Below are positions 1-64,000 of a DNA stretch of 64,000 nt, piece after piece. Below the pieces are notes generated by a model. That model saw only the letters and a program-made list of their open reading frames with translations. It made no database searches and was not told the DNA's origin. Within the stretch, counting starts at the first letter, position 1. Every line of letters starts with the position of its first letter. The stretch lies in UHGV virus genome UHGV-0213393. One strand, given 5' to 3'. Position numbers and translations under genes: made by a program. Source of the DNA: a virus.

Positions 1-327
1 TTGGGAGTTTGTTCATTGAGCAGAAAACACCACGTAAATCTGACGTTTGCTGATGACGCCGGAAGAACCAGAAGCATAACCATGAAAGTTGCTTCCAGGA
101 AAGTAACCGCGCCACTTATACGAGAGGCCGTAAGTGAACTTGATATGAGTGAGAATGCAGCTCTGTTATCGGTAAGCTGGCTGGGGAAAATGACGGATCA
201 GGAATACTCGGATGGTATACCCCACGGTGAGCGGCAGATAGTAAAGCGCGCGTTTAGAATTTCAGAGGTAGTTGTCGTACTGATAGCTTTGATTTATATG
301 GCATACATGCTACTCCAACACGTCTAA
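1..327 (+). CDS. hypothetical protein, 5' partial, hydrophobic C-terminal anchor
   Basis: ORF open from window edge; C-terminal VVVVLIALIYMAYMLL segment; followed by terminator hairpin. Confidence 0.4.
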   Translation: MGVCSLSRKHHVNLTFADDAGRTRSITMKVASRKVTAPLIREAVSELDMSENAALLSVSWLGKMTDQEYSDGIPHGERQIVKRAFRISEVVVVLIALIYMAYMLLQHV

Positions 328-335
328 ACGGTCAT

Positions 336-360
336 AAACCCGCCAGTTGGCGGGTTTTTT
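336..360 (+). terminator. rho-independent terminator
   Basis: aaacccgcc-agtt-ggcgggtttttt hairpin plus T-run. Confidence 0.7.
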
Positions 361-398
361 GTTGCCTGAGTCTTTTTATTGAAATTGCATACTAATAA

Positions 399-419
399 AA
401 TGTGTTAGAAAACTAATTT
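399..419. promoter_or_regulatory. operator-like motif copy (TGTTAGAAAA core)
   Basis: atgtgttagaaaactaattt about 20 bp upstream of the 437 ORF. Confidence 0.5.
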
Positions 420-436
420 CAAGGAAGGGAACAAAC

Positions 437-1645
437 ATGAGTCAGCAAGTAGAATCATCAAGCCTGGAGATCATCTCAACCGCAATTGAAACGCTGCGGA
501 CACAAATCGCGCTTATACAGAAACGAAATCCGGGCGATGACCTGTCAAAGCGACTGCATGAGAGCGTCATTGCCACTACAGATAACCTGGTGGCGGAAAT
601 CAACCAGCTCCTTGATGATGGGGCAGTTGATTACAATAAGCTGGTGGATCAGTTTGAGGAATATCAGCAAGCCGTTAATGATGGCTTGATCCGTTTTTCT
701 CAAGTCACTGGTGTATCAGCGACAGTTGAAAGCCTGGGGGATGCAGTTAATCAATTTGCCGCGAATATGCGTAATGAGATCGGCAATCTGGAGGCGCGTC
801 TTGAGCAGGCAAATACACTGCGCAAATCTGCTGAAGTCGATTTGAGTCGTTACAAAAAAGACTATCCGCCAAGCCTGACAAAACGACTGGATGTTGCGGA
901 GAAAGATAACCGCACGCTGAAAAGAGAGCGTCGCGAACTAAAAGAGCGTTTAACCAAGCTAAATCAGCAATGCGTTGAGTATCAAGGCGAACTCGTCACA
1001 CTGCGTAAAAAGTTAGCAGCGGCGCAGAGCATTATTGAAACATTGAAACGAGAGTGTTCAGAGCTTGGTCATGATCTGAATCGCGCCTGTGGCATGGGGC
1101 AAAGGCCAGAGACATTCCCGCTAATGTATGACGGAAGAGAAGCTATTGCCTATATCCATGAGTTTCCGCATGGTCTGGTCGCGGAGACTGGGCAACGTGG
1201 CGAAGCGTTGCTGACGGCAAATTACCATCAGCAAATCAGAACCAGCCGCCTGCTGACGATGGATGTGATCCCATCAGTATGGGGAACGCCGCTTTACTAC
1301 CGAATTCCTGGCTTCGAAACTGACTGGAATACCGACATAGACGAATGTCTGGCAGATAAAATTATGGCGTACCTTGAAACGGATTTTCCACGCTTGCATC
1401 GCCGGATTATGGACTCTAAGGATGCACCGATCGACGAATTGAAAATGCGTCCAGAGACGTTGGAGGCAATCAAGCAGACTGAGTTTGATACAGTGTTCAG
1501 TGTGGCCTGCATTCCAAGCAGCTTTCATGAAAGCATTCCGTTCATGCAGGGCGATCGCCGTCAGGAAATAATTGATGCTTGCCGGGTATGGGCGAACGAG
1601 TGGGATAAGAAGAACGGTGGAGTTGAAAATCTTTACGGGAAATAA
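437..1645 (+). CDS. hypothetical coiled-coil protein
   Basis: 402-aa ORF with RBS aaggaaggga; heptad-rich charged central region; no recognised catalytic motif. Confidence 0.6.
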   Translation: MSQQVESSSLEIISTAIETLRTQIALIQKRNPGDDLSKRLHESVIATTDNLVAEINQLLDDGAVDYNKLVDQFEEYQQAVNDGLIRFSQVTGVSATVESLGDAVNQFAANMRNEIGNLEARLEQANTLRKSAEVDLSRYKKDYPPSLTKRLDVAEKDNRTLKRERRELKERLTKLNQQCVEYQGELVTLRKKLAAAQSIIETLKRECSELGHDLNRACGMGQRPETFPLMYDGREAIAYIHEFPHGLVAETGQRGEALLTANYHQQIRTSRLLTMDVIPSVWGTPLYYRIPGFETDWNTDIDECLADKIMAYLETDFPRLHRRIMDSKDAPIDELKMRPETLEAIKQTEFDTVFSVACIPSSFHESIPFMQGDRRQEIIDACRVWANEWDKKNGGVENLYGK

Positions 1646-1679
1646 TGTGTTAGAAAATTAAAATTGTCTTTCTAACATA
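1646..1679. promoter_or_regulatory. operator-like inverted pair (TGTTAGAAAAT-N9-CTTTCTAACA)
   Basis: tgttagaaaat ... tctttctaaca inverted repeat directly after the 437..1645 stop. Confidence 0.55.
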
Positions 1680-1794
1680 TTGATTATAGGGTTAACTTAA
1701 CATAGAATTTTTCGTGCTGGTGGGGAGCTTCCCATGTCGCTTGCGGGTTTGATAGTCACTTCATTGTCTTTCCCCACCAGCATCAAACAAATTT

Positions 1795-1815
1795 AAGTGT
1801 TAGAAAGTAAATTTT
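1795..1815. promoter_or_regulatory. operator-like motif copy
   Basis: aagtgttagaaagtaaatttt. Confidence 0.4.
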
Positions 1816-2505
1816 AAGGTAAGGGAAAGCTCCGGCACCGTGCAAATACATGCCCGGCAGGTTTAGTGCGTAAAGTGGTTTCAGCGAGAGCATTTTACGG
1901 AGTAAACGACAGTGACTTGAGCCACGGAAGGTCTTTTTAAGGTGTTCATTGATGATGATCTGGCAGTGAGTATGTTAAGTGGGCCAGGCTGCATCGGGTC
2001 ATCATCAGTGAACATCCTCAACGTTAAGGAGGCGCAGAGTTGGGTTTTCCTCTTATTTTGCTGACTCTGAGTCTCCTTAACGTTGCGGTAATGCACCTAT
2101 GCGGATGTGGCCTTGCATTGTGTTTTGAAAGAATGGGGGTAAGGCCGGGGATATCCCCAGGGGGAGGCACCCCCGCTGCAACGAACAGCCATAGACGGCA
2201 GTCGAGTGATGAAAACGTGAAAAGACTTTAAACCTCGTTACGGCTGGCGTGGCAAACGCGACAACCGGGATAGGACGGTGACGGGCGGAGAGAGAGCCGC
2301 TTCAAGATAAAAGCCGACTATGGATTCCTTTCTGCGGGCCTTTGAAAGTGAATCTTGCTCAGGCAGTCGGCTTTTATGTTGATACGTAGCGATAACCGCG
2401 ACAGGCGCGGCGGTAAGTATGGCGGGGTTATTCCTTCCCCGTTGAGGACACCGAGTTGCCAGGTTGACCATACGCCTAAGTGGCAATACCGCGAGTGGGA
2501 TATTT

Positions 2506-2530
2506 GCCCACCTTCGGGTGGGTGTTTTTT
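2506..2530 (+). terminator. rho-independent terminator
   Basis: gcccacc-ttcg-ggtgggtg followed by tttttt; closes an ORF-poor structured region. Confidence 0.7.
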
Positions 2531-2991
2531 CAGTGTTTTCGTCATGGTTAGCGACTTTGCGGCGGTTTAGAAACTGACCATTAAAGTAAATGCAAACGAT
2601 GATCTGATGATGGTAGCGGCCTAAGAAGCCTGACGCCACGGGGTATGAGTCGTCCCCCGTCAAAAAATCGACCGCAGAGTGTCCCCGTCTGTGTATTAGG
2701 GAACGGGGAGGCATAACAGGCAAGGGCGCTGGTGTGATTAACCAGATGAATGAGAAGGGTCAGGTCTTTCTGGTCAGCGCCCTTACCTGTTACGTCCTTC
2801 CCGCGTAACAGCCATTGGTTAATGGCTTTCTGGAATAATGTCTTGTAACGGGTATATCCCGTCATGCTGAAGGCGCTAATCACGCTGGAAGCCAGGGTTA
2901 TGCATCCCCTGTTACCGAATTGCAGCCAGGGCGCGGTGCGCCGAAAAGCATACGGAGGTGGAAGCCCTCGCCGGAGACGTACCCGGCAAGT

Positions 2992-3066
2992 GATGGTGTA
3001 GCTCAGCGGTAGAGCAGTTGGCTGTTAACCAACTGGTCGGTGGTTCGAATCCACCCACCATCGCCA
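2992..3066 (+). tRNA. tRNA-Asn (anticodon GTT)
   Basis: Hand-folded cloverleaf: acceptor gatggtg/caccatc, anticodon loop ctGTTaa, T-arm ggtggttcgaatccacc, 3' CCA encoded. Confidence 0.85.
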
Positions 3067-3071
3067 ATTTA

Positions 3072-3158
3072 GGGGAGTTAGTCCGTAGAGGTAGCGGTGT
3101 AGACTGTAAATCTACTGTCATTGCGACTCGGGTGGTTCGACTCCATCACTCCCCACCA
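3072..3158 (+). tRNA. tRNA-Tyr (anticodon GTA), long variable arm
   Basis: acceptor ggggagt/actcccc, anticodon loop ctGTAaa, extra arm, T-loop ggttcgactcc, CCA encoded; D-arm not fully canonical by eye. Confidence 0.65.
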
Positions 3159-3162
3159 AATT

Positions 3163-3238
3163 GCCGGTTTAGCTCAGTTGGTAGAGCAGTCGCTTTGTAA
3201 GCGAATGGTCAGCGGTTCGATCCCGTTAACCGGCACCA
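3163..3238 (+). tRNA. tRNA-Thr (anticodon TGT)
   Basis: acceptor gccggtt/aaccggc, D-arm gctcagttggtagagc, anticodon loop ttTGTaa, T-loop ggttcgatcc, CCA encoded. Confidence 0.85.
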
Positions 3239-3479
3239 ACACAACAGGTAAGAGCATTTGTAGAGTTCGACTCTCTACCGTGGGCTTTTTCCCGCGATGC
3301 GAGCCATAAATGCTCTTTCCGTTGTGGTGAATGCGCGTTGCTGGCGCGCAAGTCCGCCCTATGGCAACGAGGCGGCGTAGTAAATATCGATGCCTCAGTC
3401 ATCAAGCGCACTGACCGGCCTTATGGGCTATGAAAAAAAGAGGCGCAGTCGGAGATCAGTACCGACCACCACAATCACT

Positions 3480-3566
3480 GGAGAGTAGGGAGCATGGTGC
3501 TCAAGCGGTCTTGAAAACCGTCCCGTCGCGCAAGCGATGATGGTTCGATTCCATTACTCTCCGCCA
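3480..3566 (+). tRNA. tRNA-Ser (anticodon TGA), long variable arm
   Basis: acceptor ggagagt/actctcc, anticodon loop ctTGAaa, long extra arm, T-loop ggttcgattcc, CCA encoded. Confidence 0.65.
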
Positions 3567-3995
3567 TCGCAACGTTAAGAGTATTTGGCTAATTAAGCGA
3601 ATGCCGGAAGCAGAACCGGATCACCAAATGCGTACAGGCGTCATCGCCGCCCAGTCAGCCAAATGCTCTTACCATTGCGGTGAATGCGGCTAAGCGCACG
3701 CGGAACAGTTAAAACAGTAAAGGTGGTCTTTTTACTGGCGTAACGAGAATCCATAAGTGATCCGGCGTTAATTGTTAACTGGTTAACGTCACCGGGAGGC
3801 ACCCGGCACCGCAACCTAACAGCAATGGCGTTTTGTCTTAAAAGGTGGCTGCAAGTGATGGATTTTTGGGCGTTTGCCGATAAAAACCCGGAGTGGACAT
3901 TATTGTTTCTGCTGGTGGTTGCATACGGGGTAGAGCAAGCGGCAAAAGCCTTACGCGGTTCTGGCAAAAAGCGTAAGCGTAATTAACAGTAATCT

Positions 3996-4071
3996 GGCCC
4001 TTTAGCTCAGTGGTTAGAGCGGGCGACTCATAATCGCACGGTCACCGGTTCAAGTCCGGTAGGGGCCACCA
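3996..4071 (+). tRNA. tRNA with CAT anticodon (Met, or Ile if lysidine-modified)
   Basis: acceptor ggccctt/aggggcc, D-arm gctcagtggttagagc, anticodon loop ctCATaa, T-loop ggttcaagtcc, CCA encoded. Confidence 0.8.
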
Positions 4072-4525
4072 CATTTGGTTGTAACACGGCGTATGGCACA
4101 TGCGTCGTTAGCGGTCTGGTGTAGCTGTTAGGTGCCTTACTAACACTGCATGGGCACATCAGGTAGCCGGAATGTGCAAGTCACCGTTGGTAGGATAGCG
4201 GACTCAGGGACTCACCATCCTGGCGATTCGGTGTGACAGCCGGAATAGCACGGCGTACAACAGGAAAAGGTGTTTAATTAATACGAGCGCCTTCTCCGTT
4301 GTGGTAATTGCGGCTATGCGCTCGTGACGAAGCCATTTTCATTCACTACGTTCTGATAAGTGTCGTCGCCGGGCGTGGCTAACCTGGCAGGTGGAGGCAC
4401 CACCGCCACAACTCCTTTCAATTCATCATATAGCCGCTCAGGCTGTAACCCTTAATTAATACGAAGTTACGACGTCACTACCGGTTCAGCCGGGGGATAG
4501 TCGCGCGTGTAAAAAAGGAGACGTT

Positions 4526-5101
4526 ATGTTAACGGCGAACGATAACGCGTATTCAGAAGATGATCTCGTTTTGAGTGACTTTATAGGGCGACGAGAATGC
4601 TGGACGCAAAAGCGCGAGGAGCTTTATGCAGCGTTAGTTCGTAAAGGCGTCAACATCGAAACCGCACAGAACGGTGATATGACAGTGGTAAGTGTTGGAC
4701 TGCACGGCGTAAGTGTGTCAGCAATCAATCACGAGCCGTACATTGCGTTATCCGAGTCGATGGTAAGGTTAGTTAAGTTCCTGAAGTACACAGAAGCGAA
4801 TAACGTGCTCATCGCCAAAAAGAACATCCCGTTCTCATCGGCCTTTTACTGGATGATGAAGGGGCTTGATGCCCGGCGAACATCATGGCCTAAAGGGAGC
4901 TATATATCGATGCTCCGTGGCAGTGTTGGTAGCAAAGAAAAGCTCGTCGAATTCCTGCCGGAAGAGGCATTCGATATTGTTGAAGGTTGTGATGTGATGG
5001 TTATGCCTCGCCTGGTAATGATGAATGGGGATTTACAGGCGCAGACAGACTGGTTTGCAACTGGTGTTGATATTATCGCTACTGACTGGGAGGTTTTTTG
5101 A
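4526..5101 (+). CDS. hypothetical protein
   Basis: 191-aa ORF with RBS aaggag; stop overlaps next start (ATGA). Confidence 0.55.
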   Translation: MLTANDNAYSEDDLVLSDFIGRRECWTQKREELYAALVRKGVNIETAQNGDMTVVSVGLHGVSVSAINHEPYIALSESMVRLVKFLKYTEANNVLIAKKNIPFSSAFYWMMKGLDARRTSWPKGSYISMLRGSVGSKEKLVEFLPEEAFDIVEGCDVMVMPRLVMMNGDLQAQTDWFATGVDIIATDWEVF

Positions 5102-5481
5102 TGTACGAGGCTACTAAATTACGCATTGAGGATGCGATGCACATTGGTTGGGACATCATCACCTGCAAGATAACATCATGCAAGGCTACACGCACAGACG
5201 CCGGACACAAGAGCACAATATCAGGTTATGTCGTGATGTCAGTCAGGAGTGTGCGCATACGCTTCAGATGGAAAGCCTGCCAGGTTACATCATCAATGCC
5301 GCTTACCGTCGAGCAGGATTACTTATGCTTACCCGAAATAGACGGAGCGTTGCTGGTGGGCAATAGTGGTCGAAAAGCCGATTTTGAAGCCAGTCTGAAG
5401 ATGGCGCAGGCGGTGATCAACAAACATAAAGGGAAGTGGGAGGCAAAAGTTAAGCATGTTGTTCGTTTATCCCGCTGGTAG
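5098..5481 (+). CDS. hypothetical protein
   Basis: 127-aa ORF translationally coupled to upstream gene. Confidence 0.5.
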   Translation: MMYEATKLRIEDAMHIGWDIITCKITSCKATRTDAGHKSTISGYVVMSVRSVRIRFRWKACQVTSSMPLTVEQDYLCLPEIDGALLVGNSGRKADFEASLKMAQAVINKHKGKWEAKVKHVVRLSRW

Positions 5482-5496
5482 CGTTAGTAAATTAAT

Positions 5497-5514
5497 ATTA
5501 ATTTTCTAATACAT
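5497..5514. promoter_or_regulatory. operator-like motif variant (ATTTTCTAATA)
   Basis: taattttctaatacat between ORFs. Confidence 0.35.
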
Positions 5515-5588
5515 CATGTTTTTGACAGTCTTCTCAGTATTAACAAGCTGATTATCATCCCCTCGGTCTTTTTCTATCCGGGGGATAA

Positions 5589-5981
5589 ATGGAGCAAATC
5601 AGTAGCGCCGAAATAGCGGATATCATGATCAGGGCTGACTGCTATCTGACGGTCACCGAAATCACCAGCCGTGCAAAAGCACAATATCCTCACCTTCATG
5701 TGTCGCGCGTAAACGTAAATAACATCATACGTTTTTTTGTTCGTTCCAGTCGTGCCATTTGCGAAATAGACGACCGCGTATACCCCCGGAAATATTGGTT
5801 ACATGGCCTGAATGGATACCAGTTCAAGGTGCGCGGGCGCACTCCTGAATTCGGTCGGCTGTTGGTGAAAAACACCAACCGAAAGATAGAAGCTCAATTA
5901 CGAAAGGAGCAGCGTCAGTTGGTGGCGATGACTAACCAGCTATGGAACGCCGCTGTGAAAAAACGTGAGGCTTCCCTATGA
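5589..5981 (+). CDS. hypothetical protein
   Basis: 130-aa ORF; overlaps start of downstream terminase small-subunit candidate. Confidence 0.5.
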   Translation: MEQISSAEIADIMIRADCYLTVTEITSRAKAQYPHLHVSRVNVNNIIRFFVRSSRAICEIDDRVYPRKYWLHGLNGYQFKVRGRTPEFGRLLVKNTNRKIEAQLRKEQRQLVAMTNQLWNAAVKKREASL

Positions 5982-7342
5982 CGTTAATTAACTGGGAGGC
6001 GCATCGAGCTAAGTTCCTGGAGTTAAGAGAAGAAACCGGGATCACCATAAAAGAATATTGCGAGCAGCATGACCTCAGCTTTAACACCGCCAGAAAGCAT
6101 CTCAATATGAAAAAAAATGAGGTTAAGGCGAAAGCTAAGGCTGCCGGGAAAAGTACAAAACAGCGCGCAAAAAGCAGCGCCACCGGCTCAAAAAAAGAGC
6201 AAAAAAAGGCTGATAAAAGCACAGAATTTACAAAAACTGACAAATCGTTAGCTGGTGGACAGTTCCGCGCCATGCCGCAAAAACAAAATGCGGATCACAA
6301 AGAAAAACCAAGTAATAACAACAGGATACACAAGGATGTGAAGGGATCATTTTGTGATGAAATGGGAGAAATGATCCCTAAAAGCAGCGAAAAAGCCCAA
6401 CGAAACAAGGGATCATTGCAAATGATCCCTGACTCATCAGCTCAAAGCGCCACTTTGCCTGCCACCAACGTCGCCCGTGAGATGATGAAGAACGGCGCGA
6501 CTGAACATTTACGACTTGCGATACAGATGGCGCAGGAACGAGCAATTCAGTATCAGGCCATCGTTGACCAGGAAGCGGAGCGACTACAGGAAGAGATTGA
6601 CGCCCTCGGCGATACACAGCCAGAGGGGATGCACCCAGGGCAGCGTCTTCTCGGCCTAATAAGCGATGCGGCCTACTACATGAATGACTTTATCAGTAGG
6701 TTGGCAGCCATCTACCAGACCGAGCAGAAGCTACGCCAGGGGGATGAAAAACTTGCGCAGGGCGCGCGTCAGCAGGCATTCAGGGAGGCTGAGGCCAGAG
6801 AAAAACTGGCGATTGCCCGCCTGCAGGCCGAGCAGCGTGGCAAGGAGATTGAGTATCGCATTGGCGCTGACGCACGCGCCGCCAGGGTTATCGCCGCCGC
6901 TATACGTATGCGTGAGCGCGAGGAGCTGGACGATATAGGCGTAGCTGAATATATCGAGCGGCAGGGCGTCAGTGTCCCAGCTATCCTGGCGGCACGAGCG
7001 GCAAAAGCGATCTCACTTCTGGAGCCTCCGGTTTCTGACGTTAACGATGTTGATGATGAGCAACTGGATAAAGAGGCGAAGCAGTTTGCCGAGCAACAAG
7101 CTGGACTCCCACAATGGCTTGCACAACGCCGGGCTGAAGTAGCGAAAATCGTTGATAGGCTTGGGATGGGGGATTACGACCGGAACGGAGAACGTAAAGC
7201 CGGTGAATTTGAGGCCAATGATGAAGACCTGAATATAGACCCTTCCGCCACGGCTGATATCTACGGTGATTATGACGCGGGGGATACCGGTTTTGATGCT
7301 GTAGATGACGAGATTGTGATAGACCAGCCGGAGGATGACTAA
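5978..7342 (+). CDS. putative terminase small subunit (PacA-like)
   Basis: Immediately upstream of and coupled to the ATPase terminase gene; N-terminal HTH-like region, K-rich linker, acidic C-terminus; contains internal GATC cluster. Confidence 0.45.
   Translation: MTLINWEAHRAKFLELREETGITIKEYCEQHDLSFNTARKHLNMKKNEVKAKAKAAGKSTKQRAKSSATGSKKEQKKADKSTEFTKTDKSLAGGQFRAMPQKQNADHKEKPSNNNRIHKDVKGSFCDEMGEMIPKSSEKAQRNKGSLQMIPDSSAQSATLPATNVAREMMKNGATEHLRLAIQMAQERAIQYQAIVDQEAERLQEEIDALGDTQPEGMHPGQRLLGLISDAAYYMNDFISRLAAIYQTEQKLRQGDEKLAQGARQQAFREAEAREKLAIARLQAEQRGKEIEYRIGADARAARVIAAAIRMREREELDDIGVAEYIERQGVSVPAILAARAAKAISLLEPPVSDVNDVDDEQLDKEAKQFAEQQAGLPQWLAQRRAEVAKIVDRLGMGDYDRNGERKAGEFEANDEDLNIDPSATADIYGDYDAGDTGFDAVDDEIVIDQPEDD
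6333..6430. promoter_or_regulatory. candidate pac site (clustered GATC inverted pairs)
   Basis: Four GATC as gggatcatt / aatgatccc pairs at 6345, 6373, 6411 and 6424 inside the small-terminase gene. Confidence 0.45.
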
Positions 7343-8850
7343 TGGCTGGTGGTCGTAAGATTAAGTGCGTCACCAGTGATCCACGTTGGCGCGATATGGT
7401 TATCAGGTATCGATACAACTTTACCCAGGCGGTTGTCGATATTTTTGGGATGTTCCCCTCCCATCAGCAGCAGCAGATCATTCAGTCAGTGCAGGAGACG
7501 GGGAGCAGGACGACCGTTACGTCCGGACACGGAACGGGTAAGTCATCCCTTACCGCGATGTTGCTACTAATTTTTATGATCCTGTTCCCCGACGCCCGCG
7601 TCATTATTGTTGCGAACAAAATAGGCCAGGTAAAAACAGGCGTATTCAAATACGTGAAACAGTTTTGGGCGAATGCTGTTAAGCGCCACGGCTGGTTACA
7701 GACCTATTTTGTCCTGTCTGACACCATGTTTTATGAGCGTTCCCGTAAAGGGATATGGGAAGTGCTCTGTAAAGGTTATCGACTCGGTAACGAAGAGGCA
7801 CTGGCGGGGGAGCACGCGGAGCATTTACTGCTAATCCTTGATGAAGCATCGGGCATATCCGATAAGGCGATTAACGTCATGACGGGGGCGTTAACGCAGA
7901 AAGATAACCGTATGCTCATGCTTTCCCAGCCTACGCGTCCAAGCGGTTACTTTTATGAATCCCACCATTCAAGGGCAAAGGCAGAAGGCAATCCGGAAGG
8001 AGTCTGGACGGCAATAGTCCTTAACTCTGAAGAATCTCCATTCGTTGAACCGAGCTTTATTCGTGAGAAATTGCTGGAGTACGGCGGCAGGGATTCGCTG
8101 GAGTACATGGTTAAGGTGCTGGGCCAGTTCCCGCGTGCAATTAACGGGTATTTGCTTGGTCGTGATGAGTGCGACCGCGCCGCACGGCGTAAAGTGTTGC
8201 TGGAGAAAGATTGGGGCTGGGTAGCGACCGCTGACGTCGGTAATGGTCGCGACAAATCGGTGCTCAATATATGCAAAGTATCCGGTTATCGTGAGAAACG
8301 ACGCGTTGTGAACTTTAAGATACTGGAGATGCCAGGCACTATGGACCCGTTGGCTTTTGCCGACTTTATCTATAACGAATGCACTCCTGATAAATACCCG
8401 AACATCACCATTGCTGTGGATGCTGATGGCTTTGGTTCAGATACGTGTGCGCAGCTTGTCCGCCGTGGTGCTAATCCCGTTCGCATCCGTTGGGGTAAGC
8501 CTATGTTTGCGCTAAGAGACAGAGAACGCTTTGTCAATCAGCGTGCTTACGCCAATATTATGGCAGGGGATGCCATTAAATCAGGGCGTATGCGTATCGA
8601 TAGTGACCCCAAAACCGCAGATCAGGCATCAAAAATCCCGTATATGCTTAACGAAGAAGGGAAGGTAGCGATGATGCGCAAGGAGCACATGCGGCAGAAG
8701 TTAAACATCAAGTCGCCGGACAGATGGGATACCTACTGCTTCACTATGCTGGTGGATTACGTGCCTGCTAATGAAGACATTGGCGCAGAACTCGCAACAT
8801 TCCGCGATCAGGTGTTGGCAGAAGTGGATATTCCTGATATTGACATTTAA
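7342..8850 (+). CDS. terminase large subunit (PacB-like)
   Basis: P-loop GHGTGKSS and Walker B LLILDEASG in N-terminal half; about 500 aa; coupled to upstream small-subunit candidate. Confidence 0.7.
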   Translation: MAGGRKIKCVTSDPRWRDMVIRYRYNFTQAVVDIFGMFPSHQQQQIIQSVQETGSRTTVTSGHGTGKSSLTAMLLLIFMILFPDARVIIVANKIGQVKTGVFKYVKQFWANAVKRHGWLQTYFVLSDTMFYERSRKGIWEVLCKGYRLGNEEALAGEHAEHLLLILDEASGISDKAINVMTGALTQKDNRMLMLSQPTRPSGYFYESHHSRAKAEGNPEGVWTAIVLNSEESPFVEPSFIREKLLEYGGRDSLEYMVKVLGQFPRAINGYLLGRDECDRAARRKVLLEKDWGWVATADVGNGRDKSVLNICKVSGYREKRRVVNFKILEMPGTMDPLAFADFIYNECTPDKYPNITIAVDADGFGSDTCAQLVRRGANPVRIRWGKPMFALRDRERFVNQRAYANIMAGDAIKSGRMRIDSDPKTADQASKIPYMLNEEGKVAMMRKEHMRQKLNIKSPDRWDTYCFTMLVDYVPANEDIGAELATFRDQVLAEVDIPDIDI

Positions 8851-8853
8851 AAG

Positions 8854-8873
8854 CCCCGGCGATTCGGGGCTTG
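8854..8873. terminator. bidirectional terminator hairpin
   Basis: gccccg-gcgatt-cggggc with T-run on minus strand, between convergent genes. Confidence 0.55.
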
Positions 8874-8887
8874 TGGGTGGTTTGCGA

Positions 8888-9925
8888 TTACCAGAGTTTT
8901 GCCGCGTACATCGTTTGTGTGAATGTGTACCCATAGCGTTCTTCAACGCTTTTACCGTATTTTTTCCTGGCTTCAGTAAGGCGGATGCCTGTCAGGTCAT
9001 CGCCGGAGGCAATCATAACTTCCAGTAGTTCCAGGTCCATTTTATCCAGCCTTGCCATTGCATCTTTAGCCTCTTGAATTTTCCGGCTAACGATCTGGTG
9101 TATGGCTGGATCGGCTTCGGCCAGCATTTTATCTGATTTGTTTTTTAAACTCTGATTGCGGATATCAATGTTTCTCAGGATATATGACTTCACGACATAG
9201 CTTGGCTGCTGCTTTTCCAGATCACGAACCCGATAAAGGTCAAATTCGCCGAGAAGTCCGCACGGAAGCGGTTTAATGCCAGTGTAAATGGTAAGGGTAC
9301 GGCGCTCACCAACGTTGTTAACAACGGGAATCTCTGTGTTTGCTTTTCTTGCAAAGATCAGCGCACCGTGCGCACCCACTCGGAAGCGTGAAAGTCCATT
9401 GTTGCCCTCGATATTGGTGGTAATCACCACATCGGTATAACCTTCTTTTCTTGCGCGGTATACCTCGCCCTCACGTTCAGCGGCGAAGAATCTGCGTTCT
9501 TCTTCAAGCGCACCGACAACCTGTGAAAATATCCTGTTTTTCATGCTTTTCTTTATAGTTTTATCGTATTTTTTCAGCAGGTCTTCGCGCGTAAATGTTC
9601 TCGTTGTGGTTGCGCTTTGCATAACGATATGCGTACTCTGATTAGTATCCTCAACAATGAATGGGATCGGTAAATAAACCGACTCAACAATGTTTGAGGC
9701 TTTGTCATCATCCTTGCGACACAGATCAACAAAGGCTTTCCATTCGGCTATGCATTTTTCAGCTTCTTCTAATACAGCCGGATCATGTGTTAATGCAACA
9801 TGGCGAAATTCCTCGCCAACATAACTGGTATCATGGAAAACAGAGTTTGCGACCACCAGCTCTTTCCACCGTTCAGCGGTTTGCAGGAACCGTTTGTACT
9901 CATTCTCGATCGACTTCTTACTCAT
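8888..9925 (-). CDS. hypothetical protein; candidate C1-type repressor by synteny only
   Basis: Start chosen at MSKKSIENEY with RBS AGGA; sits between terminase and the lox/cre module, where P1 carries c1; operator-like motif in its own promoter. Confidence 0.5.
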   Translation of the reverse strand: MSKKSIENEYKRFLQTAERWKELVVANSVFHDTSYVGEEFRHVALTHDPAVLEEAEKCIAEWKAFVDLCRKDDDKASNIVESVYLPIPFIVEDTNQSTHIVMQSATTTRTFTREDLLKKYDKTIKKSMKNRIFSQVVGALEEERRFFAAEREGEVYRARKEGYTDVVITTNIEGNNGLSRFRVGAHGALIFARKANTEIPVVNNVGERRTLTIYTGIKPLPCGLLGEFDLYRVRDLEKQQPSYVVKSYILRNIDIRNQSLKNKSDKMLAEADPAIHQIVSRKIQEAKDAMARLDKMDLELLEVMIASGDDLTGIRLTEARKKYGKSVEERYGYTFTQTMYAAKLW

Positions 9926-9940
9926 TATTCCTACTCGATT

Positions 9941-9958
9941 TAGTTTTCTAACATAAAA
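9941..9958. promoter_or_regulatory. operator-like motif copy in promoter of the 8888..9925 gene
   Basis: tagttttctaacataaaag just upstream (minus strand) of the start codon. Confidence 0.5.
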
Positions 9959-10121
9959 GTCCTGTGACAAATTTATGCTGAATAACAAGGTGAGTAAAGG
10001 ATAAAACCGCTTTTTTTTGATTGTTCCTATTAGAAAATGTAACCAGGAACAGCTACCGCATGGCTGACGGATTTGCGAAGTGATCTGGTCGGTGTTTTTT
10101 TTGGGAAAAAAGTCCTGATTT

Positions 10122-10155
10122 CTAACTTTAAATAATTGGCATTATTTAAAGTTAG
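10122..10155. other. lox-like recombination site (13-bp inverted arms, 8-bp asymmetric spacer)
   Basis: ctaactttaaata-attggcat-tatttaaagttag; arms resemble loxP ATAACTTCGTATA; about 150 bp upstream of the Cre-like gene. Confidence 0.65.
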
Positions 10156-10306
10156 GCTATAATCTCCAGTAAACAGGTAGTATTGACAAGGATGAAAAAT
10201 CATGCCTCGAATCAAAGGCTTGAATTTTGAAAATTAACTTATAACTACCCTGTCAGTTTTCTATTTTTCACGTAGCGTTATCTGTATATAGAGGTTTAAT
10301 AGTTTC

Positions 10307-11335
10307 ATGGGTGAACTAGTTATCTCCGGCGGTTCTGGTGGTTTTCTGCGCGATATTGGCACCGAATACCAAGAAGCTGCAAAAAACTTTATGCAGTTCA
10401 TGAACGACCAGGGAGCTTATGCCCCAAATACGCTTCGAGATCTCCGTCTGGTGTTTCATTCCTGGGCGCGGTGGTGTAACTCGCGCCAGCGCCCCTGGTT
10501 CCCGATTACGCCGGAAATGGCCCGCGAGTATCTTCTCCAGTTGCATGAGGCCGATCTGGCTTCGACCACCATTGATAAGCACTATGCCATGCTTAACATG
10601 CTGCTTTCGCAATGTGGCCTCCCGCCGCTCTCGGACGATAAAAGTGTGTCTCTGGCCATGCGGCGCATCCGGCGCGAAGCGGCAACGGAAAAAGGCGAGC
10701 GAACAGGCCAGGCTATACCGTTGCGGTGGGATGATCTGAAATTGCTCGACGTATTGCTGTCCCGTTCCGAGCGGCTGGTGGACCTGCGCAATCGGGCGTT
10801 TCTCTTCGTGGCATACAATACCCTGATGCGTATGTCAGAAATCTCGCGCATCCGCGTCGGAGATCTGGACCAAACAGGTGACACTGTAACGCTGCATATT
10901 TCACACACGAAGACCATCACGACCGCCGCCGGACTTGATAAGGTGCTTTCTCGTTGCACTACCGCCGTACTGAACGACTGGCTGGAGGTGTCCGGACTTC
11001 GTCAACATCCGGACGCGGTGCTATTCCCGCCAATACACCGCAGTAATAAGGCCAGAATCACGACAACTCCCCTTACTGCACCTGCAATGGAGAAAATATT
11101 CAGCGATGCCTGGGGGTTGCTGAACAAACGAGATGCCACGCCGAACAAGGGAAGATACCGGACGTGGACAGGCCATAGTGCGCGTGTTGGTGCGGCAATT
11201 GATATGGCTGAGAAACAGGTGTCAATGGTCGAGATCATGCAGGAAGGCACATGGAAAAAGCCCGAAACACTTATGCGATATTTGCGCCGTAGCGGGGCAT
11301 CCGTTGGTGCAAATAGTCGCCTGATGGATTCCTGA
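10307..11335 (+). CDS. cre: Cre-like tyrosine site-specific recombinase
   Basis: Blocks SVSLAMRRIRRE, RNRAFLFVAYNTLMRMSEISRIRVGDL and WTGHSARVGAAIDMAEK...MQEGTW match Cre as recalled; catalytic Tyr in LMRYLRR. Confidence 0.9.
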   Translation: MGELVISGGSGGFLRDIGTEYQEAAKNFMQFMNDQGAYAPNTLRDLRLVFHSWARWCNSRQRPWFPITPEMAREYLLQLHEADLASTTIDKHYAMLNMLLSQCGLPPLSDDKSVSLAMRRIRREAATEKGERTGQAIPLRWDDLKLLDVLLSRSERLVDLRNRAFLFVAYNTLMRMSEISRIRVGDLDQTGDTVTLHISHTKTITTAAGLDKVLSRCTTAVLNDWLEVSGLRQHPDAVLFPPIHRSNKARITTTPLTAPAMEKIFSDAWGLLNKRDATPNKGRYRTWTGHSARVGAAIDMAEKQVSMVEIMQEGTWKKPETLMRYLRRSGASVGANSRLMDS

Positions 11336-11353
11336 ATTAATTTTCTAACAACC
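11335..11353. promoter_or_regulatory. operator-like motif copy
   Basis: aattaattttctaacaacc directly after the cre stop. Confidence 0.45.
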
Positions 11354-11407
11354 TTTTTAGACAGTGCATTTTAATGTAAAGTACCCTCGCCTATTGCGGA
11401 GGGTACT

Positions 11408-11752
11408 TTGCACAATCGTATTACGGAATCAAAACGCTTCACTGTTGACGGTTACACCATAACCTTCACTGCGGGCGTTAAGCGAGACCAGGCGGTCGTG
11501 GTGTTCGGTGTTATGACCGGACTTGATGCCGTTCCCGTGTTTACCCTCGAAAAAAACTGGCGAAATCTGGAGGAAGCTGAACGCTACGTCCGGAAAGTAA
11601 CCGTCATTGCTGCTGAAAAACTCCTGGCCCACTATCAGGAAAATTATCGCGCTATGACCGAGAAAATTAACCATGTTTTCACTCGCCCCACCAGCGGCTT
11701 CATTGCTCCTGATGCAAATGCCGGGCGCTATCCGGCAAGGGGGCGCAAATGA
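11408..11752 (+). CDS. hypothetical protein
   Basis: 114-aa ORF. Confidence 0.5.
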   Translation: MHNRITESKRFTVDGYTITFTAGVKRDQAVVVFGVMTGLDAVPVFTLEKNWRNLEEAERYVRKVTVIAAEKLLAHYQENYRAMTEKINHVFTRPTSGFIAPDANAGRYPARGRK

Positions 11753-12237
11753 AAACTTACTACCCATCCCTGAACTGCTATCCAACCACTAATCCTGAGC
11801 TGTCAGGGAAACTTCTGTCCCTCCTGGCTGATAGTCCTGATGAATGGCATAAGCCTGGTGATATCAACACACAGTTCCCTGAGTACGGGTGTATCCGCAC
11901 CCGAAATGAGCTGAAGAACCTCATTGCTCACGGTTTTGTCCGTCACCGTAGCGGGAAAGGCTATCAGTTGGCTATCCCACAAGGAGAGGCAAGAGAACTC
12001 TTTGGCTATCGAGAAAGCCAGACGCAAGCGCGGGTGATCGCAGAAATTATCCGTAATGGCAGCGTCTATGCCCGCAAATTCTGGCTGTCTGGCGGTGGCG
12101 ATGCATCACAGTTCTTGCGTGCTGTGCGATCGCTGGAGGAACAAGGTGTAATCGAGAATACCTGCGTCTCCGTTCCGACCGCTCCGCATATCAAACGCCG
12201 GATTTATACATTTACCCGGAGAGCTAAAAAGCAATGA
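11749..12237 (+). CDS. hypothetical protein
   Basis: 162-aa ORF, coupled to neighbours. Confidence 0.5.
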   Translation: MKTYYPSLNCYPTTNPELSGKLLSLLADSPDEWHKPGDINTQFPEYGCIRTRNELKNLIAHGFVRHRSGKGYQLAIPQGEARELFGYRESQTQARVIAEIIRNGSVYARKFWLSGGGDASQFLRAVRSLEEQGVIENTCVSVPTAPHIKRRIYTFTRRAKKQ

Positions 12238-12728
12238 TTAACGTGAAAGTGAAACGCCTTCATCCGGCGGCAAAACTCCCCGTTTACGCCACCGCCGGAT
12301 CGGCGGCGATGGATTTTGTTGCTGTTGAAATAACGCCTGGTATCGATAGCAATGGCGCTATTTCCTCAAGCTGGTGGGTGCATACCGGCCTCGCTATGGC
12401 GATCCCTCCTGGCTGGTGTCTGAAACTTTATCCTCGTTCCGGATTGGGCTGCAAAAAGCATACGCGCCTGGCTAACTGCGTAGGAATTATCGACGCCGAT
12501 TATCGCGGTGAAATCATGGCAAAACTGATTACAGATCCTGGTGGTGAAGGTGTTTGCCTCAAGCCTGGAATGGCGGTCATGCAAGGCATTTTTGAGCGTG
12601 TTGAACCGGTATCGCTGGTAGAAGTTGATGAACTCGATGAAACAGAGCGAGGTGCTGGTGGCTTTGGTAGCACATCGGAAGACCGCATTGAAATCAAGCG
12701 TACACCGCTTCAGTACGAAAAGTTTTAA
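12234..12728 (+). CDS. dut: dUTP diphosphatase (dUTPase)
   Basis: Motifs AGSAAMD, PRSGLG, GIIDADYRGE and RGAGGFGSTS correspond to the conserved dUTPase motifs. Confidence 0.9.
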   Translation: MINVKVKRLHPAAKLPVYATAGSAAMDFVAVEITPGIDSNGAISSSWWVHTGLAMAIPPGWCLKLYPRSGLGCKKHTRLANCVGIIDADYRGEIMAKLITDPGGEGVCLKPGMAVMQGIFERVEPVSLVEVDELDETERGAGGFGSTSEDRIEIKRTPLQYEKF

Positions 12729-12742
12729 GTAGAGGAAAGATT

Positions 12743-13429
12743 ATGGCCAGCACTTTTCAGGTGTTCCCCAAATACAAAAGCCACAGCATCATTCGGGCAT
12801 CGAAAATCAAAGATATTGTTATTGTCGGCGAAGCTTATGCGCCCATTTTTGGCAGTATCGAAGTCGTGGAGCCAAAAGGAATGACGCTTCGTGTTGATGG
12901 TGTGTTCTTGGAAAAATTCCGACCGCAAATAGGAGGATATCTCGTCACTGCTGAAAATGGCTATCTGGTCTATGTGCCAGAGAAAGCATTTGAAAAATGC
13001 TATAGCCGGGTTAACGACGCCTCCGAAAATGGGGTATCGCTCAGCATTGAAGGTCACAATGGGGTGACATTCATTACAGCCAGGGACGTAACTATTTCTG
13101 CTGGCGGTATCGCTACTCTACAAGAAGAAATCGACCTTGAAGCAGCCGACTTTTCTGACGCGCTGATGTGGCTGAAGGATGGCAAGAAAGTTGCCCGGCG
13201 CGGGTGGAATGGCGAAAACCAATTCTGCTGGCTGGTTCCAGACAAACAGGGCGCTTCAAGACTAACCCCTATAAAACATGCCATCAATGGAGAGCTTGAA
13301 ATCAATTTCGACTCTCCTCTTGCTCCTTATGGTACGCATTTCGCTTTGAAAAATGCACAAGGTGTAGTTGTTCCGTGGGTGCCTTCAGTTGGCGACCTGC
13401 TGGCCTGTGACTGGTTTGTTGTGGAGTGA
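12743..13429 (+). CDS. hypothetical protein
   Basis: 228-aa ORF with RBS ggaaag; C-terminal LMWLKDGKKVARRGW segment; no confident assignment. Confidence 0.5.
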   Translation: MASTFQVFPKYKSHSIIRASKIKDIVIVGEAYAPIFGSIEVVEPKGMTLRVDGVFLEKFRPQIGGYLVTAENGYLVYVPEKAFEKCYSRVNDASENGVSLSIEGHNGVTFITARDVTISAGGIATLQEEIDLEAADFSDALMWLKDGKKVARRGWNGENQFCWLVPDKQGASRLTPIKHAINGELEINFDSPLAPYGTHFALKNAQGVVVPWVPSVGDLLACDWFVVE

Positions 13430-13435
13430 TTTAAC

Positions 13436-14233
13436 GTGGAAAATACCAAGAACATTCAATATCGCCTGCGTAACGGCCTGCTGGTGGATGTAAACGATGA
13501 TATGTCCCTGCCCTTTGCCACCATTGAGCGAACCATCCTTACATACCTGGGTTTAGACGAAGAGTTAGATAGTGAGAATGGCATTGCTATCTGGCGTGAC
13601 GGAAAAACGGGAGTCAGACGTTTTATTACGGCAAGAGGCATTCAGTGCACACAGGAAGAATTGTTTGAACTGGCGCAGTCTTATGGATGCATCGCGTTAG
13701 ATCCCCTGCATGACCCAGCCATAGCGCAACAACTCATTCGAGAGCTGTCGCTTTCGGTCACGCCAATAATCTTCCGCCAGGGAACCTTAACCGGCACATG
13801 GCGTGTAGAACGCATCTCTAAATATCAGCCATATAATATCCATTTGAACGGCACTATTACTGGTGTGGATCAACCAGTAGCAGGTGAAAACAAAGACCTG
13901 GAACTTGCAGTAATGATGGCTGCTTGTCGCGTGCTTGGCCTGGGCAAGCAGATGTTTATCCATTTCCCAAACGGCGCGGAAGGCGAAGTAGAGCTGATTT
14001 CCTGCGACTTTTCCTTAACCTGGATGCTTGATGAATTCCTGGACAAAACAGTATTCCGTGCTGAAGAACTGGATATGTATGTCACCTCAAGTATTCCTAA
14101 TGACGTGAAAGTTGAGGCCATCGCTACAGCCAGGGCGAAATGCCGTGCGGCGATTGCAGAACAGGCCAAAGAAGAACAGTCCGATGAAGTCGCGGCAGAT
14201 GTGGAAGCAGAGGATGCTGATGCTGACGCCTAA
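13436..14233 (+). CDS. hypothetical protein, acidic C-terminus
   Basis: 265-aa ORF. Confidence 0.5.
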   Translation: MENTKNIQYRLRNGLLVDVNDDMSLPFATIERTILTYLGLDEELDSENGIAIWRDGKTGVRRFITARGIQCTQEELFELAQSYGCIALDPLHDPAIAQQLIRELSLSVTPIIFRQGTLTGTWRVERISKYQPYNIHLNGTITGVDQPVAGENKDLELAVMMAACRVLGLGKQMFIHFPNGAEGEVELISCDFSLTWMLDEFLDKTVFRAEELDMYVTSSIPNDVKVEAIATARAKCRAAIAEQAKEEQSDEVAADVEAEDADADA

Positions 14234-14285
14234 AAGCAAGAAATTAGCTGGCTGACAGCAGAAAAAATCATTGAGTGATAGTAGG

Positions 14286-14314
14286 AAGCCCGCTTGGTTG
14301 AGCGGGCTTCTTTT
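14286..14314 (+). terminator. rho-independent terminator
   Basis: agcccgc-ttggttga-gcgggct plus tcttttc. Confidence 0.6.
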
Positions 14315-14694
14315 CAAATATTGGAACCATATAGTTCACGTAGTTTTTCCGCTACTGAAGATACGGGGATTTCACCAGTTGCAGCCCCCACCGCAAGTTC
14401 CACCAGCACGGGAGAATCATATACCTGTATACCGTTACGGCGTAGAAATAGCAGCGCACTGTTTAGCGCGGTACGCTTATTGGCATCATTGAATATATGC
14501 CCTCTCGCAGTAGCCACCAGGTAGGTTGCGGAGACTTCGAAAAGGTCGGTGATCTCTTCGTAGGCAACTCTGGCCTGAACTCTCCCGATAATGGCCTCTG
14601 CCCTACCCGGATCTGACATTCCCGGCAGGCCGCCGTAGCGGTTTATATTCGCATCATGAAGCGCAATAAGTTCTTCCGGTGATATATGCCTCAT
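14314..14694 (-). CDS. doc: Doc toxin (Fic-family kinase, death on curing)
   Basis: Sequence [17 protein letters not shown]...[19 protein letters not shown] matches P1 Doc as recalled, including the Fic-type motif. Confidence 0.95.
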
Positions 14695-14915
14695 TATCGG
14701 TTAACCAGTTCCTTGTTGGTGGAGTCCAGGGTGTCAAACAGGGATGCAAATTCAGCATCCAGCGCCGCTTTTTTGTAGGCTTCGAAAGTAGCCTTGCTGA
14801 CAATTACTGCTGGCTCACGGCCTCTGCGGGTGATTTCAACCTCTTCCCCAGCTTCAACATTGTTGAGCACTTCAGAAAGGTTGCCACGCGCGGTACGGAA
14901 GTTAATGGATTGCAT
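14694..14915 (-). CDS. phd: Phd antitoxin
   Basis: [32 protein letters not shown]... matches P1 Phd as recalled; stop overlaps doc start. Confidence 0.95.
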
Positions 14916-15059
14916 AAACACCTCGTGTACTCGTTATGTGTACACAATTATAAACTTCACAGGCATAAAGCACCAGCACTTTGCAGCTTAAATCACCGGA
15001 CAATCGTCAAACTCCCCACTTCGGGCATCATTGATGAAATGATGTGGTCACGCCAAACT

Positions 15060-15524
15060 TTAATCTTCAAGGTCTGCTTCTGATACCACTGTATAACCCA
15101 GAAATATTTTAATCTCATTCCACAATCCCATGATCTTGCCTTCATACTCTGATGGTTCTCTTACAATTACTGAATCTGGGGGAGTGTGAGCCTCTAATTC
15201 GGTTATGATCTCATGGCAAAGATTATGTTTGTAATATTGTTTTAGTTGCTCTCGAATAGGTTTTGGCGCACTTTCAATAGTTTCTTTTGCGGCATTTAGT
15301 GAAAGAATTATATTACTTGCGTCATTAACATCCCAGTCTGATCCAGCTTTTCCTGTTGCTATTTTATTTGCCCTATCAGCAAAGTTTATCAATGCTTCAC
15401 TATAAAATTTTTCCTTATCGAATAATCCAAGCTTTTTACTTGTGCGCAAACTAATAAAAGCAGCTATTGCTGACCCAAATGCCGCAATAGCTGATGCCCA
15501 ATCGGGATTGATATGAAGAAACAT
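15060..15524 (-). CDS. hypothetical membrane-anchored protein
   Basis: 154-aa ORF with N-terminal hydrophobic segment; AT-rich. Confidence 0.5.
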   Translation of the reverse strand: MFLHINPDWASAIAAFGSAIAAFISLRTSKKLGLFDKEKFYSEALINFADRANKIATGKAGSDWDVNDASNIILSLNAAKETIESAPKPIREQLKQYYKHNLCHEIITELEAHTPPDSVIVREPSEYEGKIMGLWNEIKIFLGYTVVSEADLED

Positions 15525-15608
15525 GCTATCTCTACCTAATGCCAGATCTTTAACCTAGAAATATTGTATCAGTAGTTATGGCTTTGCCACCAGTAATGCG
15601 ATTTTTTC

Positions 15609-16502
15609 CTAGTTGTCATTGCCCCCTACCAGCGGCAATAAAGCCCTGGCCATCTTATGAACCAATAGTGCATCAATAATGCCAAGCGTATGCCCCGGGT
15701 TAATGTTTAATGCCGCCTCAAGGTGACACCTTTCCAGGCCACTTTTCTCGGCTTGTTTATGATGATCTGGCGTAATAACGTCGCCCAAAACACGGCTAAT
15801 TCTTTCTCGTAATTGCTGGGTGCCAGCACACTTGATAGCTGTATCGTGGAGACGGTTAACCAGTTCGCGGTAAACATGCGGCTTAATTCGTATACGTTCG
15901 CCGGGGACGCCATTTCCTGGCGCTTGCTCCGAACTATCCAGATAGTTGCCAGCCTCGTAAGCTACCCGCAACCAGTGCATGAATGTTTCCGCAGACACAC
16001 AACCGCAGTCCACATCGATTTTCCCGCGTTGCAGTTCCAGCCATTGCTCAAAATCTAACTTGTAAGCCTTACTTTCAAGTTCATCACCATTGAACTCGAC
16101 TTTCTGAGACGCTATGCGAGCTGCTTCATACTGTTCACGAGTGACAACCGATGTGAACGCACTGCGATCAAAGTCACTGATATCGCAAATAATGCCATCA
16201 AATGAATAATTCTTTGATGGTTGGTAATTTTTGTAGCGCGTATCAAAACGAACCGTAGCCCAACTACAACCTGCCAGCGGAATGGATAGATAGCAAAAAT
16301 CTTTTCCATCAGGCCATCCAGCCCCCTTAGATAATTCCTTCACTAAAAAGTCAATCAGTGTCATTCCGTTACCATCCTTGCAAGGCGCTAACGCTATTTT
16401 GGCAAGCGCCAATACTTCATCTGCCGTATATCCAGCACCGTGACCATACATTTCAATACGGGAAATAATCTCTGATATACGCTCTTTAGTGATTCTGGTC
16501 AT
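15609..16502 (-). CDS. hypothetical protein sharing a YRELVN...QLRER module with the 26169..26780 protein
   Basis: 297-aa ORF; internal segment KPHVYRELVNRLHDTAIKCAGTQQLRERI parallels APHIYRELVNALRDIAAVYHGTEQLRERL. Confidence 0.55.
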   Translation of the reverse strand: MTRITKERISEIISRIEMYGHGAGYTADEVLALAKIALAPCKDGNGMTLIDFLVKELSKGAGWPDGKDFCYLSIPLAGCSWATVRFDTRYKNYQPSKNYSFDGIICDISDFDRSAFTSVVTREQYEAARIASQKVEFNGDELESKAYKLDFEQWLELQRGKIDVDCGCVSAETFMHWLRVAYEAGNYLDSSEQAPGNGVPGERIRIKPHVYRELVNRLHDTAIKCAGTQQLRERISRVLGDVITPDHHKQAEKSGLERCHLEAALNINPGHTLGIIDALLVHKMARALLPLVGGNDN

Positions 16503-16708
16503 AGCTGTATTTCCTTACATGATTCGCCTTTACGACACACGGCTACACGGTTATCTCGTACATTAACCACGGTCACCGTTCCGTCATCGCATTGAGTGAC
16601 TATTACAAGATTCTCTGATTCAGTTACACAGTGCTGCTGTTCTCCAGCCATTGCAGCCGGAGGAGCAAATAGCGCCAGAACAAATGCCAACCTTAAAAAA
16701 TGCTTCAT
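16499..16708 (-). CDS. small secreted protein
   Basis: 69-aa ORF with signal-peptide-like N-terminus ending AMA and cysteines in the mature part. Confidence 0.5.
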   Translation of the reverse strand: MKHFLRLAFVLALFAPPAAMAGEQQHCVTESENLVIVTQCDDGTVTVVNVRDNRVAVCRKGESCKEIQL

Positions 16709-16770
16709 TTGGCCTTATCCGTTATCAAAATTGGAATATCCGTTATCACGAGCGTGATATCCGTTATGAA
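16709..16770. promoter_or_regulatory. direct repeats plus palindrome, candidate operator
   Basis: Three copies of tatccgttat and palindrome tatcacg-ag-cgtgata upstream of the 69-aa ORF. Confidence 0.4.
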
Positions 16771-16787
16771 GGGGGTAATAAAATTAC

Positions 16788-16964
16788 TTAGTAATACCCT
16801 CCTCCAGACTGAACGCCAGCGATAACCCAGGCCGCAAGAAGCGTAAAGCCACTCCCAGCTCCACATTCCATCGTTCCCCATTCAACACCACCAGCCAGCA
16901 AAACAAATGAACCGCAAAGGCATACAAACAAAAAAGTAATCCAAAATTTCTTTCTGTTTTTCAT
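16788..16964 (-). CDS. small glycine-rich hydrophobic peptide (58 aa), absent from ORF track
   Basis: Hand translation MKNRKKFWITFLFVCLCGSF...GGGYY; start overlaps upstream stop (TAATG). Confidence 0.4.
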   Translation of the reverse strand: MKNRKKFWITFLFVCLCGSFVLLAGGVEWGTMECGAGSGFTLLAAWVIAGVQSGGGYY

Positions 16965-17263
16965 TATGGTTGACTCCAGTTATCTTCAATAACAATACTT
17001 AACCTCTGAAGCCATTCTGCTAATTTCAGCATGGCTTCTCTTTCGCTTAAACCACGCGGGAAATCATCAAGTGCAATTGTTGGCTTGAAGTTCCCAAAAT
17101 TATCCATTTCAACGGTCAGATTTTGCTCCAGCACGGTATTCCTTACGCGGCTATTGTGCCGAAGCAAATATACTGAACGTGATTTATTGTTTTTGTGGTC
17201 GAACGTATATTCGGTAAGTATCATCTGGCTTCCGCCATAATTATTACCGCGCCACATAATCAC
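16964..17263 (-). CDS. hypothetical protein
   Basis: 99-aa ORF coupled to downstream small peptide. Confidence 0.5.
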   Translation of the reverse strand: MIMWRGNNYGGSQMILTEYTFDHKNNKSRSVYLLRHNSRVRNTVLEQNLTVEMDNFGNFKPTIALDDFPRGLSEREAMLKLAEWLQRLSIVIEDNWSQP

Positions 17264-17269
17264 TCCGTG

Positions 17270-17671
17270 TTAATAAGAAAAGTAGACCGTTGCGACTCTG
17301 TTATATTGATCGAACGAAATAGCATTTACTTCATAGCTGGTGGGTATCTTTTCGCCAAGAATGTAACCAGGCCATGATTTCCACGGAATTTCTGCTCGTT
17401 CGTCATGCCACACTGCGCAACCAAGAGAACCGACCGTCTCTCCATGCCGTTTTCCGCAAGTAACAAAGCCTATATTTGGCTTATCTTGCGTGACTGCTAC
17501 AGTGGTGGTATTTGCGGATGCATTGATTGCAGTGCGTTGCTCCTGCTCGCTTGCGGCTGAGGCACTAATTGCTGCCGTTGTTGCGGCGGTTGCAACAATA
17601 ACCGATGCATGTGATAAATGGCAGGCAGATAACATTGCCAGAAAAATAATAGTTCTCCGAAATTTAGCCAT
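17270..17671 (-). CDS. secreted hypothetical protein
   Basis: Start chosen at MAKFRRTIIFLAMLSACHLSHA (signal-peptide-like); Thr/Ala-rich linker then Cys-containing domain. Confidence 0.5.
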   Translation of the reverse strand: MAKFRRTIIFLAMLSACHLSHASVIVATAATTAAISASAASEQEQRTAINASANTTTVAVTQDKPNIGFVTCGKRHGETVGSLGCAVWHDERAEIPWKSWPGYILGEKIPTSYEVNAISFDQYNRVATVYFSY

Positions 17672-17847
17672 TGATTTAACCTTTATTGCGAACATATTTA
17701 GCTGTGTGTTGCCGATGTGCGGAGATTTTCTTATATCAATTCCACGCGCTCTGCTAACGAGCAATCCAAATAATCTTCCGGATGCTTGTCGGTGTTATTA
17801 ATGATGCGAATCCTCAAATCTTTTCACCTTTGAGGATAAGTTGCAGG

Positions 17848-18903
17848 TTAGCCACGGTTAACCTCCTGCGGCGGTTCCGGTAGCCGCATCCAGTCGGTTA
17901 CATTACGACTCTGTGTTTCGAAAAATTCATCACCATTGCGGACAATATCGAAAAACTCTCCGTCTCGATATTGCGCATAAAGAACGAATGCGCCATCACA
18001 TAAAATAATTACGTGCTGACCATCATCTGGCATTCGCTCACTACAGCTTATCCAACCATCCGGAGTTACCGGATAGTTGCCAGCCAGTCTACGCAAAACA
18101 GCCTTAACAGCCTCAATACGGTCATCATCGCAACTTTCCAGCGTATCTATGCGATCGAGCATGATGATGGCGTTATCAATATCAGGATTGCCGGTCCACT
18201 CATTACCGCGATTGGATTCGGCAGCCTGGTTGCCGTGTACTGTTTGATTCTCGGCTTTACCCAGTCTGTCGTCGCTGCATGAATGCCCTTCCAGCCAGGC
18301 CAATGCTTGTCGCATGAAATACGCAATATGTTTGCCGTGGTAATCGTCTTCATCGATGTGAAAAGCGATACTGCGGATGTATTCAATTGCGTTTTCAATG
18401 GCCTCCGGCGTTATCGGCGCTGACATATTTTGATTTTGGAGTGCCAAGACGCGGCTGGCATCCTCAACATCTTTAACTGCATCTGCGCAGTAGTTATAGC
18501 GATTGCACTCCACTAACTTCTGCTTGAGATTTTCAATTGCTTGCGCGACATCAGCCTGTATTACCGGCACAGGCGGAGCGGCGTACAAAGCAATCAAACT
18601 GCCAATTGTTCGCTCTTTCGCATCATCCAGACATGGGTAGGCCGGGGTAGATACAATTGCATTATCTCTAAGGTCGTCAGCCATTACCCATGCCATCGGT
18701 TCTGCTTCCAGCGATGCCAGCACAATTCGTGCCAGCTCACGCACAACTTCAGGGGGCGCGTAACGGTCATTCAGGTCATCCCACAGACGTAGCATGTTAT
18801 CGCTACCAAGGTGAACATCCTCGTTAGTTCCGGCAAGCGCACTAATAACCTCATCGGCAGCTTCAATAATTTTCTTGGCCTGTTCTCTGGTAATACTGGT
18901 CAT
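17848..18903 (-). CDS. hypothetical protein, C-terminal phage-type small domain
   Basis: 351-aa ORF; C-terminal DGWISCSERMPDDGQHVII... resembles a recurrent phage domain (DUF551-like, from memory). Confidence 0.5.
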   Translation of the reverse strand: MTSITREQAKKIIEAADEVISALAGTNEDVHLGSDNMLRLWDDLNDRYAPPEVVRELARIVLASLEAEPMAWVMADDLRDNAIVSTPAYPCLDDAKERTIGSLIALYAAPPVPVIQADVAQAIENLKQKLVECNRYNYCADAVKDVEDASRVLALQNQNMSAPITPEAIENAIEYIRSIAFHIDEDDYHGKHIAYFMRQALAWLEGHSCSDDRLGKAENQTVHGNQAAESNRGNEWTGNPDIDNAIIMLDRIDTLESCDDDRIEAVKAVLRRLAGNYPVTPDGWISCSERMPDDGQHVIILCDGAFVLYAQYRDGEFFDIVRNGDEFFETQSRNVTDWMRLPEPPQEVNRG

Positions 18904-18913
18904 AATTTATGCT

Positions 18914-19447
18914 TTAGTTGTAGCCAATCGGATTAACAGCAACAATAACGCCATCCGCGAACAAATCTTTAATGAGGTGTTCGCTCGGCTCGCCTTTTTC
19001 GTACTCTTCAATAAGGTAAGTGTCTCCATCTTCATTGATATAAACAGGAAGAATGGAACCGTTGATGAAGTAGGTTCCGTTGTTATCGAGGATTTTTGCC
19101 TCGGCGATTTGTTTTTTGGTAAAACGATCTTCTTTTTTCAAAGTTGCCATATCTGTTTCCTTATGTGGGTTAATTTTATTGTGTAGCTTCCTGAATGGGG
19201 TCCACACTATATCGATATACAGTTCAACTAACGGTTCAAATACTTTCCCCATTAGAACAGTCACTAATATTGAGGCTATTGGTATCAGCAACACGAAAAA
19301 CAGAATGATAAACAGCAATTCTATTGCTCTACTCTTTCGCGGATATTCTTTTCTGAATAAAGTGGGCATTTCCTCCCCATTAAATGCGTCAATGATTTCT
19401 CCAGTGTTTTGCGCTGCACCGGAATTATCTTTAAATCCTTCTTTCAT
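18914..19447 (-). CDS. hypothetical membrane protein
   Basis: 177-aa ORF with central hydrophobic helix; AT-rich. Confidence 0.5.
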   Translation of the reverse strand: MKEGFKDNSGAAQNTGEIIDAFNGEEMPTLFRKEYPRKSRAIELLFIILFFVLLIPIASILVTVLMGKVFEPLVELYIDIVWTPFRKLHNKINPHKETDMATLKKEDRFTKKQIAEAKILDNNGTYFINGSILPVYINEDGDTYLIEEYEKGEPSEHLIKDLFADGVIVAVNPIGYN

Positions 19448-19453
19448 CGTTTG

Positions 19454-19594
19454 CTATTCTTCCTCACACCCAAGATATGAAAGAGATGTAATTGCTTTTG
19501 CACGGAAACCACCAATCTTGCTAAGTGCGCTTTTAAGTGCGTCAAGGTCAGATTGTGATTTGATCATGAAAGTTAACCGCGCAATTCCAGACAT
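19454..19594 (-). CDS. possible small ORF (46 aa), absent from ORF track
   Basis: Hand translation MSGIARLTFMIKSQSDLDALKSALSKIGGFRAK...; stop 6 nt before next gene start; weak RBS. Confidence 0.25.
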   Translation of the reverse strand: MSGIARLTFMIKSQSDLDALKSALSKIGGFRAKAITSLSYLGCEEE

Positions 19595-19645
19595 AGAGTC
19601 AGAACCATTCACTGCGTTGTAGTGATATATGTATCGGGTGACTGA

Positions 19646-20230
19646 TTAGGTCACGCCCTCCTGCTGGTGGTTTATATTGGCGTCCTGTCTTGTGTTGGCC
19701 TGCACCATCTCTTCGATTCGTTTAGCCAATGCTGCGCGTTCTTCAGAGTAACGCAATGCTTTCCGTATCCATTCGGCACGTTGCTTTCTAAGGTCTGCAA
19801 TCAGTCTGTCTTTGCCTTTCAGCTTAAAACGTGGGCGGCCTGCCGTTTGCTCAATCTCCACATTCTCATGCTCAATGGAGGTGGTCATTACGTGTCTCAG
19901 CCCGGCGTTCTCTGCCACCAGCGTCGCTAGAATAGTCTCAAGCTCTGAAATTCGGCACGTGGCATCAATATTTGTGTCTTCCAGGCGTTTAACTTCATCC
20001 AACAATGCCAGCGCAACTTTTGGTGGGATAGCCGCGATATAACGGGCATTAGCACCAGCATTCCTTTGTCCATCAATGCCAGGCCAGTCAATAAAGTATC
20101 CGCAATGCCTACCCTCAGACGTGCGCGCAGGATAAATGCCGTTATGACCCGGCAAAATATATGCTACCCATTCATCTTGCGTTGCCTGTTCCGCCGCCTC
20201 GCGCAGTTCTTGATAGTTAATTTTGCTCAC
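19646..20230 (-). CDS. Ead/Ea22-like protein
   Basis: N-terminus MSKINYQELREAAEQATQDEW typical of Ead/Ea22-like phage proteins; paralogous N-terminus in the 24644..25135 gene. Confidence 0.55.
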   Translation of the reverse strand: MSKINYQELREAAEQATQDEWVAYILPGHNGIYPARTSEGRHCGYFIDWPGIDGQRNAGANARYIAAIPPKVALALLDEVKRLEDTNIDATCRISELETILATLVAENAGLRHVMTTSIEHENVEIEQTAGRPRFKLKGKDRLIADLRKQRAEWIRKALRYSEERAALAKRIEEMVQANTRQDANINHQQEGVT

Positions 20231-20507
20231 TGGTTGCCTCCGCTTCCCACGTTTTCAGACTTTCACCACAGAACGGGCAAAATGAAACTCGAATCGGCGA
20301 TTTAGAAAATTCACCAGACCGCAGCATGATCAGGTCTTGTGAACGAATTAATTCATGGTTATAGATTTTGTATTTCAGCAGACCTTTTCGCGTCGTGTAT
20401 TCAGCGTCATGCTCCAGGGATTTTGCCAACGCCGCGCACGGTTCTATCTTGTTGCCATTAATTTGGCATTTTGACTCACTCACTGGTTGCCCCCTGAATA
20501 CGCTCAA
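20217..20507 (-). CDS. hypothetical protein with Cys motifs
   Basis: 96-aa ORF with C...C and CPFC pairs. Confidence 0.45.
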   Translation of the reverse strand: MSVFRGQPVSESKCQINGNKIEPCAALAKSLEHDAEYTTRKGLLKYKIYNHELIRSQDLIMLRSGEFSKSPIRVSFCPFCGESLKTWEAEATSEQN

Positions 20508-21057
20508 ACTCTATTACCCACACCCAAGGATTAGCGTTCCAACTATCTTCGCCATAAATTGATTTCCATAGGCTACGGAAACCTGGGTAATGCTTATCGC
20601 CAATGAGGGTCGATTCTGTTGGTGCGCCCTCAGCCCTTGCATCGCATTCGCTGATATCGTTCAACCGCTCAACGCGCACGTTGGTAATTTCCAGAAGAAT
20701 GCGCGATGCCCAGCGCGGCATGTGAATTGATGGCGTCCACTTTTCTGATACTGGTTTATTACAAACCTCGACCGGAACCCGGTGCGTTTGTTCTGTCCAG
20801 GAGTTACGCACGCTTGCGCGATAAACCAGCGTTGCGACGTCCGTCGCTTTGCCATGTACCCGGTAGGTTTCGCGAACCCAAATACGATCGCCCGGTTGAC
20901 CATATGGACAATGCTTAGCAAGCAACTCTGCGGCCACTGCCCGTCCATAGAATTTTTCTTCAACAATCCTGCGAGTCTGTGTTTTATTCCCGCCAATAAT
21001 TGCCCGGACCATTTCATCGTTAAAAATCATCCCGCGTTCTTTCATTTTTTGATCCAC
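20476..21057 (-). CDS. ASCH-like domain protein
   Basis: N-terminal MIFNDEMVRAIIGGNKTQTRR resembles the ASCH signature. Confidence 0.45.
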   Translation of the reverse strand: MDQKMKERGMIFNDEMVRAIIGGNKTQTRRIVEEKFYGRAVAAELLAKHCPYGQPGDRIWVRETYRVHGKATDVATLVYRASVRNSWTEQTHRVPVEVCNKPVSEKWTPSIHMPRWASRILLEITNVRVERLNDISECDARAEGAPTESTLIGDKHYPGFRSLWKSIYGEDSWNANPWVWVIEFERIQGATSE

Positions 21058-21061
21058 TCCA

Positions 21062-22057
21062 TCAGTTATTGAACGTGATCACTCCGCGCTCGATGGCGAA
21101 GTCGAAAAGCTGGTTAGCGGCTACGTAAAGGCGTATGCCATGTGCTTTTTCCCATGCCCGGACATCGTTTTCTGCGCTTCTGGCGCATTCATCGCAAAGA
21201 GGAACGGCCCAGCGATCGTGTTCGTTTAACGAGCGGGCGCGGTACATGAACGGGTGATTAACTTTGCCACCGCATCCGATGCACGGACGAGAAATCACAA
21301 ACCGGAGATAAGCCGGGCTTTTACCGAGAACCGCTTTTGGTCGGCGCATATACAGCAGGCCGGAATCCTCATCTACAGACAGGTTGACGATCTGCTCTGC
21401 GGTTATGTCCACCAGCTCACGGGTGCTGTGCTCCCAGGTGATATCCGATTCTTTCAGTGTGCCGGTAGGGATTTCCTGTTTTGGCTGACAAAATGCAATG
21501 CGACCGGCTTCATCTGGCAGCTCGTCTTTAAGATTTCGGCGAATGGCCCAAAAAGTGAGTTCAACCATGCTCAGATCGCGTTCTGGCGGTAGTTTTAACT
21601 CGCTCGCAGCCCAGTTCATAACCCAGTTGGCACGATTCAGGGATAACTGGTCGTCCAGCTTGCTGTACCCCTTCATCATGTATTCCGCATCATGCTTCCA
21701 GCACAGGCGAACGGCAGAGCCGTTATAGAAATGAGTGGTTAGCTGGTGGCTGCAATCGCGCTTATCGTGCGCCTGGCAATCGTGGATATTGGAACTTACC
21801 CAATGAACAAGCGAATCTTCACCGCCCAACGCGTTAAATACGCGCTCGCTTTGAAAAAACGGTTTCAGAGACTGGTTGGCAACCAGCGAATAATTCAGAT
21901 CCACTACGCCATCTGGCGTGTTTTCAGCCTGTTCACGCGGAAGTGGGGAGATAATGAAACGGCGACCTGCGCCAATGTAGTTGCTGGTGGGCTTGTCTAC
22001 CGGAAAGACAGCCACACCAGCTCCGTTTACGAAATGAGGTGTGATTATTGCACTCAT
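21062..22057 (-). CDS. hypothetical protein with C-terminal Cys/His motif
   Basis: 331-aa ORF; C-terminal CIGCGGKVNHP...CDEC motif. Confidence 0.5.
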   Translation of the reverse strand: MSAIITPHFVNGAGVAVFPVDKPTSNYIGAGRRFIISPLPREQAENTPDGVVDLNYSLVANQSLKPFFQSERVFNALGGEDSLVHWVSSNIHDCQAHDKRDCSHQLTTHFYNGSAVRLCWKHDAEYMMKGYSKLDDQLSLNRANWVMNWAASELKLPPERDLSMVELTFWAIRRNLKDELPDEAGRIAFCQPKQEIPTGTLKESDITWEHSTRELVDITAEQIVNLSVDEDSGLLYMRRPKAVLGKSPAYLRFVISRPCIGCGGKVNHPFMYRARSLNEHDRWAVPLCDECARSAENDVRAWEKAHGIRLYVAANQLFDFAIERGVITFNN

Positions 22058-22095
22058 AATGTATACCGACTCCGTTTTGTTCCGAGCGGTAAAAT

Positions 22096-22131
22096 AATAT
22101 GTTAGAAAATTAAAATTAATATTCTAACACG
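22096..22131. promoter_or_regulatory. operator-like inverted pair
   Basis: atgttagaaaat-N9-atattctaacac upstream of the minus-strand 21062..22057 gene. Confidence 0.55.
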
Positions 22132-22161
22132 ATTTTGAGTGCATAAACGATGTGTACAGGA

Positions 22162-22848
22162 TTACGACGGTCCTCCCTTCACCTGCTTTAGCGTCAGATT
22201 TCCGCAAAAAACCGCGCCAGTGTCTATGTAGTGCTGGTTCCAGAAAGATTTCTGCCTGTTTACTGGCGTATGCCCGAAAATAAAGCTATCTGCACCAGTG
22301 ATCATTCCACCAACACCATCAACCGCGTCATAAAATCGCTCACGCCGCCAGGTAACATTGAGATCGCTAACAGGTTTACCAAACTGGTATTCGTTATCAG
22401 GATAGTCGGCATGGGCTATAACGATAGTTTCATGCCCGGTGTTCAACTCAATGATATAGGGCAGACGTCTTACCAGCTCCACCAGCGCCCTGGCTAATAT
22501 TTCCCGATCAGCGTCCAGCATGAAGAACCATTGACCGCCATTCATTAGCCAGTTATTCACATTGCCTGCGAGACTTAACGCATCGATCATTAATCGCTCG
22601 TGGTTTCCCATAACCGACCGAAACCAAGGCATCTGCAATAGCTCCAGGCATTCAACATTTTCGGTGCCGCGATCGATAAGGTCGCCAACCGATATCAGTA
22701 AATCCTGTGTCGGGTCAAAGTCCACACGATGAAGTTCAGACATCAATCTGGTGTAGCAACCATGCAGATCACCAACAACCCATATGTTTCTGTAGCCTGA
22801 ACCATCAATACGGCTATATAAATTCACTTCATGCAGCGCCTGGGTCAT
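22162..22848 (-). CDS. Ser/Thr protein phosphatase (lambda PPase-like metallophosphoesterase)
   Basis: Motifs GDLHG, GDLIDRG and GNHE; extended collinearity with lambda phosphatase as recalled; start set at MTQALHEV. Confidence 0.85.
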
Positions 22849-23149
22849 GCGGCAACCTTCTCCCGCAGCCAGATACAAACCGGACCATCTTCAGTGTCAT
22901 GAATAGAGCCAACAAACCAGCCTTCGCCCTCTGGTCGCTCCGGTTCCCAGGCGGCAATATCGGGACCATCTGCGTCCAGATTAAAATCATCTTCATCCAT
23001 ACTGCGAATAGTCCACTGAAGATTATCATCCAGGCGTCAAATTCCTCAGTGGATATATATTCACGACCTGCGCAAAACTTTTCATGCTCCGGATGTGTCC
23101 AGCAGCCATATTCATCACGTTCTACCGGCATTTCTTTAATGATGCTCAC
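22829..23149 (-). CDS. hypothetical protein
   Basis: 106-aa ORF in a tightly packed minus-strand operon. Confidence 0.45.
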
Positions 23150-23370
23150 TCTTCATCCTCCAAGTCGGCAACGGCCTCCATCACATCAGAACCGCGAATA
23201 ACCTCAAAAGCACGGCAGGCCATTTCAAACACCTGTTGTTCTTGCGGATGCGGTGACTCCCAATACTTAAAACCAGGTCGATGCTCGTACCCCATCATGG
23301 AATAAAAATCGCCAGCAAGTTCAATCGCGGCATCAACAAGTTCGCGATTTGTCATCGTCTGTTCTGTCAT
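23146..23370 (-). CDS. hypothetical protein
   Basis: 74-aa acidic ORF, coupled. Confidence 0.45.
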   Translation of the reverse strand: MTEQTMTNRELVDAAIELAGDFYSMMGYEHRPGFKYWESPHPQEQQVFEMACRAFEVIRGSDVMEAVADLEDEE

Positions 23371-23642
23371 TTTGTTTTCTCCTGTCTGAACATCACTATC
23401 ATCAGGTCGCCTTTTGTCGCTATCCTCGCTGTTGTGCCTGGTTCAATGCTGCCAAGTTCAAATGCGTCATAGAACGCTTCTAATGCCTTCTGGCGTAGTT
23501 CCTGTTTGCGCCGTTTTTTCCACTGTTTCAGGAAAATGGAACCCAGCCATCGCCATGTACGGGACATGATGTAAAGCCAACCGAGAAGTGCCAGACCGGA
23601 ATTTAGGAGCGTATCGATCGTTATTGTCGTGTCGATATTCAC
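23367..23642 (-). CDS. hypothetical membrane protein
   Basis: 91-aa ORF with a hydrophobic helix. Confidence 0.45.
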   Translation of the reverse strand: MNIDTTITIDTLLNSGLALLGWLYIMSRTWRWLGSIFLKQWKKRRKQELRQKALEAFYDAFELGSIEPGTTARIATKGDLMIVMFRQEKTK

Positions 23643-24322
23643 TTGCTGCTTCCTCTTCGAAGCTCATCGGCAATACTTACGCATATCTCTGCGCCTCTAA
23701 TCAGCCCCGGAACGTTCTTGTTTGGCCCAACTTCACCATCAACAAAATCAATCATCGCGTTACGAGCCATATCCACGCCCTGCGCCCGTACTTCAGCCAG
23801 AATTTCGTCAGTGGCTAGAGTTTTTCTCGAACGGTAAGACCAAACAATGTCGTCTGTTTCACTAGGCTCTTCATGAGAGCAATTTGGACAGACAGCAGTA
23901 CAACCGGCATGATCTTCTATGAGCATCTTCAACCACTCATTTTCCGCCGCCAGCCTCACGCGACTGGCCTCCAGTTCTGCTACGCGCTGTTTTGCAGCAT
24001 CCAGCTCAACCGACAATTTTTCCAACTGCTCTTTATGCTTCTTGTATTCCTGATATGCGTGCCAAGACTGACCTTTGCGCACACTATCAGTGATATCAGC
24101 AACCTGCTCTGGTGTTAGCGTGGTCAGTGGCTGTGCTGGAAAAATCATCACTTGCCCGGCATCCCAATCAAAACCCACCTGAATTGACTGAACCTCAACT
24201 GATGGTGTTGAACCGATGCGACCAGGCGAATGAACAACGATCGTTACATCCATATCGCGATGATGGCTGTGGTTGTTGGACAAAATGCGATTCACCAACT
24301 CAGAAAATTTGGAAAATTTCAT
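23639..24322 (-). CDS. hypothetical protein
   Basis: Start chosen at MKFSKF where ATG overlaps upstream stop (ATGA); coiled-coil plus Cys pairs. Confidence 0.5.
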
Positions 24323-24642
24323 GCTGATTCCCTTTGCTCTTCCTGGATAATGTTGTTGCAATCTTTCACGCACTCGTTGCAGATGAAAACGTTGTCCCCG
24401 GCAATTAACTTTTTAACGGTGTGCTGGGATTTGTTGCAGAAGCTGCAATAAAGCGTTGGACTGGCTGATACGGATGGTGCGCCAGATGTCAGCCGCGCGA
24501 TGTCGTTCTTGCGACGCAATATCACACGGCTGCACTCGACCAGCATCTCCGGGGATATATCCTCCTCCGTGGCGAGCGCCTCCAGACGTTCGAGCAAGCG
24601 AAATACTTTTTCCTGGGTGATTGCAGAATGCGATGTGGTCAT
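24319..24642 (-). CDS. small protein with ClpX-type zinc-binding-domain-like C-terminus
   Basis: C-terminus [39 protein letters not shown] resembles the ClpX N-terminal zinc-binding domain; start at MTTSHS with RBS AAGGAG. Confidence 0.55.
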
Positions 24643-24643
24643 C

Positions 24644-25135
24644 TCACTCTCCTTTGATGCGAATGCCTGTTGCAATGCTGTTTATGATGCTGTCAGTGCA
24701 TGGGGTAGAAAGCTGGGCATCTCCAGCAATTTTCATGACCTCAACATCTGCATATCGAATACCGAGGTGTATCAGACCGGCTATGCCTGACTTAAGCCGA
24801 GCATTTTCCATAAATAGAACCTTTGCCCGCTGTTTTTCTGCTTCAAGCTCAACGCGCAGCTTCCCTACCGTTAGCGCAATATCCTCGTTCTCCTGGTCGC
24901 GGCGTTTGATGTATTGCTGGTTTCTTTCCCGTTCATCCAGAAGCGCCAGCACGGTTTCTGGTCCGGCCAGAAATTTGAAGGCGTTGAGCGCATCAATATC
25001 CACACCGTAATCTTTAAGTTCCTGTTCACTTATCAGATCATCATCAACTGGCAACATTAACAGGCGTTCCATTGCCGGAATTGCACGTTCTGCCGCCTCA
25101 CGCAGCGCCAGTGTGTCGATGTCGATTTTGCTCAT
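24644..25135 (-). CDS. Ead/Ea22-like protein
   Basis: N-terminus [18 protein letters not shown]; RBS GAGGAGG. Confidence 0.55.
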
Positions 25136-25398
25136 TGTGCCTCCTCGATTTCGTCCCATTCCACCCAGGCATTCTCTCCATCAGCATCGATTTCACCTTT
25201 GTGACCGCATTTGGAACAAACGGCCTCATCACCCGCCCACAAAGAATCTTTGGTTACCGACCATCCTGTTACCTTGGCTTTGCCGTGCTGGCACTTAGGG
25301 CAATCATCAAGCCATTCGACTTCGACCGTTGAAGGACCAAATCCATGTTCAGTTCGGATGCTCATGACTGAACTCCTTTGCGAATCTGTTCCGCCCAT
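25132..25398 (-). CDS. small zinc-ribbon protein
   Basis: 88-aa ORF with CPKC ... CSKC. Confidence 0.45.
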   Translation of the reverse strand: MGGTDSQRSSVMSIRTEHGFGPSTVEVEWLDDCPKCQHGKAKVTGWSVTKDSLWAGDEAVCSKCGHKGEIDADGENAWVEWDEIEEAQ

Positions 25399-25865
25399 TC
25401 TTCAAGGGATTTCTCCGCATATTCACCGGACAGGCCATCAATCGGATGCGGTTCATTAGCCAACTCTTCTTTCGCTGACAAAATCATGCGTGTAACGTCG
25501 AAAACTTCACGCAAAGACTTATTGATAAATCCGTGATTGAACGCAGCAGCAAGACGGCTTGCGGTGTAGTTAATCCCCTCGTTGCGTGCCTCCGCACGTA
25601 TTTCAGCCAGGAAAGCGTCGGTGGCTGACATATTTCCTGTTGCCTTCATGGCCTTCAAAATAACCAGAACGCCATCTTGCCCAACCAACTCGGAGATAAT
25701 CTCAGTGTTGTCGCCAACAACCTCACAGAATGCCTGAACAGCTTTACGAGCAAGAGCATTCTCCGCCGCCAGCGCCGCGCGCTCTTTCTCAAGTCGGGAA
25801 ATTTCCGTTACATACTCAGCGTTACGCTCTGCCAGTTGTGCGGGCGTTAAACCTTCAGACTTCAT
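25362..25865 (-). CDS. hypothetical protein
   Basis: 167-aa ORF. Confidence 0.45.
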   Translation of the reverse strand: MKSEGLTPAQLAERNAEYVTEISRLEKERAALAAENALARKAVQAFCEVVGDNTEIISELVGQDGVLVILKAMKATGNMSATDAFLAEIRAEARNEGINYTASRLAAAFNHGFINKSLREVFDVTRMILSAKEELANEPHPIDGLSGEYAEKSLEEWAEQIRKGVQS

Positions 25866-26172
25866 GCACTCTCCTTTCGAAATAAACGTACTGATTAATC
25901 ATGCCCAGGGGCATTTCGAGTTTTTCTGCGATCTCACGGCGGGGAACGCCACACTGATGAAGCTGCCGCGCCAGCTCTATATCGCTCTGCCGGTATTTGG
26001 CTGACTGGTGAAAGTCACCTTTCAGAATCATGCTGATCCGCAATTGCCGCGCTTTAGTCCTGACAGCACCACCGGTACGCCCGATCAGTCTCCCAATACC
26101 CTCGACTGTCATAGTCCCGGCGCACTGGCGGAGTATCATGATTTCTGCCCTTCCCCATCCCCGCCAGCTCAC
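25855..26172 (-). CDS. HTH DNA-binding protein
   Basis: 105-aa ORF with helix-turn-helix-like segments. Confidence 0.4.
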   Translation of the reverse strand: MSWRGWGRAEIMILRQCAGTMTVEGIGRLIGRTGGAVRTKARQLRISMILKGDFHQSAKYRQSDIELARQLHQCGVPRREIAEKLEMPLGMINQYVYFERRVHEV

Positions 26173-26780
26173 GCAGAACTCCTTCTAACCAAAAGAACGC
26201 CATCTTCAGAAACAACGTTGCAGGACTTCAGGTAATTCATTGCCTCTTTCGGTAATGGATTCTTTGGATCGGCGCTTGCCAGGGATTTCGATAACCTCAT
26301 GATAAATTTGATCATTACCTTCTGACGGAGCTTGTGCTCATGAGATGCAGACAGGTAATAGGAAATGGTATGGGCTAAACGCTCACGAAGCTGTTCTGTG
26401 CCGTGATATACAGCAGCGATATCACGTAGTGCATTGACCAGTTCCCGGTAAATATGCGGAGCAACCTGGCATTCAATGTTGGTTGGTGACTCATAAATTA
26501 CATTCAGCCCCAGCTTTTGAGCCAGCTCGTGCTCTGCACGAGCGCCAACTGATTCCTCCCACCCCTTGAGCAAATAGACCGCATTAGCCGAACGCACCAT
26601 TGCAAGGCAAATATCCATGTATTCGCTCTCGCAGAGGCCAGCAGGTAACAGCGCCGGATTCAGAACAATATGCCCTACCTCCATCAGCTCTTTTGCTTTC
26701 GAAAAAAACGCTGTGCGGTTGTAGTCGGGATAACCAGTCATCGGACCCGCGATGTAAATTTTCATAATGCGTTTTGACAT
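26169..26780 (-). CDS. DUF4406 / nucleoside 2-deoxyribosyltransferase-like protein with C-terminal shared module
   Basis: MKIYIAGPMTGYPDYNRTAFF...VLNPA pattern; C-terminal YRELVN...QLRER module shared with the 15609..16502 protein; start ambiguous (26765/26780/26807). Confidence 0.5.
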   Translation of the reverse strand: MSKRIMKIYIAGPMTGYPDYNRTAFFSKAKELMEVGHIVLNPALLPAGLCESEYMDICLAMVRSANAVYLLKGWEESVGARAEHELAQKLGLNVIYESPTNIECQVAPHIYRELVNALRDIAAVYHGTEQLRERLAHTISYYLSASHEHKLRQKVMIKFIMRLSKSLASADPKNPLPKEAMNYLKSCNVVSEDGVLLVRRSSA

Positions 26781-26973
26781 CAAAGTTTCCCCAGGAACGT
26801 TACGCAAAAGTTGATGAGAGCAAAGAGTTCAATGCCCAGCTCAAACAACGCCAGGACAGTGAAAAACAGGGCATATAGCAACCCAATTTCTGTACCGGAT
26901 TGCTGGTGGATTGCACTTATTGCGACAAGCATCATGACCTCCTGATATAGCGTCTGAAAAAAGTATCTTCATT

Positions 26974-27010
26974 TTGTGTTAGAAAATCAATTTTGATTTT
27001 CTAACATATT
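26974..27010. promoter_or_regulatory. operator-like inverted pair in a divergent promoter
   Basis: gtgttagaaaatc-N6-gattttctaacat between the minus-strand operon and the ref-like gene. Confidence 0.6.
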
Positions 27011-27051
27011 TGATCAACCATAGCGGCGATGTAGACAAACCGGGTATTTCT

Positions 27052-27627
27052 ATGAAGCAAAGCTATTGGGAGAAACAGACACAAAAAGCCCTGCAAAAAC
27101 TGGCTGATCCGAAATGGCGGGAGGAACAAAGGGCAAAGCGTCTTCAGCAAGCTCAACGCCAGCAGCAGCGTGCGCGAGAAAAAGCCGCATCGCCTGAATA
27201 TCGGCAAAAGAAAATTGAAAAAGCGAAGCAATATGAACAGCGAAGAAAAGAGAAGGCCGCTTCTGCTCCTGTCAAAAAAACTCGCGCGTCACGCGGCCTG
27301 AAAGGCAGAACACTCACAGCAGATGAGCGCCGGATACAAACTGCCATCGGTGCTCTCCCCTGCATTGCCTGCCATATGCACGGACAGCATAGCCCTGTGG
27401 TATCCCTGCACCACATCTTCGGAAGAACAGCAGAGAACGCGCATAAATACGTCCTCCCTTTGTGTAAATGGCACCATCAACACGCAGCGCCAGCAGAGAT
27501 CCGCGAGCAATACCCCTGGTTGGTTCCTGTTCATGCTGATGGAAAAATAGGCGGCAAAGCAGATTTCAGGCGGCACAATGCTGATGAAATGACGTTGTAT
27601 CAGATGGTGACTGAATTAATAAATTAA
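27052..27627 (+). CDS. ref: Ref-like HNH-motif protein (recombination enhancement function-like)
   Basis: Lys/Arg/Gln-rich N-terminus then CIACHMHGQ...HHIFG...CKWHH Cys/His cluster; flanked by operator motifs as P1 ref is by C1 operators. Confidence 0.55.
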   Translation: MKQSYWEKQTQKALQKLADPKWREEQRAKRLQQAQRQQQRAREKAASPEYRQKKIEKAKQYEQRRKEKAASAPVKKTRASRGLKGRTLTADERRIQTAIGALPCIACHMHGQHSPVVSLHHIFGRTAENAHKYVLPLCKWHHQHAAPAEIREQYPWLVPVHADGKIGGKADFRRHNADEMTLYQMVTELIN

Positions 27628-27642
27628 TTTTCTAACATTTTA
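27620..27642. promoter_or_regulatory. operator-like motif copy
   Basis: aattaattttctaacatttt after the ref-like stop. Confidence 0.5.
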
Positions 27643-27958
27643 AGTTGAATTGTGAGATTCGCCGTTGTACATTCACAACCGATTGGTACACCGGTCAACT
27701 TTTTGAGACAAACCGTTTGGTTTTTCGTATGATTGCCGCCGCCATACCAATGGCGGTGCAATATAGGTGGCTGAAAAGCCCCCGTTGACTCACGGTGTTC
27801 CAACCTTTATTGCGCCGCCACCAGACCGTGGAACAGTCGATGGCGGCTCCGAAAGCAAGGAGTCACTACACTATGAACAGCTACTGTCTTTTCCCATCAC
27901 TCGTTGTCCGCCACTCACGCGATAATCTGCATTCTTTACTCGCGCTGGGGGTGTCAAA

Positions 27959-28126
27959 ATGACCGTTCGCTACCTCAACTTTCAAATCCAGAACATCACT
28001 GGCGGTTGCTATGACTGGTTTGTCACTCTCGGAAAAGAAGTGTTCACCGGGAAGCTGGATGAAGTGAAAGCTAAAGCAATGGCCTACGCCTGCAAGCAAG
28101 CCCAAAAGAAGAAAAGAAAAGCATAA
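27959..28126 (+). CDS. possible small basic protein (55 aa), absent from ORF track
   Basis: Hand translation MTVRYLNFQIQNITGGCYDWF...KQAQKKKRKA; G-rich SD-like sequence upstream; terminator downstream. Confidence 0.3.
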   Translation: MTVRYLNFQIQNITGGCYDWFVTLGKEVFTGKLDEVKAKAMAYACKQAQKKKRKA

Positions 28127-28232
28127 GAAAACACACAGTTGCGCCCTGGCATTATCGTGGGGTATATTTCTACGGCACCTTAGAAAAACGGGTGCCGGGA
28201 TTGGAACCCCGGATAATGTCAAAGGCGACACA

Positions 28233-28255
28233 GACGCCGAACGCGTCTTTTTTTG
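28233..28255 (+). terminator. rho-independent terminator
   Basis: gacgc-cgaac-gcgtc followed by ttttttt. Confidence 0.7.
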
Positions 28256-28439
28256 TGTCATGCCATCGCACAGCCATACTTAGCGTTTAGCTCAGAGATC
28301 AATGGTAGTGCTGGCTGGGCTGCCGAAAGGCAGGCCGGTTCCCTTTGACGCCGGTAGTTCCAACCCAGTCAGTGCTACCGCCATTGAGATTGGAACCTCA
28401 CGCGGTAGCTCCTTAACTTAGTCAAAGGAGGCTGCCAAT

Positions 28440-28655
28440 ATGGCTACTATCCCTACCCCAACTCATTCTGAATTTATCTGGCGTTTCTATTCCTGCCAAA
28501 AACACCTCTATATCTGCGTAATGGCTGCTACCGAAGCAGAGGCGCGCTCATACCTTCCCGAAGAACCCTGCATTTTTGCTGCTCGCTTCACTCTTGATGC
28601 GATGGAGATCCTCAATTACTGGAATCTGCCAATGAACTGCGTGGAGGTGCACTGA
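28440..28655 (+). CDS. small protein overlapping the antirepressor start (icd-like position)
   Basis: 71-aa ORF whose stop overlaps the next ATG; arrangement recalls P1 icd-ant. Confidence 0.4.
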   Translation: MATIPTPTHSEFIWRFYSCQKHLYICVMAATEAEARSYLPEEPCIFAARFTLDAMEILNYWNLPMNCVEVH

Positions 28656-29596
28656 TGAATCTGTCCATCTCTCAAAAAGCGACAATGACCAGTATTGAGA
28701 TCGCGGAACTGGTAGGTAAGCGTCATGATAATGTGAAGCGTACCATTGAAGTATTAACTAAAGGTGGTGTCATTCAATTTCCTCAAATTGAGGAAATTGA
28801 AAATAAACAATCAGTTGGCCCTCGTCGATTTTCCAAGGCTTACATCTTTGAAGGCGAACAAGGCAAGCGCGATAGCATCATTGTCGTCGCGCAGCTCTCT
28901 CCCGAATTCACCGCCCGGCTGGTGGACCGCTGGCGCGAACTGGAGAATGCCAGGGGACCGTTAAAATCAAAAGCCGAAATCTTGGCCGAAATGGCGCAAA
29001 TGCATCTTGAGCATGAACGCCGGATCAACGCCGTTAATGCCCAGGTAGCCGAAGTATCGGCACAAGTGTCCAAAGTCGCTGAAACCGTCGAGCAAATAAA
29101 GAAAGGCAATATTCCGGAAGGCTACATTAGCTACCGCCAGTTAGCGGCAAAATGCGGCCTGACTGAAGCCAAATGCCGTAACCTGGTCAATGCGTATCGG
29201 ATTCCCACCGATACACATGAGTTTTTAACTCCCGATGGTTTGCTCGCGAGACGCTCCATTGTGGCCCTGGCCCCCTTCCGGAAAGCCTTTAAGCAGGTTA
29301 TGTCGGAGGCAGAACCACGTAACAAACGCTGGTATCATCCCAGGATGGGGCTATTTCAGGCCATTCACCATCCTGTGCCTGAAAGTCCAAAGGCAAACCT
29401 GTCGTTGCATACCGCCAGAGAGAAGATTAAAACAGGGTATGCAACCGTATGCCGTCGAGCATCCTGGCCTGAAAGTGTCTGGGTATGGCCCGAAAGAGGC
29501 TCACGGAAAAACTGGCGCACCATTCGCGACGGCAAAATCTGTGCGATTGATTTACAGCCAGAAGATGTAGCAGCGACCGACTGGATTGTTAGTTAA
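28655..29596 (+). CDS. Rha-family phage regulatory protein / antirepressor-like
   Basis: N-terminal TSIEIAELVGKRHDNVKRTIEVL matches the Rha/antirepressor N-terminal signature. Confidence 0.65.
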   Translation: MNLSISQKATMTSIEIAELVGKRHDNVKRTIEVLTKGGVIQFPQIEEIENKQSVGPRRFSKAYIFEGEQGKRDSIIVVAQLSPEFTARLVDRWRELENARGPLKSKAEILAEMAQMHLEHERRINAVNAQVAEVSAQVSKVAETVEQIKKGNIPEGYISYRQLAAKCGLTEAKCRNLVNAYRIPTDTHEFLTPDGLLARRSIVALAPFRKAFKQVMSEAEPRNKRWYHPRMGLFQAIHHPVPESPKANLSLHTAREKIKTGYATVCRRASWPESVWVWPERGSRKNWRTIRDGKICAIDLQPEDVAATDWIVS

Positions 29597-29634
29597 TAGA
29601 TTTGCCCCGGTCATGCCGGGGCTTTAACTACTAA

Positions 29635-29949
29635 GTGACCGGACACAGCAAAATGTATGCCACGAAAAAAATTGATTTCACTTATTCTTCCGCCACAATT
29701 GAGCGGCGCTTCACCCTCATTAGAGAGTTGGAACTGTCAAAAGTCTGGTATCAAATTCTACTGGATGAAGAGTTCTCACTGATGATAATGGCTGAAAAAG
29801 AAGCAATGCCGAATGACCGGCATAAAGTCATTGCCAGCCTTGACCTGGTGACAAACAGATACTGGGAGACAGAGGAACTGCGTGAAGCGGGAGTAATTCG
29901 TGACCTGATGGATAATTCCGTTCCCCGTCGTTATCGAGTAATGAGCTAA
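29635..29949 (+). CDS. hypothetical protein
   Basis: 104-aa ORF (GTG start in track; alternative ATG at 29652). Confidence 0.4.
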   Translation: MTGHSKMYATKKIDFTYSSATIERRFTLIRELELSKVWYQILLDEEFSLMIMAEKEAMPNDRHKVIASLDLVTNRYWETEELREAGVIRDLMDNSVPRRYRVMS

Positions 29950-30094
29950 AACTCACCTACACACCGTCAGGCCCAACGCTAATAAATGAAACACCCCGCT
30001 CTTAGTGTTTCAGGGAGCCAGCTCATTTTTAGCTTGGAAGCAACTTGATTATGAGCTAAGCCTGACATACACTTCAGCGAGAAAATGATCAAGT

Positions 30095-30135
30095 TAAAGA
30101 CACAAAAGCTCTGTTAAAACAGAGCTTTTGTGTCT
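30095..30135. other. perfect 17-bp stem-loop at left edge of AT-rich island
   Basis: aagacacaaaagctctg-ttaaaa-cagagcttttgtgtctt. Confidence 0.5.
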
Positions 30136-30275
30136 TTAAAACATAGATATCATGCCATATATAGTGCCAAAGTTAGTTTTAGACACTATATATATTACAA
30201 AAGGTAAAAACCGCTTCTACTTTTAACATACACAGAAAAAAAGAAAGCGGTTATAGATAAGGGAAAGGAGGGGTT

Positions 30276-30581
30276 ATGCTCTATGCGGTTCCTCAGCAAG
30301 CTTCTGATTCTTTGAAGTTGATCAAGACTGTACTTCAGCTTATAGCATCTCAACAAGAAGTGTCACAGCAGTTAAAGTTACGGGTTTATGAGGTGATCAG
30401 AGAAGCCTCAAACTTAAGTGTAGATAAAGGTGATCAACTACAGATTCCCTCTCACAGAGAGTCCATCTCGCTCGCGGTAGAAATACGCCATACTAAGGCG
30501 CTAGCCAAGGTGCTAACCAAAGTAACTAGCGAAGATATGTTAGAACCCGTAATGGCCCGGAATGTATTAGAGTACATTTAA
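30276..30581 (+). CDS. hypothetical protein, first gene of AT-rich three-gene operon
   Basis: 101-aa ORF with RBS aaggagggg; stop overlaps next start. Confidence 0.55.
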   Translation: MLYAVPQQASDSLKLIKTVLQLIASQQEVSQQLKLRVYEVIREASNLSVDKGDQLQIPSHRESISLAVEIRHTKALAKVLTKVTSEDMLEPVMARNVLEYI

Positions 30582-31666
30582 TGCTTGCATTTACACAACT
30601 TACATTAGTTCGAAATAAGCTAAGGGAGATTTCAGAATCTCCCTATTTTTCTAAAGACATGCATGAATATCTCGCTGTTCTACAAGAAGCAGCAGATAAG
30701 CTATATGAAAACCATGAGAAGGTTGCCGATGAAATAATTGCTGATTGTACTTTTTTTATCACCGATGCAGTTAATTTTTTCACTGGCAGTACTACAAAGA
30801 AAATTCCCTACGAGATTGTTTATTGCTTAAATGATGCCTGTAAAAAATGGATAAGTGAAAAAACACTTATTACAACGGCTCTATCGCCAGATATGAATGG
30901 GTTTTATTTTAAGTCTGTAAGTAAGAATTTCTACACTTTACTTAATGAAATTTTACATGTTAAATGCGATATCGAATTAATTCAGATTTCATTACCTGAA
31001 ATGTACCGAAGACGACCATTGTGCTCAACACCTTTATATCACGAGTTGGGCCACTTTGTTGATATTAGCAAAGGTATTTCTGAGCTTGCCAATCTAAACT
31101 TTCGTTCTATTAATCAAGGTACGCTTCCTGTGCCACATAAAGGTATTGAGTGGTCTAAATTACCTGATGTTATTTGGCTGAATCACTGTAGGGAGTATTT
31201 TGCAGATCTTTTCAGTGCGCAATTTGTAGGGGAAAGCGGTGTGGATTTCTTATACAAATTAGCTGGTTCTCATCCTGCAAGCGAAACTCACCCATCAACA
31301 GAAAACAGGGTTAAAGTTGTAAGCGACTTTTTGAACAAAGTGGAAAATCCAGTTATTGGCATGTTCAATGCTGTGATATCAGCCTTACATAAGGGTGGGC
31401 AAATTATTTCTCCTTGTTTGACATTGCCGACACCTTTGCTTGATGTGAAATCAGCTTTTGATAATGTGCGTCCTTTTGTTATTCGCGACCACAATGAAAT
31501 GCATGCTTTTATTAACAGCAGCTGGCAGTACTTATGCTCTGAATGGGAAAAACCTACGGGTATATGGTCTGGGTTGTCAAAAGAAGCCATAGAAAAAACT
31601 ATAAATGATTTGGTTGAAAAATCGATTCGAAACGTAATGATTCTTGAAAAATGGAATGCACAATGA
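30581..31666 (+). CDS. HExxH-motif protein, possible zinc metallopeptidase
   Basis: 361-aa ORF with PLYHELGHFVD motif; AT-rich; coupled on both sides. Confidence 0.55.
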   Translation: MLAFTQLTLVRNKLREISESPYFSKDMHEYLAVLQEAADKLYENHEKVADEIIADCTFFITDAVNFFTGSTTKKIPYEIVYCLNDACKKWISEKTLITTALSPDMNGFYFKSVSKNFYTLLNEILHVKCDIELIQISLPEMYRRRPLCSTPLYHELGHFVDISKGISELANLNFRSINQGTLPVPHKGIEWSKLPDVIWLNHCREYFADLFSAQFVGESGVDFLYKLAGSHPASETHPSTENRVKVVSDFLNKVENPVIGMFNAVISALHKGGQIISPCLTLPTPLLDVKSAFDNVRPFVIRDHNEMHAFINSSWQYLCSEWEKPTGIWSGLSKEAIEKTINDLVEKSIRNVMILEKWNAQ

Positions 31667-32280
31667 ATCTCCTAAGCAAAGCTGAATTACTGCAATATTA
31701 TGAATCAGAAGAACCTGAATCGTTGTTCATTGAACCTCTTCTAAATAAAAACCAAATTGGGAACTTCACCATAGACCTTAGACTTGGTTACGATTTTTTA
31801 GTGTCTATTATGACAAGGAAGCCGTCAATAGAGTTAATTCCCTCTAAAAACAATGATACTCATCAACCAATCAGAACATTTTTCCAGGAAACAAGGAGAG
31901 ATCTTGGGGATAGATTCATTGTTTACCCGAATCAAGTGGTACTGGCAACAACATTAGAATATGTTTGTTTGCCACCAGATTGCTACGCTGATGTATTGTC
32001 CAGAAGCAGCTATACAAGGCTTGGTCTTTCATTAAATACCATGATACAACCAGGGTACAGAGGCTGTATATCTTTAGAGTTATTTAATCATGGGAATAGC
32101 CCTGTGGAACTTATTGTTGGATCTCGCATATGTCAAATTCGTATATTCAAGAATGAAACTGTCGGTGAATACATAAGTCATGAGTCTCACAGGAAATATT
32201 TCGGAAATGTGAGGCCAACCGTCTCAGCAGCAGAAAGTGATAATGAATTAAATATGCTGGAAAAGATCCGACAAAAATGA
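31651..32280 (+). CDS. dCTP deaminase-family protein (dUTPase-fold)
   Basis: IDLRLGYDF, SRSSYTRLGL and IQPGYRGCISLELFNHG align with the E. coli Dcd catalytic Ser/Arg/Glu motifs; alternative start 31663 overlaps upstream stop. Confidence 0.7.
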   Translation: MECTMNLLSKAELLQYYESEEPESLFIEPLLNKNQIGNFTIDLRLGYDFLVSIMTRKPSIELIPSKNNDTHQPIRTFFQETRRDLGDRFIVYPNQVVLATTLEYVCLPPDCYADVLSRSSYTRLGLSLNTMIQPGYRGCISLELFNHGNSPVELIVGSRICQIRIFKNETVGEYISHESHRKYFGNVRPTVSAAESDNELNMLEKIRQK

Positions 32281-32368
32281 AAACTTTAATGCTTTATATT
32301 ATAAAAGCATACAGCGACAACGCAGCCACCAAGATGTGTTGTCGCCATGTTCAAAGTTCTAACGCAGT

Positions 32369-32761
32369 TTAAAAATCACCTGCGCGCTGTTTTTCAAGCA
32401 CAGATTTAACATTTGGCGCTTTCCCTTTAAAAGAATGGAAAGTGCCACATTTTTCTGTTTTAACCTCGCGCAGAGCTTCGCCATCGGCGTTCTGCCATTG
32501 ATGGGATAATGTCATATCACCGCGAGAAGGAACATCCAGCGAGTACAGCGTGTAAGTTCCCCCCATCTCCGCATACTACTGGAACACATAGCTCATTACG
32601 TCAGATTCAGTTTTTCGGTGTGCGTTATCAACCTTATTCCCATTCAGAAATATGGCATCTGGATAGATTTTTATATCAAACCGACCGCACTTAACTTGTA
32701 AATTTCCGGCGCTCGCGATCAAAGGGAAAGACGCCAGTAAAGCAATAGCAAATCTTTTCAA
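32369..32761 (-). pseudogene. secreted protein reading frame interrupted by an in-frame TAG
   Basis: ORFs 32576..32761 (signal peptide MKRFAIALLASFPLIASA) and 32369..32566 are in the same frame, separated by one TAG and three codons. Confidence 0.3.
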
Positions 32762-32781
32762 TTCTGCCTCCGCTGCGTAAC

Positions 32782-33405
32782 TTATTGCCCGTATTTTTTA
32801 CACCATTGCTCTGCCATTTGTTTGGCTAAAGGCCCGGCTACTGCACTGTATTCTGCTGTTTTACTTTGCACACATGAAGCAGATGGTTTTTTATTTCGCT
32901 GCTCGGTTAGTTTGCGCTCATAAGCCATCATGCTATCGAACCCGGCAATATCACTTTGGCGAAGCATTCCCTTTTTAACCAAAAATTGCTGCCCCTCTGG
33001 CACCAACGCAAGCATAAAAAGAGGTTGCAATAACTCACCTAATCCTTGCTGGCGATACACTTCGAATTGCTGCCATCCCTGACTTAATCTGGAAAGAGTA
33101 TCTTTGGTTGAATAACCTGTTTTTGTTATAGCTTTGTCCGTCAGATATGCTGTATATGCAAAAACGCAAAAGTCAGTTTTACCAATAAACTGAGTTCCAA
33201 CAGGCCGTAATAGAATGCCCTCCCTCTTGCAAAAGTCCATAATTGCCGCTTGTGAATGATCCCCACCAGCGTTATTCATAACCTGCTGTCCTGCCCTGAA
33301 TTGTGCAGGTAACGCAGTTGCATTGGCAGTATTAACAGATACGCATCCCAACATAGCCGCGAGCGCGGCCCCTAAAACCCTTAACTTCACTACACCATCC
33401 TTCAT
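32782..33405 (-). CDS. secreted/periplasmic hypothetical protein
   Basis: 207-aa ORF with N-terminal signal-peptide-like segment. Confidence 0.55.
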   Translation of the reverse strand: MKDGVVKLRVLGAALAAMLGCVSVNTANATALPAQFRAGQQVMNNAGGDHSQAAIMDFCKREGILLRPVGTQFIGKTDFCVFAYTAYLTDKAITKTGYSTKDTLSRLSQGWQQFEVYRQQGLGELLQPLFMLALVPEGQQFLVKKGMLRQSDIAGFDSMMAYERKLTEQRNKKPSASCVQSKTAEYSAVAGPLAKQMAEQWCKKYGQ

Positions 33406-33621
33406 GTAAACAAAATGAAGTTTTATGTTATAAAAACAATTAACTACATCAACATGATTTAGGCCAAATTTCGGTCAAAAAATAAAATCCACAAAAAGTG
33501 GTTGACACTATTTTGGAAATCACAAACTACACATAATCCATCGCGCTAACGGCTCCCGTTGAAGGTTCTTTTGACGATTAACTTTCAGCCGAAGCGCGGT
33601 AGGGAGTCATAACGCCAAAGC

Positions 33622-33647
33622 AGGCCGCCATGTGCGGCCTTTTTTTG
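33622..33647 (+). terminator. rho-independent terminator
   Basis: aggccgca-catg-tgcggcct followed by ttttttt. Confidence 0.7.
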
Positions 33648-33673
33648 TATCCGTCATCCGTGGAGGAAGGACA

Positions 33674-34327
33674 ATGGAAAAGATCGCAATATTCAGCCTG
33701 ACCACCAGCAAGCCTCAAATGCTCACTGCAATACTGAAAGACGGTGCTCTCATTATTAACGAAGTAAAACCCCTTCCCGCGTCAGCATTGGAGCAAAAGC
33801 AAAAAATTCCTCCAGCTATAGCAGCCCTGCGGAAAAGCAAATTTAAGGTACTGGTAGACGAAATTACGCCAACGATCTCCGCTGGCACCGGAGCAAGCCA
33901 AGTGACTCTCAAGACACGTCATGCCGATGGCAGAGCAGCAATCATCGTCGGGATGGAAAGATACAGAGAGTTAAAACTCCAGAAGCTATTATCCCTGCCG
34001 CAAAATAACAAAGGTGCTTTCGAAATCCCCGACTCTATCGTTGATACCGAATACAACGGTAACGGAGAAGAAGTCTACAGGGTGAACTGGCAGGATATCA
34101 GGCCGGAGCATATTCTGATGATCCTGTGTTGCTACGCGACCGTATACCACAACGTTGCCAGTGCGGATTACGTAGAGCAGATGACCGGGACAGTCGAGAA
34201 AGAGCAAAAAACAGGCATACTCGCTTCGTTCCTTTCCATTATTGGGCATGAAAAAGTTAAAGCAGGCACCTCCCAGCCAAAGTCACTGGCTGGGAAAGAA
34301 GTTGATGAAGATACCGTGATACTTTGA
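33674..34327 (+). CDS. hypothetical protein
   Basis: Start at MEKIAIF with RBS ggaggaagg. Confidence 0.5.
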   Translation: MEKIAIFSLTTSKPQMLTAILKDGALIINEVKPLPASALEQKQKIPPAIAALRKSKFKVLVDEITPTISAGTGASQVTLKTRHADGRAAIIVGMERYRELKLQKLLSLPQNNKGAFEIPDSIVDTEYNGNGEEVYRVNWQDIRPEHILMILCCYATVYHNVASADYVEQMTGTVEKEQKTGILASFLSIIGHEKVKAGTSQPKSLAGKEVDEDTVIL

Positions 34328-34655
34328 TCACATTAGTAGCTTTGTTAACTCCCTCAATACTAGGTAGAAGAGTAACAAAAATACTGACGCCAGTATTTGC
34401 GTGGTCAATGAGGCGTTCATAAACAGATCAATAAGCTTTAACAATTCTAGAATAACATCCATGTCATTCACTCCGTTTAATTTTTAATCTAATGCCAGCA
34501 AATGAAGCTGGCCCCCGCATAAAGATTAATGAAAGTCACTTGTCACCAATGAGGGGATTTATGAACCACATCCCCCTGAACTGGTGGCCTGTCTGTTTCT
34601 CGCATTTCACACCCTGTATACAGTTTCCCCCAGGTTATGACTGTGAGGAACTGTT

Positions 34656-34985
34656 ATGAGTTACAGCAGGCTCGACGATCGATGCATTGAAGACGATGTG
34701 CTGCGCGCACTATTCCATCAGGAGATGATCAAGCGGGTATCGGAGTATCACTCCGATAATTTCCAGTACACGATAAAAATTGATGAGGTTTATCGCTCAG
34801 ACCTGGCGGCCTATCGCGCCTATGGCAACGCTGATTTGCGCTGGGTATTTCGCGTGCTGGTGGGCCATGAGTCAGAAATGGAAGAAATGCCGGTAGGGAC
34901 AACGTTAACTCTTCCTGACGCAGCATGGCTAAGAAACAAGATTCGCGATTACGCTGGCTCGGCACCGGAGATAGAAAATGCCTGA
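34656..34985 (+). CDS. hypothetical protein
   Basis: 109-aa ORF coupled to downstream gene. Confidence 0.5.
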   Translation: MSYSRLDDRCIEDDVLRALFHQEMIKRVSEYHSDNFQYTIKIDEVYRSDLAAYRAYGNADLRWVFRVLVGHESEMEEMPVGTTLTLPDAAWLRNKIRDYAGSAPEIENA

Positions 34986-36174
34986 CTTCCTGAAAAATCA
35001 GGACGGGCGATATATCACTGACGGCCTGTCCTCTAAGGATTTCACACGCGTATTTGAACTCATCAGGAAAGAGCAAAACCGCAAACGCCGCCAGGCGCAC
35101 AGGACACTCACGCCGGGCAGGCTTAGGAATAAATCAGCCGAAGACATTCTTAAGCTGGGGAAAAAGAAAGGCGGCACGTTCTTTACGCGTGACGATCTGA
35201 AAGGCTTCGAAAAGCTGCGAAGCAAAGCACGCGAAAAATACGACAGCAAGACGGCTGGCATTACATACGCACAACTGGTAGCGTCCAGCCAGGCTATCGA
35301 TATTAAGCGAGCAAATAACGCCGTAGACGACGGTTCTGGTATCAAAAGAGCTACGCCCGTATCTCTTCGTCACAATGTGATTAATATCCGCGTGGAAGCG
35401 TCCGATATATCCGTTCACCAGCACCACATTGTCCGGGTACGTTTTGAAGAATGGGATCAGATGGTCGATGACATCGCAGAAGACGATAAATCAGCCCTGA
35501 AAGTCACAAAATCACTGTGTGCCGGGCGAGTGTCTTTCGATTGTGACTGCGGTCGCCATCAATACTGGTATCGCTACATCGCCACTGCGGGTAACTTTGC
35601 CCTGGCCCCGCCAAAAGAATACGCCTATCCAAAAGTTCGCAACCCTAAGCTGCAAGGCGTCGCCTGTAAACATGTGATCCACTCAATGACACGACTACAG
35701 TCTGCCAGTTGGCAGATGAGTATTGCTCGCGCCCTGCAAAAAGCTGCAACGCAAGTTGCCTTTGGTGACGATCGCCGCCGCACGACAAAACACTTCACAA
35801 AAGAAGACGAGAAGGCGTTCAATCGAAATCGTAGCAGCAAAACGAATGTTGAGGCAGCTAAACGTGAATGGAAGCTCTATCAGAAACGCCAGGCCGCTTT
35901 AAGCACAAAACTGGCAAAGGACAACGGCAAGATTGACAAGCTACGTGATCAGCTGACCAGGGCCAGAAAGTTGTCCGATGCACAGAAAAAACGGGCAGCA
36001 GCAAAAGAAGCAGCCTTGCAACGTGAGAAACAGAAAAACAAGGAGCTTCAGCAACGCCTTGCCGATCAATTCGCACTGAAGAAGCAAGCGTTCATTGATG
36101 CGCTGGTCATGACAGGAACGTCACCTGAGCAAGCTGAAAAAATGTTTATGGAGTATGTGAAGAAAGGTTCTTAA
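34978..36174 (+). CDS. SWIM-type zinc-finger protein with lysine-rich coiled-coil C-terminus
   Basis: CxC-x(n)-CxH pattern (DCDCGRH...ACKHV). Confidence 0.5.
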   Translation: MPDFLKNQDGRYITDGLSSKDFTRVFELIRKEQNRKRRQAHRTLTPGRLRNKSAEDILKLGKKKGGTFFTRDDLKGFEKLRSKAREKYDSKTAGITYAQLVASSQAIDIKRANNAVDDGSGIKRATPVSLRHNVINIRVEASDISVHQHHIVRVRFEEWDQMVDDIAEDDKSALKVTKSLCAGRVSFDCDCGRHQYWYRYIATAGNFALAPPKEYAYPKVRNPKLQGVACKHVIHSMTRLQSASWQMSIARALQKAATQVAFGDDRRRTTKHFTKEDEKAFNRNRSSKTNVEAAKREWKLYQKRQAALSTKLAKDNGKIDKLRDQLTRARKLSDAQKKRAAAKEAALQREKQKNKELQQRLADQFALKKQAFIDALVMTGTSPEQAEKMFMEYVKKGS

Positions 36175-36182
36175 TTTACAAC

Positions 36183-36206
36183 AAAGGCGGTTATCCCGCC
36201 TTTTAT
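36183..36206. terminator. bidirectional terminator
   Basis: aaaggcgg-ttatc-ccgcctttt between convergent genes. Confidence 0.65.
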
Positions 36207-36207
36207 A

Positions 36208-36957
36208 TTACTTGTCCTTTGATGTCGATTGAGACTCATATATTGTCTCTACGTCATCTATTAGTTTATTAATACCCCACAATCCAGTGTCTTTATAAAA
36301 ATCGCTTTCTTCAATTGCTTTTAATAAATCGGCAAAATCTTCTTGGGTGGAAATTCTTTTCTTTTTTGCTTTATATACATCGACAATTACTTTTATGCCG
36401 TGATACAGAGCCACTCTGGCACTCTCAGTCTCTCTCTTCTTCTCTTCAATTGCAGACAATAATTTATATTGATCTTCTGTTTGCTTTTCTAGACTTAAAA
36501 GCTTGCTCTCTTTTTGCTTCAAGTTGATCTGCAACTCTTTTATTCTTGCCCTCTCTTCTAAATCAAACTCATAGTCAATGTATCTAATTCTTGCATAGTT
36601 CCTGCCTGTTGCTTTTGATATATACATTGTTATATAAGGCATTACCACTGACGCAGTGGTTCCATATATAAATGGCATAACAAAATGAGCCACAAACGGA
36701 GATACAATGATGGGGCCAACATAAGGAAAGTGATATTTCTCACCAACCCATACTATAGACAATGTTGTATATATATCGTACTTTGATTTAAATAATATAA
36801 TAATATCCTGCCAGTTAACGACAAAAAAAGAAACCACAACATATGCAAACAACTTATTAAATAACTTGTCTCTTATGGCTTCTTCTATTGTGTTCCTGAC
36901 TGTGACATTTTCATCTTTATTTTCTAATGATGAATCTTTGCTCATATAAAAATTCAA
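36208..36957 (-). CDS. hypothetical membrane protein with cytoplasmic coiled-coil
   Basis: 249-aa ORF; hydrophobic helices then charged coiled-coil; strongly AT-rich. Confidence 0.55.
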   Translation of the reverse strand: MNFYMSKDSSLENKDENVTVRNTIEEAIRDKLFNKLFAYVVVSFFVVNWQDIIILFKSKYDIYTTLSIVWVGEKYHFPYVGPIIVSPFVAHFVMPFIYGTTASVVMPYITMYISKATGRNYARIRYIDYEFDLEERARIKELQINLKQKESKLLSLEKQTEDQYKLLSAIEEKKRETESARVALYHGIKVIVDVYKAKKKRISTQEDFADLLKAIEESDFYKDTGLWGINKLIDDVETIYESQSTSKDK

Positions 36958-37006
36958 ACCTTCTTATCTTTATTTTTGGTGAAGGCGGTCTTCCAGACCG
37001 CCAGAC

Positions 37007-37366
37007 TCAAACACCAACCAGGCTTTCAAGAGGAATGCCAAACTGGGAATGTAAACGACGAATCATAGGTAACGTCAAATTTCGCGTGCCATTAAGCACT
37101 TCGTAAACACGGTTTGACTTACCAATTGCCGGTTCCAGATCCTTCACTGTCAGCCCTTGCTGTTCCATACGAAACTTAATGGCTTCAATAGGTGATGGTG
37201 GCTCAATTGGGTAATGCTTTTTCTCGTACTCTTCGATGAGCAGGCACATTACTTCAAAGAAATCGCCTTCCGGTGTGTTCATTTCCGGTTCGTTATCGAA
37301 CATCGGTTCGACCGCACGCAGTGCGGCCTCATAATCTTGTTCTGTACGGATAGGTTTAATGTTCAT
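37007..37366 (-). CDS. higA: HigA-family antitoxin (HTH)
   Basis: C-terminal LTVKDLEPAIGKSNRVYEVLNGTRNLTLPMIRRLHSQFGIP parallels E. coli HigA. Confidence 0.8.
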   Translation of the reverse strand: MNIKPIRTEQDYEAALRAVEPMFDNEPEMNTPEGDFFEVMCLLIEEYEKKHYPIEPPSPIEAIKFRMEQQGLTVKDLEPAIGKSNRVYEVLNGTRNLTLPMIRRLHSQFGIPLESLVGV

Positions 37367-37369
37367 GAT

Positions 37370-37672
37370 TTACTCCAGTTCTATTGTATCCGCTTCAATG
37401 GCATCGTATTCCTTATGTGTTCCAATAAACTTAACGAACATCCATCCTCGCTGATAAGCAATTGCGACAATTAACCTGTAATCATTTCCCTTAATATTAA
37501 ACACCACGCGCCTGTTTTTAAGGATGCTGGCTGTCCGGTACTGTTCTTTGATCTCAGCCGGGTTTTTCCAGTCAGCCTTTGTTGCTTCATCAACCCATGC
37601 CTTTAATGGCTGTTCTGCATCGGGATTCTTCGCCCAGAAATCCCTTAGTGTTTTTACCGAAATTATTTTCAT
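37370..37672 (-). CDS. higB: HigB-family toxin (RelE-fold mRNA interferase)
   Basis: VVFNIKGNDYRLIVAIAY...VKFIGTHKEYD matches the HigB signature; start at MKIISVK. Confidence 0.8.
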   Translation of the reverse strand: MKIISVKTLRDFWAKNPDAEQPLKAWVDEATKADWKNPAEIKEQYRTASILKNRRVVFNIKGNDYRLIVAIAYQRGWMFVKFIGTHKEYDAIEADTIELE

Positions 37673-37699
37673 CACAGATTCCTTCTCTCTGAAAGTATA

Positions 37700-37750
37700 G
37701 TAGTCCCAATATGGGACAATGTAAAGCACTTTAGTCCCATGCTGGGATAT
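37700..37750. promoter_or_regulatory. palindromic operators in higBA promoter
   Basis: gtccca-ata-tgggac and atccca-tgc-tgggat upstream of higB. Confidence 0.55.
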
Positions 37751-38608
37751 GAATTGAAATCACAATCTCCAGACAATGCCCCTCGATACCAGATAAATCG
37801 ACCTTTGAGGACGCTTATGGGCCGTTTTGATGAATGGCTTGCTGATGATGCAAGCCTGATGAGAAAGGGAACAGAACATGACAGCACGCAGAGAGAAGAG
37901 ACAACGACGGTTGAAGCGAATGAAGGAAGCACAACGGAAAATGGGAATGTCAGTGCAGGGCCATTCAGTATTCTGGAAGAGCACGCCGCCACCCAATCTA
38001 ATAGCCATGATAATTGGCCTGATAATGCTGGTGACTCTGTTACGGAAGTGATTGAACCTGACATCGCTCCCCTACCGGCATCGCTCGCTAACAGAGAACC
38101 AAACCAGCAGCTTAAAACCCGATATAACGGACATAAAGCGTTCAACGACCAGATCCGCGCCGATTGGATGCTCATTATTGAATCAAGCCCTGACGCGTTC
38201 GAGGCGCTTTTATACCGCCCGGCTGATGGCACCTATGGCGTCGTAAACGATGAAACAGGTGAAGAGTCTTTCACGCAACTGGACAACAACCAGCGTGAGC
38301 TTACCTATCTGGAACCGGAAATCGTATACGTCCTAGATAACCCGGACGGAAGGGATTCGTTTCATGCCATTGATGCCGATGGAGAACAGGATGGTCTTGC
38401 TGATGAAGTGCTAATCCTACGTATTGCTGCAAACAACGTACCTGTTGGTTCAATCCTGGAATGGAACGAAGAAATGGCGAATGGCCTCGCCCGCCGCTGG
38501 TGGTACGTGCATCGAATCTTCAGCTACGGAACACAACACGTCGGCTCCCTTTATTACTGCATCCCGGCCAGGAACTTTGATACCACTCAAAACGGAGTGA
38601 TCGAATGA
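37739..38608 (+). CDS. hypothetical acidic protein
   Basis: 289-aa ORF; true start uncertain because 5' end overlaps the higBA promoter. Confidence 0.45.
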   Translation: MLGYELKSQSPDNAPRYQINRPLRTLMGRFDEWLADDASLMRKGTEHDSTQREETTTVEANEGSTTENGNVSAGPFSILEEHAATQSNSHDNWPDNAGDSVTEVIEPDIAPLPASLANREPNQQLKTRYNGHKAFNDQIRADWMLIIESSPDAFEALLYRPADGTYGVVNDETGEESFTQLDNNQRELTYLEPEIVYVLDNPDGRDSFHAIDADGEQDGLADEVLILRIAANNVPVGSILEWNEEMANGLARRWWYVHRIFSYGTQHVGSLYYCIPARNFDTTQNGVIE

Positions 38609-39372
38609 CACCCAACAAAACTCTCCTGTCCCGCATTGGCGAGTGGCAGACAACGCGTACTGGAAAATTCCAGACAACTGGTCTGGAAAGAGTGGATAAC
38701 GCTTTTGCTACGCTAATCAGTGACATTTTTTCTGACGTAACGCTGGTGGAACCAGCAAAAGAAGAAAGGCGCTTTGCATCATTCCTGAGTCGCCCACCAG
38801 CGGAGCGTGTTTATGTTGCCCGTTTTGATAACGCGGTCGAGTTCCTTAAAGCGGTTCGCCGTGCTAATGCCGGGCAAGGGAGAAAGCCAGAGAATCCGAA
38901 CATTAATCGCGATGCACTCCCTCTGATTAATATCTCGCGCTCAATGGATATCAGCTATATCAACAATGACCAGCAGATAGACCGCAAAAGCTGTGATCAC
39001 TTCTGCGAACCTGGCAGCGGTATGCCTTTAGTAGCCCTGGAATACACCCAGGCAAATCTGACGTATGACGTTACATTAATGGCGACGGATAAGGCGACCA
39101 TGAGTCTGATGTGTAATTCGCTAGGAGCACGTCTTCGCTTGATGGCAGGAACGCAGTTTGAAGCAACAACCCCGCTGGTACGAGTACCCGTCCCGCTAAT
39201 TTGCGCGATTCAGGATGCTAAAGACATCAGTTTTACTGATGTTTCAGCCCCAATTGGGGAAGAGCGTATTTATGCTGCACAAACGGCAATTAGTGTTATA
39301 GCAGACGTGATCACCGCCTGGGAGCTGGACGCGAAACGAATTATTACTGAAACCTCTCTGAGAATGGGGTAA
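38605..39372 (+). CDS. hypothetical protein
   Basis: 255-aa ORF, coupled. Confidence 0.5.
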   Translation: MTPNKTLLSRIGEWQTTRTGKFQTTGLERVDNAFATLISDIFSDVTLVEPAKEERRFASFLSRPPAERVYVARFDNAVEFLKAVRRANAGQGRKPENPNINRDALPLINISRSMDISYINNDQQIDRKSCDHFCEPGSGMPLVALEYTQANLTYDVTLMATDKATMSLMCNSLGARLRLMAGTQFEATTPLVRVPVPLICAIQDAKDISFTDVSAPIGEERIYAAQTAISVIADVITAWELDAKRIITETSLRMG

Positions 39373-39375
39373 GCC

Positions 39376-40356
39376 ATGTCCCAGGAGCTACAGCAATACT
39401 TTCTACAGTCCGTTACCATCAACGGAAACAAAGTGCCCAGGGAGTGGATATTCACTGCCGTATATGTGGAAAAGGCAAACCTGCGTGCACCATTGCTGAA
39501 ACTGGAAATTCACGATATTACCGGCACCATAATTGATGACTGGAAAACAAAATACGGCGCAGCACTGGTTGCAGAGATGGGTGATCCACAAGGCAATTCA
39601 GGCACGTTTAAAACAACTTTTTTCGTAACATCTGCGGTGCTGGCTGGTGATGTCATTACGGTCATTGCAGTCAGTGAAGACGTTCGGATATTTAAGATCC
39701 CCGCTCTACGGGCTAACCTGCATACAAACAAAACGCCTGATACCATTTTCAAGACGTATACCGGTACACTGAAAGTTTCCTCCAGCGCATTGAAACGAAG
39801 CTGTACGTACCATCTTTCCGCCGGGGAAAAACCCTCCAAAATGCTATCTGAAATGGCCCGCGACAAAGGCGCTTTATGCTGGGCCTGCCGTGGTCAGTTT
39901 AACTTTTATACATTAGCTGACCTTATGAAAGCTAAACCATCATTCACCTATGAAGGGAACAACCCCAGGGCGGAATACACGATTTCAAAAATGAGGCTTA
40001 TACAGCAAGAGTATGCCGTTACGGCAAATACTCAGTATCGATTTACCGGCTATTCAATGACTGAAGGCTATGTCGAATATGGCGATAGCTCACTTCCAAT
40101 ACGCTATATATCCGATCCGGATATGGAAACTCTGCGCAATATGCAATTGTCGCTCGTACCCAAAATGGATATTGAGGTCGCGGGTAATCCCGACATCACG
40201 CCGGGAATGGTTATTGAGATCCTCGTGTATCGTTACGACCAGGAAAATAAGCTGGACGAATCGTTGCCTCGTAAGCTGTTGGTGAAAAACGTAGCCCATT
40301 TTGAGGACCGGATCGGCTATACAACACGAATGATATTAGGAGTACCCAACCAGTGA
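39376..40356 (+). CDS. hypothetical protein (possible virion component)
   Basis: 326-aa ORF upstream of spike-like gene. Confidence 0.45.
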   Translation: MSQELQQYFLQSVTINGNKVPREWIFTAVYVEKANLRAPLLKLEIHDITGTIIDDWKTKYGAALVAEMGDPQGNSGTFKTTFFVTSAVLAGDVITVIAVSEDVRIFKIPALRANLHTNKTPDTIFKTYTGTLKVSSSALKRSCTYHLSAGEKPSKMLSEMARDKGALCWACRGQFNFYTLADLMKAKPSFTYEGNNPRAEYTISKMRLIQQEYAVTANTQYRFTGYSMTEGYVEYGDSSLPIRYISDPDMETLRNMQLSLVPKMDIEVAGNPDITPGMVIEILVYRYDQENKLDESLPRKLLVKNVAHFEDRIGYTTRMILGVPNQ

Positions 40357-41030
40357 AACGCAGAGCGCAAATCGTAGGGACCAAACACCCTGCCGGACTT
40401 ATGCGAGCGCAGGTCCGCATACTGCCTGACTGGAACGGTGTACCGGATGAAGACCTCCCATGGGCAGAGTATCAAATGCCTATCGGTAACGCCTTTACAC
40501 CTACAGTCAGCGGCGATTTAGTCTGGGTCGAATTTCCTTATCTGGATGCTAAAGGCAGGATAGACACGCGCCGACCTTTAATCGTTGGCGCGGCGCAGGA
40601 TGCCCCAGGAGGCGTACCAAATGTGCCTCCGGAAGCCTCCGGACAAGGAAACGGATGGTCGCCAGAAGAAGTTGATGGTGCTCCTGCCCGCCCCCAGTTT
40701 TCGGCGACTGAAGATTTTGTTATTCACCGAAACAATATCCTTGAGGTCAGAACGGCTGGCGGTGGCTATGAAATAGCAAACACCGCCGCAGGATCAAGGA
40801 TAGGGATGAACGAATCCGGCCAGATTTACATAATCGGCCCGGCGAATATAGTGCTTAATGCTGGAGGTGAGGTTAACGTCAAATCAAGCAGCAAAACCAA
40901 TGTATCCTCAGATGGAGACGTTAATGTAAAAGGCAGCAATGTAACCGTCGCCGCTGATGGTGATATAGCCCTGAAAGCTGGTGGCGCGCTAAAAGCAACA
41001 GCGAGCAATTTCTCCTTTGTGAAGGGATAG
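40353..41030 (+). CDS. putative baseplate spike protein (gpV-like)
   Basis: C-terminal repetitive VNVKSS...DGDVNVKGSNVTVAADGDIALKAGG suggests a beta-helical spike. Confidence 0.45.
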   Translation: MKRRAQIVGTKHPAGLMRAQVRILPDWNGVPDEDLPWAEYQMPIGNAFTPTVSGDLVWVEFPYLDAKGRIDTRRPLIVGAAQDAPGGVPNVPPEASGQGNGWSPEEVDGAPARPQFSATEDFVIHRNNILEVRTAGGGYEIANTAAGSRIGMNESGQIYIIGPANIVLNAGGEVNVKSSSKTNVSSDGDVNVKGSNVTVAADGDIALKAGGALKATASNFSFVKG

Positions 41031-41042
41031 CAAAATGCAAAA

Positions 41043-41079
41043 CTGTGTTAGATAATTGAGTTTTATTTTCTAACATAGT
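41043..41079. promoter_or_regulatory. operator-like inverted pair
   Basis: tgtgttagataatt-N6-tattttctaacatag upstream of rdgC. Confidence 0.55.
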
Positions 41080-41089
41080 TTTGCGAAAC

Positions 41090-41995
41090 ATGAGATTAGT
41101 CGCCTTTAAAAACATATACGTCTATCGCCTTGCCCGCGAAATAAAACTGGACTCAACCACCGTTAGTGATGCCTTAAGCCAATTCACATTCACTCCATGC
41201 GCATCACAAGAAATGGCAAAAGTCGGATGGGTGCCGGTTCTGGCTGACAACCTGATCCATGAATACCACGGTTTTCTACTTCTCCAGCAACAGCGAGAAA
41301 TTAAGCTCCTGCCCTCTCATGTCATTAAGGAGGAAGTGCAGAAAAAAGTGGAAAAGCTCGAAAATGAGCAATCTCGTAAGCTGAAGAAGTCGGAAAAAAA
41401 CACCCTGAAGGATGAAGTTCTCCACTCTTTGTTGCCTCGCGCATTCACTCGCAAATCATTGTCGCGAATCCTTATTGATCGCGACAACTATCTGGTCTTC
41501 GTAGAAGCTTCCAGCGCCAGAAAAGCAGAAGAAATGCTGGCGCTCTTACGTAAATCACTTGGCAGCCTGCCAGTGATTCCATTCACGCCGATAGAACCGC
41601 TCGAAATGACTATGACCGAATGGTTCAAGTCAACATTTCCTCAAGGCTTTAAAGCAGGCGAAGAAGCCATATTGAAATCTCTGTTCGATGACGGCGGCGC
41701 AGTTCGTTGCAAGAAAGTAGACCTACAGTCAGAGGAAATAATGACTCATATTGAAGCCGGAAAAGTTGCAACAACAGTTGCAATCAACTGGCAGGACCGC
41801 GCGACCTTCAGGTTAAACGATGACATGAGCATCAAAGCACTGACGTTTTGCGATGATCTCTATGACCAGAACGATGACATCGACCGTGAAGATGTTGCCC
41901 AGCGATTTGATGCTGACTTCATTCTGTTCACAAGCGAATTATCCGCGATGTTTAGCTCGCTGGTGGAGGCCATTGGCGGTGAAGCAGAGCATTAA
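41090..41995 (+). CDS. rdgC: RdgC recombination-associated protein homologue
   Basis: Collinear with E. coli RdgC as recalled: FKNIYVYRL, EKNTLKDEVLHSLLPRAF, LALLRKSLGSLPV, DIDREDVAQRFDADFIL. Confidence 0.85.
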   Translation: MRLVAFKNIYVYRLAREIKLDSTTVSDALSQFTFTPCASQEMAKVGWVPVLADNLIHEYHGFLLLQQQREIKLLPSHVIKEEVQKKVEKLENEQSRKLKKSEKNTLKDEVLHSLLPRAFTRKSLSRILIDRDNYLVFVEASSARKAEEMLALLRKSLGSLPVIPFTPIEPLEMTMTEWFKSTFPQGFKAGEEAILKSLFDDGGAVRCKKVDLQSEEIMTHIEAGKVATTVAINWQDRATFRLNDDMSIKALTFCDDLYDQNDDIDREDVAQRFDADFILFTSELSAMFSSLVEAIGGEAEH

Positions 41996-42659
41996 TAACC
42001 GACCGCTGGCGGTGAGTCTTTGTGATTATACAGGGAATATGGTTTCCCCCTGGCTGGAACACGGCATTGATGCAGTCATTGTCGATCCGCAACACCAGGA
42101 GTCCGGCAGCCAATTGATGGAGTCAGGTGCTGTACTCACACGTATCAGCGCAATTATTGACAGTGATGAGGTCTACAATTTCCTTCGGAAAAATTTGCAC
42201 AGAGTTGTATTTTTAGCCGGTTTCCCTCCATGTACTGACCTGGCTGTATCTGGCGCACGCTGGTTCGCAGATAAAGCGAAAAAAGATCCGGTTTTCCAGT
42301 TCAAAGCAATGCAGGTTGTCTGGCAGTGTTACGACATTGCAAAGATGATTGGTTGCCCGTACATGATTGAAAACCCGGTCAGCCAAATATCGACATTCTG
42401 GCGTAAACCTGATCACATATTCCATCCTTATCACTTCACTGCATATTGCAAGGAAGACAATTACACCAAAAAAACATGCCTGTGGAGCGGACAAGGATTC
42501 ATCATGCCAACTCCGCGAATCGACGAGTCGTTAGGTGATCCAGACAACCGAATACACAAGGCACCGCCAGGACCTGAAAGAGCGAATTTTCGTAGCGCGA
42601 CACCTTACGGTTTTGCAAGAGCTGTATTTGAAGCAAATAAGGAGGGAATCCGTGGCTGA
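41853..42659 (+). CDS. C5-cytosine methyltransferase-like protein (start uncertain)
   Basis: GFPPCTDLAVSG (motif IV-like PC) and MIENPV (ENV motif); overlaps the rdgC 3' end. Confidence 0.45.
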   Translation: MISMTRTMTSTVKMLPSDLMLTSFCSQANYPRCLARWWRPLAVKQSINNRPLAVSLCDYTGNMVSPWLEHGIDAVIVDPQHQESGSQLMESGAVLTRISAIIDSDEVYNFLRKNLHRVVFLAGFPPCTDLAVSGARWFADKAKKDPVFQFKAMQVVWQCYDIAKMIGCPYMIENPVSQISTFWRKPDHIFHPYHFTAYCKEDNYTKKTCLWSGQGFIMPTPRIDESLGDPDNRIHKAPPGPERANFRSATPYGFARAVFEANKEGIRG

Positions 42660-43569
42660 TATTGGTGCTAAATTTATTTCTTATAGCGACAATCATCGTC
42701 CTGCGGCGGAAGCCACTATCAGCCATATGCGACGTATTCGCTCGGAGGACGAATTTGATCGCCCCGTCTTTAAGTGGGTCGGCGGCAAATTTTCTGCACT
42801 GCCCATTATCTTCGAACACCTGCCCCACGGAAAACGGTTGATAGAACCTTTCGTTGGAGGTGGCGCTGTTTTCACTAATGCCGGATTTAAAAGCAACCTG
42901 CTGAACGATATCAATAATGACCTGATTAACTTCTATCAGACATTGCAGCGTGAAGGGCATTCTCTTATCACACTGGCATATCGTTTTTTTCAGGATTACA
43001 ACTCTGCTGATGCATTTTTGAATGTTCGCAATGCATTCAACAATGGTGCTTATGATTCCCTTCACCATGCAGCGGCGTTCCTGTATCTCAATCGTCATTG
43101 TTTTAATGGCGTCACTCGCTATAACCGTAAAGGAGAGTTCAACGTCGGATATGGAAAGCAGAAATCCCCCCACTTCCCTCTCGCGGAAATGGAGGCGTTC
43201 CTGGCTGACGATATTTCAAAGTATTCGGAATTTGTGTCCGGCGATTTTGCTGGTGTAATTGAGGCTGCAGGGAATGATGATGTGATTTTCTGCGATCCCC
43301 CCTATGAACCATTGCCCGACACTACCGGATTTACAAATTACTCAGGGCATAGCTTTAGGTTTGAAGATCAACAACGGCTGGTGTCACTGCTGGTGGATGC
43401 CCACAGACGCGGAGCGAAAATTGTGATAACAAACAGTGGTGCGCCTAACATTCGCGAACTTTACGTTGGCAATGGCTTCAAGGTGTATCCTATGCCATCC
43501 CGTCGCTCTGTATCCTGTAAAGCATCAACCCGAATGATAGCTAACGACATTATAGCCACGCTCAATTAA
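42652..43569 (+). CDS. dam: DNA adenine methyltransferase (Dam-like)
   Basis: FKWVGGK, EPFVGGGAV and DPPY motifs; GTG start with RBS AGGAGGG overlapping upstream stop. Confidence 0.8.
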   Translation: MADIGAKFISYSDNHRPAAEATISHMRRIRSEDEFDRPVFKWVGGKFSALPIIFEHLPHGKRLIEPFVGGGAVFTNAGFKSNLLNDINNDLINFYQTLQREGHSLITLAYRFFQDYNSADAFLNVRNAFNNGAYDSLHHAAAFLYLNRHCFNGVTRYNRKGEFNVGYGKQKSPHFPLAEMEAFLADDISKYSEFVSGDFAGVIEAAGNDDVIFCDPPYEPLPDTTGFTNYSGHSFRFEDQQRLVSLLVDAHRRGAKIVITNSGAPNIRELYVGNGFKVYPMPSRRSVSCKASTRMIANDIIATLN

Positions 43570-43570
43570 G

Positions 43571-43590
43571 AAAAGCCCCATATGGGGCTT
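43571..43590. terminator. bidirectional terminator
   Basis: aaagcccca-ta-tggggcttt between dam and parG-like gene. Confidence 0.65.
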
Positions 43591-43599
43591 TATAACATC

Positions 43600-43700
43600 A
43601 AATAAACGCCATTACGGTACACTAATAACACCATTCTGGTACTAAAAAGGCATCAAGGTAGTATCAAAATACCACATGGAACCAAAACGGTGTTATTCCG
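43600..43700. repeat. centromere-like repeats downstream of parG-like gene
   Basis: aacaccattctggtactaaaaag and ggaaccaaaacggtgtt recur, with near-identical copies at 44640-44850. Confidence 0.45.
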
Positions 43701-43703
43701 GCG

Positions 43704-43991
43704 TCATTTTGTATCCTCAGACTCTGCAAGCATGAGGATAGCATGGCGGATCATATTCAATTTGCTGCGATTATGCTTTTTGCTTAACGCATCAAGTACC
43801 TGGTACTCGTATTCATTGAAGCCAACACGAATGGATTTAAAATCACGTGGGGCGTCCTTATCGAGCACTTTGTTGTCTTCTGGTTGCTCACCCGGCACCA
43901 AATCAGCCTTACTGGCAAAATCCTCAATTCGGCGTTCAAGATCGGGGTCTTTTACTTCGGGGGCTTTTACCGATTTACGAGGCTTAATCAC
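43704..43991 (-). CDS. ParG-like small partition protein
   Basis: 95-aa ORF directly downstream of and overlapping parA-like gene. Confidence 0.5.
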   Translation of the reverse strand: MIKPRKSVKAPEVKDPDLERRIEDFASKADLVPGEQPEDNKVLDKDAPRDFKSIRVGFNEYEYQVLDALSKKHNRSKLNMIRHAILMLAESEDTK

Positions 43992-44625
43992 TTAATAACT
44001 CCTTAACCAACATCTGGATTTCACCTTTAGCTTTCCCGTTGTCCATCTCAACAACGCCCTTCCCTTCAGCCATGCAATCGCGGTAAACCTTACGATCACG
44101 AATGATGGTTTTCAGCAACTTCAGTTGCGGATATTCAGCCAGGTACTCTTTGGCCTCATTGGTTTCATTCACAACCGGATTGGATGGGGCCATTGTTAAG
44201 ACTGCGAACGCCTTAATGCTAGGATTAGGCATCAGGTCCAAAGCCTCTTCAAACACTTCAACAAAGTGTGCCAGCGTGTCTAAATCTGGTTGAGATGGTC
44301 TAAATGGGACCAACACAATATCTGCAGCGGTTATGCCTGTACGCATCTCTTTGCTATCGCGCCCGGCTGTATCAACAACTACAAATTCATAACGCTTATC
44401 CAGATCGAGAAGTGTTTCTCGAATATTACCAAACTTCTGGACACAATGAATTACAGGAGAAACCTCTGCCGTGTTACGGTCAGCTGCCCAGCGGGCAGCT
44501 GTTCCTTGCTTGTCTGCATCTAGTAACACTACATCCTTATTTTCGCGGGCAAGCTCCGCACAGATGTTTACGCTTGTGGTTGATTTTCCACAGCCACCTT
44601 TTTGGCTGACTACCAATATAATCAT
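43984..44625 (-). CDS. parA: ParA/ParF-family partition ATPase
   Basis: Deviant Walker A VVSQKGGCGKST and overall ParA-like architecture. Confidence 0.85.
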   Translation of the reverse strand: MIILVVSQKGGCGKSTTSVNICAELARENKDVVLLDADKQGTAARWAADRNTAEVSPVIHCVQKFGNIRETLLDLDKRYEFVVVDTAGRDSKEMRTGITAADIVLVPFRPSQPDLDTLAHFVEVFEEALDLMPNPSIKAFAVLTMAPSNPVVNETNEAKEYLAEYPQLKLLKTIIRDRKVYRDCMAEGKGVVEMDNGKAKGEIQMLVKELLSD

Positions 44626-44639
44626 ATCCGTTCCTCGGT

Positions 44640-44850
44640 GTTATTTTGGTATCAAACTGGTTCCAAACAGAAGCCTTATTGATGCGGTTTTGGCTCTATA
44701 GTGGAGTCACTATGCTTTGCAAAAGTATAACACTAAACACTCTAAATTTACCCTCTGTTGCATCCTGTTTAACACGAAATCAGCCTCAAAGTGGAACCAG
44801 ACACAAAACAGCACCATAACAACACCGTTTTGGTACTAAAAGAACACTAA
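44640..44850. repeat. centromere-like repeats upstream of parA
   Basis: ttttggtatcaaactggttccaaac, gtggaaccagac, aacaccgttttggtactaaaag. Confidence 0.45.
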
Positions 44851-44869
44851 ATTAGAACCATAACAGTAT

Positions 44870-44892
44870 AAAAAAGGCTGCAAATTGCAGCC
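44870..44892 (-). terminator. rho-independent terminator for parMR operon
   Basis: ggctgcaa-a-ttgcagcc with A-run upstream on plus strand. Confidence 0.6.
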
Positions 44893-44910
44893 TTTGAAGA
44901 TGTAGATTTG

Positions 44911-45276
44911 TTAATCAGGGAGTGAGTTTGCCAAATTCTGTGCAGAGCGGCTTTTCGAAACGCCAGGTTTTTTAACATCCGCTGAGGCTGAGGGGTTTCC
45001 TTCAGGGTTTTCCCGAACTTCAGGCGAAATTTCAAGAAATGAAACCAGCATTTTTCTGATCACTTCAGGGCTATTATCACCGGATAAAAGCGATGCCAAC
45101 ATGGGAGGTAATCTGCTATCAACCTCGCCAAGAGCGATACCTGCAAGCATCGCTGTGCGCGCCATATCATTGCGATCTCTTAATGGATGGCCCTCAAGTT
45201 TTGCATCAGCATATTGCTCACTGGCGTTAAGACCAGGACGAAGATAAAACAATACTTTTCGACGTTCCTGAGACAT
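44911..45276 (-). CDS. parR: ParR centromere-binding protein
   Basis: Directly downstream of parM; RNDMARTAMLAGIAL parallels R1 ParR. Confidence 0.75.
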   Translation of the reverse strand: MSQERRKVLFYLRPGLNASEQYADAKLEGHPLRDRNDMARTAMLAGIALGEVDSRLPPMLASLLSGDNSPEVIRKMLVSFLEISPEVRENPEGNPSASADVKKPGVSKSRSAQNLANSLPD

Positions 45277-45286
45277 GGCAACCTCA

Positions 45287-46246
45287 TCAACCGATAGATT
45301 TTAGACCATAGACAAGAGCAAGTTGTGGATCATCAGCAACGAAAAACCTATCGTCACGAATGTTTACCTGCTCACGGATAGCATCAGCAACAAGCGGCGC
45401 GCCGCCACCAATGACCATAACATGCGTGTATCCTTTGAAATCACTGATCACATCCAGTACGCGTGTACGGAGTCGTTCTATGCTTGACGAAATGGCTTTC
45501 TTAACATCATCAATAGCAGACGGATCGTTAATATTGTCGGTCAAATAATCCTCATCATCACGATTAATGATTAATTGATCGACATTATAATTAGAGGTTT
45601 CGGTATTCGCTTTTGCAAGTGCCTGTCTGACCTCTTTAGTTACCAGCGAAACGCCGAGATTAGAATCGCCAAATACGCGAGAAACGGCGGTCATTTGCCC
45701 GGCGACCATCGACACATCCAGAGTAGTCCCACCAAGATCAACAATAAGCACAGAATGCGCTGGCACAAGGCTGTCGCACAGACCGATCCCTGCGGGTATT
45801 GACTCCGGGCGCACAGTCACTTTTTTGATAGTAAAAACCTGACCTTTGTTAAGGGTGACTGGTCGCATCAGGCTGGCCTTTTTCCGCTCAATATTTTTCA
45901 TGTTGTATTGTGCGTCGTCGTCATAAAACTCTGCCAGTGGCAACGTGACAACTATTTCCACTTCTTGAGGCTCAATGCCACTTGTAAGCAGGGCATGATG
46001 AACAGCAAGCACATTAAGCGGGCTGTATTGCCATTCAACGTTATTCGTCGGCAGCACATCCGGCGAGATCAAGTCATATGAATATTTTTCGTCATCAATG
46101 ATGTAGTTAAACGGCTTTCCTGCGCCAAATGTGGCGGACCATCCACGTTTAAAACTGTTCGGACAGATATGGGTTCGAGTTTCCCCGTCTTGTTCCCACA
46201 GCATTTTGATATTGGTAGAACCATCGTCGATAAAAATGCGCATCAT
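45287..46246 (-). CDS. parM: ParM/StbA actin-like partition ATPase
   Basis: MMRIFIDDGSTNIK, HHALLTSG, IVDLGGTTLDVS, GYTHVMVIGGGA closely parallel R1 ParM as recalled; RBS GGAG. Confidence 0.9.
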   Translation of the reverse strand: MMRIFIDDGSTNIKMLWEQDGETRTHICPNSFKRGWSATFGAGKPFNYIIDDEKYSYDLISPDVLPTNNVEWQYSPLNVLAVHHALLTSGIEPQEVEIVVTLPLAEFYDDDAQYNMKNIERKKASLMRPVTLNKGQVFTIKKVTVRPESIPAGIGLCDSLVPAHSVLIVDLGGTTLDVSMVAGQMTAVSRVFGDSNLGVSLVTKEVRQALAKANTETSNYNVDQLIINRDDEDYLTDNINDPSAIDDVKKAISSSIERLRTRVLDVISDFKGYTHVMVIGGGAPLVADAIREQVNIRDDRFFVADDPQLALVYGLKSIG

Positions 46247-46339
46247 ATTGCTCCACTTCTGAGACACATTTGAGAAAGAATTGAATTTTATATGAGAAAA
46301 CAAAATAAGACCAGAAGTTAGATAGCGTAAAAAGCATCA

Positions 46340-46435
46340 AACTAGAGACGCAATAGAGACACAAAAGAGACTTAGATGATACATGATGTACCCACGATAC
46401 CCGTTTGAGACAAATCAGAGACAAATGTGAGAAGT
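46340..46435. repeat. parC-like iterated AGAGAC repeats upstream of parM
   Basis: At least five AGAGAC(A) copies. Confidence 0.5.
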
Positions 46436-46495
46436 AAGAAATCTGAAGAGTGAAAATCACAAAGTGGAGAAGATTTAAGAAAAAGGAGGTGTTAG

Positions 46496-46780
46496 ATGAG
46501 TGCAATAGCGACCAGTGACACAGTTTGTTCTGGTCATGGAGGATTCCCTCCGCGACCTGTAGCAGAAACAGTTTCCTGGTTTACCGTAAATGGAAAGCCA
46601 GTGGTTGTAGATGGGGGAGCGTTCCCAAGCCATACAGACGGAAATAGCGCGCACCCCGGATCAGCCGTATCGACGCGCTCATGGTTTGCAATAGGCGGGA
46701 AAGGAGTTGTTTGTGTGGGAGATCCCCTTTCTTGTGGCTCAGTCATCGCCAATGGTGAAGCAATTTTTCAGGTGTCATAA
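46496..46780 (+). CDS. PAAR-domain protein
   Basis: TVNGKPVVVDG and GGKGVVCVGDPLSCGSVIA match PAAR repeat pattern; RBS AGGAGG. Confidence 0.6.
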   Translation: MSAIATSDTVCSGHGGFPPRPVAETVSWFTVNGKPVVVDGGAFPSHTDGNSAHPGSAVSTRSWFAIGGKGVVCVGDPLSCGSVIANGEAIFQVS

Positions 46781-47574
46781 TGCTTGATTCAATCGCTGAA
46801 GTTAATGCATTCAAAATTCTAAATGCATCAGGCACAACTACGCCTGCATCTATCACGCTAAGTAAAACAGCGTCATCCAATGCCAGTTCTCTGGAAGAGA
46901 ATATCCAGGCTCTTATCCTGAAGGATAAAGCATACCCGGCGTCGGTGGTTTCATGGGTCAATCAGCTTTCTGTCTTTTCAGAACAACTGAAAACTGTCAG
47001 TGCAGAAGCAACCAATTTAGCCGACTCGCTGTCTCCGTATACTTCGCCAACTGAATTACTTCAGATGAAAATTGGCTGGGAATGTTACGTCAAAGGTAAT
47101 GAGTTATCTCCTGCGCCAGAATTTGCTCTCGTAACAGTTATGGGAGATACCCTGCATCCGCAATCGCTTATTGACGCGTTGGCAGCATTTGAACTGGTGC
47201 CAATCACTTCAGCCATGACCGCTATAAATGCAAAAGTTCAGGCGTCAAGCGGGGAGGCTTCAGGCAACGGAAGTTCCACCGGAACAACACAGCAACCAGC
47301 ACTAACAGAAGAAGAGATCAAAGCACTAAAAGACGCTGTGGAAGCAGCAACAGAACAAATAAATGCAATAAACAACACGAGCAGTAGTCTCTCAACACTT
47401 GTACAGCAAGTTAAGGACTCTACCGGAAAAGCCAAACAGGGACTGGAGAATGCTGTAGCTATTACGTTAACCGGTTCTCTACTGGGCGATGAAGTAATGA
47501 GTCCGGCAATCAGTTTGATCATGCCACAAGGTGTGATCGATGCGCTCCAAAGCAACACTAAAAAGGAACCATAA
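46780..47574 (+). CDS. hypothetical protein
   Basis: 264-aa ORF coupled to PAAR gene. Confidence 0.5.
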   Translation: MLDSIAEVNAFKILNASGTTTPASITLSKTASSNASSLEENIQALILKDKAYPASVVSWVNQLSVFSEQLKTVSAEATNLADSLSPYTSPTELLQMKIGWECYVKGNELSPAPEFALVTVMGDTLHPQSLIDALAAFELVPITSAMTAINAKVQASSGEASGNGSSTGTTQQPALTEEEIKALKDAVEAATEQINAINNTSSSLSTLVQQVKDSTGKAKQGLENAVAITLTGSLLGDEVMSPAISLIMPQGVIDALQSNTKKEP

Positions 47575-47644
47575 CCACACCATTTAAGCCCATAAATGGT
47601 TACAAATTGGTACACATATCACACCAACAAAAAATCTGAAGAGG

Positions 47645-48103
47645 ATGGTTTTGAAAAAGATAATTTTGATAGTAGTTGCGCTTTTAGCCATTTATGGAAT
47701 TTACCGTACTACGGCGGCAGTTATCGATCACATCAGGTATATCCGTTCCCTGGAAGACTCAAAATCACAACTTGAAAGCGAGAACAACACGCTTTCTACC
47801 GCATTGCAGTTAAGTGAAAAATCGCGATCTGCCATGATGGCTGAAAACGAAAGAATTAAAACACTGGAGAAGGAGTACCAGCGCAAAACAGCAGAACTGA
47901 ATACCAGCCTGATCAAACAACGGGAGGAAAGCCAGAATGAAATCAATCGTCTTGAAACTGCGTTACGCAATGCCGGGGTTAATGATGTGCGTGTGCCTGA
48001 TGACGTTATCAGGATGCAGCGGGAACGGGCAAAAGAAATCAATCAGCGTGCCAATGCAAATTACCGTAGAAGCCACCAGCAAACCGCAGGGAAATCTGAT
48101 TGA
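47645..48103 (+). CDS. i-spanin (Rz-like)
   Basis: N-terminal TM helix then long coiled-coil. Confidence 0.55.
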   Translation: MVLKKIILIVVALLAIYGIYRTTAAVIDHIRYIRSLEDSKSQLESENNTLSTALQLSEKSRSAMMAENERIKTLEKEYQRKTAELNTSLIKQREESQNEINRLETALRNAGVNDVRVPDDVIRMQRERAKEINQRANANYRRSHQQTAGKSD

Positions 48104-48317
48104 TTATACCCCTTGCATAGTGCCAGAGGACACGCCTGTGCTGTTAAACAAGTATCCGGCATACACTGAACAGTTATTCAGCACTATCGATGAATGCAAC
48201 CAACGAAACGCACTGAATAACCAAAGGAATAGGGAGATTTGGGAAGGGAAGGGGGTTAAGGCTCCTGAAGCCAGATGTCCTGGCTGTCAGCTTCTTCGAA
48301 ACCGTGACAGACGTTAA
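47937..48317 (+). CDS. o-spanin (Rz1-like lipoprotein), overlapping i-spanin in another frame
   Basis: Positively charged n-region, hydrophobic core, lipobox LSGC; Pro-rich; overlaps 3' part of Rz-like gene. Confidence 0.5.
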   Translation: MKSIVLKLRYAMPGLMMCVCLMTLSGCSGNGQKKSISVPMQITVEATSKPQGNLIDYTPCIVPEDTPVLLNKYPAYTEQLFSTIDECNQRNALNNQRNREIWEGKGVKAPEARCPGCQLLRNRDRR

Positions 48318-48738
48318 AGTCACTCAAGCGATACTGGCGCTGACGGCCTCTATTTCGCTCATGCCAATGCATATATCCACCAGCAAATGCCAGCGGACAA
48401 TCGCTATAGTCGATGTAGCCAATACCATTACCCAAACGCGCTTCGCGCGCCCCGGCTTTCCAGGACAGCAGAAAAGAGTCACGATCTGCCAGCATGACTA
48501 CAAAATCATCCGGATCGCCTATGCAGTGAAGAATGCCTGCCTTGCATAACTGTTTGAGTGCCTTGGACTGACTCAGGATGTCTTCACCGTAATACTGAAA
48601 ACAATCATCAACAATAGCAGGATAGCCAGCGGGTGGATTCAGGCTGGTTGGTATAGCTGACGCGATAGCCAGCATTAAACGATATTGTGTTTTCGATGGG
48701 TTCGCGTGACTCATGTTTCCTCTACTCACTGTCTCCAT
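48256..48738 (-). CDS. hypothetical protein
   Basis: 160-aa ORF. Confidence 0.45.
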   Translation of the reverse strand: METVSRGNMSHANPSKTQYRLMLAIASAIPTSLNPPAGYPAIVDDCFQYYGEDILSQSKALKQLCKAGILHCIGDPDDFVVMLADRDSFLLSWKAGAREARLGNGIGYIDYSDCPLAFAGGYMHWHERNRGRQRQYRLSDFNVCHGFEEADSQDIWLQEP

Positions 48739-49118
48739 GCATTTTTCAGCTCCGGAATATCAGCCATTTCAACCAGCTTCCGAAGCCCCGCGCTGACCTT
48801 CCCATTACCAACCGCAGCAAGCCAATCCCTTACTGACTTCGGCATATAAAGAGTGGTCGTTACAGGATCTTCCACTCTTACAGGCGTGCCAATTTGAGGC
48901 CACTTAACAGATGCCAAAACGTCAGAAGGCGGGGTAAGCGCGGGAACATTAAGAATAGCCTTTCCTGAATGGAGAATCACGATTCGTTCAGCCAGGGAAA
49001 GAATGTCTCTTTCAGTAAGGATTGATGACAGTTGAGCTTCTACAAGGCATCTGCTGCTTGTATTCAGAGAATGGCTTTTAGCACCATTTTTGTATGAAAC
49101 GAAGATCTTGTACGCCAT
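48726..49118 (-). CDS. hypothetical protein
   Basis: 130-aa ORF; promoter region carries operator motifs. Confidence 0.45.
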   Translation of the reverse strand: MAYKIFVSYKNGAKSHSLNTSSRCLVEAQLSSILTERDILSLAERIVILHSGKAILNVPALTPPSDVLASVKWPQIGTPVRVEDPVTTTLYMPKSVRDWLAAVGNGKVSAGLRKLVEMADIPELKNAWRQ

Positions 49119-49200
49119 TTGTTCTAATGTTTTATGTTAGAAAATTAAGATTAAACCATACTAACACAAGATTGTTAACGAAAATTATTTTTCTAATGCT
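49118..49200. promoter_or_regulatory. operator-like motif cluster in divergent promoter
   Basis: ttgttctaatg, tatgttagaaaattaag, ctaaca, attatttttctaatgc. Confidence 0.55.
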
Positions 49201-49277
49201 ATTGACTAAATAACAAAGTGAGTATTGTCACCTCGTCAAAAGAATCTTCACGCCGCGCCCGAATTTAGGGTTTAACC

Positions 49278-50975
49278 GTGAACAAGAACATTGAGCCAGC
49301 TCGTAAGCGCGAGCGCGAGATTATGAATCGGGCGGCAAGCGTCATGGCTATGACCGTCGATCCAACCACTGATGCTGCCGGTAACATGATTACCGACAAC
49401 GAAGTGATGATGGCTAACCTGGAAAAAGCTATCCAGAAAGAGCCTATGTTTGAAGGCGTTGGACCAGAAGCAGCTCGCCAGATCATTGGTAGCTGGGCCA
49501 TGTCTATTCATGAATACAAACGCCAGCATGGGCATTATCCGGCAAGCGATGTATTAGCCAACGCCCATGTAGCACTTGAGCGCCTGATGATGGAGTCCGC
49601 TAAAGAGACGCATGAAGGCGCTGGCAAAGCCATGTTTGAATCAGTAGCCAAGGACATGCGCACCTCCGATGGTGTAATGAAGGTTGCACAATATGCCGCA
49701 CTGATCCTGCCTGCTTCTCTCGGCGCAGCCACCAGCGACGCATGTACGTTTATCCCTTGTGATCGTGATGAAACCAATATTTACGAGCTGACCAACGTTG
49801 CTGGTACAAAATTCGGTACATTCGAGCAGGGCGATGAGCTGAACATGCAATCTGCGGGCGTGTATTCGCAGATGAAACGCCTGTACATCCTGACCGAAAA
49901 AGGCGATGGCAGCAAAACCACCTTCCAGTTTGATATCCAGAACTTCGAAGGCCAGGCCTGCCCGCTGCGCCAGGGCTACAACAAACTGCTGATTAACCGC
50001 AAACCGTCCAAAGTAGATGATGGTGACGGCAACCTGTATTTCAACGACAAAGACGTCAACGGCAACTCTTTCTCTGCTACAGCAAAAGTTAAATACGATA
50101 CCGGCGTTATCGATATCACCTTTACTGAAGCACCAGCAGAAGGCACAGAAATCGCTGTTCAGGTTGAAATCAACATTGAACGCAATCCTAGCCTGATCCC
50201 AGTCATTAACCAGTCCATGCGCAATTACGCCCTGCGCCCGTCGCAGTACGTGATCGCATCCGAACATACGGTTATGACAGCATCTGACCTGAGCCGTGAA
50301 CACGGACTCGAACTGGCAGCATTGCAATTCTCCGCAATGCGCAACTGGATTTCCCACGAAATCGATATGATGCGCCTGCGCACCCTGGTATTCCATACCG
50401 TTTACGGTCGTGAATTTGACGTGGCACTGCCGGAAGCGCAGAACTACGAATCGTGGGTTGGTTTAATTCGCCATGTAGTGAACGCGCTGTCACAGGATAT
50501 GGCTGACCGCACCCTGACTACCGGTATCCGTGGTGGCTTTGCTGGTGGCGATGCTGCTAACTTCCTGCGTTCCTTACCGCCGCAGCACTTCCAGTTGGCA
50601 CCTGGCTATGTACAGTCGCCATACATTCAATACATCGGCACCCTGTTTGGTTCCATTCGTATCTACGAAGTGCCGAAGCCTATCTGCAAACAATTCCAGG
50701 AACATGGCTACGACTTTGGCCTGGACGACATCTACTTCTATGGTCGTGGCGAAGGCATTGGTAAAGCTGGCCTGGTCGCTGGTGATGCTGTGCCTGCTAT
50801 TCCGTACGTCCACGAAACAAATCCAGCCCTGGTAAACCGCACCACTCTTTGGGGTACAGCAATCAACGATGTGCATCCGCGCAACGGTGAGAACTATTTC
50901 ACTCGCCTTCGTCTGACACGTTCGAAAGAAGGTGCGATTGACATGTTGAGCGGGCAAATCAACGAAAAAAAGTAG
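49278..50975 (+). CDS. putative major capsid protein
   Basis: 565-aa ORF, first of a plus-strand structural operon, followed by an Ig-like small protein; size matches my recollection of P1 major head protein. Confidence 0.4.
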   Translation: MNKNIEPARKREREIMNRAASVMAMTVDPTTDAAGNMITDNEVMMANLEKAIQKEPMFEGVGPEAARQIIGSWAMSIHEYKRQHGHYPASDVLANAHVALERLMMESAKETHEGAGKAMFESVAKDMRTSDGVMKVAQYAALILPASLGAATSDACTFIPCDRDETNIYELTNVAGTKFGTFEQGDELNMQSAGVYSQMKRLYILTEKGDGSKTTFQFDIQNFEGQACPLRQGYNKLLINRKPSKVDDGDGNLYFNDKDVNGNSFSATAKVKYDTGVIDITFTEAPAEGTEIAVQVEINIERNPSLIPVINQSMRNYALRPSQYVIASEHTVMTASDLSREHGLELAALQFSAMRNWISHEIDMMRLRTLVFHTVYGREFDVALPEAQNYESWVGLIRHVVNALSQDMADRTLTTGIRGGFAGGDAANFLRSLPPQHFQLAPGYVQSPYIQYIGTLFGSIRIYEVPKPICKQFQEHGYDFGLDDIYFYGRGEGIGKAGLVAGDAVPAIPYVHETNPALVNRTTLWGTAINDVHPRNGENYFTRLRLTRSKEGAIDMLSGQINEKK

Positions 50976-51104
50976 CAGTGGCGAACGTGTCAGTTTCACC
51001 AACATCAATTGAAGTAAACGAAGGTGAAACTATCGCCGCGAGCACTTCAAAGACACGAAAAACACCCAAAAAGAAGTAAGACCAGCCCCTGAATAAGGGG
51101 CTAT

Positions 51105-51395
51105 ATGGAGGAAAAAATGGCTGATATTCAGGTAACTATTACACCTTCCGATGCGACAGATAAATCTTTCACTATCGAGTCAGATCATCCGGAAATTGTG
51201 AGCGTAGATGGCAAAACCTGTACCGCACTTAAAGCAGGTCAGGCAGTGCTCACTATCAAAACCACCGATGGCAATAAAACGGCAACATGCACCGTAACGG
51301 TTAATGAAGCCCCAAAGAGCGTCAGCGCCGTCAGCGTTGAACCGTCAACCAAAGAAGTGACGGTAGGTGACAGCTTCACGGTCGGCGAAGCCTGA
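51105..51395 (+). CDS. Ig-like (Big_2-type) domain protein, possible decoration protein
   Basis: VTITPSDATDKSFTIESDHPEIVSVDG...TALKAGQAVLTIKTTDG typical of bacterial Ig-like group 2 domains. Confidence 0.5.
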   Translation: MEEKMADIQVTITPSDATDKSFTIESDHPEIVSVDGKTCTALKAGQAVLTIKTTDGNKTATCTVTVNEAPKSVSAVSVEPSTKEVTVGDSFTVGEA

Positions 51396-51400
51396 TAAAA

Positions 51401-51422
51401 GTCTCCCCATGCAAATGGGGAG
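51401..51422 (+). terminator. possible terminator hairpin
   Basis: ctcccca-tgcaaa-tggggag. Confidence 0.4.
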
Positions 51423-51460
51423 GCTTCTCTAATCCGCTCGATAAAGAGGAAAAGAGCAGC

Positions 51461-53116
51461 ATGAATAAAATTGGTTTTTCTGTTGGTCAGGCGGCGGGCG
51501 TTGCGGTAGCGGACGTAAATGCCGATGCTACCCTGTCCAACACATCTGGCGGTGCTTCCGTCTTTGCCGGGTTGGTTATTTCCCGCAGAGGAGCACCAGG
51601 CAAGGTTTTGCAGGTTACAGCAGCCAACTATCAGAGCGTGTTAGGTTCACCTCTTCACCCGCGCACCGGGGCCGCATTTGAACCATATCGCCACGTTGAA
51701 CGCGCAGTAAAAGGCGGCACCGGTTATGTGGTTCGCGTATGCGCAAAAGACATGAAAGTACCGGGCATTGCCGTTTCTGTTCAGGCCAGGTCGAAAAGCA
51801 CCAAGTCTGCAAAAACTCTGCAAATTGCTCCGACCGAAGCAACGGTAAATATCGGCGATACACTGACCGTTCGTGCCGTTTCTGGAGTCACTTCTCCGGT
51901 AACTTTCGCTGCAAGCGAAACACCTGAAATTTCCGGCAGTGAACTGGCTATTTTCTACATAAAGGACGGTGATGCTTCGACAAACCGCACGTTATCACTG
52001 ACCCGTGAGGACGAAGAAAATGACCTGTTCACTCTGGAACTGAAAGAGACACAGACCGATGGTTCTGTAGAAACGCTGGAAAGCTACCAGGTTTCTTTCG
52101 ATCCGGATGCAACGAACGATATGGGCCAGCCAGCATGGATTCCTGCGTTGTTAGAAAGTCAGTCCACCAGGCTTGGAGCTGTACTGGCTGATGGTGCCGA
52201 AGACTCCGCTCACTTGCTGACTTTCGAAGATGTAGCGTTTGAAGGCGGTACAGATGGCGATCTGTCCTCAATTGACACTGATGATTATCTGAAAGCGTTA
52301 GAGGTTCTCGAAGCGTCAGAAGTTAATTATACCGCGCTGCTTTCTATGGGCTGCTACGACGCATCCGTGCTGGCAAAAATTAATTCGCTGGCAGAAGACG
52401 TTCGCGTGGATATGTTCTACGACCTGAAATGTGCTCAGACTGGTGATAACGCTATCGCGGAAGCTAAATCACATGGTTTCGGCAAATCCCACCAGGCTGC
52501 ACGTTATCACTTCCCGTACTCATGCCGTGACACTTTCAGCGGTATGAATGTGGTTTACGGAATCAGTTGCGACGCATTTGTGGCAAAAGCTAAAGGCGTT
52601 GCGCTTGTGTCTGATGTAGGCGGCTGGCATTACGCCCCGGCTGGTCTGTCTCGCGCAATCATTGATCGCCAGAACATCACCAGACTCTCCGGGATTGGCA
52701 CAATCGATCGTGAAGCGTATGTGACCGCTCGTATTAACCCTGTAAGCGTTGCAGCGGATGGTTCTGTCTACATCGACGACTCCCTGACGACATACAGCAA
52801 AAATAACTATCTGCGATTCCAGCACGTTTCATCACTGATGAATGCAATTGCCCGCAATTTCTATGAAGTTGCTCAGGCAATCAAGCATGAACCTGATGGC
52901 GTAACGCAGGAAAGTCTGACTAACGCACTGACAGATCTTCTGGACCGTTTTTATGCGGCTGGTGCGCTGGTTACACCACGCGATGAATCTCAAGGTTCTG
53001 CCCCTTATGTGGTCAAGGTAACTCAAAAAGACATCGACTTGTGGGAAGTGGAATGGTCCGTGTGTCCAACAGGCACTGCTCGTCGAATCCTCGGCAAACC
53101 AATCCTGATGCGTTGA
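51461..53116 (+). CDS. putative tail sheath protein
   Basis: 551-aa ORF; C-terminal region pattern resembles contractile-sheath C-terminal domains; capsid versus sheath assignment is tentative. Confidence 0.4.
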   Translation: MNKIGFSVGQAAGVAVADVNADATLSNTSGGASVFAGLVISRRGAPGKVLQVTAANYQSVLGSPLHPRTGAAFEPYRHVERAVKGGTGYVVRVCAKDMKVPGIAVSVQARSKSTKSAKTLQIAPTEATVNIGDTLTVRAVSGVTSPVTFAASETPEISGSELAIFYIKDGDASTNRTLSLTREDEENDLFTLELKETQTDGSVETLESYQVSFDPDATNDMGQPAWIPALLESQSTRLGAVLADGAEDSAHLLTFEDVAFEGGTDGDLSSIDTDDYLKALEVLEASEVNYTALLSMGCYDASVLAKINSLAEDVRVDMFYDLKCAQTGDNAIAEAKSHGFGKSHQAARYHFPYSCRDTFSGMNVVYGISCDAFVAKAKGVALVSDVGGWHYAPAGLSRAIIDRQNITRLSGIGTIDREAYVTARINPVSVAADGSVYIDDSLTTYSKNNYLRFQHVSSLMNAIARNFYEVAQAIKHEPDGVTQESLTNALTDLLDRFYAAGALVTPRDESQGSAPYVVKVTQKDIDLWEVEWSVCPTGTARRILGKPILMR

Positions 53117-53159
53117 TTTATCTTCCCCGCTGAAACGCGGGGATGAATGAGGTTTCCTA

Positions 53160-53900
53160 ATGAAAAACTATTCTGTTGTTGATCCATTCATGCGCGCGCT
53201 ATTTGCAGGCAAAACAGCCGGTAACGCAGATACAGCCATACTGGAAAGCGCCAAAGATTCTGGTTGTTTTGAAAGTGGCGATAACGCCATCCTGGAAAGT
53301 GCCAAGAATGGAACCGATGGCGCGGATATCGAAGCCGCAATGATGGAAGCGGTGGAATCCCGTGCACAAAGTGACATCCGCAGTCTGGCAGCTTCAATGC
53401 TGGCGAGCTGGGTAGAAGATGGCGACCCTGAAGCGGATTCATTTGATGCGCTGGCAATCACAATGGCTGGCCTGGCCGACATTGACGAAGACACGGAACT
53501 GACCGACGAACAGGTTGACGCATATAACGACGCACTCGCGGCGTTGGCTAACGCGGCTGTGGCCCTGGGCGCTGATCAGGACGACGTCACCGAGATGATC
53601 GATGACGAAGATGACGCGGCAGCAGAACGCGTATTTGACGCACTGTCAGAAAGCGATAGTGAAATGATGGAAGAAGCCATTGCGATTTACACCGTTGCTG
53701 GTGGCAATGCCGCAATGCTCGAAGCTGTCAGCAAAAAAGTCGTTCGTGATGGCAAGGTTACTATCATCCGCAAACGCCCGCGTCGCATGACGTCCTTACA
53801 AAAGCAGGCGCTGAAAAAAGCTCGCCGTAAGGCACATACGTCGATAGCTAACACTCGCCGCCGTAAGTCTATCCGCATTCGCAAAAAACGCGGTCTGTAA
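53160..53900 (+). CDS. hypothetical acidic protein with Arg/Lys-rich C-terminus
   Basis: 246-aa ORF. Confidence 0.45.
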   Translation: MKNYSVVDPFMRALFAGKTAGNADTAILESAKDSGCFESGDNAILESAKNGTDGADIEAAMMEAVESRAQSDIRSLAASMLASWVEDGDPEADSFDALAITMAGLADIDEDTELTDEQVDAYNDALAALANAAVALGADQDDVTEMIDDEDDAAAERVFDALSESDSEMMEEAIAIYTVAGGNAAMLEAVSKKVVRDGKVTIIRKRPRRMTSLQKQALKKARRKAHTSIANTRRRKSIRIRKKRGL

Positions 53901-53918
53901 TGATGTAAGCCACCTGTA

Positions 53919-54536
53919 ATGGTGGCCTGTTTGGGAGAAATAGCAGTGATTTGCGGCGCTAACGTTGCGGACGGAATCAGTCCGCTAATGAAAGCATACA
54001 TCATATCAAGCGAGGATATGGTCATCGGATATATCGGAGAAGGTTCCTCTGCCGAATTAACGTCTCTGTGGCAGTCGCCGTTCGAAGATAAGGCAATGGG
54101 CAGTGTGTTAGGCGCTATCAGCGAGGCGACGTCAGCTCTTACTGGCGTGGCACAGGTGATAAGCGGGCGCACAACCAAAAGCCGCCTCAACTCCACCCTT
54201 GTGTGGGAAGGGCAGCAGCCGCCGGAGTTTACCCTGGTGCTGGATTTTTTAGCGATGTCCAACGCAAAAACTGAGGTAAACGACGCCATAACGACGTTGC
54301 TGAAAATGGCATCGCCAGAACTAAACGACGTTGCTCTTTTTGGTCGAATCCCGGAAGCCGTAACGATAAATATCGGCAGAAACGTGATGTTAACGAACGT
54401 TGTGATCAAAAGCGTGAGCTATCAGCTTGACGCCCCACGCACATCGGAAGGCTATTTCACCCACAACACGGTCACTCTGCAATGCAGTGGTAACACATCT
54501 ATTAACCGCAGCAATATCTCATCTGTTTTTGTTTAG
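53919..54536 (+). CDS. hypothetical structural protein
   Basis: 205-aa ORF in structural operon. Confidence 0.45.
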   Translation: MVACLGEIAVICGANVADGISPLMKAYIISSEDMVIGYIGEGSSAELTSLWQSPFEDKAMGSVLGAISEATSALTGVAQVISGRTTKSRLNSTLVWEGQQPPEFTLVLDFLAMSNAKTEVNDAITTLLKMASPELNDVALFGRIPEAVTINIGRNVMLTNVVIKSVSYQLDAPRTSEGYFTHNTVTLQCSGNTSINRSNISSVFV

Positions 54537-54544
54537 GAGTAATT

Positions 54545-55036
54545 ATGGCCGGTTTTTCAAACACAAAAGCCGATCTCGCCTTCCTGAAATCCAGATTCAA
54601 CAAGAACCTGGCAGCAGGCGAAAAATTAATAGGCACTGAATACTGGATGACCATTAAGGGATACGAAAATCTGTCAGTGCTGATCCGCACTGCGCAGTTA
54701 CCGGAAATGACGCGTGAAGACGTAGAAGATTACGCTCCAGGCGGTATGAAGTTCAACCAACACGGCCCGCTGCGTAACTCAGGTGAATTTCAGGTTACCT
54801 GTGCGGAGACGATTGAAGGTGTTGTACTCGCTGCCGTCAAAGAGATGGTTTATGAGAAGAAATATCTGGATATCTCTTTCCAGGCTGCCGCTGAATCTAA
54901 CAGCGGTGACAGCAAAGGTCTGTCACGTACTTACTCACACTGCAAAGTGTATTCCGATGCCGTTGATTTCTCATCAGAAGATGTAACGGCGGTTGTCAGA
55001 CCGACCCTGCGTATTGTGTACAACTGGGTTGAGTAA
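54545..55036 (+). CDS. hypothetical structural protein (possible tail tube)
   Basis: 163-aa ORF following sheath candidate. Confidence 0.4.
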   Translation: MAGFSNTKADLAFLKSRFNKNLAAGEKLIGTEYWMTIKGYENLSVLIRTAQLPEMTREDVEDYAPGGMKFNQHGPLRNSGEFQVTCAETIEGVVLAAVKEMVYEKKYLDISFQAAAESNSGDSKGLSRTYSHCKVYSDAVDFSSEDVTAVVRPTLRIVYNWVE

Positions 55037-55087
55037 TACCGATCCCGCTCAAAAGAGCGGGGTTATCCCCTTCCGTCCGGAGCATCT

Positions 55088-55639
55088 ATGACACCTTCTG
55101 AACTATTAGAAAGCGTTAAAGCGCGATTCAATCCTCTTCTTGTACGGGAAGAGGAGACACTGAAAGCATTCCTGATCAAAGCATTGACTACTTACCAGGA
55201 CAGAGCGGGAGTAGTGAAGGCATTAAAGCTGGAGAAAGCAGACGGTACGGCGATCCCTGTTCCGGATGATTATCTGTCTCTGATCCACGTCACTGACCAC
55301 AACGGACTTCTGGTTTACGCCGACGAGATTGCCGGTTTTGTCGAACTTGAGCTTACCGGTTCTGAACGCTGGCCTTTCAAGATGCAATACCTTGTAAATC
55401 TCCGCGATCGCAACCTGGATGAGTGGCAAGTTCCACCTGCGATTATCGGAATGCTTGAGGAATATCTTGAAGCACTTATCAATGTCCGCAACGTTGCCCG
55501 CCAGCGAAGGGCGTCAATTGATGGCAAGTTTGATTACTCCGATCTTCCTGATGAGGCGACGCTCTACGCGCGTGTTCAGGAGATAGAAGAAAAAATGGCA
55601 GCCAACCGGGCCATTATCCCTGGTGCTACCATTTTTTAA
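55088..55639 (+). CDS. hypothetical structural protein
   Basis: 183-aa ORF. Confidence 0.45.
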   Translation: MTPSELLESVKARFNPLLVREEETLKAFLIKALTTYQDRAGVVKALKLEKADGTAIPVPDDYLSLIHVTDHNGLLVYADEIAGFVELELTGSERWPFKMQYLVNLRDRNLDEWQVPPAIIGMLEEYLEALINVRNVARQRRASIDGKFDYSDLPDEATLYARVQEIEEKMAANRAIIPGATIF

Positions 55640-56360
55640 CACGGAGGGCTACGTGAGTATTTTTAGTGCTGCAACGCAAACGCTAGCCAGTGCGGTATCG
55701 TTTAGCGCGAAATCGTTCACCAGCAACCTTATCAGCGACATTCTGGATAGAGCGGTGTCTGGCAGTGGCGTTAGTGGGAGCTATGGCAATGACATCGCTT
55801 ACGGAAAGAACGTAGTTGCTACGGCTATGCGTATCCGCTATGCCCAGGGCTGGCAGTGGACGGTAGATGTAGACGGATTAAGCGGCTTTGATATGTTCGT
55901 TAAGGACATAACTTACAGTAGCGGGAATATTGAAACAGAAAGCAAAATCATTGGTAGCGTCGAGTTCAATAAGCCAACGCACGTAACCGCCGGACCGGTA
56001 ACAATGACGGTCAGAGACACAGAAGACGGCAAAATAATGAATTGGTTCAAGGAGCGCCGCGCCCGTGTAACCAATAGCGATGGTACGCTAAACCTGCCGC
56101 CAGATTATCTCATGAATATCAGGCTATACCGCGTTACACAGGAAGGCGGGAAAGAGCTGGAAGAGGAAATGCGTGTATTTCCTACTCAGATAGGAGAGAT
56201 CAGCCGCTCACGTGATCAGGTGTCCGAATTCTTGTCCTATCCGATCACGTTCCAGCGATACACATCTGCTGGTTCCGGCCTGTCCGCATTAGTCAATGGA
56301 GCTGCTGGTTTAGCAACAAGCGCACTTAAAAGCGCCGCCAGCAACGTGATCAAGTTTTGA
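55623..56360 (+). CDS. hypothetical structural protein
   Basis: 245-aa ORF. Confidence 0.45.
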   Translation: MLPFFNTEGYVSIFSAATQTLASAVSFSAKSFTSNLISDILDRAVSGSGVSGSYGNDIAYGKNVVATAMRIRYAQGWQWTVDVDGLSGFDMFVKDITYSSGNIETESKIIGSVEFNKPTHVTAGPVTMTVRDTEDGKIMNWFKERRARVTNSDGTLNLPPDYLMNIRLYRVTQEGGKELEEEMRVFPTQIGEISRSRDQVSEFLSYPITFQRYTSAGSGLSALVNGAAGLATSALKSAASNVIKF

Positions 56361-56395
56361 AATGCAATATTAAAGTGCGAGAAGGTGGGGAAGGG

Positions 56396-56693
56396 GCAAA
56401 CTTGAGGGCAATTTCTACACCTGCTGTTTACGTCAATGATGGCATTTTTTACACATCACAACAAAATCAATGAGTTACATTCAAAAAACACTTAACAGGT
56501 GTGCTATAAAAATAGCTATAACATACGATGCTATCTGAGGGTGATTTTTACACATTACTTATTAATCAATAAATTACAAATGATGTTAGCCGTTAAAGCT
56601 CCAACCAACTCACTAATGGTGTAAGAATTGCCCTCAATCTCCCATCTTTAAGGGCAAATCCTACACCTACAGAGAGGTGTAGAAATTGCCCTT
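56396..56693. repeat. repeated GGGCAA(W)TTCTACACCT sites including an 18-bp-arm palindrome
   Basis: gggcaatttctacacct at 56406; agggcaaatcctacacct-acagag-aggtgtagaaattgccct at 56651-56693. Confidence 0.5.
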
Positions 56694-56711
56694 AAGACTG
56701 CTGATGGAGAA

Positions 56712-56942
56712 ATGTTGACTATAGTCGAAATGGCTTACAACTAATGTTGACTGTACTCGATACCGATCACAAAACATTGACTACACACGACAAGAAATGA
56801 GGAAAGATTGACTATAAGCGACAAATACTCAATGAAATAGCTGGTTTATCCATTGATCATGTGAAAAAGTTAATAACTAAATCCGCCAGCATCAATGTTT
56901 GTCGCGTATAGTCAACGCTTGGAATCGCACACAGTCAATGTT
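56712..56942. repeat. iteron array downstream of repA (incA-like)
   Basis: About six 19-bp repeats related to ATCGCACATAGTCAACATT in both orientations. Confidence 0.7.
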
Positions 56943-57825
56943 ATGGATTTCGTTTATGGATCTGGAAACCTATTTTCCGACCATTCTTTATCTCTGAAAA
57001 TTTAAGATATTCAACAGCTTCCAAGTCTTTCATGGCTTTACGAATCACACTGTTCTGAACGCTAACCGATGATTTGAGGTTCAATCTGGCGCGAAGGCGC
57101 TCAATACTCACTGGCGCAGGGTTTGAAGGTAACGCTTCGAAAAACGTATAAAGCACCTTGGCTGTCTCTTTCCTGCCAAGTTTATCGAGCATTTTGAGCT
57201 TCAATATTCGCTTATAGTCAACGTAATACAACTCAGACAACTGCTTCTGCGGTTGGATTCTTATAATGTCATTTTCAGTATCAAGTTCACTAAATGCCAA
57301 TAAATTCATCTGGATATAACGAACATGTTCTTTGCTGGTGGGCAAGTTGAACTTCAGCAACGTCTGCTGAATACGCGTTAGAGAGTCGCCAATGCTCTTG
57401 CGAAAAGCCTTGGACAGCCGCTTCCTTGGATAACCGCAACGATCCACAAATTCAGAGAATGTCAGGGTGATCACACCATCATTATCTGGTTTATAGTCAA
57501 ACAATGCAGATGTAATGCCTATCCACACCTTAAAATCAGTATCCATATCCAGCCGTGGCCCATGAATCTCAATACCCTGATACCCTTCCTGCTCTACAAT
57601 CTTCAGGCTGGACAGTTCTTCTGTCGCATCAGTGGAGTTAGTTAAACCGGCGTTCTTGCGACGTAAAGCAACACTGGTAGATTTCAATGTGGGAACAAAC
57701 ACCCCAAGCCGCAACAAAGCTATCGGCTGAATAGTGCTATTATTGTTAGGCTTTAAGCTGTGGATTTCTCCGGTATTCCCTGATATTTCCTCAACGTTCA
57801 GAAAGCCTTTTTTGTCATCTACCAT
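56941..57825 (-). CDS. repA: RepA iteron-binding replication initiator (P1 RepA family)
   Basis: IQPIALLRLGVFVP and GPRLDMDTDFKVWIGI match P1 RepA as recalled; flanked by iterons on both sides. Confidence 0.9.
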   Translation of the reverse strand: MVDDKKGFLNVEEISGNTGEIHSLKPNNNSTIQPIALLRLGVFVPTLKSTSVALRRKNAGLTNSTDATEELSSLKIVEQEGYQGIEIHGPRLDMDTDFKVWIGITSALFDYKPDNDGVITLTFSEFVDRCGYPRKRLSKAFRKSIGDSLTRIQQTLLKFNLPTSKEHVRYIQMNLLAFSELDTENDIIRIQPQKQLSELYYVDYKRILKLKMLDKLGRKETAKVLYTFFEALPSNPAPVSIERLRARLNLKSSVSVQNSVIRKAMKDLEAVEYLKFSEIKNGRKIGFQIHKRNP

Positions 57826-57874
57826 CCTGTTATTTCCTTGATTGACGGGGCTTTATAGCCAAATGAAAGATACT

Positions 57875-57883
57875 TATCCACAG
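57875..57883. promoter_or_regulatory. DnaA box
   Basis: TTATCCACA adjacent to the upstream iterons. Confidence 0.6.
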
Positions 57884-57904
57884 CCGTCTGAGGGCTGAGA
57901 GAAT

Positions 57905-58009
57905 TATCGCATACAGTCAATGTTTATATCGCATATAGTCAACATTAAATCGCGTACAGTCAACATTAAATCGCACATAGTCAACATTAAATCGCACATA
58001 GTCAATGTT
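57905..58009. repeat. five direct 19-bp iterons upstream of repA (origin/incC-like)
   Basis: atcgcatacagtcaatgtt, atcgcatatagtcaacatt, atcgcgtacagtcaacatt, atcgcacatagtcaacatt, atcgcacatagtcaatgtt at 21-23 bp spacing. Confidence 0.85.
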
Positions 58010-58044
58010 GATCTCCATTTAGGCCAGTGATGGCGCGGCTCGCA

Positions 58045-58125
58045 GCGATCCGGGATCTTCTTTGGATCTTACTGGTTCTCTTTGGGATCTATTTATTGGA
58101 TCTACCCTGTGGATAAATAGGTTAA
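58045..58125. promoter_or_regulatory. GATC cluster with second DnaA box, origin-associated
   Basis: Five GATC within about 70 bp then ctgtggataaa. Confidence 0.6.
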
Positions 58126-59009
58126 AGTCAAAATCACACACTCCCTATCCTCCAGCCAAACGAGTACCGACTTTTCTGGAGGAATCCTTGAACATTCCCA
58201 AATTCCCATTACCTTCACAGCCTGAAATAGAAATTCAGTTTCATGCACCTACTGTGAAAGATGCCCTGAAATATTCAGACATCAATCCGGCAGAAGACGA
58301 GGCAACCACAACAGAATACCTCAACGCCATGCAAGATGGCGAAATTAACGACAGCTCAAACTGGACAGTTCAGGATCGCAGAACCGCGCTATGGTGGATC
58401 TTTGTCAATTCCAGACCAGATGCCGTAATGACTTACTCATACGAGTGTGGTCACTGTGGAAACGTTCATCACGCAGATATTAACCTTTCAGACCTTGCCG
58501 AAACGGTAGAAATCCTGACTGTCCCGCCGTTTATTAAAACTATGGTCCCTATAAACGGAGTACCAACCGAGTGGACGCTTAAACCACTAACAGGGAAAGG
58601 CGCTGAATTGCTTGAACGTATGCGCGCCACTTTGCCTGATATGAAAACTCCAGAGTACAGTGCTGAGGTTGCTCGTCTCCGCATAGCTGAGTTGGCCTTG
58701 TGTACATCTCTGAACGACGATCCAGAAGACTTCACACAAGCTGCAAACAGACGATTCGATATCATTGAAAACATGGCACTGGAAACCGAGTTTACCCCTC
58801 TGGTAGCTCGCATTCAGCTCATGCAGAAAGACCTTCGCCACGGCTTAAAAATGGCTATTGAACGAGGCACAAGCCGCCTGATCCTACCGCCACAACGCTG
58901 CAAAAACGCTAAGGAGGGTGCAGACGTGACTACCACGCTGTACGCCCCATTTCTCAATAGAGAGTTTATCCCATCAATTAGATCTGAATGGATGGCTAAC
59001 CATTATTAA
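58062..59009 (+). CDS. hypothetical protein (5' end overlaps origin GATC cluster; true start probably downstream)
   Basis: 315-aa ORF; contains CGHCGNVHH motif. Confidence 0.45.
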   Translation: MDLTGSLWDLFIGSTLWINRLKSKSHTPYPPAKRVPTFLEESLNIPKFPLPSQPEIEIQFHAPTVKDALKYSDINPAEDEATTTEYLNAMQDGEINDSSNWTVQDRRTALWWIFVNSRPDAVMTYSYECGHCGNVHHADINLSDLAETVEILTVPPFIKTMVPINGVPTEWTLKPLTGKGAELLERMRATLPDMKTPEYSAEVARLRIAELALCTSLNDDPEDFTQAANRRFDIIENMALETEFTPLVARIQLMQKDLRHGLKMAIERGTSRLILPPQRCKNAKEGADVTTTLYAPFLNREFIPSIRSEWMANHY

Positions 59010-59063
59010 TAACCTGACGTTATACGGCTACCAGCCAGTTAGTGACGTTGAACAATTACCGCA

Positions 59064-62000
59064 GTGGCGGGCACTCCATATGGAAAAAGCACTGGAAGAG
59101 AAATACAAAGCCCACGCCAAAAAAACAGGGTGATCACCGCCGATGTAAGTGAGGTTATTTTGAACGATAAAAAAGACCGAATAGCGATAATCGACGCAAT
59201 ACAAACGGCAAACGCGAAAGAGCTAGCTGCGCTTTCAGAAATAAAAAAAGCACTTGAGTCTTACGGACGCAATCCTGATACCAGCGACGCACCACAAGGA
59301 CGCGTAAGTCGTCGCCTGGCCCGAACAGGGAAAGCAGGGGCGCAACGCAACAGTTTCACACAGGGGCCGTATAAAGACCGGCTCCCTACCAGGAAACAGA
59401 GATTACGTATAAACAACACTAGCGAGATAGATAATCCGCAAAAAGCAGCAGCAGATCACCGCACCGCTCATTCGGAATCAAAAACAGCACCACTGGCTGA
59501 AGGCAAAGCCACGAAGTCATCGCCAGAGCGCATTCAGTTGCTCACTCCTGACATTCAGCCTGCAAGGCAAGAACAACCAGTTAGAGAAAGCCAGAGCACC
59601 TCTGGTGCACCGTTACGGGATAGCAACGGACGATTTGCCTCTCAGAAAAAAAACGAGGATCTCGCACGCCAGAATGAGCTACGCGCACAGGCAAAACTAC
59701 AGGTTGGGTTCCTGCGAAAACTCGGTTCCATTATGGGGGTTGATGGTTCAGGGAAAGCCGACGATGGAGCTGTAACCGATGCTGCCGGGGTAGGGGCTGG
59801 TGGTCCACTATGGATGGCAGCACGGGGCGTATTTGATATCAGCCGCGAGATTACTGGTAAGGCTAAATCATTGAAAGAATGGATAGATAATGGCAACGAT
59901 AAAGCGGCTGGCGCACCGGTGGTCGCAAAAGCCCCCGCCATTACTTACCCGGCACCTGACAATGAAAGGAAGACTCCAGATAACGCGCCCGGTTCAGCAA
60001 AGGCATTTACTGAAGCCGTTAAAGAAAAATCTGTACGTGCGATCGAAGAACAAACGAAAGTTCTTCAACGCAACGACAGCCAGATAATTGATGAGCTGGA
60101 AACTGTATCCGAAGAGATCCGGAAACTACGAAAGTCGCAGGAGAGTGGGCTAAAACTGAGCGACCTCCTCGGCGGTGGCAGATTACGTTCCAAAATATCC
60201 CCTACACGCGGTCGTAGCAGTGCACGTGGTGGCAACACGGGCCGCACTGGAGACAGTAAAGAAAACAAGGGCAAGAAGGGAAAAAACACCAGCAAACCTA
60301 CTGAGACGGGCAGGAGTCAGGAAGGCAAAGAGGGGAAAAAAAATCAGCCAGGCAAAAACAACAGTGCGGGCGAGGAAAAAAATCGGACAAAAAATGCTGG
60401 TGGGAACGAGGGTAGTACCTCACCAAAATCATCGGGTGATAAATCTTCAGTTAAAACCAGAGCAGGTAAGGTCACTGAAGAAAGCGTAGCCAAAACGGCG
60501 GCTGGTGGAGCGGCAGGGAAAGACGCTGGTAAAGCGGCAACTTCCGCTGGGGAAAGCCTTACCAGGAAAGAGGCGGGTAAGGTTGCCGTTGCCACTGGTG
60601 AAAACATCGCGAAAAAAGAAGCTGGAAAAGTGGCTCTCAAAGCTGCCGGAGGTGTTGCCGCAAGGGCCGGATTCAGGGCGATTCCAGTCATCGGCCAGGT
60701 GGCTATGGTTGGTTATGATGCCGTAGACGGCTACAGCGACACAGAAGCGCAGAGGGCGACTTATAACCTGAAGGAAGGGCAGGACGTTACAACACAGCAA
60801 AAGAGCGCCTACGCCGCTGCTAACGTCCTGGATATGGGCGGTCTGGTGACGGGAGCGGCTAACCTCATTGGCGAGGGGATGTCCGCGCTAGGCTTTGAAG
60901 GTGTCGGACAAAAACTTCAGAGTCTTGATACCAGCAATATCGCTCGCGGCATAAATAGTTCTATCGACGCGTCGAAGAACGCATTCAGCAGCCTAAAAGA
61001 ATCGTTCTCATCAAGCAGCGAAGGCACTGCGCAGGTTAAGAAAGCCGTTGAAGATGGCACCAAGCAAACGGTAGCCGCAATTAATGATCTGGCCCGACAG
61101 CTACAGGGCGGGCGCAGAGGTGAGGATGGCGTGGGTGAACACGGCTACAAATCGCCAGACGAATTTAAAGCGCCTGAAAAAAATACAATAACGACTGATC
61201 TGAATATAGGCGGAAGCAACGCCAAGAACAGGAATTACCGGAATAACAACCTGGGGAACCTGGTTTTTGCAAATCAGGAGGGGGCGGTACTGGAAGCGCC
61301 GAACGCGAAAGGCGAACAGCGTTTTGCGCGGTTTAATACGCCCGAAGAAGGGATTCGGGCATTGGCAAACCAGGTATCGAGTTATTACAACGGTACAAGT
61401 GCTGCCGCTGGGTATCAGAAGCTGCAAACAGTATCCAGCATCATTTCAAAATGGGCACCACCAACAGAGAACAACACCAATCAGTACATTGAAAACGTCA
61501 GCAAATATCTAGGGGTATCCCCCAACGATAAAATAGACGTTAGCAACCCTGAAGTTATGACGCACCTTGTTCGCGCTATTGCGACGAAGGAGGGGGGTAA
61601 CCCGGCGGTTAACAACAATTTCATCAAAACAGCTCTTGGTTCATTCAACGCTAAAACTGGGCGTTGGGAAGGGCAATTCAATGATGAAACGCTGGAACAC
61701 ATTAATAAAATCCAGAAGGAAAAGGGCGGTCCTCTAATCGCTCGCAACTCCCAATATAGTGTCGGTAGCAAAGTCAAATACGCCAACGGCTCATCTTCTG
61801 CTATTCCTGCGTCAAGCGTAGCCCAGGCTGTAATGCCTAGCCCTACTGACGTGGTTCAACACGCACAGGCAGCTAAAAAACCGAAGGCAGCTCAACAGGA
61901 AAATGCCCAAGCGATCAGCCACGCGAAAGCTAGTGGCAATTCTTCCGCCGCAGCCGGATTGACGGAGCGGTTAATGAGTGCAGACGGTGTTGGGGGCGTC

Positions 62001-62927
62001 ATCGCCGGGATAGTTGGGGGAGATCCCAATATGGGGCTAAATCTCGGCCCTGTCAGTTCTCCGGAAGAGATGTCCTCGTTAGCAGCAAAAGCCAAGCAAT
62101 TGGATAAGTTTCTTGTTGAAAAAATATCCAGAGCAACGGGCAAAAACTTTAGTTTCCAGAAGGCGGAACAGATCGCCGATATCACTACGGCTATACAGCA
62201 AAAGCGCAACGTTAACCGCGATACAGAAACCATTGGCCTGCTTCCGGAGAGTCCGGCAACCATCAGCGAGAAGCGTGCCACATCGACACCGGCGGGTGTG
62301 CAGATGTACGACAACGGCTACAAGGTGGTTGAAGGTGAGGACAGGGGCTTCTTTGGCTCGCTATTTGATTCAACTGTGTCAGGGCTTAACCAGGTAGGCT
62401 CCGCCGTCCTCCCCGCCGTTGGAGATAACCTCTCGCGACTTGTGGGCGGTATTGATAGCACCGGAATGTTAAATGACTTTGTATTGCAGTCCTCTGGACA
62501 GAATACCGATGTTGCTCGCGCTATTAGTCCGTTAACAAGGAGTGTTGGCGGTTGGCTGAATGGTGGCATACAGAAAACGGCGGATACGATCAGGGACACA
62601 ACTGGCGCAATCAATCAAAGCCTGTTTGCTTCGGGCGTGGCTGCTAAAGAACCGTTCCTTGCAATGCCTCCGCAGCTACCAATCGTCACGGACCTCGCAC
62701 GAAGCGGAATAAGGCAGATGCTAACAACAGATACCGCAAATAACGATCCGGCTATGTTGAAAGCACTGGAGAACGTTTATTCCGTTCTTAAAGAGATTCT
62801 TGGCGTAAGCAAAGACAACCGCAAAGGCGATCAGGACAAAGTTGTGAACACATCACAACCACAACCTCGTCAGCGTGCCAGCACGACTATCAATGACCCA
62901 TCTCTTGACAAATTACTGGAGGATTAA
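59064..62927 (+). CDS. large virion-associated protein with Lys/Gly-rich low-complexity linker
   Basis: 1287-aa ORF; low-complexity basic/glycine-rich region around residues 370-520; lies immediately upstream of baseplate W/J-like genes. Confidence 0.5.
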   Translation: MAGTPYGKSTGREIQSPRQKNRVITADVSEVILNDKKDRIAIIDAIQTANAKELAALSEIKKALESYGRNPDTSDAPQGRVSRRLARTGKAGAQRNSFTQGPYKDRLPTRKQRLRINNTSEIDNPQKAAADHRTAHSESKTAPLAEGKATKSSPERIQLLTPDIQPARQEQPVRESQSTSGAPLRDSNGRFASQKKNEDLARQNELRAQAKLQVGFLRKLGSIMGVDGSGKADDGAVTDAAGVGAGGPLWMAARGVFDISREITGKAKSLKEWIDNGNDKAAGAPVVAKAPAITYPAPDNERKTPDNAPGSAKAFTEAVKEKSVRAIEEQTKVLQRNDSQIIDELETVSEEIRKLRKSQESGLKLSDLLGGGRLRSKISPTRGRSSARGGNTGRTGDSKENKGKKGKNTSKPTETGRSQEGKEGKKNQPGKNNSAGEEKNRTKNAGGNEGSTSPKSSGDKSSVKTRAGKVTEESVAKTAAGGAAGKDAGKAATSAGESLTRKEAGKVAVATGENIAKKEAGKVALKAAGGVAARAGFRAIPVIGQVAMVGYDAVDGYSDTEAQRATYNLKEGQDVTTQQKSAYAAANVLDMGGLVTGAANLIGEGMSALGFEGVGQKLQSLDTSNIARGINSSIDASKNAFSSLKESFSSSSEGTAQVKKAVEDGTKQTVAAINDLARQLQGGRRGEDGVGEHGYKSPDEFKAPEKNTITTDLNIGGSNAKNRNYRNNNLGNLVFANQEGAVLEAPNAKGEQRFARFNTPEEGIRALANQVSSYYNGTSAAAGYQKLQTVSSIISKWAPPTENNTNQYIENVSKYLGVSPNDKIDVSNPEVMTHLVRAIATKEGGNPAVNNNFIKTALGSFNAKTGRWEGQFNDETLEHINKIQKEKGGPLIARNSQYSVGSKVKYANGSSSAIPASSVAQAVMPSPTDVVQHAQAAKKPKAAQQENAQAISHAKASGNSSAAAGLTERLMSADGVGGVIAGIVGGDPNMGLNLGPVSSPEEMSSLAAKAKQLDKFLVEKISRATGKNFSFQKAEQIADITTAIQQKRNVNRDTETIGLLPESPATISEKRATSTPAGVQMYDNGYKVVEGEDRGFFGSLFDSTVSGLNQVGSAVLPAVGDNLSRLVGGIDSTGMLNDFVLQSSGQNTDVARAISPLTRSVGGWLNGGIQKTADTIRDTTGAINQSLFASGVAAKEPFLAMPPQLPIVTDLARSGIRQMLTTDTANNDPAMLKALENVYSVLKEILGVSKDNRKGDQDKVVNTSQPQPRQRASTTINDPSLDKLLED

Positions 62928-62932
62928 GACCG

Positions 62933-63307
62933 ATGCTTTATGAGATTGATGCCCGCCTTCAGACAAACGAGAGCGGGGTGGTAATCGCTGAAGGCGACAC
63001 AAACGCCTGGATAGCCCGACTCGATGAATGGCTACGGACACCAAATGGCAGCGTTTACGGATTGCCGTCATGGGGGAATCCGATGGAGGAGTTCAAACAC
63101 GAACCCTTCGGTTCTGATACGTCACACATTGTTGAAGTGGCGATTGAAGCGCGAATGATGACGAAGCTACAGCAGGACTTACCAGGGCTTGGACTCCAGG
63201 CGATCCGCTGCGCGACTGTCTCTGAAGACCAGTTACTAATTAGCTTCCAGGCAAAAGGAGGCACCGTGAATGTTGTTATGCAGAAAGATAGCGGAGATAC
63301 AGCGTGA
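62933..63307 (+). CDS. putative baseplate wedge protein (GpW/gp25-like)
   Basis: 124-aa ORF preceding J-like gene; size and position typical. Confidence 0.45.
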   Translation: MLYEIDARLQTNESGVVIAEGDTNAWIARLDEWLRTPNGSVYGLPSWGNPMEEFKHEPFGSDTSHIVEVAIEARMMTKLQQDLPGLGLQAIRCATVSEDQLLISFQAKGGTVNVVMQKDSGDTA

Positions 63308-64000
63308 GTATTACCGAATTACTGGACAAGTTTAATGCCAAGCTGAACGAAAACCCCTGGTGGGCGCGATTTGTAAACAGCCAGTTTATTCAAATGCAGT
63401 CCGTTTTGGGCGCGCAGATTGTTTATATTGCGCGTACATTTGCAAGCCGTGCACTTACAGAAGGATTCATTTCCACCGCGACGCGTAGAGCAAGTATTCT
63501 CGCGGCAGCGGAAGACCGTGGCTATGTCGGTCGTTTGGTCGATGCGTCATACGGCACTGTTTCCATCACCAACAAAACCGACAGGGATATTACTCTACCC
63601 GGAGGGGCTGAATTACTGACAAGTGACCAGACACCAATTGCAACCAGCAGTAGTGTTGTTATCCCTGCTGGTGAAACAGTACCCGGCATAGAAGTAAAAC
63701 AGCATGAAGCAGTCAGCGTAACGTTCGACGTGGTGCAAGAAACACCATTCTTGACGCTGTTACTTTCCCGTGAGTTAACAGCAGAAGTCGCCAGCCTGGA
63801 AGTTGTCGTGATAACTAATGGTGTCGAGGAAAAATGGACACATAACCCCCTGTTCCGCATGTCCAGGGATAACAGTAAACATTATGTGTTGGTTTATAAG
63901 CCGACAGAACAGATCGGCGTGCGCTTCGGTGATGGATCAATGGGGATGATGCCAGCGGCAGGGAGTCAGGTACGCATTGATATTATGGCAAGCCTCGGTG
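63304..64000 (+). CDS. putative baseplate J-like protein, 3' partial, absent from ORF track
   Basis: Open frame from GTG at 63304 (overlapping upstream stop, GTGA) to window end with no stops; product VSITELLDKFNAKL...RRASILAAAEDRGYVG. Confidence 0.45.
   Translation, partial: MSITELLDKFNAKLNENPWWARFVNSQFIQMQSVLGAQIVYIARTFASRALTEGFISTATRRASILAAAEDRGYVGRLVDASYGTVSITNKTDRDITLPGGAELLTSDQTPIATSSSVVIPAGETVPGIEVKQHEAVSVTFDVVQETPFLTLLLSRELTAEVASLEVVVITNGVEEKWTHNPLFRMSRDNSKHYVLVYKPTEQIGVRFGDGSMGMMPAAGSQVRIDIMASLG

Follow-up and report, generated by a model that had tools for sequence, protein, structure and literature searches.

Two different partition loci in tandem on a D6-like phage-plasmid

A D6-like phage-plasmid of E. 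coli carries two different, complete partition systems directly next to each other, a type II ParM/ParR system and a type Ib ParA with a small partner protein. In the window, by which we mean the whole stretch of 64,000 nucleotides that was analysed, they occupy positions 43572-46455 on the minus strand as two separate operons, parM followed by parR and then parA followed by a 95-aa open reading frame (orf95), with a terminator after each of them (Table 1). This tandem combination of type II and type Ib loci, already noticed in a sequence-only reading of the DNA, is real. Both loci are probably functional, and we interpret the region, with a probability of about 0.8, as the plasmid-prophage maintenance modules of the phage-plasmid, namely two mechanistically different partition loci in tandem, each with its own centromere and terminator. 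A Rep_3 replicon with 21-bp iterons lies ~11 kb from the partition loci, and the annotations of D6 and of the near-identical plasmid NZ_CP104667.1 contain no partition system beyond these two. The literature searched contained no experiments on either partition locus of D6-like elements.

The pairing of type Ib with type II is already known, with pB171 as the paradigm, and is also present in phage D6. Ebersbach and Gerdes reportedly described in 2001 a double par locus on pB171, in which par1 is a type II parMRC and par2 a type Ib ParA/ParB locus with the sites parC1 and parC2. The loci of the IncF plasmids pLAO55 and pCE10A (L005 and L006), which we take to be of the pB171 type from their architecture and protein sizes, likewise have type II beside type Ib. 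Their operons diverge from a shared central region, whereas those in the window follow one another on the same strand, separated by a terminator; this tandem layout is a new detail. The earlier description of dual segregation machinery as unusual was overstated, since, among PLSDB plasmids in which a partition system can be recognised, ~19% have two or more (PMC13245405), and the combination of a type I system of the ribbon-helix-helix (RHH) kind with type II was counted in 971 PLSDB plasmids in the same 2026 survey (PMC13245405).

Table 1. Features of the two partition loci, with positions in the window
Feature	Position	Strand	Basis
Bidirectional intrinsic terminator hairpin (AAAGCCCCAT/ATGGGGCTTT)	43572-43591	both	perfect 10-nt inverted repeat
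Downstream candidate centromere, type Ib, parC2-like	43594-43703	minus	16-mer, inverted repeat, lag-11 periodicity
orf95, 95-aa candidate centromere-binding protein (D6 orf61 homologue)	43704-43991	minus	predicted RHH fold, ParA synteny
parA, type Ib, ParF-like, 213 aa	43984-44625	minus	deviant Walker A KGGCGKST, without N-terminal HTH
Upstream site, type Ib, parC1-like candidate promoter/operator and centromere	44626-44872	minus	autocorrelation, boxes, D6 alignment
Intrinsic terminator after parR (AAAGGCTGCAA-T-TTGCAGCCTTT, then T run)	44873-44895	minus	inverted repeat and terminator scan
parR (StbB), type II adaptor, 121 aa	44911-45276	minus	Pfam PF10784 Plasmid_stab_B, E 3.1e-14
parM (StbA), actin-like segregation ATPase, 318 aa from the second ATG	45287-46243	minus	Pfam and structure matches
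parC-like candidate centromere/operator, type II	46249-46455	minus	11-bp iterons, Tandem Repeats Finder, autocorrelation

The terminator after parR separates the parMR operon from the parA-orf95 operon, and the hairpin at the other end terminates both the parA-orf95 operon and a Dam methylase gene on the plus strand; a terminator-like site was predicted there on the minus strand. When the two upstream regions were scanned with the sigma-70 consensus, no promoter was detected; a candidate parA promoter, TTGCAA-N16-TATAGA at 44722-44695, came from reading the sequence by eye and was missed by the scan.

The type II locus has the anatomy of parMRC, with ParM domains, a downstream ParR and an upstream array of direct repeats. 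ParM matched the Pfam families StbA_N (E 2.1e-69) and ParM C-terminal domain (E 8.8e-56) as well as the solved ParM structures 4a62 and 1mwk (E ~1e-110), and its translation shows the nucleotide-binding motifs DDGSTNIK, DLGGTTLD and GGGAP. Its identity is 53.6% with ParM from many enterobacterial plasmids, 70.5% with that of a Proteus plasmid and 42% with the ParM of the pB171 type. Comparison of parM with its D6 counterpart gave a dN/dS of 0.013 at a saturated dS (~2.9), indicating purifying selection. ParR, encoded directly downstream after a gap of 10 nt from the parM stop, matched the 130-aa StbB protein of PDB entry 2jd3 (E 3.9e-7) and is 33% identical to the ParR of the pB171 type. The AGAGAC-type repeats claimed upstream of this operon proved to be 11-bp WGAGAC iterons, about 10-12 units with the plus-strand core WGAGAC/TGAGAA, which form three clusters (roughly 46260-46303, 46344-46382 and 46406-46438), each shifted by 7 bp from the preceding one. 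WGAGAC has 34 matches in the window, and six of them fall inside 46260-46422, against ~0.09 expected there from an arithmetic estimate; all six are on the plus strand in runs with 11-bp spacing. Tandem Repeats Finder independently reported period-11 arrays at 46343-46371 and 46406-46432, and the autocorrelation of the region at lag 11 reached z = 5.0. GAGA-core iterons with the same 11-bp spacing are also found in D6 and in plasmid CH468 despite the diverged surrounding sequence, and the ParR of D6 is 59% identical to that of the window. For a possible switch of ParR/parC specificity relative to D6, the diverged ParR and the shared iteron core point in opposite directions. As in the window, parMRC of R1 has 11-bp parC iterons in clusters upstream of parM, followed by parR, although the parC iterons of R1 are arranged in two sets of five instead of three clusters, and the only links of the window ParR to R1 are the StbB Pfam family and 2jd3.

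If the locus works like R1 and pB171 par1, ParR dimers would bind the 11-bp GAGAC iterons upstream of parM, and iteron-bound ParR would repress the parMR operon. ParR would also cap ATP-ParM filaments, by which sister plasmids would be pushed apart. A quite different role for one of the two systems, most plausibly ParMRC, would be to serve the phage by positioning or moving replicating or packaging DNA in lytic growth, so that the two loci would not be redundant. Such a role would suit the location of parMR among phage genes, ~11 kb from the replicon, as well as its constancy in D6-type and CH468-type elements, in which the Walker-type system varies, and P88-like phages of about 31-40 kb do carry a ParM homologue (47% identical). 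However, parMR shows the full plasmid-type anatomy of iterons, parM, parR and terminator, the closeness of ParM to the solved structures and to enterobacterial plasmid ParM points in the same direction, and the data hold no link between parMR expression and lytic genes. We therefore regard a lytic function as highly improbable.

The ATPase of the second locus is a ParA of type Ib. It falls in the size range of ~200-220 aa for Walker ATPases of this type without an HTH, is followed by a gene for an RHH partner and has repeats beside its operon. It matched the Pfam families CbiA, AAA_31 and MipZ, and its best PDB match, over the full length, was ParF of TP228 (4dzz, E 1.5e-18). The full-length match to the NCBIfam equivalog ParA_partition (NF041546; E 7.3e-48) scored 162.8 bits, below the curated cutoff of 180, which is a close miss that touches the ParA label but not the fold. 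The ParA of the pB171-type double par loci is 43% identical, and the nearest ParA outside D6-like elements (67%) lies on plasmid Kacie_13 beside a RepB gene and without parM. A derivation of the D6 pair from a rearranged pB171 double locus is unlikely in view of this neighbourhood of the nearest ParA and of the lower identity of ParM to that of the pB171 type (42%) than to those of other plasmids (53.6% and 70.5%).

orf95 starts with a GTG, preceded by the ribosome-binding site AAGGAG, and shares 8 nt with the end of parA. Its product had no Pfam family at E <= 0.1, no match in an NCBIfam search and no sequence match in the PDB, ParG included, whether searched as a single sequence or with profiles, one of them built from 10 sequences. 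An AF2 model from a 63-sequence alignment had a pLDDT of 89.5 and superseded an earlier model from 9 sequences, for which the pLDDT was 58 and the fold search meaningless. The top Foldseek matches of the newer model were RHH proteins, and CopA, CopG, Arc, TacA and ParG (1p94) were among its hits, with probabilities up to 0.99 and r.m.s.d. values of 1.1-1.8 Å, none of them at E <= 0.001. The family comprises 124 clusters; its members matched the RHH Pfam models NikA-like (24/63) and RHH_1 (15/63), and its profile aligned in register with CopG (E 0.2). The 95-aa protein is accordingly modelled as an RHH protein, with a basic N-terminal peptide MIKPRK, a helix at residues 16-29 and the C-terminal RHH domain at ~50-93. 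In four of the five distant family members that were checked, the gene lies directly downstream of a roughly 210-aa ParA, and the dN/dS of orf95 between the window and D6 was 0.09, again indicating purifying selection. The partner belongs to an unnamed family adjoining ParA genes, which is a further new detail. The label ParG-like given earlier holds for the predicted fold and the gene architecture, and ParG of TP228 is likewise small, of the RHH kind and flexible in its N-terminal half, but the label does not extend to the sequence family, since the 95-aa protein matches neither ParG of TP228 nor its Pfam family. The partner of the pB171 type is also small (~91-95 aa), overlaps the parA stop and carries the database label CopG/RHH. 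It has no detectable sequence similarity to the 95-aa protein; homology between the two was considered and rejected (BLASTP E 0.13, hhalign probability 1%).

Repeats on both sides of the ParA operon had been described as near-identical, and they are present. The 16-mer AACACCRTTYTGGTAC occurs at 43627 (+), 43679 (-) and 44821 (+), three matches in the 64-kb window against 0.15 expected, a number that none of 100 shuffles reached. The two plus-strand copies extend to ~22 nt and differ by two substitutions and one extra A, so that 'near-identical' is slightly generous. Larger arrays, of which these repeats are the most conspicuous portion, lie in both non-coding flanks. The autocorrelation of each flank had one peak, at lag 11 (z = 3.0 for the downstream and 5.3 for the upstream flank), with harmonics at 22 and 33; this peak was absent in two coding controls. 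6-mers such as ATAACA (7 against 0.23 expected) and AACACC (4 against 0.26) are enriched in the flanks. Upstream, where the periodicity was detected in the proximal (z = 3.9) and the distal part (z = 3.2), the proximal boxes on the minus strand stand 11 bp apart at 44637-44664 (tttGGAACCag, tttGATACCaa, aatAACACCga), and the distal ones include the 16-mer at 44821-44836. The mean column identity of this site to D6 is 89%, with the boxes and TATAGA kept. The putative boxes of the 95-aa protein are degenerate, roughly RNACC/GGTNY. The downstream site has about ten 11-bp-phased boxes with the plus-strand consensus RRYAYCAWW, the 16-mer at 43627-43642 (+) with its inverted copy at 43679-43694 (-), and a 17-nt inverted repeat that is 88% complementary.

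The layout with sites on both sides of the parA-partner operon is that of pB171 par2, and two other ParA lineages also have related repeats on either side of the operon, namely the pB171-type locus L005 (TAGTTATGAAATCACA and TACTTATGAAATCACA) and the Kacie_13 plasmid (L007). Repeats of the pB171 type have a period of 7 bp, as against 11 bp in the window, which differs from the pB171 type in repeat unit as well as in its non-homologous partner and in the lack of divergent operons with a central cis region. By analogy with pB171 par2 and ParFG of TP228, the 95-aa protein would bind the 11-bp-phased arrays on both sides of the operon, of which the upstream one would double as an operator. Its basic N-terminal tail would stimulate nucleoid-bound ParA-ATP, and the ParA system would equiposition the plasmid over the nucleoid.

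The upstream array might instead be the sole functional centromere, the downstream stretch being only a regulatory site or a boundary of cassette exchange. The downstream site is indeed the least conserved one, unalignable with its D6 counterpart (~56% identity), and one edge of a patch nearly identical to D6 falls close to it. Nevertheless, the D6 counterpart is also 11-bp periodic (z = 3.7), the window site has the 16-mer in common with the upstream array in both direct and inverted orientation, and the two other ParA lineages repeat the arrangement. According to Ringgaard et al. in 2007, both parC1 and parC2 of pB171 par2 reportedly act as centromeres. Flanking 16-mers could also be recombination scars of a mobile cassette, but the cassette-free junction of the CH468 relative consists of a terminator only and lacks the motif altogether, which leaves a reading of the repeats as insertion scars unsupported. 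Taken together, a single centromere at the type Ib locus appears unlikely to us.

The same four genes are present in D6 and about 120 PLSDB plasmids, where ParA was found at >=80% identity in 118, ParM in 119 and DNA matches in 122. The locus occurs in 102 of 5426 complete E. coli genomes (about 2%), always on plasmids; D6-like phage-plasmids are also found in Salmonella and Shigella, and the four partition genes are listed for the D6-like plasmid prophage pYU39_89 (PMC6799933). In D6 (MF356679) they are orf58-orf61, annotated as StbA, StbB, 'possible ParA' and hypothetical protein; their order is that of the window, and so is their position, flanked by dmt and the upfC/PAAR gene. Amino-acid identity to the window is 100% for ParA, 98% for the orf95 product, 94% for ParM and, for D6 StbB against the window ParR, 59% by tblastn or 63% in an alignment in which the C-terminal tail is conserved. 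The D6 cis sites are likewise 11-bp periodic, even though no alignment was possible for the parC spacers or the downstream type Ib site, and D6 has glnS inserted beside the locus, unlike the window. At the nucleotide level the parA cassette is 99.7% identical to D6, parM 80% and the backbone 72-96%. This near-identity within a diverged backbone points to a recent cassette exchange, in agreement with the composite history proposed earlier. The CH468 relative has kept parMR and lacks the type Ib cassette, with a P1-type (Ia) ParAB pair beside its rep gene.

It is conceivable that one locus alone does the work and the other is redundant baggage of past recombination, heading for decay. Frameshifts as a sign of decay are seen in two records only, pCUVET20-PYO4.3 with a single one in parM and pMUB-MIN14-1 with frameshifts in orf95, parA and parM; they may be assembly errors or real decay, and the indels in three of the four genes of pMUB-MIN14-1 look like assembly error. 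The missing cassette of CH468 would also fit, as would the case of SCP1, which has two partition systems of which just one is important in the laboratory (PMC13245405). On the other hand, both loci are intact and so annotated in every other relative examined or listed, about 118-119 PLSDB plasmids carry the two together, the dN/dS values of parM (at saturated dS) and orf95 indicate selection on both, and the cis arrays of D6 have kept their 11-bp periodicity despite divergence. Moreover, CH468 has type Ia ParAB in place of the type Ib cassette, and two systems therefore seem to be maintained. We consider it quite improbable that only one locus works, and prefer the reading of two functional maintenance modules.

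The sequence-only reading had measured the region against P1; the element is D6-like and not P1, and the comparison therefore accounts for nothing unusual. The type Ia parABS of P1, which has the same biological role in a related phage-plasmid, consists of a ~400-aa ParA with an HTH, an HTH ParB with a ParB/Spo0J domain, and parS beside repA. That neither locus is of this type was correctly recognised: P1-type components are absent from the window and from the annotations of D6 and the 99.8%-identical plasmid NZ_CP104667.1, unlike CH468, and the window has no room for such a pair, the gap between the tail tube gene and repA being 580 bp.

In the D6 branch of P1-like phage-plasmids, the Walker-type member is either a type Ia ParAB beside rep (CH468-type) or a type Ib parA-RHH cassette beside parMR (D6-type). 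It is possible, though we hold it as a tentative and rather doubtful idea, that selection keeps two different machines in this branch, with ParMRC fixed and the Walker-type system replaceable, and that the type Ib cassette is now spreading by recombination. If true, the two systems would be non-redundant and might share out the work, one equipositioning the plasmid over the nucleoid and the other pushing it towards the poles, for instance; a division between hosts, or an escape from partition incompatibility between co-infecting relatives, is also conceivable. The practical gains are modest and leave the current picture of plasmid partition unchanged. The 95-aa 'hypothetical protein', found on >900 contigs, can now be annotated as the predicted RHH centromere-binding partner of the D6-type ParA, and the boundaries given for three candidate cis sites can guide cloning and binding assays. 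D6-like phage-plasmids need inheritance at low copy number, and their upkeep bears on prophage persistence and on compatibility with other plasmids; with their discordant histories, the two modules make a usable natural system in which to ask why a plasmid would retain two partition systems.

The partition region contains two systems side by side, as a sequence-only reading had proposed, and the proposal was borne out by the gene families, the division into two operons and the repeat arrays at all cis sites. A type II parMRC locus lies beside a type Ib locus resembling par2 of pB171, and the four genes form two operons rather than one. We infer the mechanism of both loci by analogy with these systems.

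Features of the two partition operons, their surroundings and the plasmid replicon
Feature	Position	Strand	Remark
Rep_3-family initiator	56941-57825	-	plasmid replicon, ~11 kb from partition loci
21-bp iteron ATCGCATACAGTCAACATTAA, 4.7 tandem copies	57906-58005		adjoins Rep_3-family initiator
PAAR-motif protein, 94 aa	46496-46780	+	homologue of P1 upfC; divergent from parC region
11-bp iteron region, 210 bp	46455-46249	-	first element in transcription direction
parM	46243-45287	-	
parR	45276-44911	-	
Intrinsic terminator after parR	44895-44873	-	
Non-coding region, 247 bp	44872-44626	-	upstream of parA
parA	44625-43984	-	
orf95 (95 aa)	43991-43704	-	8-nt overlap with parA stop; preceded by AAGGAG
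Non-coding region, 110 bp	43703-43594	-	downstream of orf95
Bidirectional terminator	43591-43572		common to orf95 operon and convergent Dam methylase gene

The E. coli plasmid NZ_CP104667.1 (91.75 kb) matches the 2.9-kb partition region at 99.8%. Matches confined to the coding parts of the region were found in phage D6 and in over 100 plasmids of ~90 kb carried by Escherichia, Salmonella and Shigella. D6 and NZ_CP104667.1 are annotated as P1-related myovirus genomes with a Rep_3-type plasmid replicon, Cre/lox-like resolution and toxin-antitoxin modules. Because of these matches and annotations, we regard the window as a D6-like phage-plasmid and not as P1, whose ParA/ParB had been the wrong reference for the two systems. 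The locus was found in 102 of 5426 complete E. coli genomes, on plasmids every time. In D6 (L001 2069-3730) and many D6-type plasmids, glnS, encoding glutaminyl-tRNA synthetase, lies between the Dam methylase gene and orf61, the D6 homologue of orf95; comparison of window positions 43569-43704 showed that window-type elements are without glnS, the Dam gene ending at 43569, immediately ahead of the common terminator.

The type II proteins are readily assigned. Both ParM Pfam domains are present in ParM (E 2e-69 and 9e-56), which matches solved ParM structures at E ~1e-110, and ParR is a StbB-family protein (PF10784), its nearest solved structure being the StbB protein 2jd3 (E 3.9e-7). A full-length ParM homologue, 47% identical, also occurs in P88-like phages of ~34-40 kb (H100-H111: P88, 520873, Chuche, Xuanwuvirus P884B11 and others). 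In the parC-like region, WGAGAC matches six times within 163 bp on one strand, in runs at 11-bp spacing, where ~0.09 matches are expected; Tandem Repeats Finder likewise gave a period of 11, and autocorrelation peaked at lag 11 (z 5.0). Once degenerate copies (TGAGAA, TGATAC) are counted, there are ~10-12 iterons in three clusters, and 11-bp iterons with the GAGA core are also present in D6 and in E. coli CH468 plasmid unnamed5. The PAAR gene is divergent from the parC region, and the 250-bp intergenic stretch with the iterons must serve both its promoter and parM. The spacer between two iteron clusters (46383-46405) carries GTACC and GATACC ~9 bp apart, at 46388-46401, which resemble the type Ib boxes. 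They could be a hint that the 95-aa protein cross-regulates parMR, or could be due to chance; cross-regulation of this kind has reportedly been seen in pB171.

ParA of the type Ib locus, 213 aa long, is a deviant Walker A ATPase that lacks an N-terminal DNA-binding domain. Its nearest solved structure is ParF of TP228 (E 1.5e-18), and it scores narrowly below the NCBIfam ParA_partition cutoff (162.8 versus 180 bits). The partner encoded by orf95 is labelled "hypothetical" on more than 900 contigs and has no sequence match in Pfam, NCBIfam or PDB. An exhaustive profile search gathered a family of 124 clusters of ~65-100-aa proteins, in which ribbon-helix-helix Pfam models match aligned members (NikA-like in 24 of 63, RHH_1 in 15 of 63) and whose profile aligns CopG in register, albeit weakly (E 0.2). 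The AlphaFold2 model built on the 63-sequence alignment has a pLDDT of 89.5, rising to 92-99 over residues 41-90, and its top Foldseek matches are nearly all ribbon-helix-helix proteins (CopA antitoxin, CopG, Arc, TacA, ParG, ORF56 and AmrZ), with r.m.s.d. values of 1.1-1.8 Å over 40-43 residues and probabilities up to 0.99. No Foldseek match reached E <= 0.001, because the ribbon-helix-helix domain is so small. Of five distant family members that we checked, four are encoded directly downstream of a 209-216-aa ParA, which they overlap, and the fifth is at a contig end; the basic N-terminus (M-x-K-x-R) is kept across the family. We conclude that the 95-aa protein is the cognate ribbon-helix-helix protein of the type Ib system, predicted to bind its centromere. 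The earlier label "ParG-like" thus holds for fold and role, whereas by sequence the protein lies outside the ParG family. A 15-bp tandem duplication at 43942-43970 (TCGGGGTCTTTTAC / TCGGGGGCTTTTAC), in the 5' part of orf95, encodes a repeated KAPEVKDP-like stretch in the N-terminal tail.

The repeat flanking the ParA operon is equally genuine: the window has three copies of AACACCRTTYTGGTAC versus 0.15 expected, one upstream of parA and two, inverted relative to each other, in the site that follows orf95. The 16-mers belong to larger arrays, of which they are the most conspicuous part. Lag 11 gave the single autocorrelation peak in each flank (z 3.0 and 5.3), with harmonics, and no lag-11 peak was found in coding controls. 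Arranged as 11-mers, the boxes follow RRYAYCAWW (plus strand), exemplified by GGTATCAAA and AGTATCAAA, one per site. Three boxes at 11-bp spacing (tttGGAACCag, tttGATACCaa and aatAACACCga, minus strand) lie just 5' of the parA ribosome-binding site, preceded by a candidate promoter read by hand, TTGCAA-N16-TATAGA, whose TATAGA is kept in D6. D6 encodes a partner protein 98% identical to the 95-aa protein. The D6 downstream site fails to align with that of the window, yet it is again 11-bp periodic (z 3.7) and made of GGTGCACC, TGGTTCC and GTACC boxes. That the site architecture outlasts sequence divergence speaks for a function. Two other ParA lineages also have related repeats on either side of the operon, those of the Kacie_13 plasmid (ParA 67% and partner 51% identical to the window) and of the pB171-type IncF locus.

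Sequence comparison with D6 indicates that the two modules differ in history, in agreement with the composite origin suggested earlier. Nucleotide identity is 99.7% for parA and 95.8% for orf95 versus 79.9% for parM; ParR is 59% identical in amino acids, and identity elsewhere in the window ranges over 72-96%, structural genes lying at ~75-77%. Sliding windows delimit a near-identical patch of ~1 kb at ~43700-44650, covering most of orf95 and parA at 96-100% nucleotide identity, in flanking DNA only 55-80% identical. Per 100-nt bin, an E. marmotae plasmid shares 89-100% identity with the window, except that identity falls to 81-92% in exactly the 5' half of parA. These patterns point to a recombination mosaic at 43700-44650. 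Selection on the protein would be the alternative explanation for the conserved parA patch, but synonymous sites are identical too (dS 0.014), which argues for recent recombination. CH468 plasmid unnamed5 (NZ_JBRBPZ010000006.1), a P1/D6-group phage-plasmid and more distant relative, has parM-parR (L017 40278-41626; 76% and 47% amino-acid identity) directly beside Dam, with a terminator alone between and no type Ib cassette. It carries instead a type Ia pair as in P1 (L017 27972-30148; ParA of 401 aa and ParB-domain protein of 324 aa), adjoining a RepB-family initiator gene. Relatives thus keep two systems but differ in the Walker-type one.

Frameshifts in relatives would mark a dead locus, and two records do carry them, but D6 and four of six further relatives inspected have every one of the four ORFs intact, and most listed D6-like records annotate all four genes. 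The frameshifts of pMUB-MIN14-1 (NZ_CP069647.1) fall in three genes (orf95, parA and parM) and are probably assembly indels. pCUVET20-PYO4.3 (NZ_CP115379.1) has a single frameshift near codon 50 of parM, which PGAP marks as a pseudogene, and its type Ib cassette has diverged further (ParA 93%, partner 78% identical). The frameshifts of the two records may reflect assembly error or real decay. Among PLSDB plasmids at >=80% identity, ParA occurs in 118 and ParM in 119, so the two loci travel together. Against D6, dN/dS is 0.013 for parM (dS ~2.9, saturated) and 0.09 for orf95. Judged from these comparisons, the evidence against function appears weak and that for function strong.

Plasmid pB171 is the paradigm for a type Ib (RHH) system combined with type II. 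The IncF plasmids pLAO55 and pCE10A show its layout, parR<-parM / parA->parB, and we take their loci to be of pB171 type from their architecture and protein sizes. Their ParA, ParM and ParR are 43%, 42% and 33% identical to those of the window, and the cis regions on both sides of parA-parB (3280-3500 and 4415-4600 in L005, pLAO55) have an autocorrelation period of 7 bp (also 14 and 21), in contrast to 11 bp in the D6 type. We rejected the idea that the D6 pair is simply a rearranged pB171 locus, since ParM is 53.6% identical to that of many enterobacterial plasmids and just 42% to the pB171 type, and the nearest ParA outside the family adjoins a RepB gene without parM. Nor is the arrangement unusual, as had been supposed: a 2026 PLSDB survey reports more than one partition system in ~19% of the plasmids in which any could be recognised, and type-I RHH plus type II in 971 accessions (PMC13245405). 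The genes themselves are on record, the GenBank entry of D6 listing StbA, StbB and "possible ParA", PMC8026635 giving "ParA-Ib-type ATPase; RHH domain-containing protein" for D6, and PMC6799933 giving "cop, parA, stbB and parM" for pYU39_89. The searchable literature yielded neither experimental work on D6-type partition loci nor any account of the cis sites. Apparently undescribed, then, are the tandem layout of the two operons, the RHH partner family, as yet unnamed, whose operon is flanked on each side by 11-bp phased sites, the recent exchange of the parA cassette, and a relative with type Ia in place of type Ib.

Follow-up and report, generated by a model that had tools for sequence, protein, structure and literature searches.

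A large palindrome lies between the structural operon and the iterons of repA in this phage DNA, and it raises the question of what it binds and to which replicon it belongs. A sequence-only reading had described the locus as a complete P1-type origin accompanied by a palindrome without a known counterpart in P1 ori/par, and had offered a regulator-binding site or a recombination site as its possible role. Here, we report a follow-up of this reading across the window, i.e., the whole 64-kb stretch of DNA that was analysed, including the comparison with related phage-plasmids that it had proposed; this comparison did trace the palindrome, namely to a D6-type iteron array that is found in phage D6 and in plasmid pEC361_3.

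The element and its resident replicon

Judged from its sequence, the 64-kb window belongs to a D6-like phage-plasmid, with the gene order of phage D6 and the D6-like plasmids, i.e., 22 (sheath), 21, pmgG, bplB, pmgC, tub, repA, pmgB, and sit. The closest matches to the window in the phage, plasmid, and E. coli collections are at 98%. The replicon region is flanked by tub and pmgB, and sequence comparison indicates that this tub-pmgB slot is normally occupied by a mini-F-like replicon in D6-like phage-plasmids. The resident replicon of the window and its two neighbours consist of the following features (bit scores are those of a P1-family iteron matrix).

55623-56360, plus strand: tail-tube-like gene (tub), left neighbour of the replicon region
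56711-56823, minus strand: four P1-family (p0111-like) control iterons, distal incA-like array, 16.8-23.7 bits
56900-56942, plus strand: two P1-family control iterons by the repA stop, proximal incA-like array, 21.5 and 22.7 bits
56941-57825, minus strand: repA, P1-family initiator of 294 aa, 41% identical to P1 RepA
57874-57882, plus strand: perfect DnaA box TTATCCACA, between repA and the origin iterons
57905-58009, plus strand: five direct origin iterons (incC-like) with 21-22 bp spacing, 22.2-28.4 bits
58047-58102, unstranded: five-GATC cluster (Dam sites, origin opening region), with sites at 58047, 58054, 58065, 58086, and 58099
58108-58116, plus strand: perfect DnaA box TGTGGATAA at the outer origin end, where the similarity to P1-like plasmids stops
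from about 58062, plus strand: pmgB-like gene, right neighbour of the replicon region

The label of a complete P1-type origin stands with respect to architecture and protein family, and on these grounds the resident replicon is a complete P1-family iteron replicon, but it is not P1's own. The RepA of the window aligns with P1 RepA at 41% identity over 271 aa (E 2e-70), with a Rep3_C match above the cut-off and a weak Rep3_N match just under it. The P1-family iterons of the window (AATCGCAYAYAGTCAAYRTT) and those of P1 (GATGTGTGCTGGAGGGAAA) are unrelated in sequence, and a P1 iteron matrix finds no match anywhere in the locus. Likewise, parA-parB-parS is absent beside the incA-like array, the neighbours of which are the D6-type array described below and tub; in P1, parAB-parS adjoins incA, whereas ParM/ParR of the window lies ~10.6 kb away. 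The p0111/RCS47/SJ46-type replicon, in comparison, has an iteron consensus nearly equal to that of the window, and the RepA of the p0111/RCS47 type is 85% identical; at the DNA level, however, the repA segment is only ~78% identical to the P1-like phage-plasmids RCS47, SJ46, and phi456. The name p0111 has been used for a second P1-like replicon type, as distinct from IncY (bioRxiv 10.1101/2025.09.12.675607). Unlike in P1 and the P1-like phage-plasmids, the P1-family replicon of the window sits in a D6 backbone.

Repeat and pattern searches confirmed the five direct iterons upstream of repA (57905-58009), the DnaA box, and the five-GATC cluster of the sequence-only reading, and its estimate of about six downstream iterons proved right: four are on the minus strand (beginning at 56711, 56743, 56773, and 56804) and two on the plus strand (beginning at 56900 and 56923, a layout equal to that in P1 incA). 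With a matrix derived from MH445380, a P1-like plasmid, through its origin iterons, all eleven window sites scored 16.8-28.4 bits. Five origin iterons, five GATC sites, and DnaA boxes are shared with P1 oriR-repA-incA, and the P1 record has Dam sites 1-5 annotated in an arrangement equal to the GATC cluster of the window; one further GATC, at 58010, lies apart from the cluster. As in the window, the control iterons of P1 incA run in two orientations and abut the repA stop, although P1 has nine of them and the window six. Present replication would proceed from this P1-family origin, with RepA monomers and DnaA predicted to open its GATC-rich region and with the six downstream P1-family iterons possibly restraining copy number via pairing with the origin, as in P1.

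Two minor observations can be added here. A full-scoring P1-family iteron (21.1 bits) is located inside the repA coding sequence at 57206-57225, and its conserved counterpart in a P1-like plasmid (L005 2829-2848, 21.6 bits) occupies the corresponding position. The window has actin-type partition genes: a ParR-like Plasmid_stab_B protein is encoded at 44911-45276 and ParM at 45287-46303, and they are adjoined by a small ParA/MinD-like ATPase at 43984-44625; no P1-type parAB was seen in the window, the partition pair being ParM/ParR at 44911-46303.

The palindrome and the D6-type iteron array

The palindrome had been described as perfect with 18-bp arms; in fact, its arms are 21 nt long (56648-56668 and 56675-56695), 19/21 (90%) complementary, and separated by a 6-nt spacer. 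Its motif, GGGCAAWTYCTACACCT, has four matches at ≤3 mismatches, all in 56406-56691, compared with a mean of 0.41 matches in shuffled sequence, and none of the 100 shuffles reached four. Both places at which the motif had been noticed earlier, 56406 and 56651-56693, do carry it, but a fourth strong copy (56617-56637) and two degenerate copies had been missed. The array at 56402-56695 is thus made up of four strong and two weak D6-type sites, listed here with their scores from a D6-type matrix and together with two IHF-consensus sites.

56402-56422, plus strand: D6-type (RepE-like) iteron 1, orphan, 31.1 bits, conserved in D6
56436-56456, plus strand: weak D6-type iteron 2, 15.8 bits, with a positional counterpart in D6
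56465-56477, plus strand: IHF-consensus site AATCAATGAGTTA, 9 nt past weak iteron 2, D6 counterpart TATCAATCAGTTA
56535-56555, plus strand: weak D6-type iteron 3, 17.4 bits, conserved in D6
56564-56576, plus strand: second IHF-consensus site AATCAATAAATTA, 9 nt past weak iteron 3, D6 counterpart TATCAATACGTTA
56617-56637, minus strand: D6-type iteron 4, orphan, 33.4 bits, deletion partner of iteron 6
56648-56668, plus strand: D6-type iteron 5, left palindrome arm, 28.6 bits
56675-56695, minus strand: D6-type iteron 6, right palindrome arm, 26.7 bits, holding a relic repA stop codon

The matrix was built solely from ten origin iterons of D6 and pEC361_3 and has a maximum of 34.8 bits. The four strong sites score 26.7-33.4 bits, and nothing outside the array exceeds 15.8 bits anywhere in the 64-kb window; the motif itself has no occurrence outside the array, neither in the rest of the 64 kb nor in a complete relative. 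Within the phage collection, D6 is the sole match to the non-coding stretch 56384-56716, at 69%. In D6, the motif forms five direct 22-bp repeats directly upstream of repA, and a six-site array closing with a convergent pair is present downstream of repA as well; the arrays of D6 and the window are 69% identical, with their sites in register. Plasmid pEC361_3 (NZ_AP027414) is 100% identical to window positions 56361-56705 and then continues into a D6-type repA that encodes 251 aa with 98% identity to the D6 protein and has its stop codon within the last iteron; in this plasmid, too, the motif occurs as five direct 22-bp repeats beside repA in addition to the downstream array. These alignments identify the two palindrome arms as iterons 5 and 6 in the control array downstream of repA in a D6-type, mini-F-like replicon. 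The earlier statement that it has no counterpart in P1 ori/par is true for P1 itself; in the replicon of phage D6, however, the motif is the iteron. Of the two roles offered earlier, that of a binding site survives as a prediction, with the protein being an initiator of the D6/mini-F RepE type which is not encoded here. Based on this case, a new function should be proposed for "mystery" repeats beside a rep gene only after they have been compared with iterons from related elements.

The D6 replicon (repA/orf42; repB in some papers) shares with the window the motif, the tub/pmgB slot, and the layout of the downstream array, including a convergent terminal pair that overlaps the repA stop. It differs in that it has the initiator and five origin iterons, whereas the window retains the downstream array only. 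For pYU39_89, the literature mentions iterons around this rep gene (PMC6799933). The layout of mini-F ori2/incB-repE-incC is that of the D6-type replicon (origin iterons, rep gene, and downstream control iterons), with the difference that the downstream D6-type array in the window has mixed orientation. D6-type RepA and F RepE share 50% identity (E 2e-86; D6-type RepA against PDB 1REP, 2e-73), and the half-site TGAGGGCAATTT is common to F iterons and D6-type iterons, but the other half differs (CTACACC vs GTCACA). F-plasmid specificity of the window sites was rejected: F iterons score <8 bits with the D6-type matrix, and the window sites are therefore RepE-like, not IncFIA. Judged from the site sequences, the specificity of F and D6-type sites is probably distinct.

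When the window lineage is compared with D6 (the D6-type members of each hold the cognate initiator), identity amounts to 88% in the iteron columns and 44% outside them (Fisher p = 5e-18). This pattern argues that the downstream sites are functional in D6-type replicons, where they would, by analogy with F incC and P1 incA, serve as copy-control sites. A small ORF in this region (56499-56624, 41 aa) was considered as a gene and rejected because the non-iteron columns there are just 44% conserved. As for the two IHF-consensus sites, the consensus WATCAANNNNTTR has only four matches in 64 kb, two of them after weak iterons, and both positions are retained in D6 although the spacer identity is just 44%. 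Please note that these two sites are not independent, because both sit in a duplicated, tandem-like unit of 99 bp, made up of a weak iteron and an IHF site, which is present in two copies at window positions 56437-56634.

Is an initiator for these sites present on the element? A tblastn search with D6 RepA found no D6-type RepA in the 64-kb window (best E 2.1), nor in p98205, a complete plasmid of 94 kb (best E 0.52). The RepA of p98205 is 100% identical to that of the window, the aligned segments of the two are 90-99% identical (mostly 97-99%), and the initiators in the p98205 annotation are limited to one of the plasmid type and a lytic RepL. About 30 kb of the element lies outside the window, and for this part we infer the absence of an initiator from the 97-99% identical relative. 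Since no D6-type initiator is encoded, the sites were classed as orphan copy-control iterons. Without their cognate initiator, they would play no part in the element's own replication. Two side effects are predicted, i.e., binding of the initiator of any co-resident D6-type phage-plasmid, and use of the sites as homology patches for recombination and deletion.

Replicon exchange in the tub-pmgB slot

The reading that we prefer, with a probability of about 0.82, is that a P1-family cassette replaced the D6-type repA and origin, and that the palindrome consists of orphan D6-type iterons left over from this exchange. The cassette, ~1.42 kb long (56707 to ~58117-58130), brought in the incA-like iterons, repA, the incC-like iterons, the GATC cluster, and the DnaA boxes; in exchange, the slot lost its D6-type repA together with the origin iterons and an inverted iteron, and the downstream D6-type array at 56402-56695 stayed in place. 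The two junctions are as follows.

56695-56705, minus strand: remnant of the D6-type repA, comprising its last three codons (..QQS), and left cassette junction; identity to pEC361_3 ends at 56705
58117-58130, unstranded: 14-nt filler at the right junction, from the alignment; the D6 backbone resumes at ~58131

At the left junction, the relic stop codon of the lost D6-type repA is located at 56692-56694 and is homologous to the repA stop of pEC361_3; after 56705, the window changes over to P1-family control iterons. The junction bases ACTGCTGAT resemble ACTGCTTGAT, a sequence distal to incA in a P1-like plasmid, and because this near-match is found at the equivalent P1-like place, the left join may have used microhomology, in which case the ACTGCTGAT bases could stem from either parent. 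At the right junction, the filler in plasmid CP042620 differs from that in the window, and the history possibly comprises more than one event for this reason, i.e., the right junction may have been altered afterwards or may have arisen repeatedly. A DnaA box, CTGTGGATA, is found near the right junction in both replicon types (window 58100-58135; L004 ~5440-5500).

The resulting hybrid belongs to known kinds of element and is not a new kind. It has been proposed that replication genes are often exchanged among phage-plasmids, possibly escaping incompatibility (PMC10879196). Neither this hybrid nor its junctions or orphan array turned up in the literature, the D6 genome paper being outside the search scope, and a literature search on orphan, remnant, or vestigial iterons returned nothing relevant. 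The locus provides a base-resolved example of a phage-plasmid changing its incompatibility group, in which a 1.4-kb replicon cassette was exchanged in a conserved structural-gene slot and the old control iterons remain as a footprint.

Further hybrids were collected from PLSDB (two), RefSeq E. coli plasmids (several), IMG/VR (two contigs), and a metagenome (one contig, 99.8% identical to the window). The exact RepA of the window is listed in 1186 blocks of an assembly collection, and 9/9 of the contexts that were examined have a D6-like setting. The hybrid lineage thus appears to be widespread in E. coli assemblies, and typing by the D6 rep gene alone would probably miss such hybrids.

Fate of the leftover iterons and alternative readings

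The sequence-only reading had held that a palindrome neither conserved nor needed for replication, copy control, and stability would speak against its proposal, and with respect to conservation and to survival without the palindrome the records largely bear this objection out. The palindrome is kept in ~109 D6-type plasmids, but it is lost in two hybrids, CP042620 and the IMG/VR locus L013, in which the P1-family replicon persists. The segment with iterons 4-6 was found in 110 plasmid records, i.e., essentially all D6-type RepA records (~108 at ≥95% identity) and one hybrid. Among the hybrids sampled, the four strong sites are retained in ~12/14, and the two losses, one of them in a complete deposited plasmid (CP042620), are deletions that fused iterons 4 and 6 on different sequence backgrounds. 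Because two hybrids have deleted it, the palindrome is dispensable for the P1-family replicon. The 99-bp unit with its weak iteron is missing from nine aligned hybrid loci, a length polymorphism from repeat-to-repeat deletion; it is single-copy in most of the sampled hybrids (L002, L007, L012, and L015-L022 are listed). The GGGCAA core of iteron 5 carries an A-to-C change in five hybrid loci, and of the hybrid-private point changes, 3/8 fall in iteron columns where 36% are expected, although these are small numbers. As far as sequence comparison goes, the hybrid pattern fits relaxed constraint on orphan sites. Since the hybrids are young (96-99.8% identical), retention of the strong sites neither proves nor rules out selection.

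Are the leftover iterons still interfering with the ancestral replicon type? The control iterons of F incC and P1 incA exert incompatibility in trans, and the orphan D6-type iterons could have been selected as decoys that titrate or pair with the initiator of a D6-type competitor and lower its copy number. This would be a one-way incompatibility, as the hybrid itself replicates from an unrelated origin. The intact four strong sites in most of the sampled hybrids and the wide distribution of the lineage are in line with such a role; we nevertheless regard it as unlikely, for the palindrome has been lost twice, the 99-bp unit is absent from most of the sampled hybrids, the core of iteron 5 is substituted in some of them, and the hybrid-private changes are not depleted in iterons. 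In addition, a single-copy array with four sites may be too weak, and nothing can be read from retention in hybrids as young as these.

A further point in favour of decoys comes from phage D6 itself (L001 4944-4985; also L004 3705-3746), which has two convergent iterons of the canonical P1 (IncY) type shortly after the tub stop, i.e., in the same slot. The pair, TATGTGTGCTGGAGGGTTG and the complement of CGTGGGTGCTGACGGGAAA, scores 23.7 and 17.1 bits with a matrix made from 14 annotated P1 iterons; the 71-nt segment that contains it is present in 102 D6-like plasmids at ~90-100% identity (one record, 80-90%), and the pair is absent from the window lineage. Its presence suggests either an earlier replicon swap at the tub-pmgB slot or a retained function. 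Against the latter as a decoy function, the P1-type pair in CP042620 is altered in the conserved GGAGGG core relative to D6. That swap-leftover iterons work as decoys in both directions, the D6-type sites of the hybrid against its D6 relatives and the P1-type pair of D6 against P1, seems to us a rather doubtful proposition; if the decoy reading were true, the tub-pmgB slot would be a replicon-exchange hotspot and, at the same time, a store of incompatibility weapons.

With the leftover-iteron reading still preferred, the position and the fold of the palindrome need to be considered. It sits between convergent genes, and its single strands fold strongly (-15.8 and -16.3 kcal/mol, z-scores -6.6 and -5.7), and the palindrome may be seen as a hairpin or roadblock terminating transcription between the tub operon and repA. 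We consider this very improbable: there is no T-run after the palindrome on either strand, the terminator scan makes no call, both arms score as full iterons, the between-lineage substitutions are not compensatory, and two hybrids with the same gene context are without the palindrome. The promoter/terminator scan gave nothing at the palindrome, with counts not above those of shuffles, and an Rfam scan of 56200-58300 returned just sub-threshold hairpin matches to animal microRNA models.

An operator of a phage or plasmid regulator, or the target of a site-specific recombinase, would also be a repeated, partly palindromic motif within a non-coding region, but this is hardly credible for a motif that is confined to the array in the 64 kb, is absent from the complete relative, is fully explained as the iteron of a known initiator family, and has undergone deletions that are ordinary repeat-to-repeat events between same-orientation iterons. 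A P1 C1 operator and parS were rejected as well: by-eye matches to the C1 operator consensus reach only ~10/17, and no ParB adjoins.

One of the records with an identical RepA in a D6-like context, L021 (GCA_026231215.1, JAEGNL010000005.1), is located on a contig of 381,655 bp, which is far above phage-plasmid size and could reflect an integrated copy or a misassembly.
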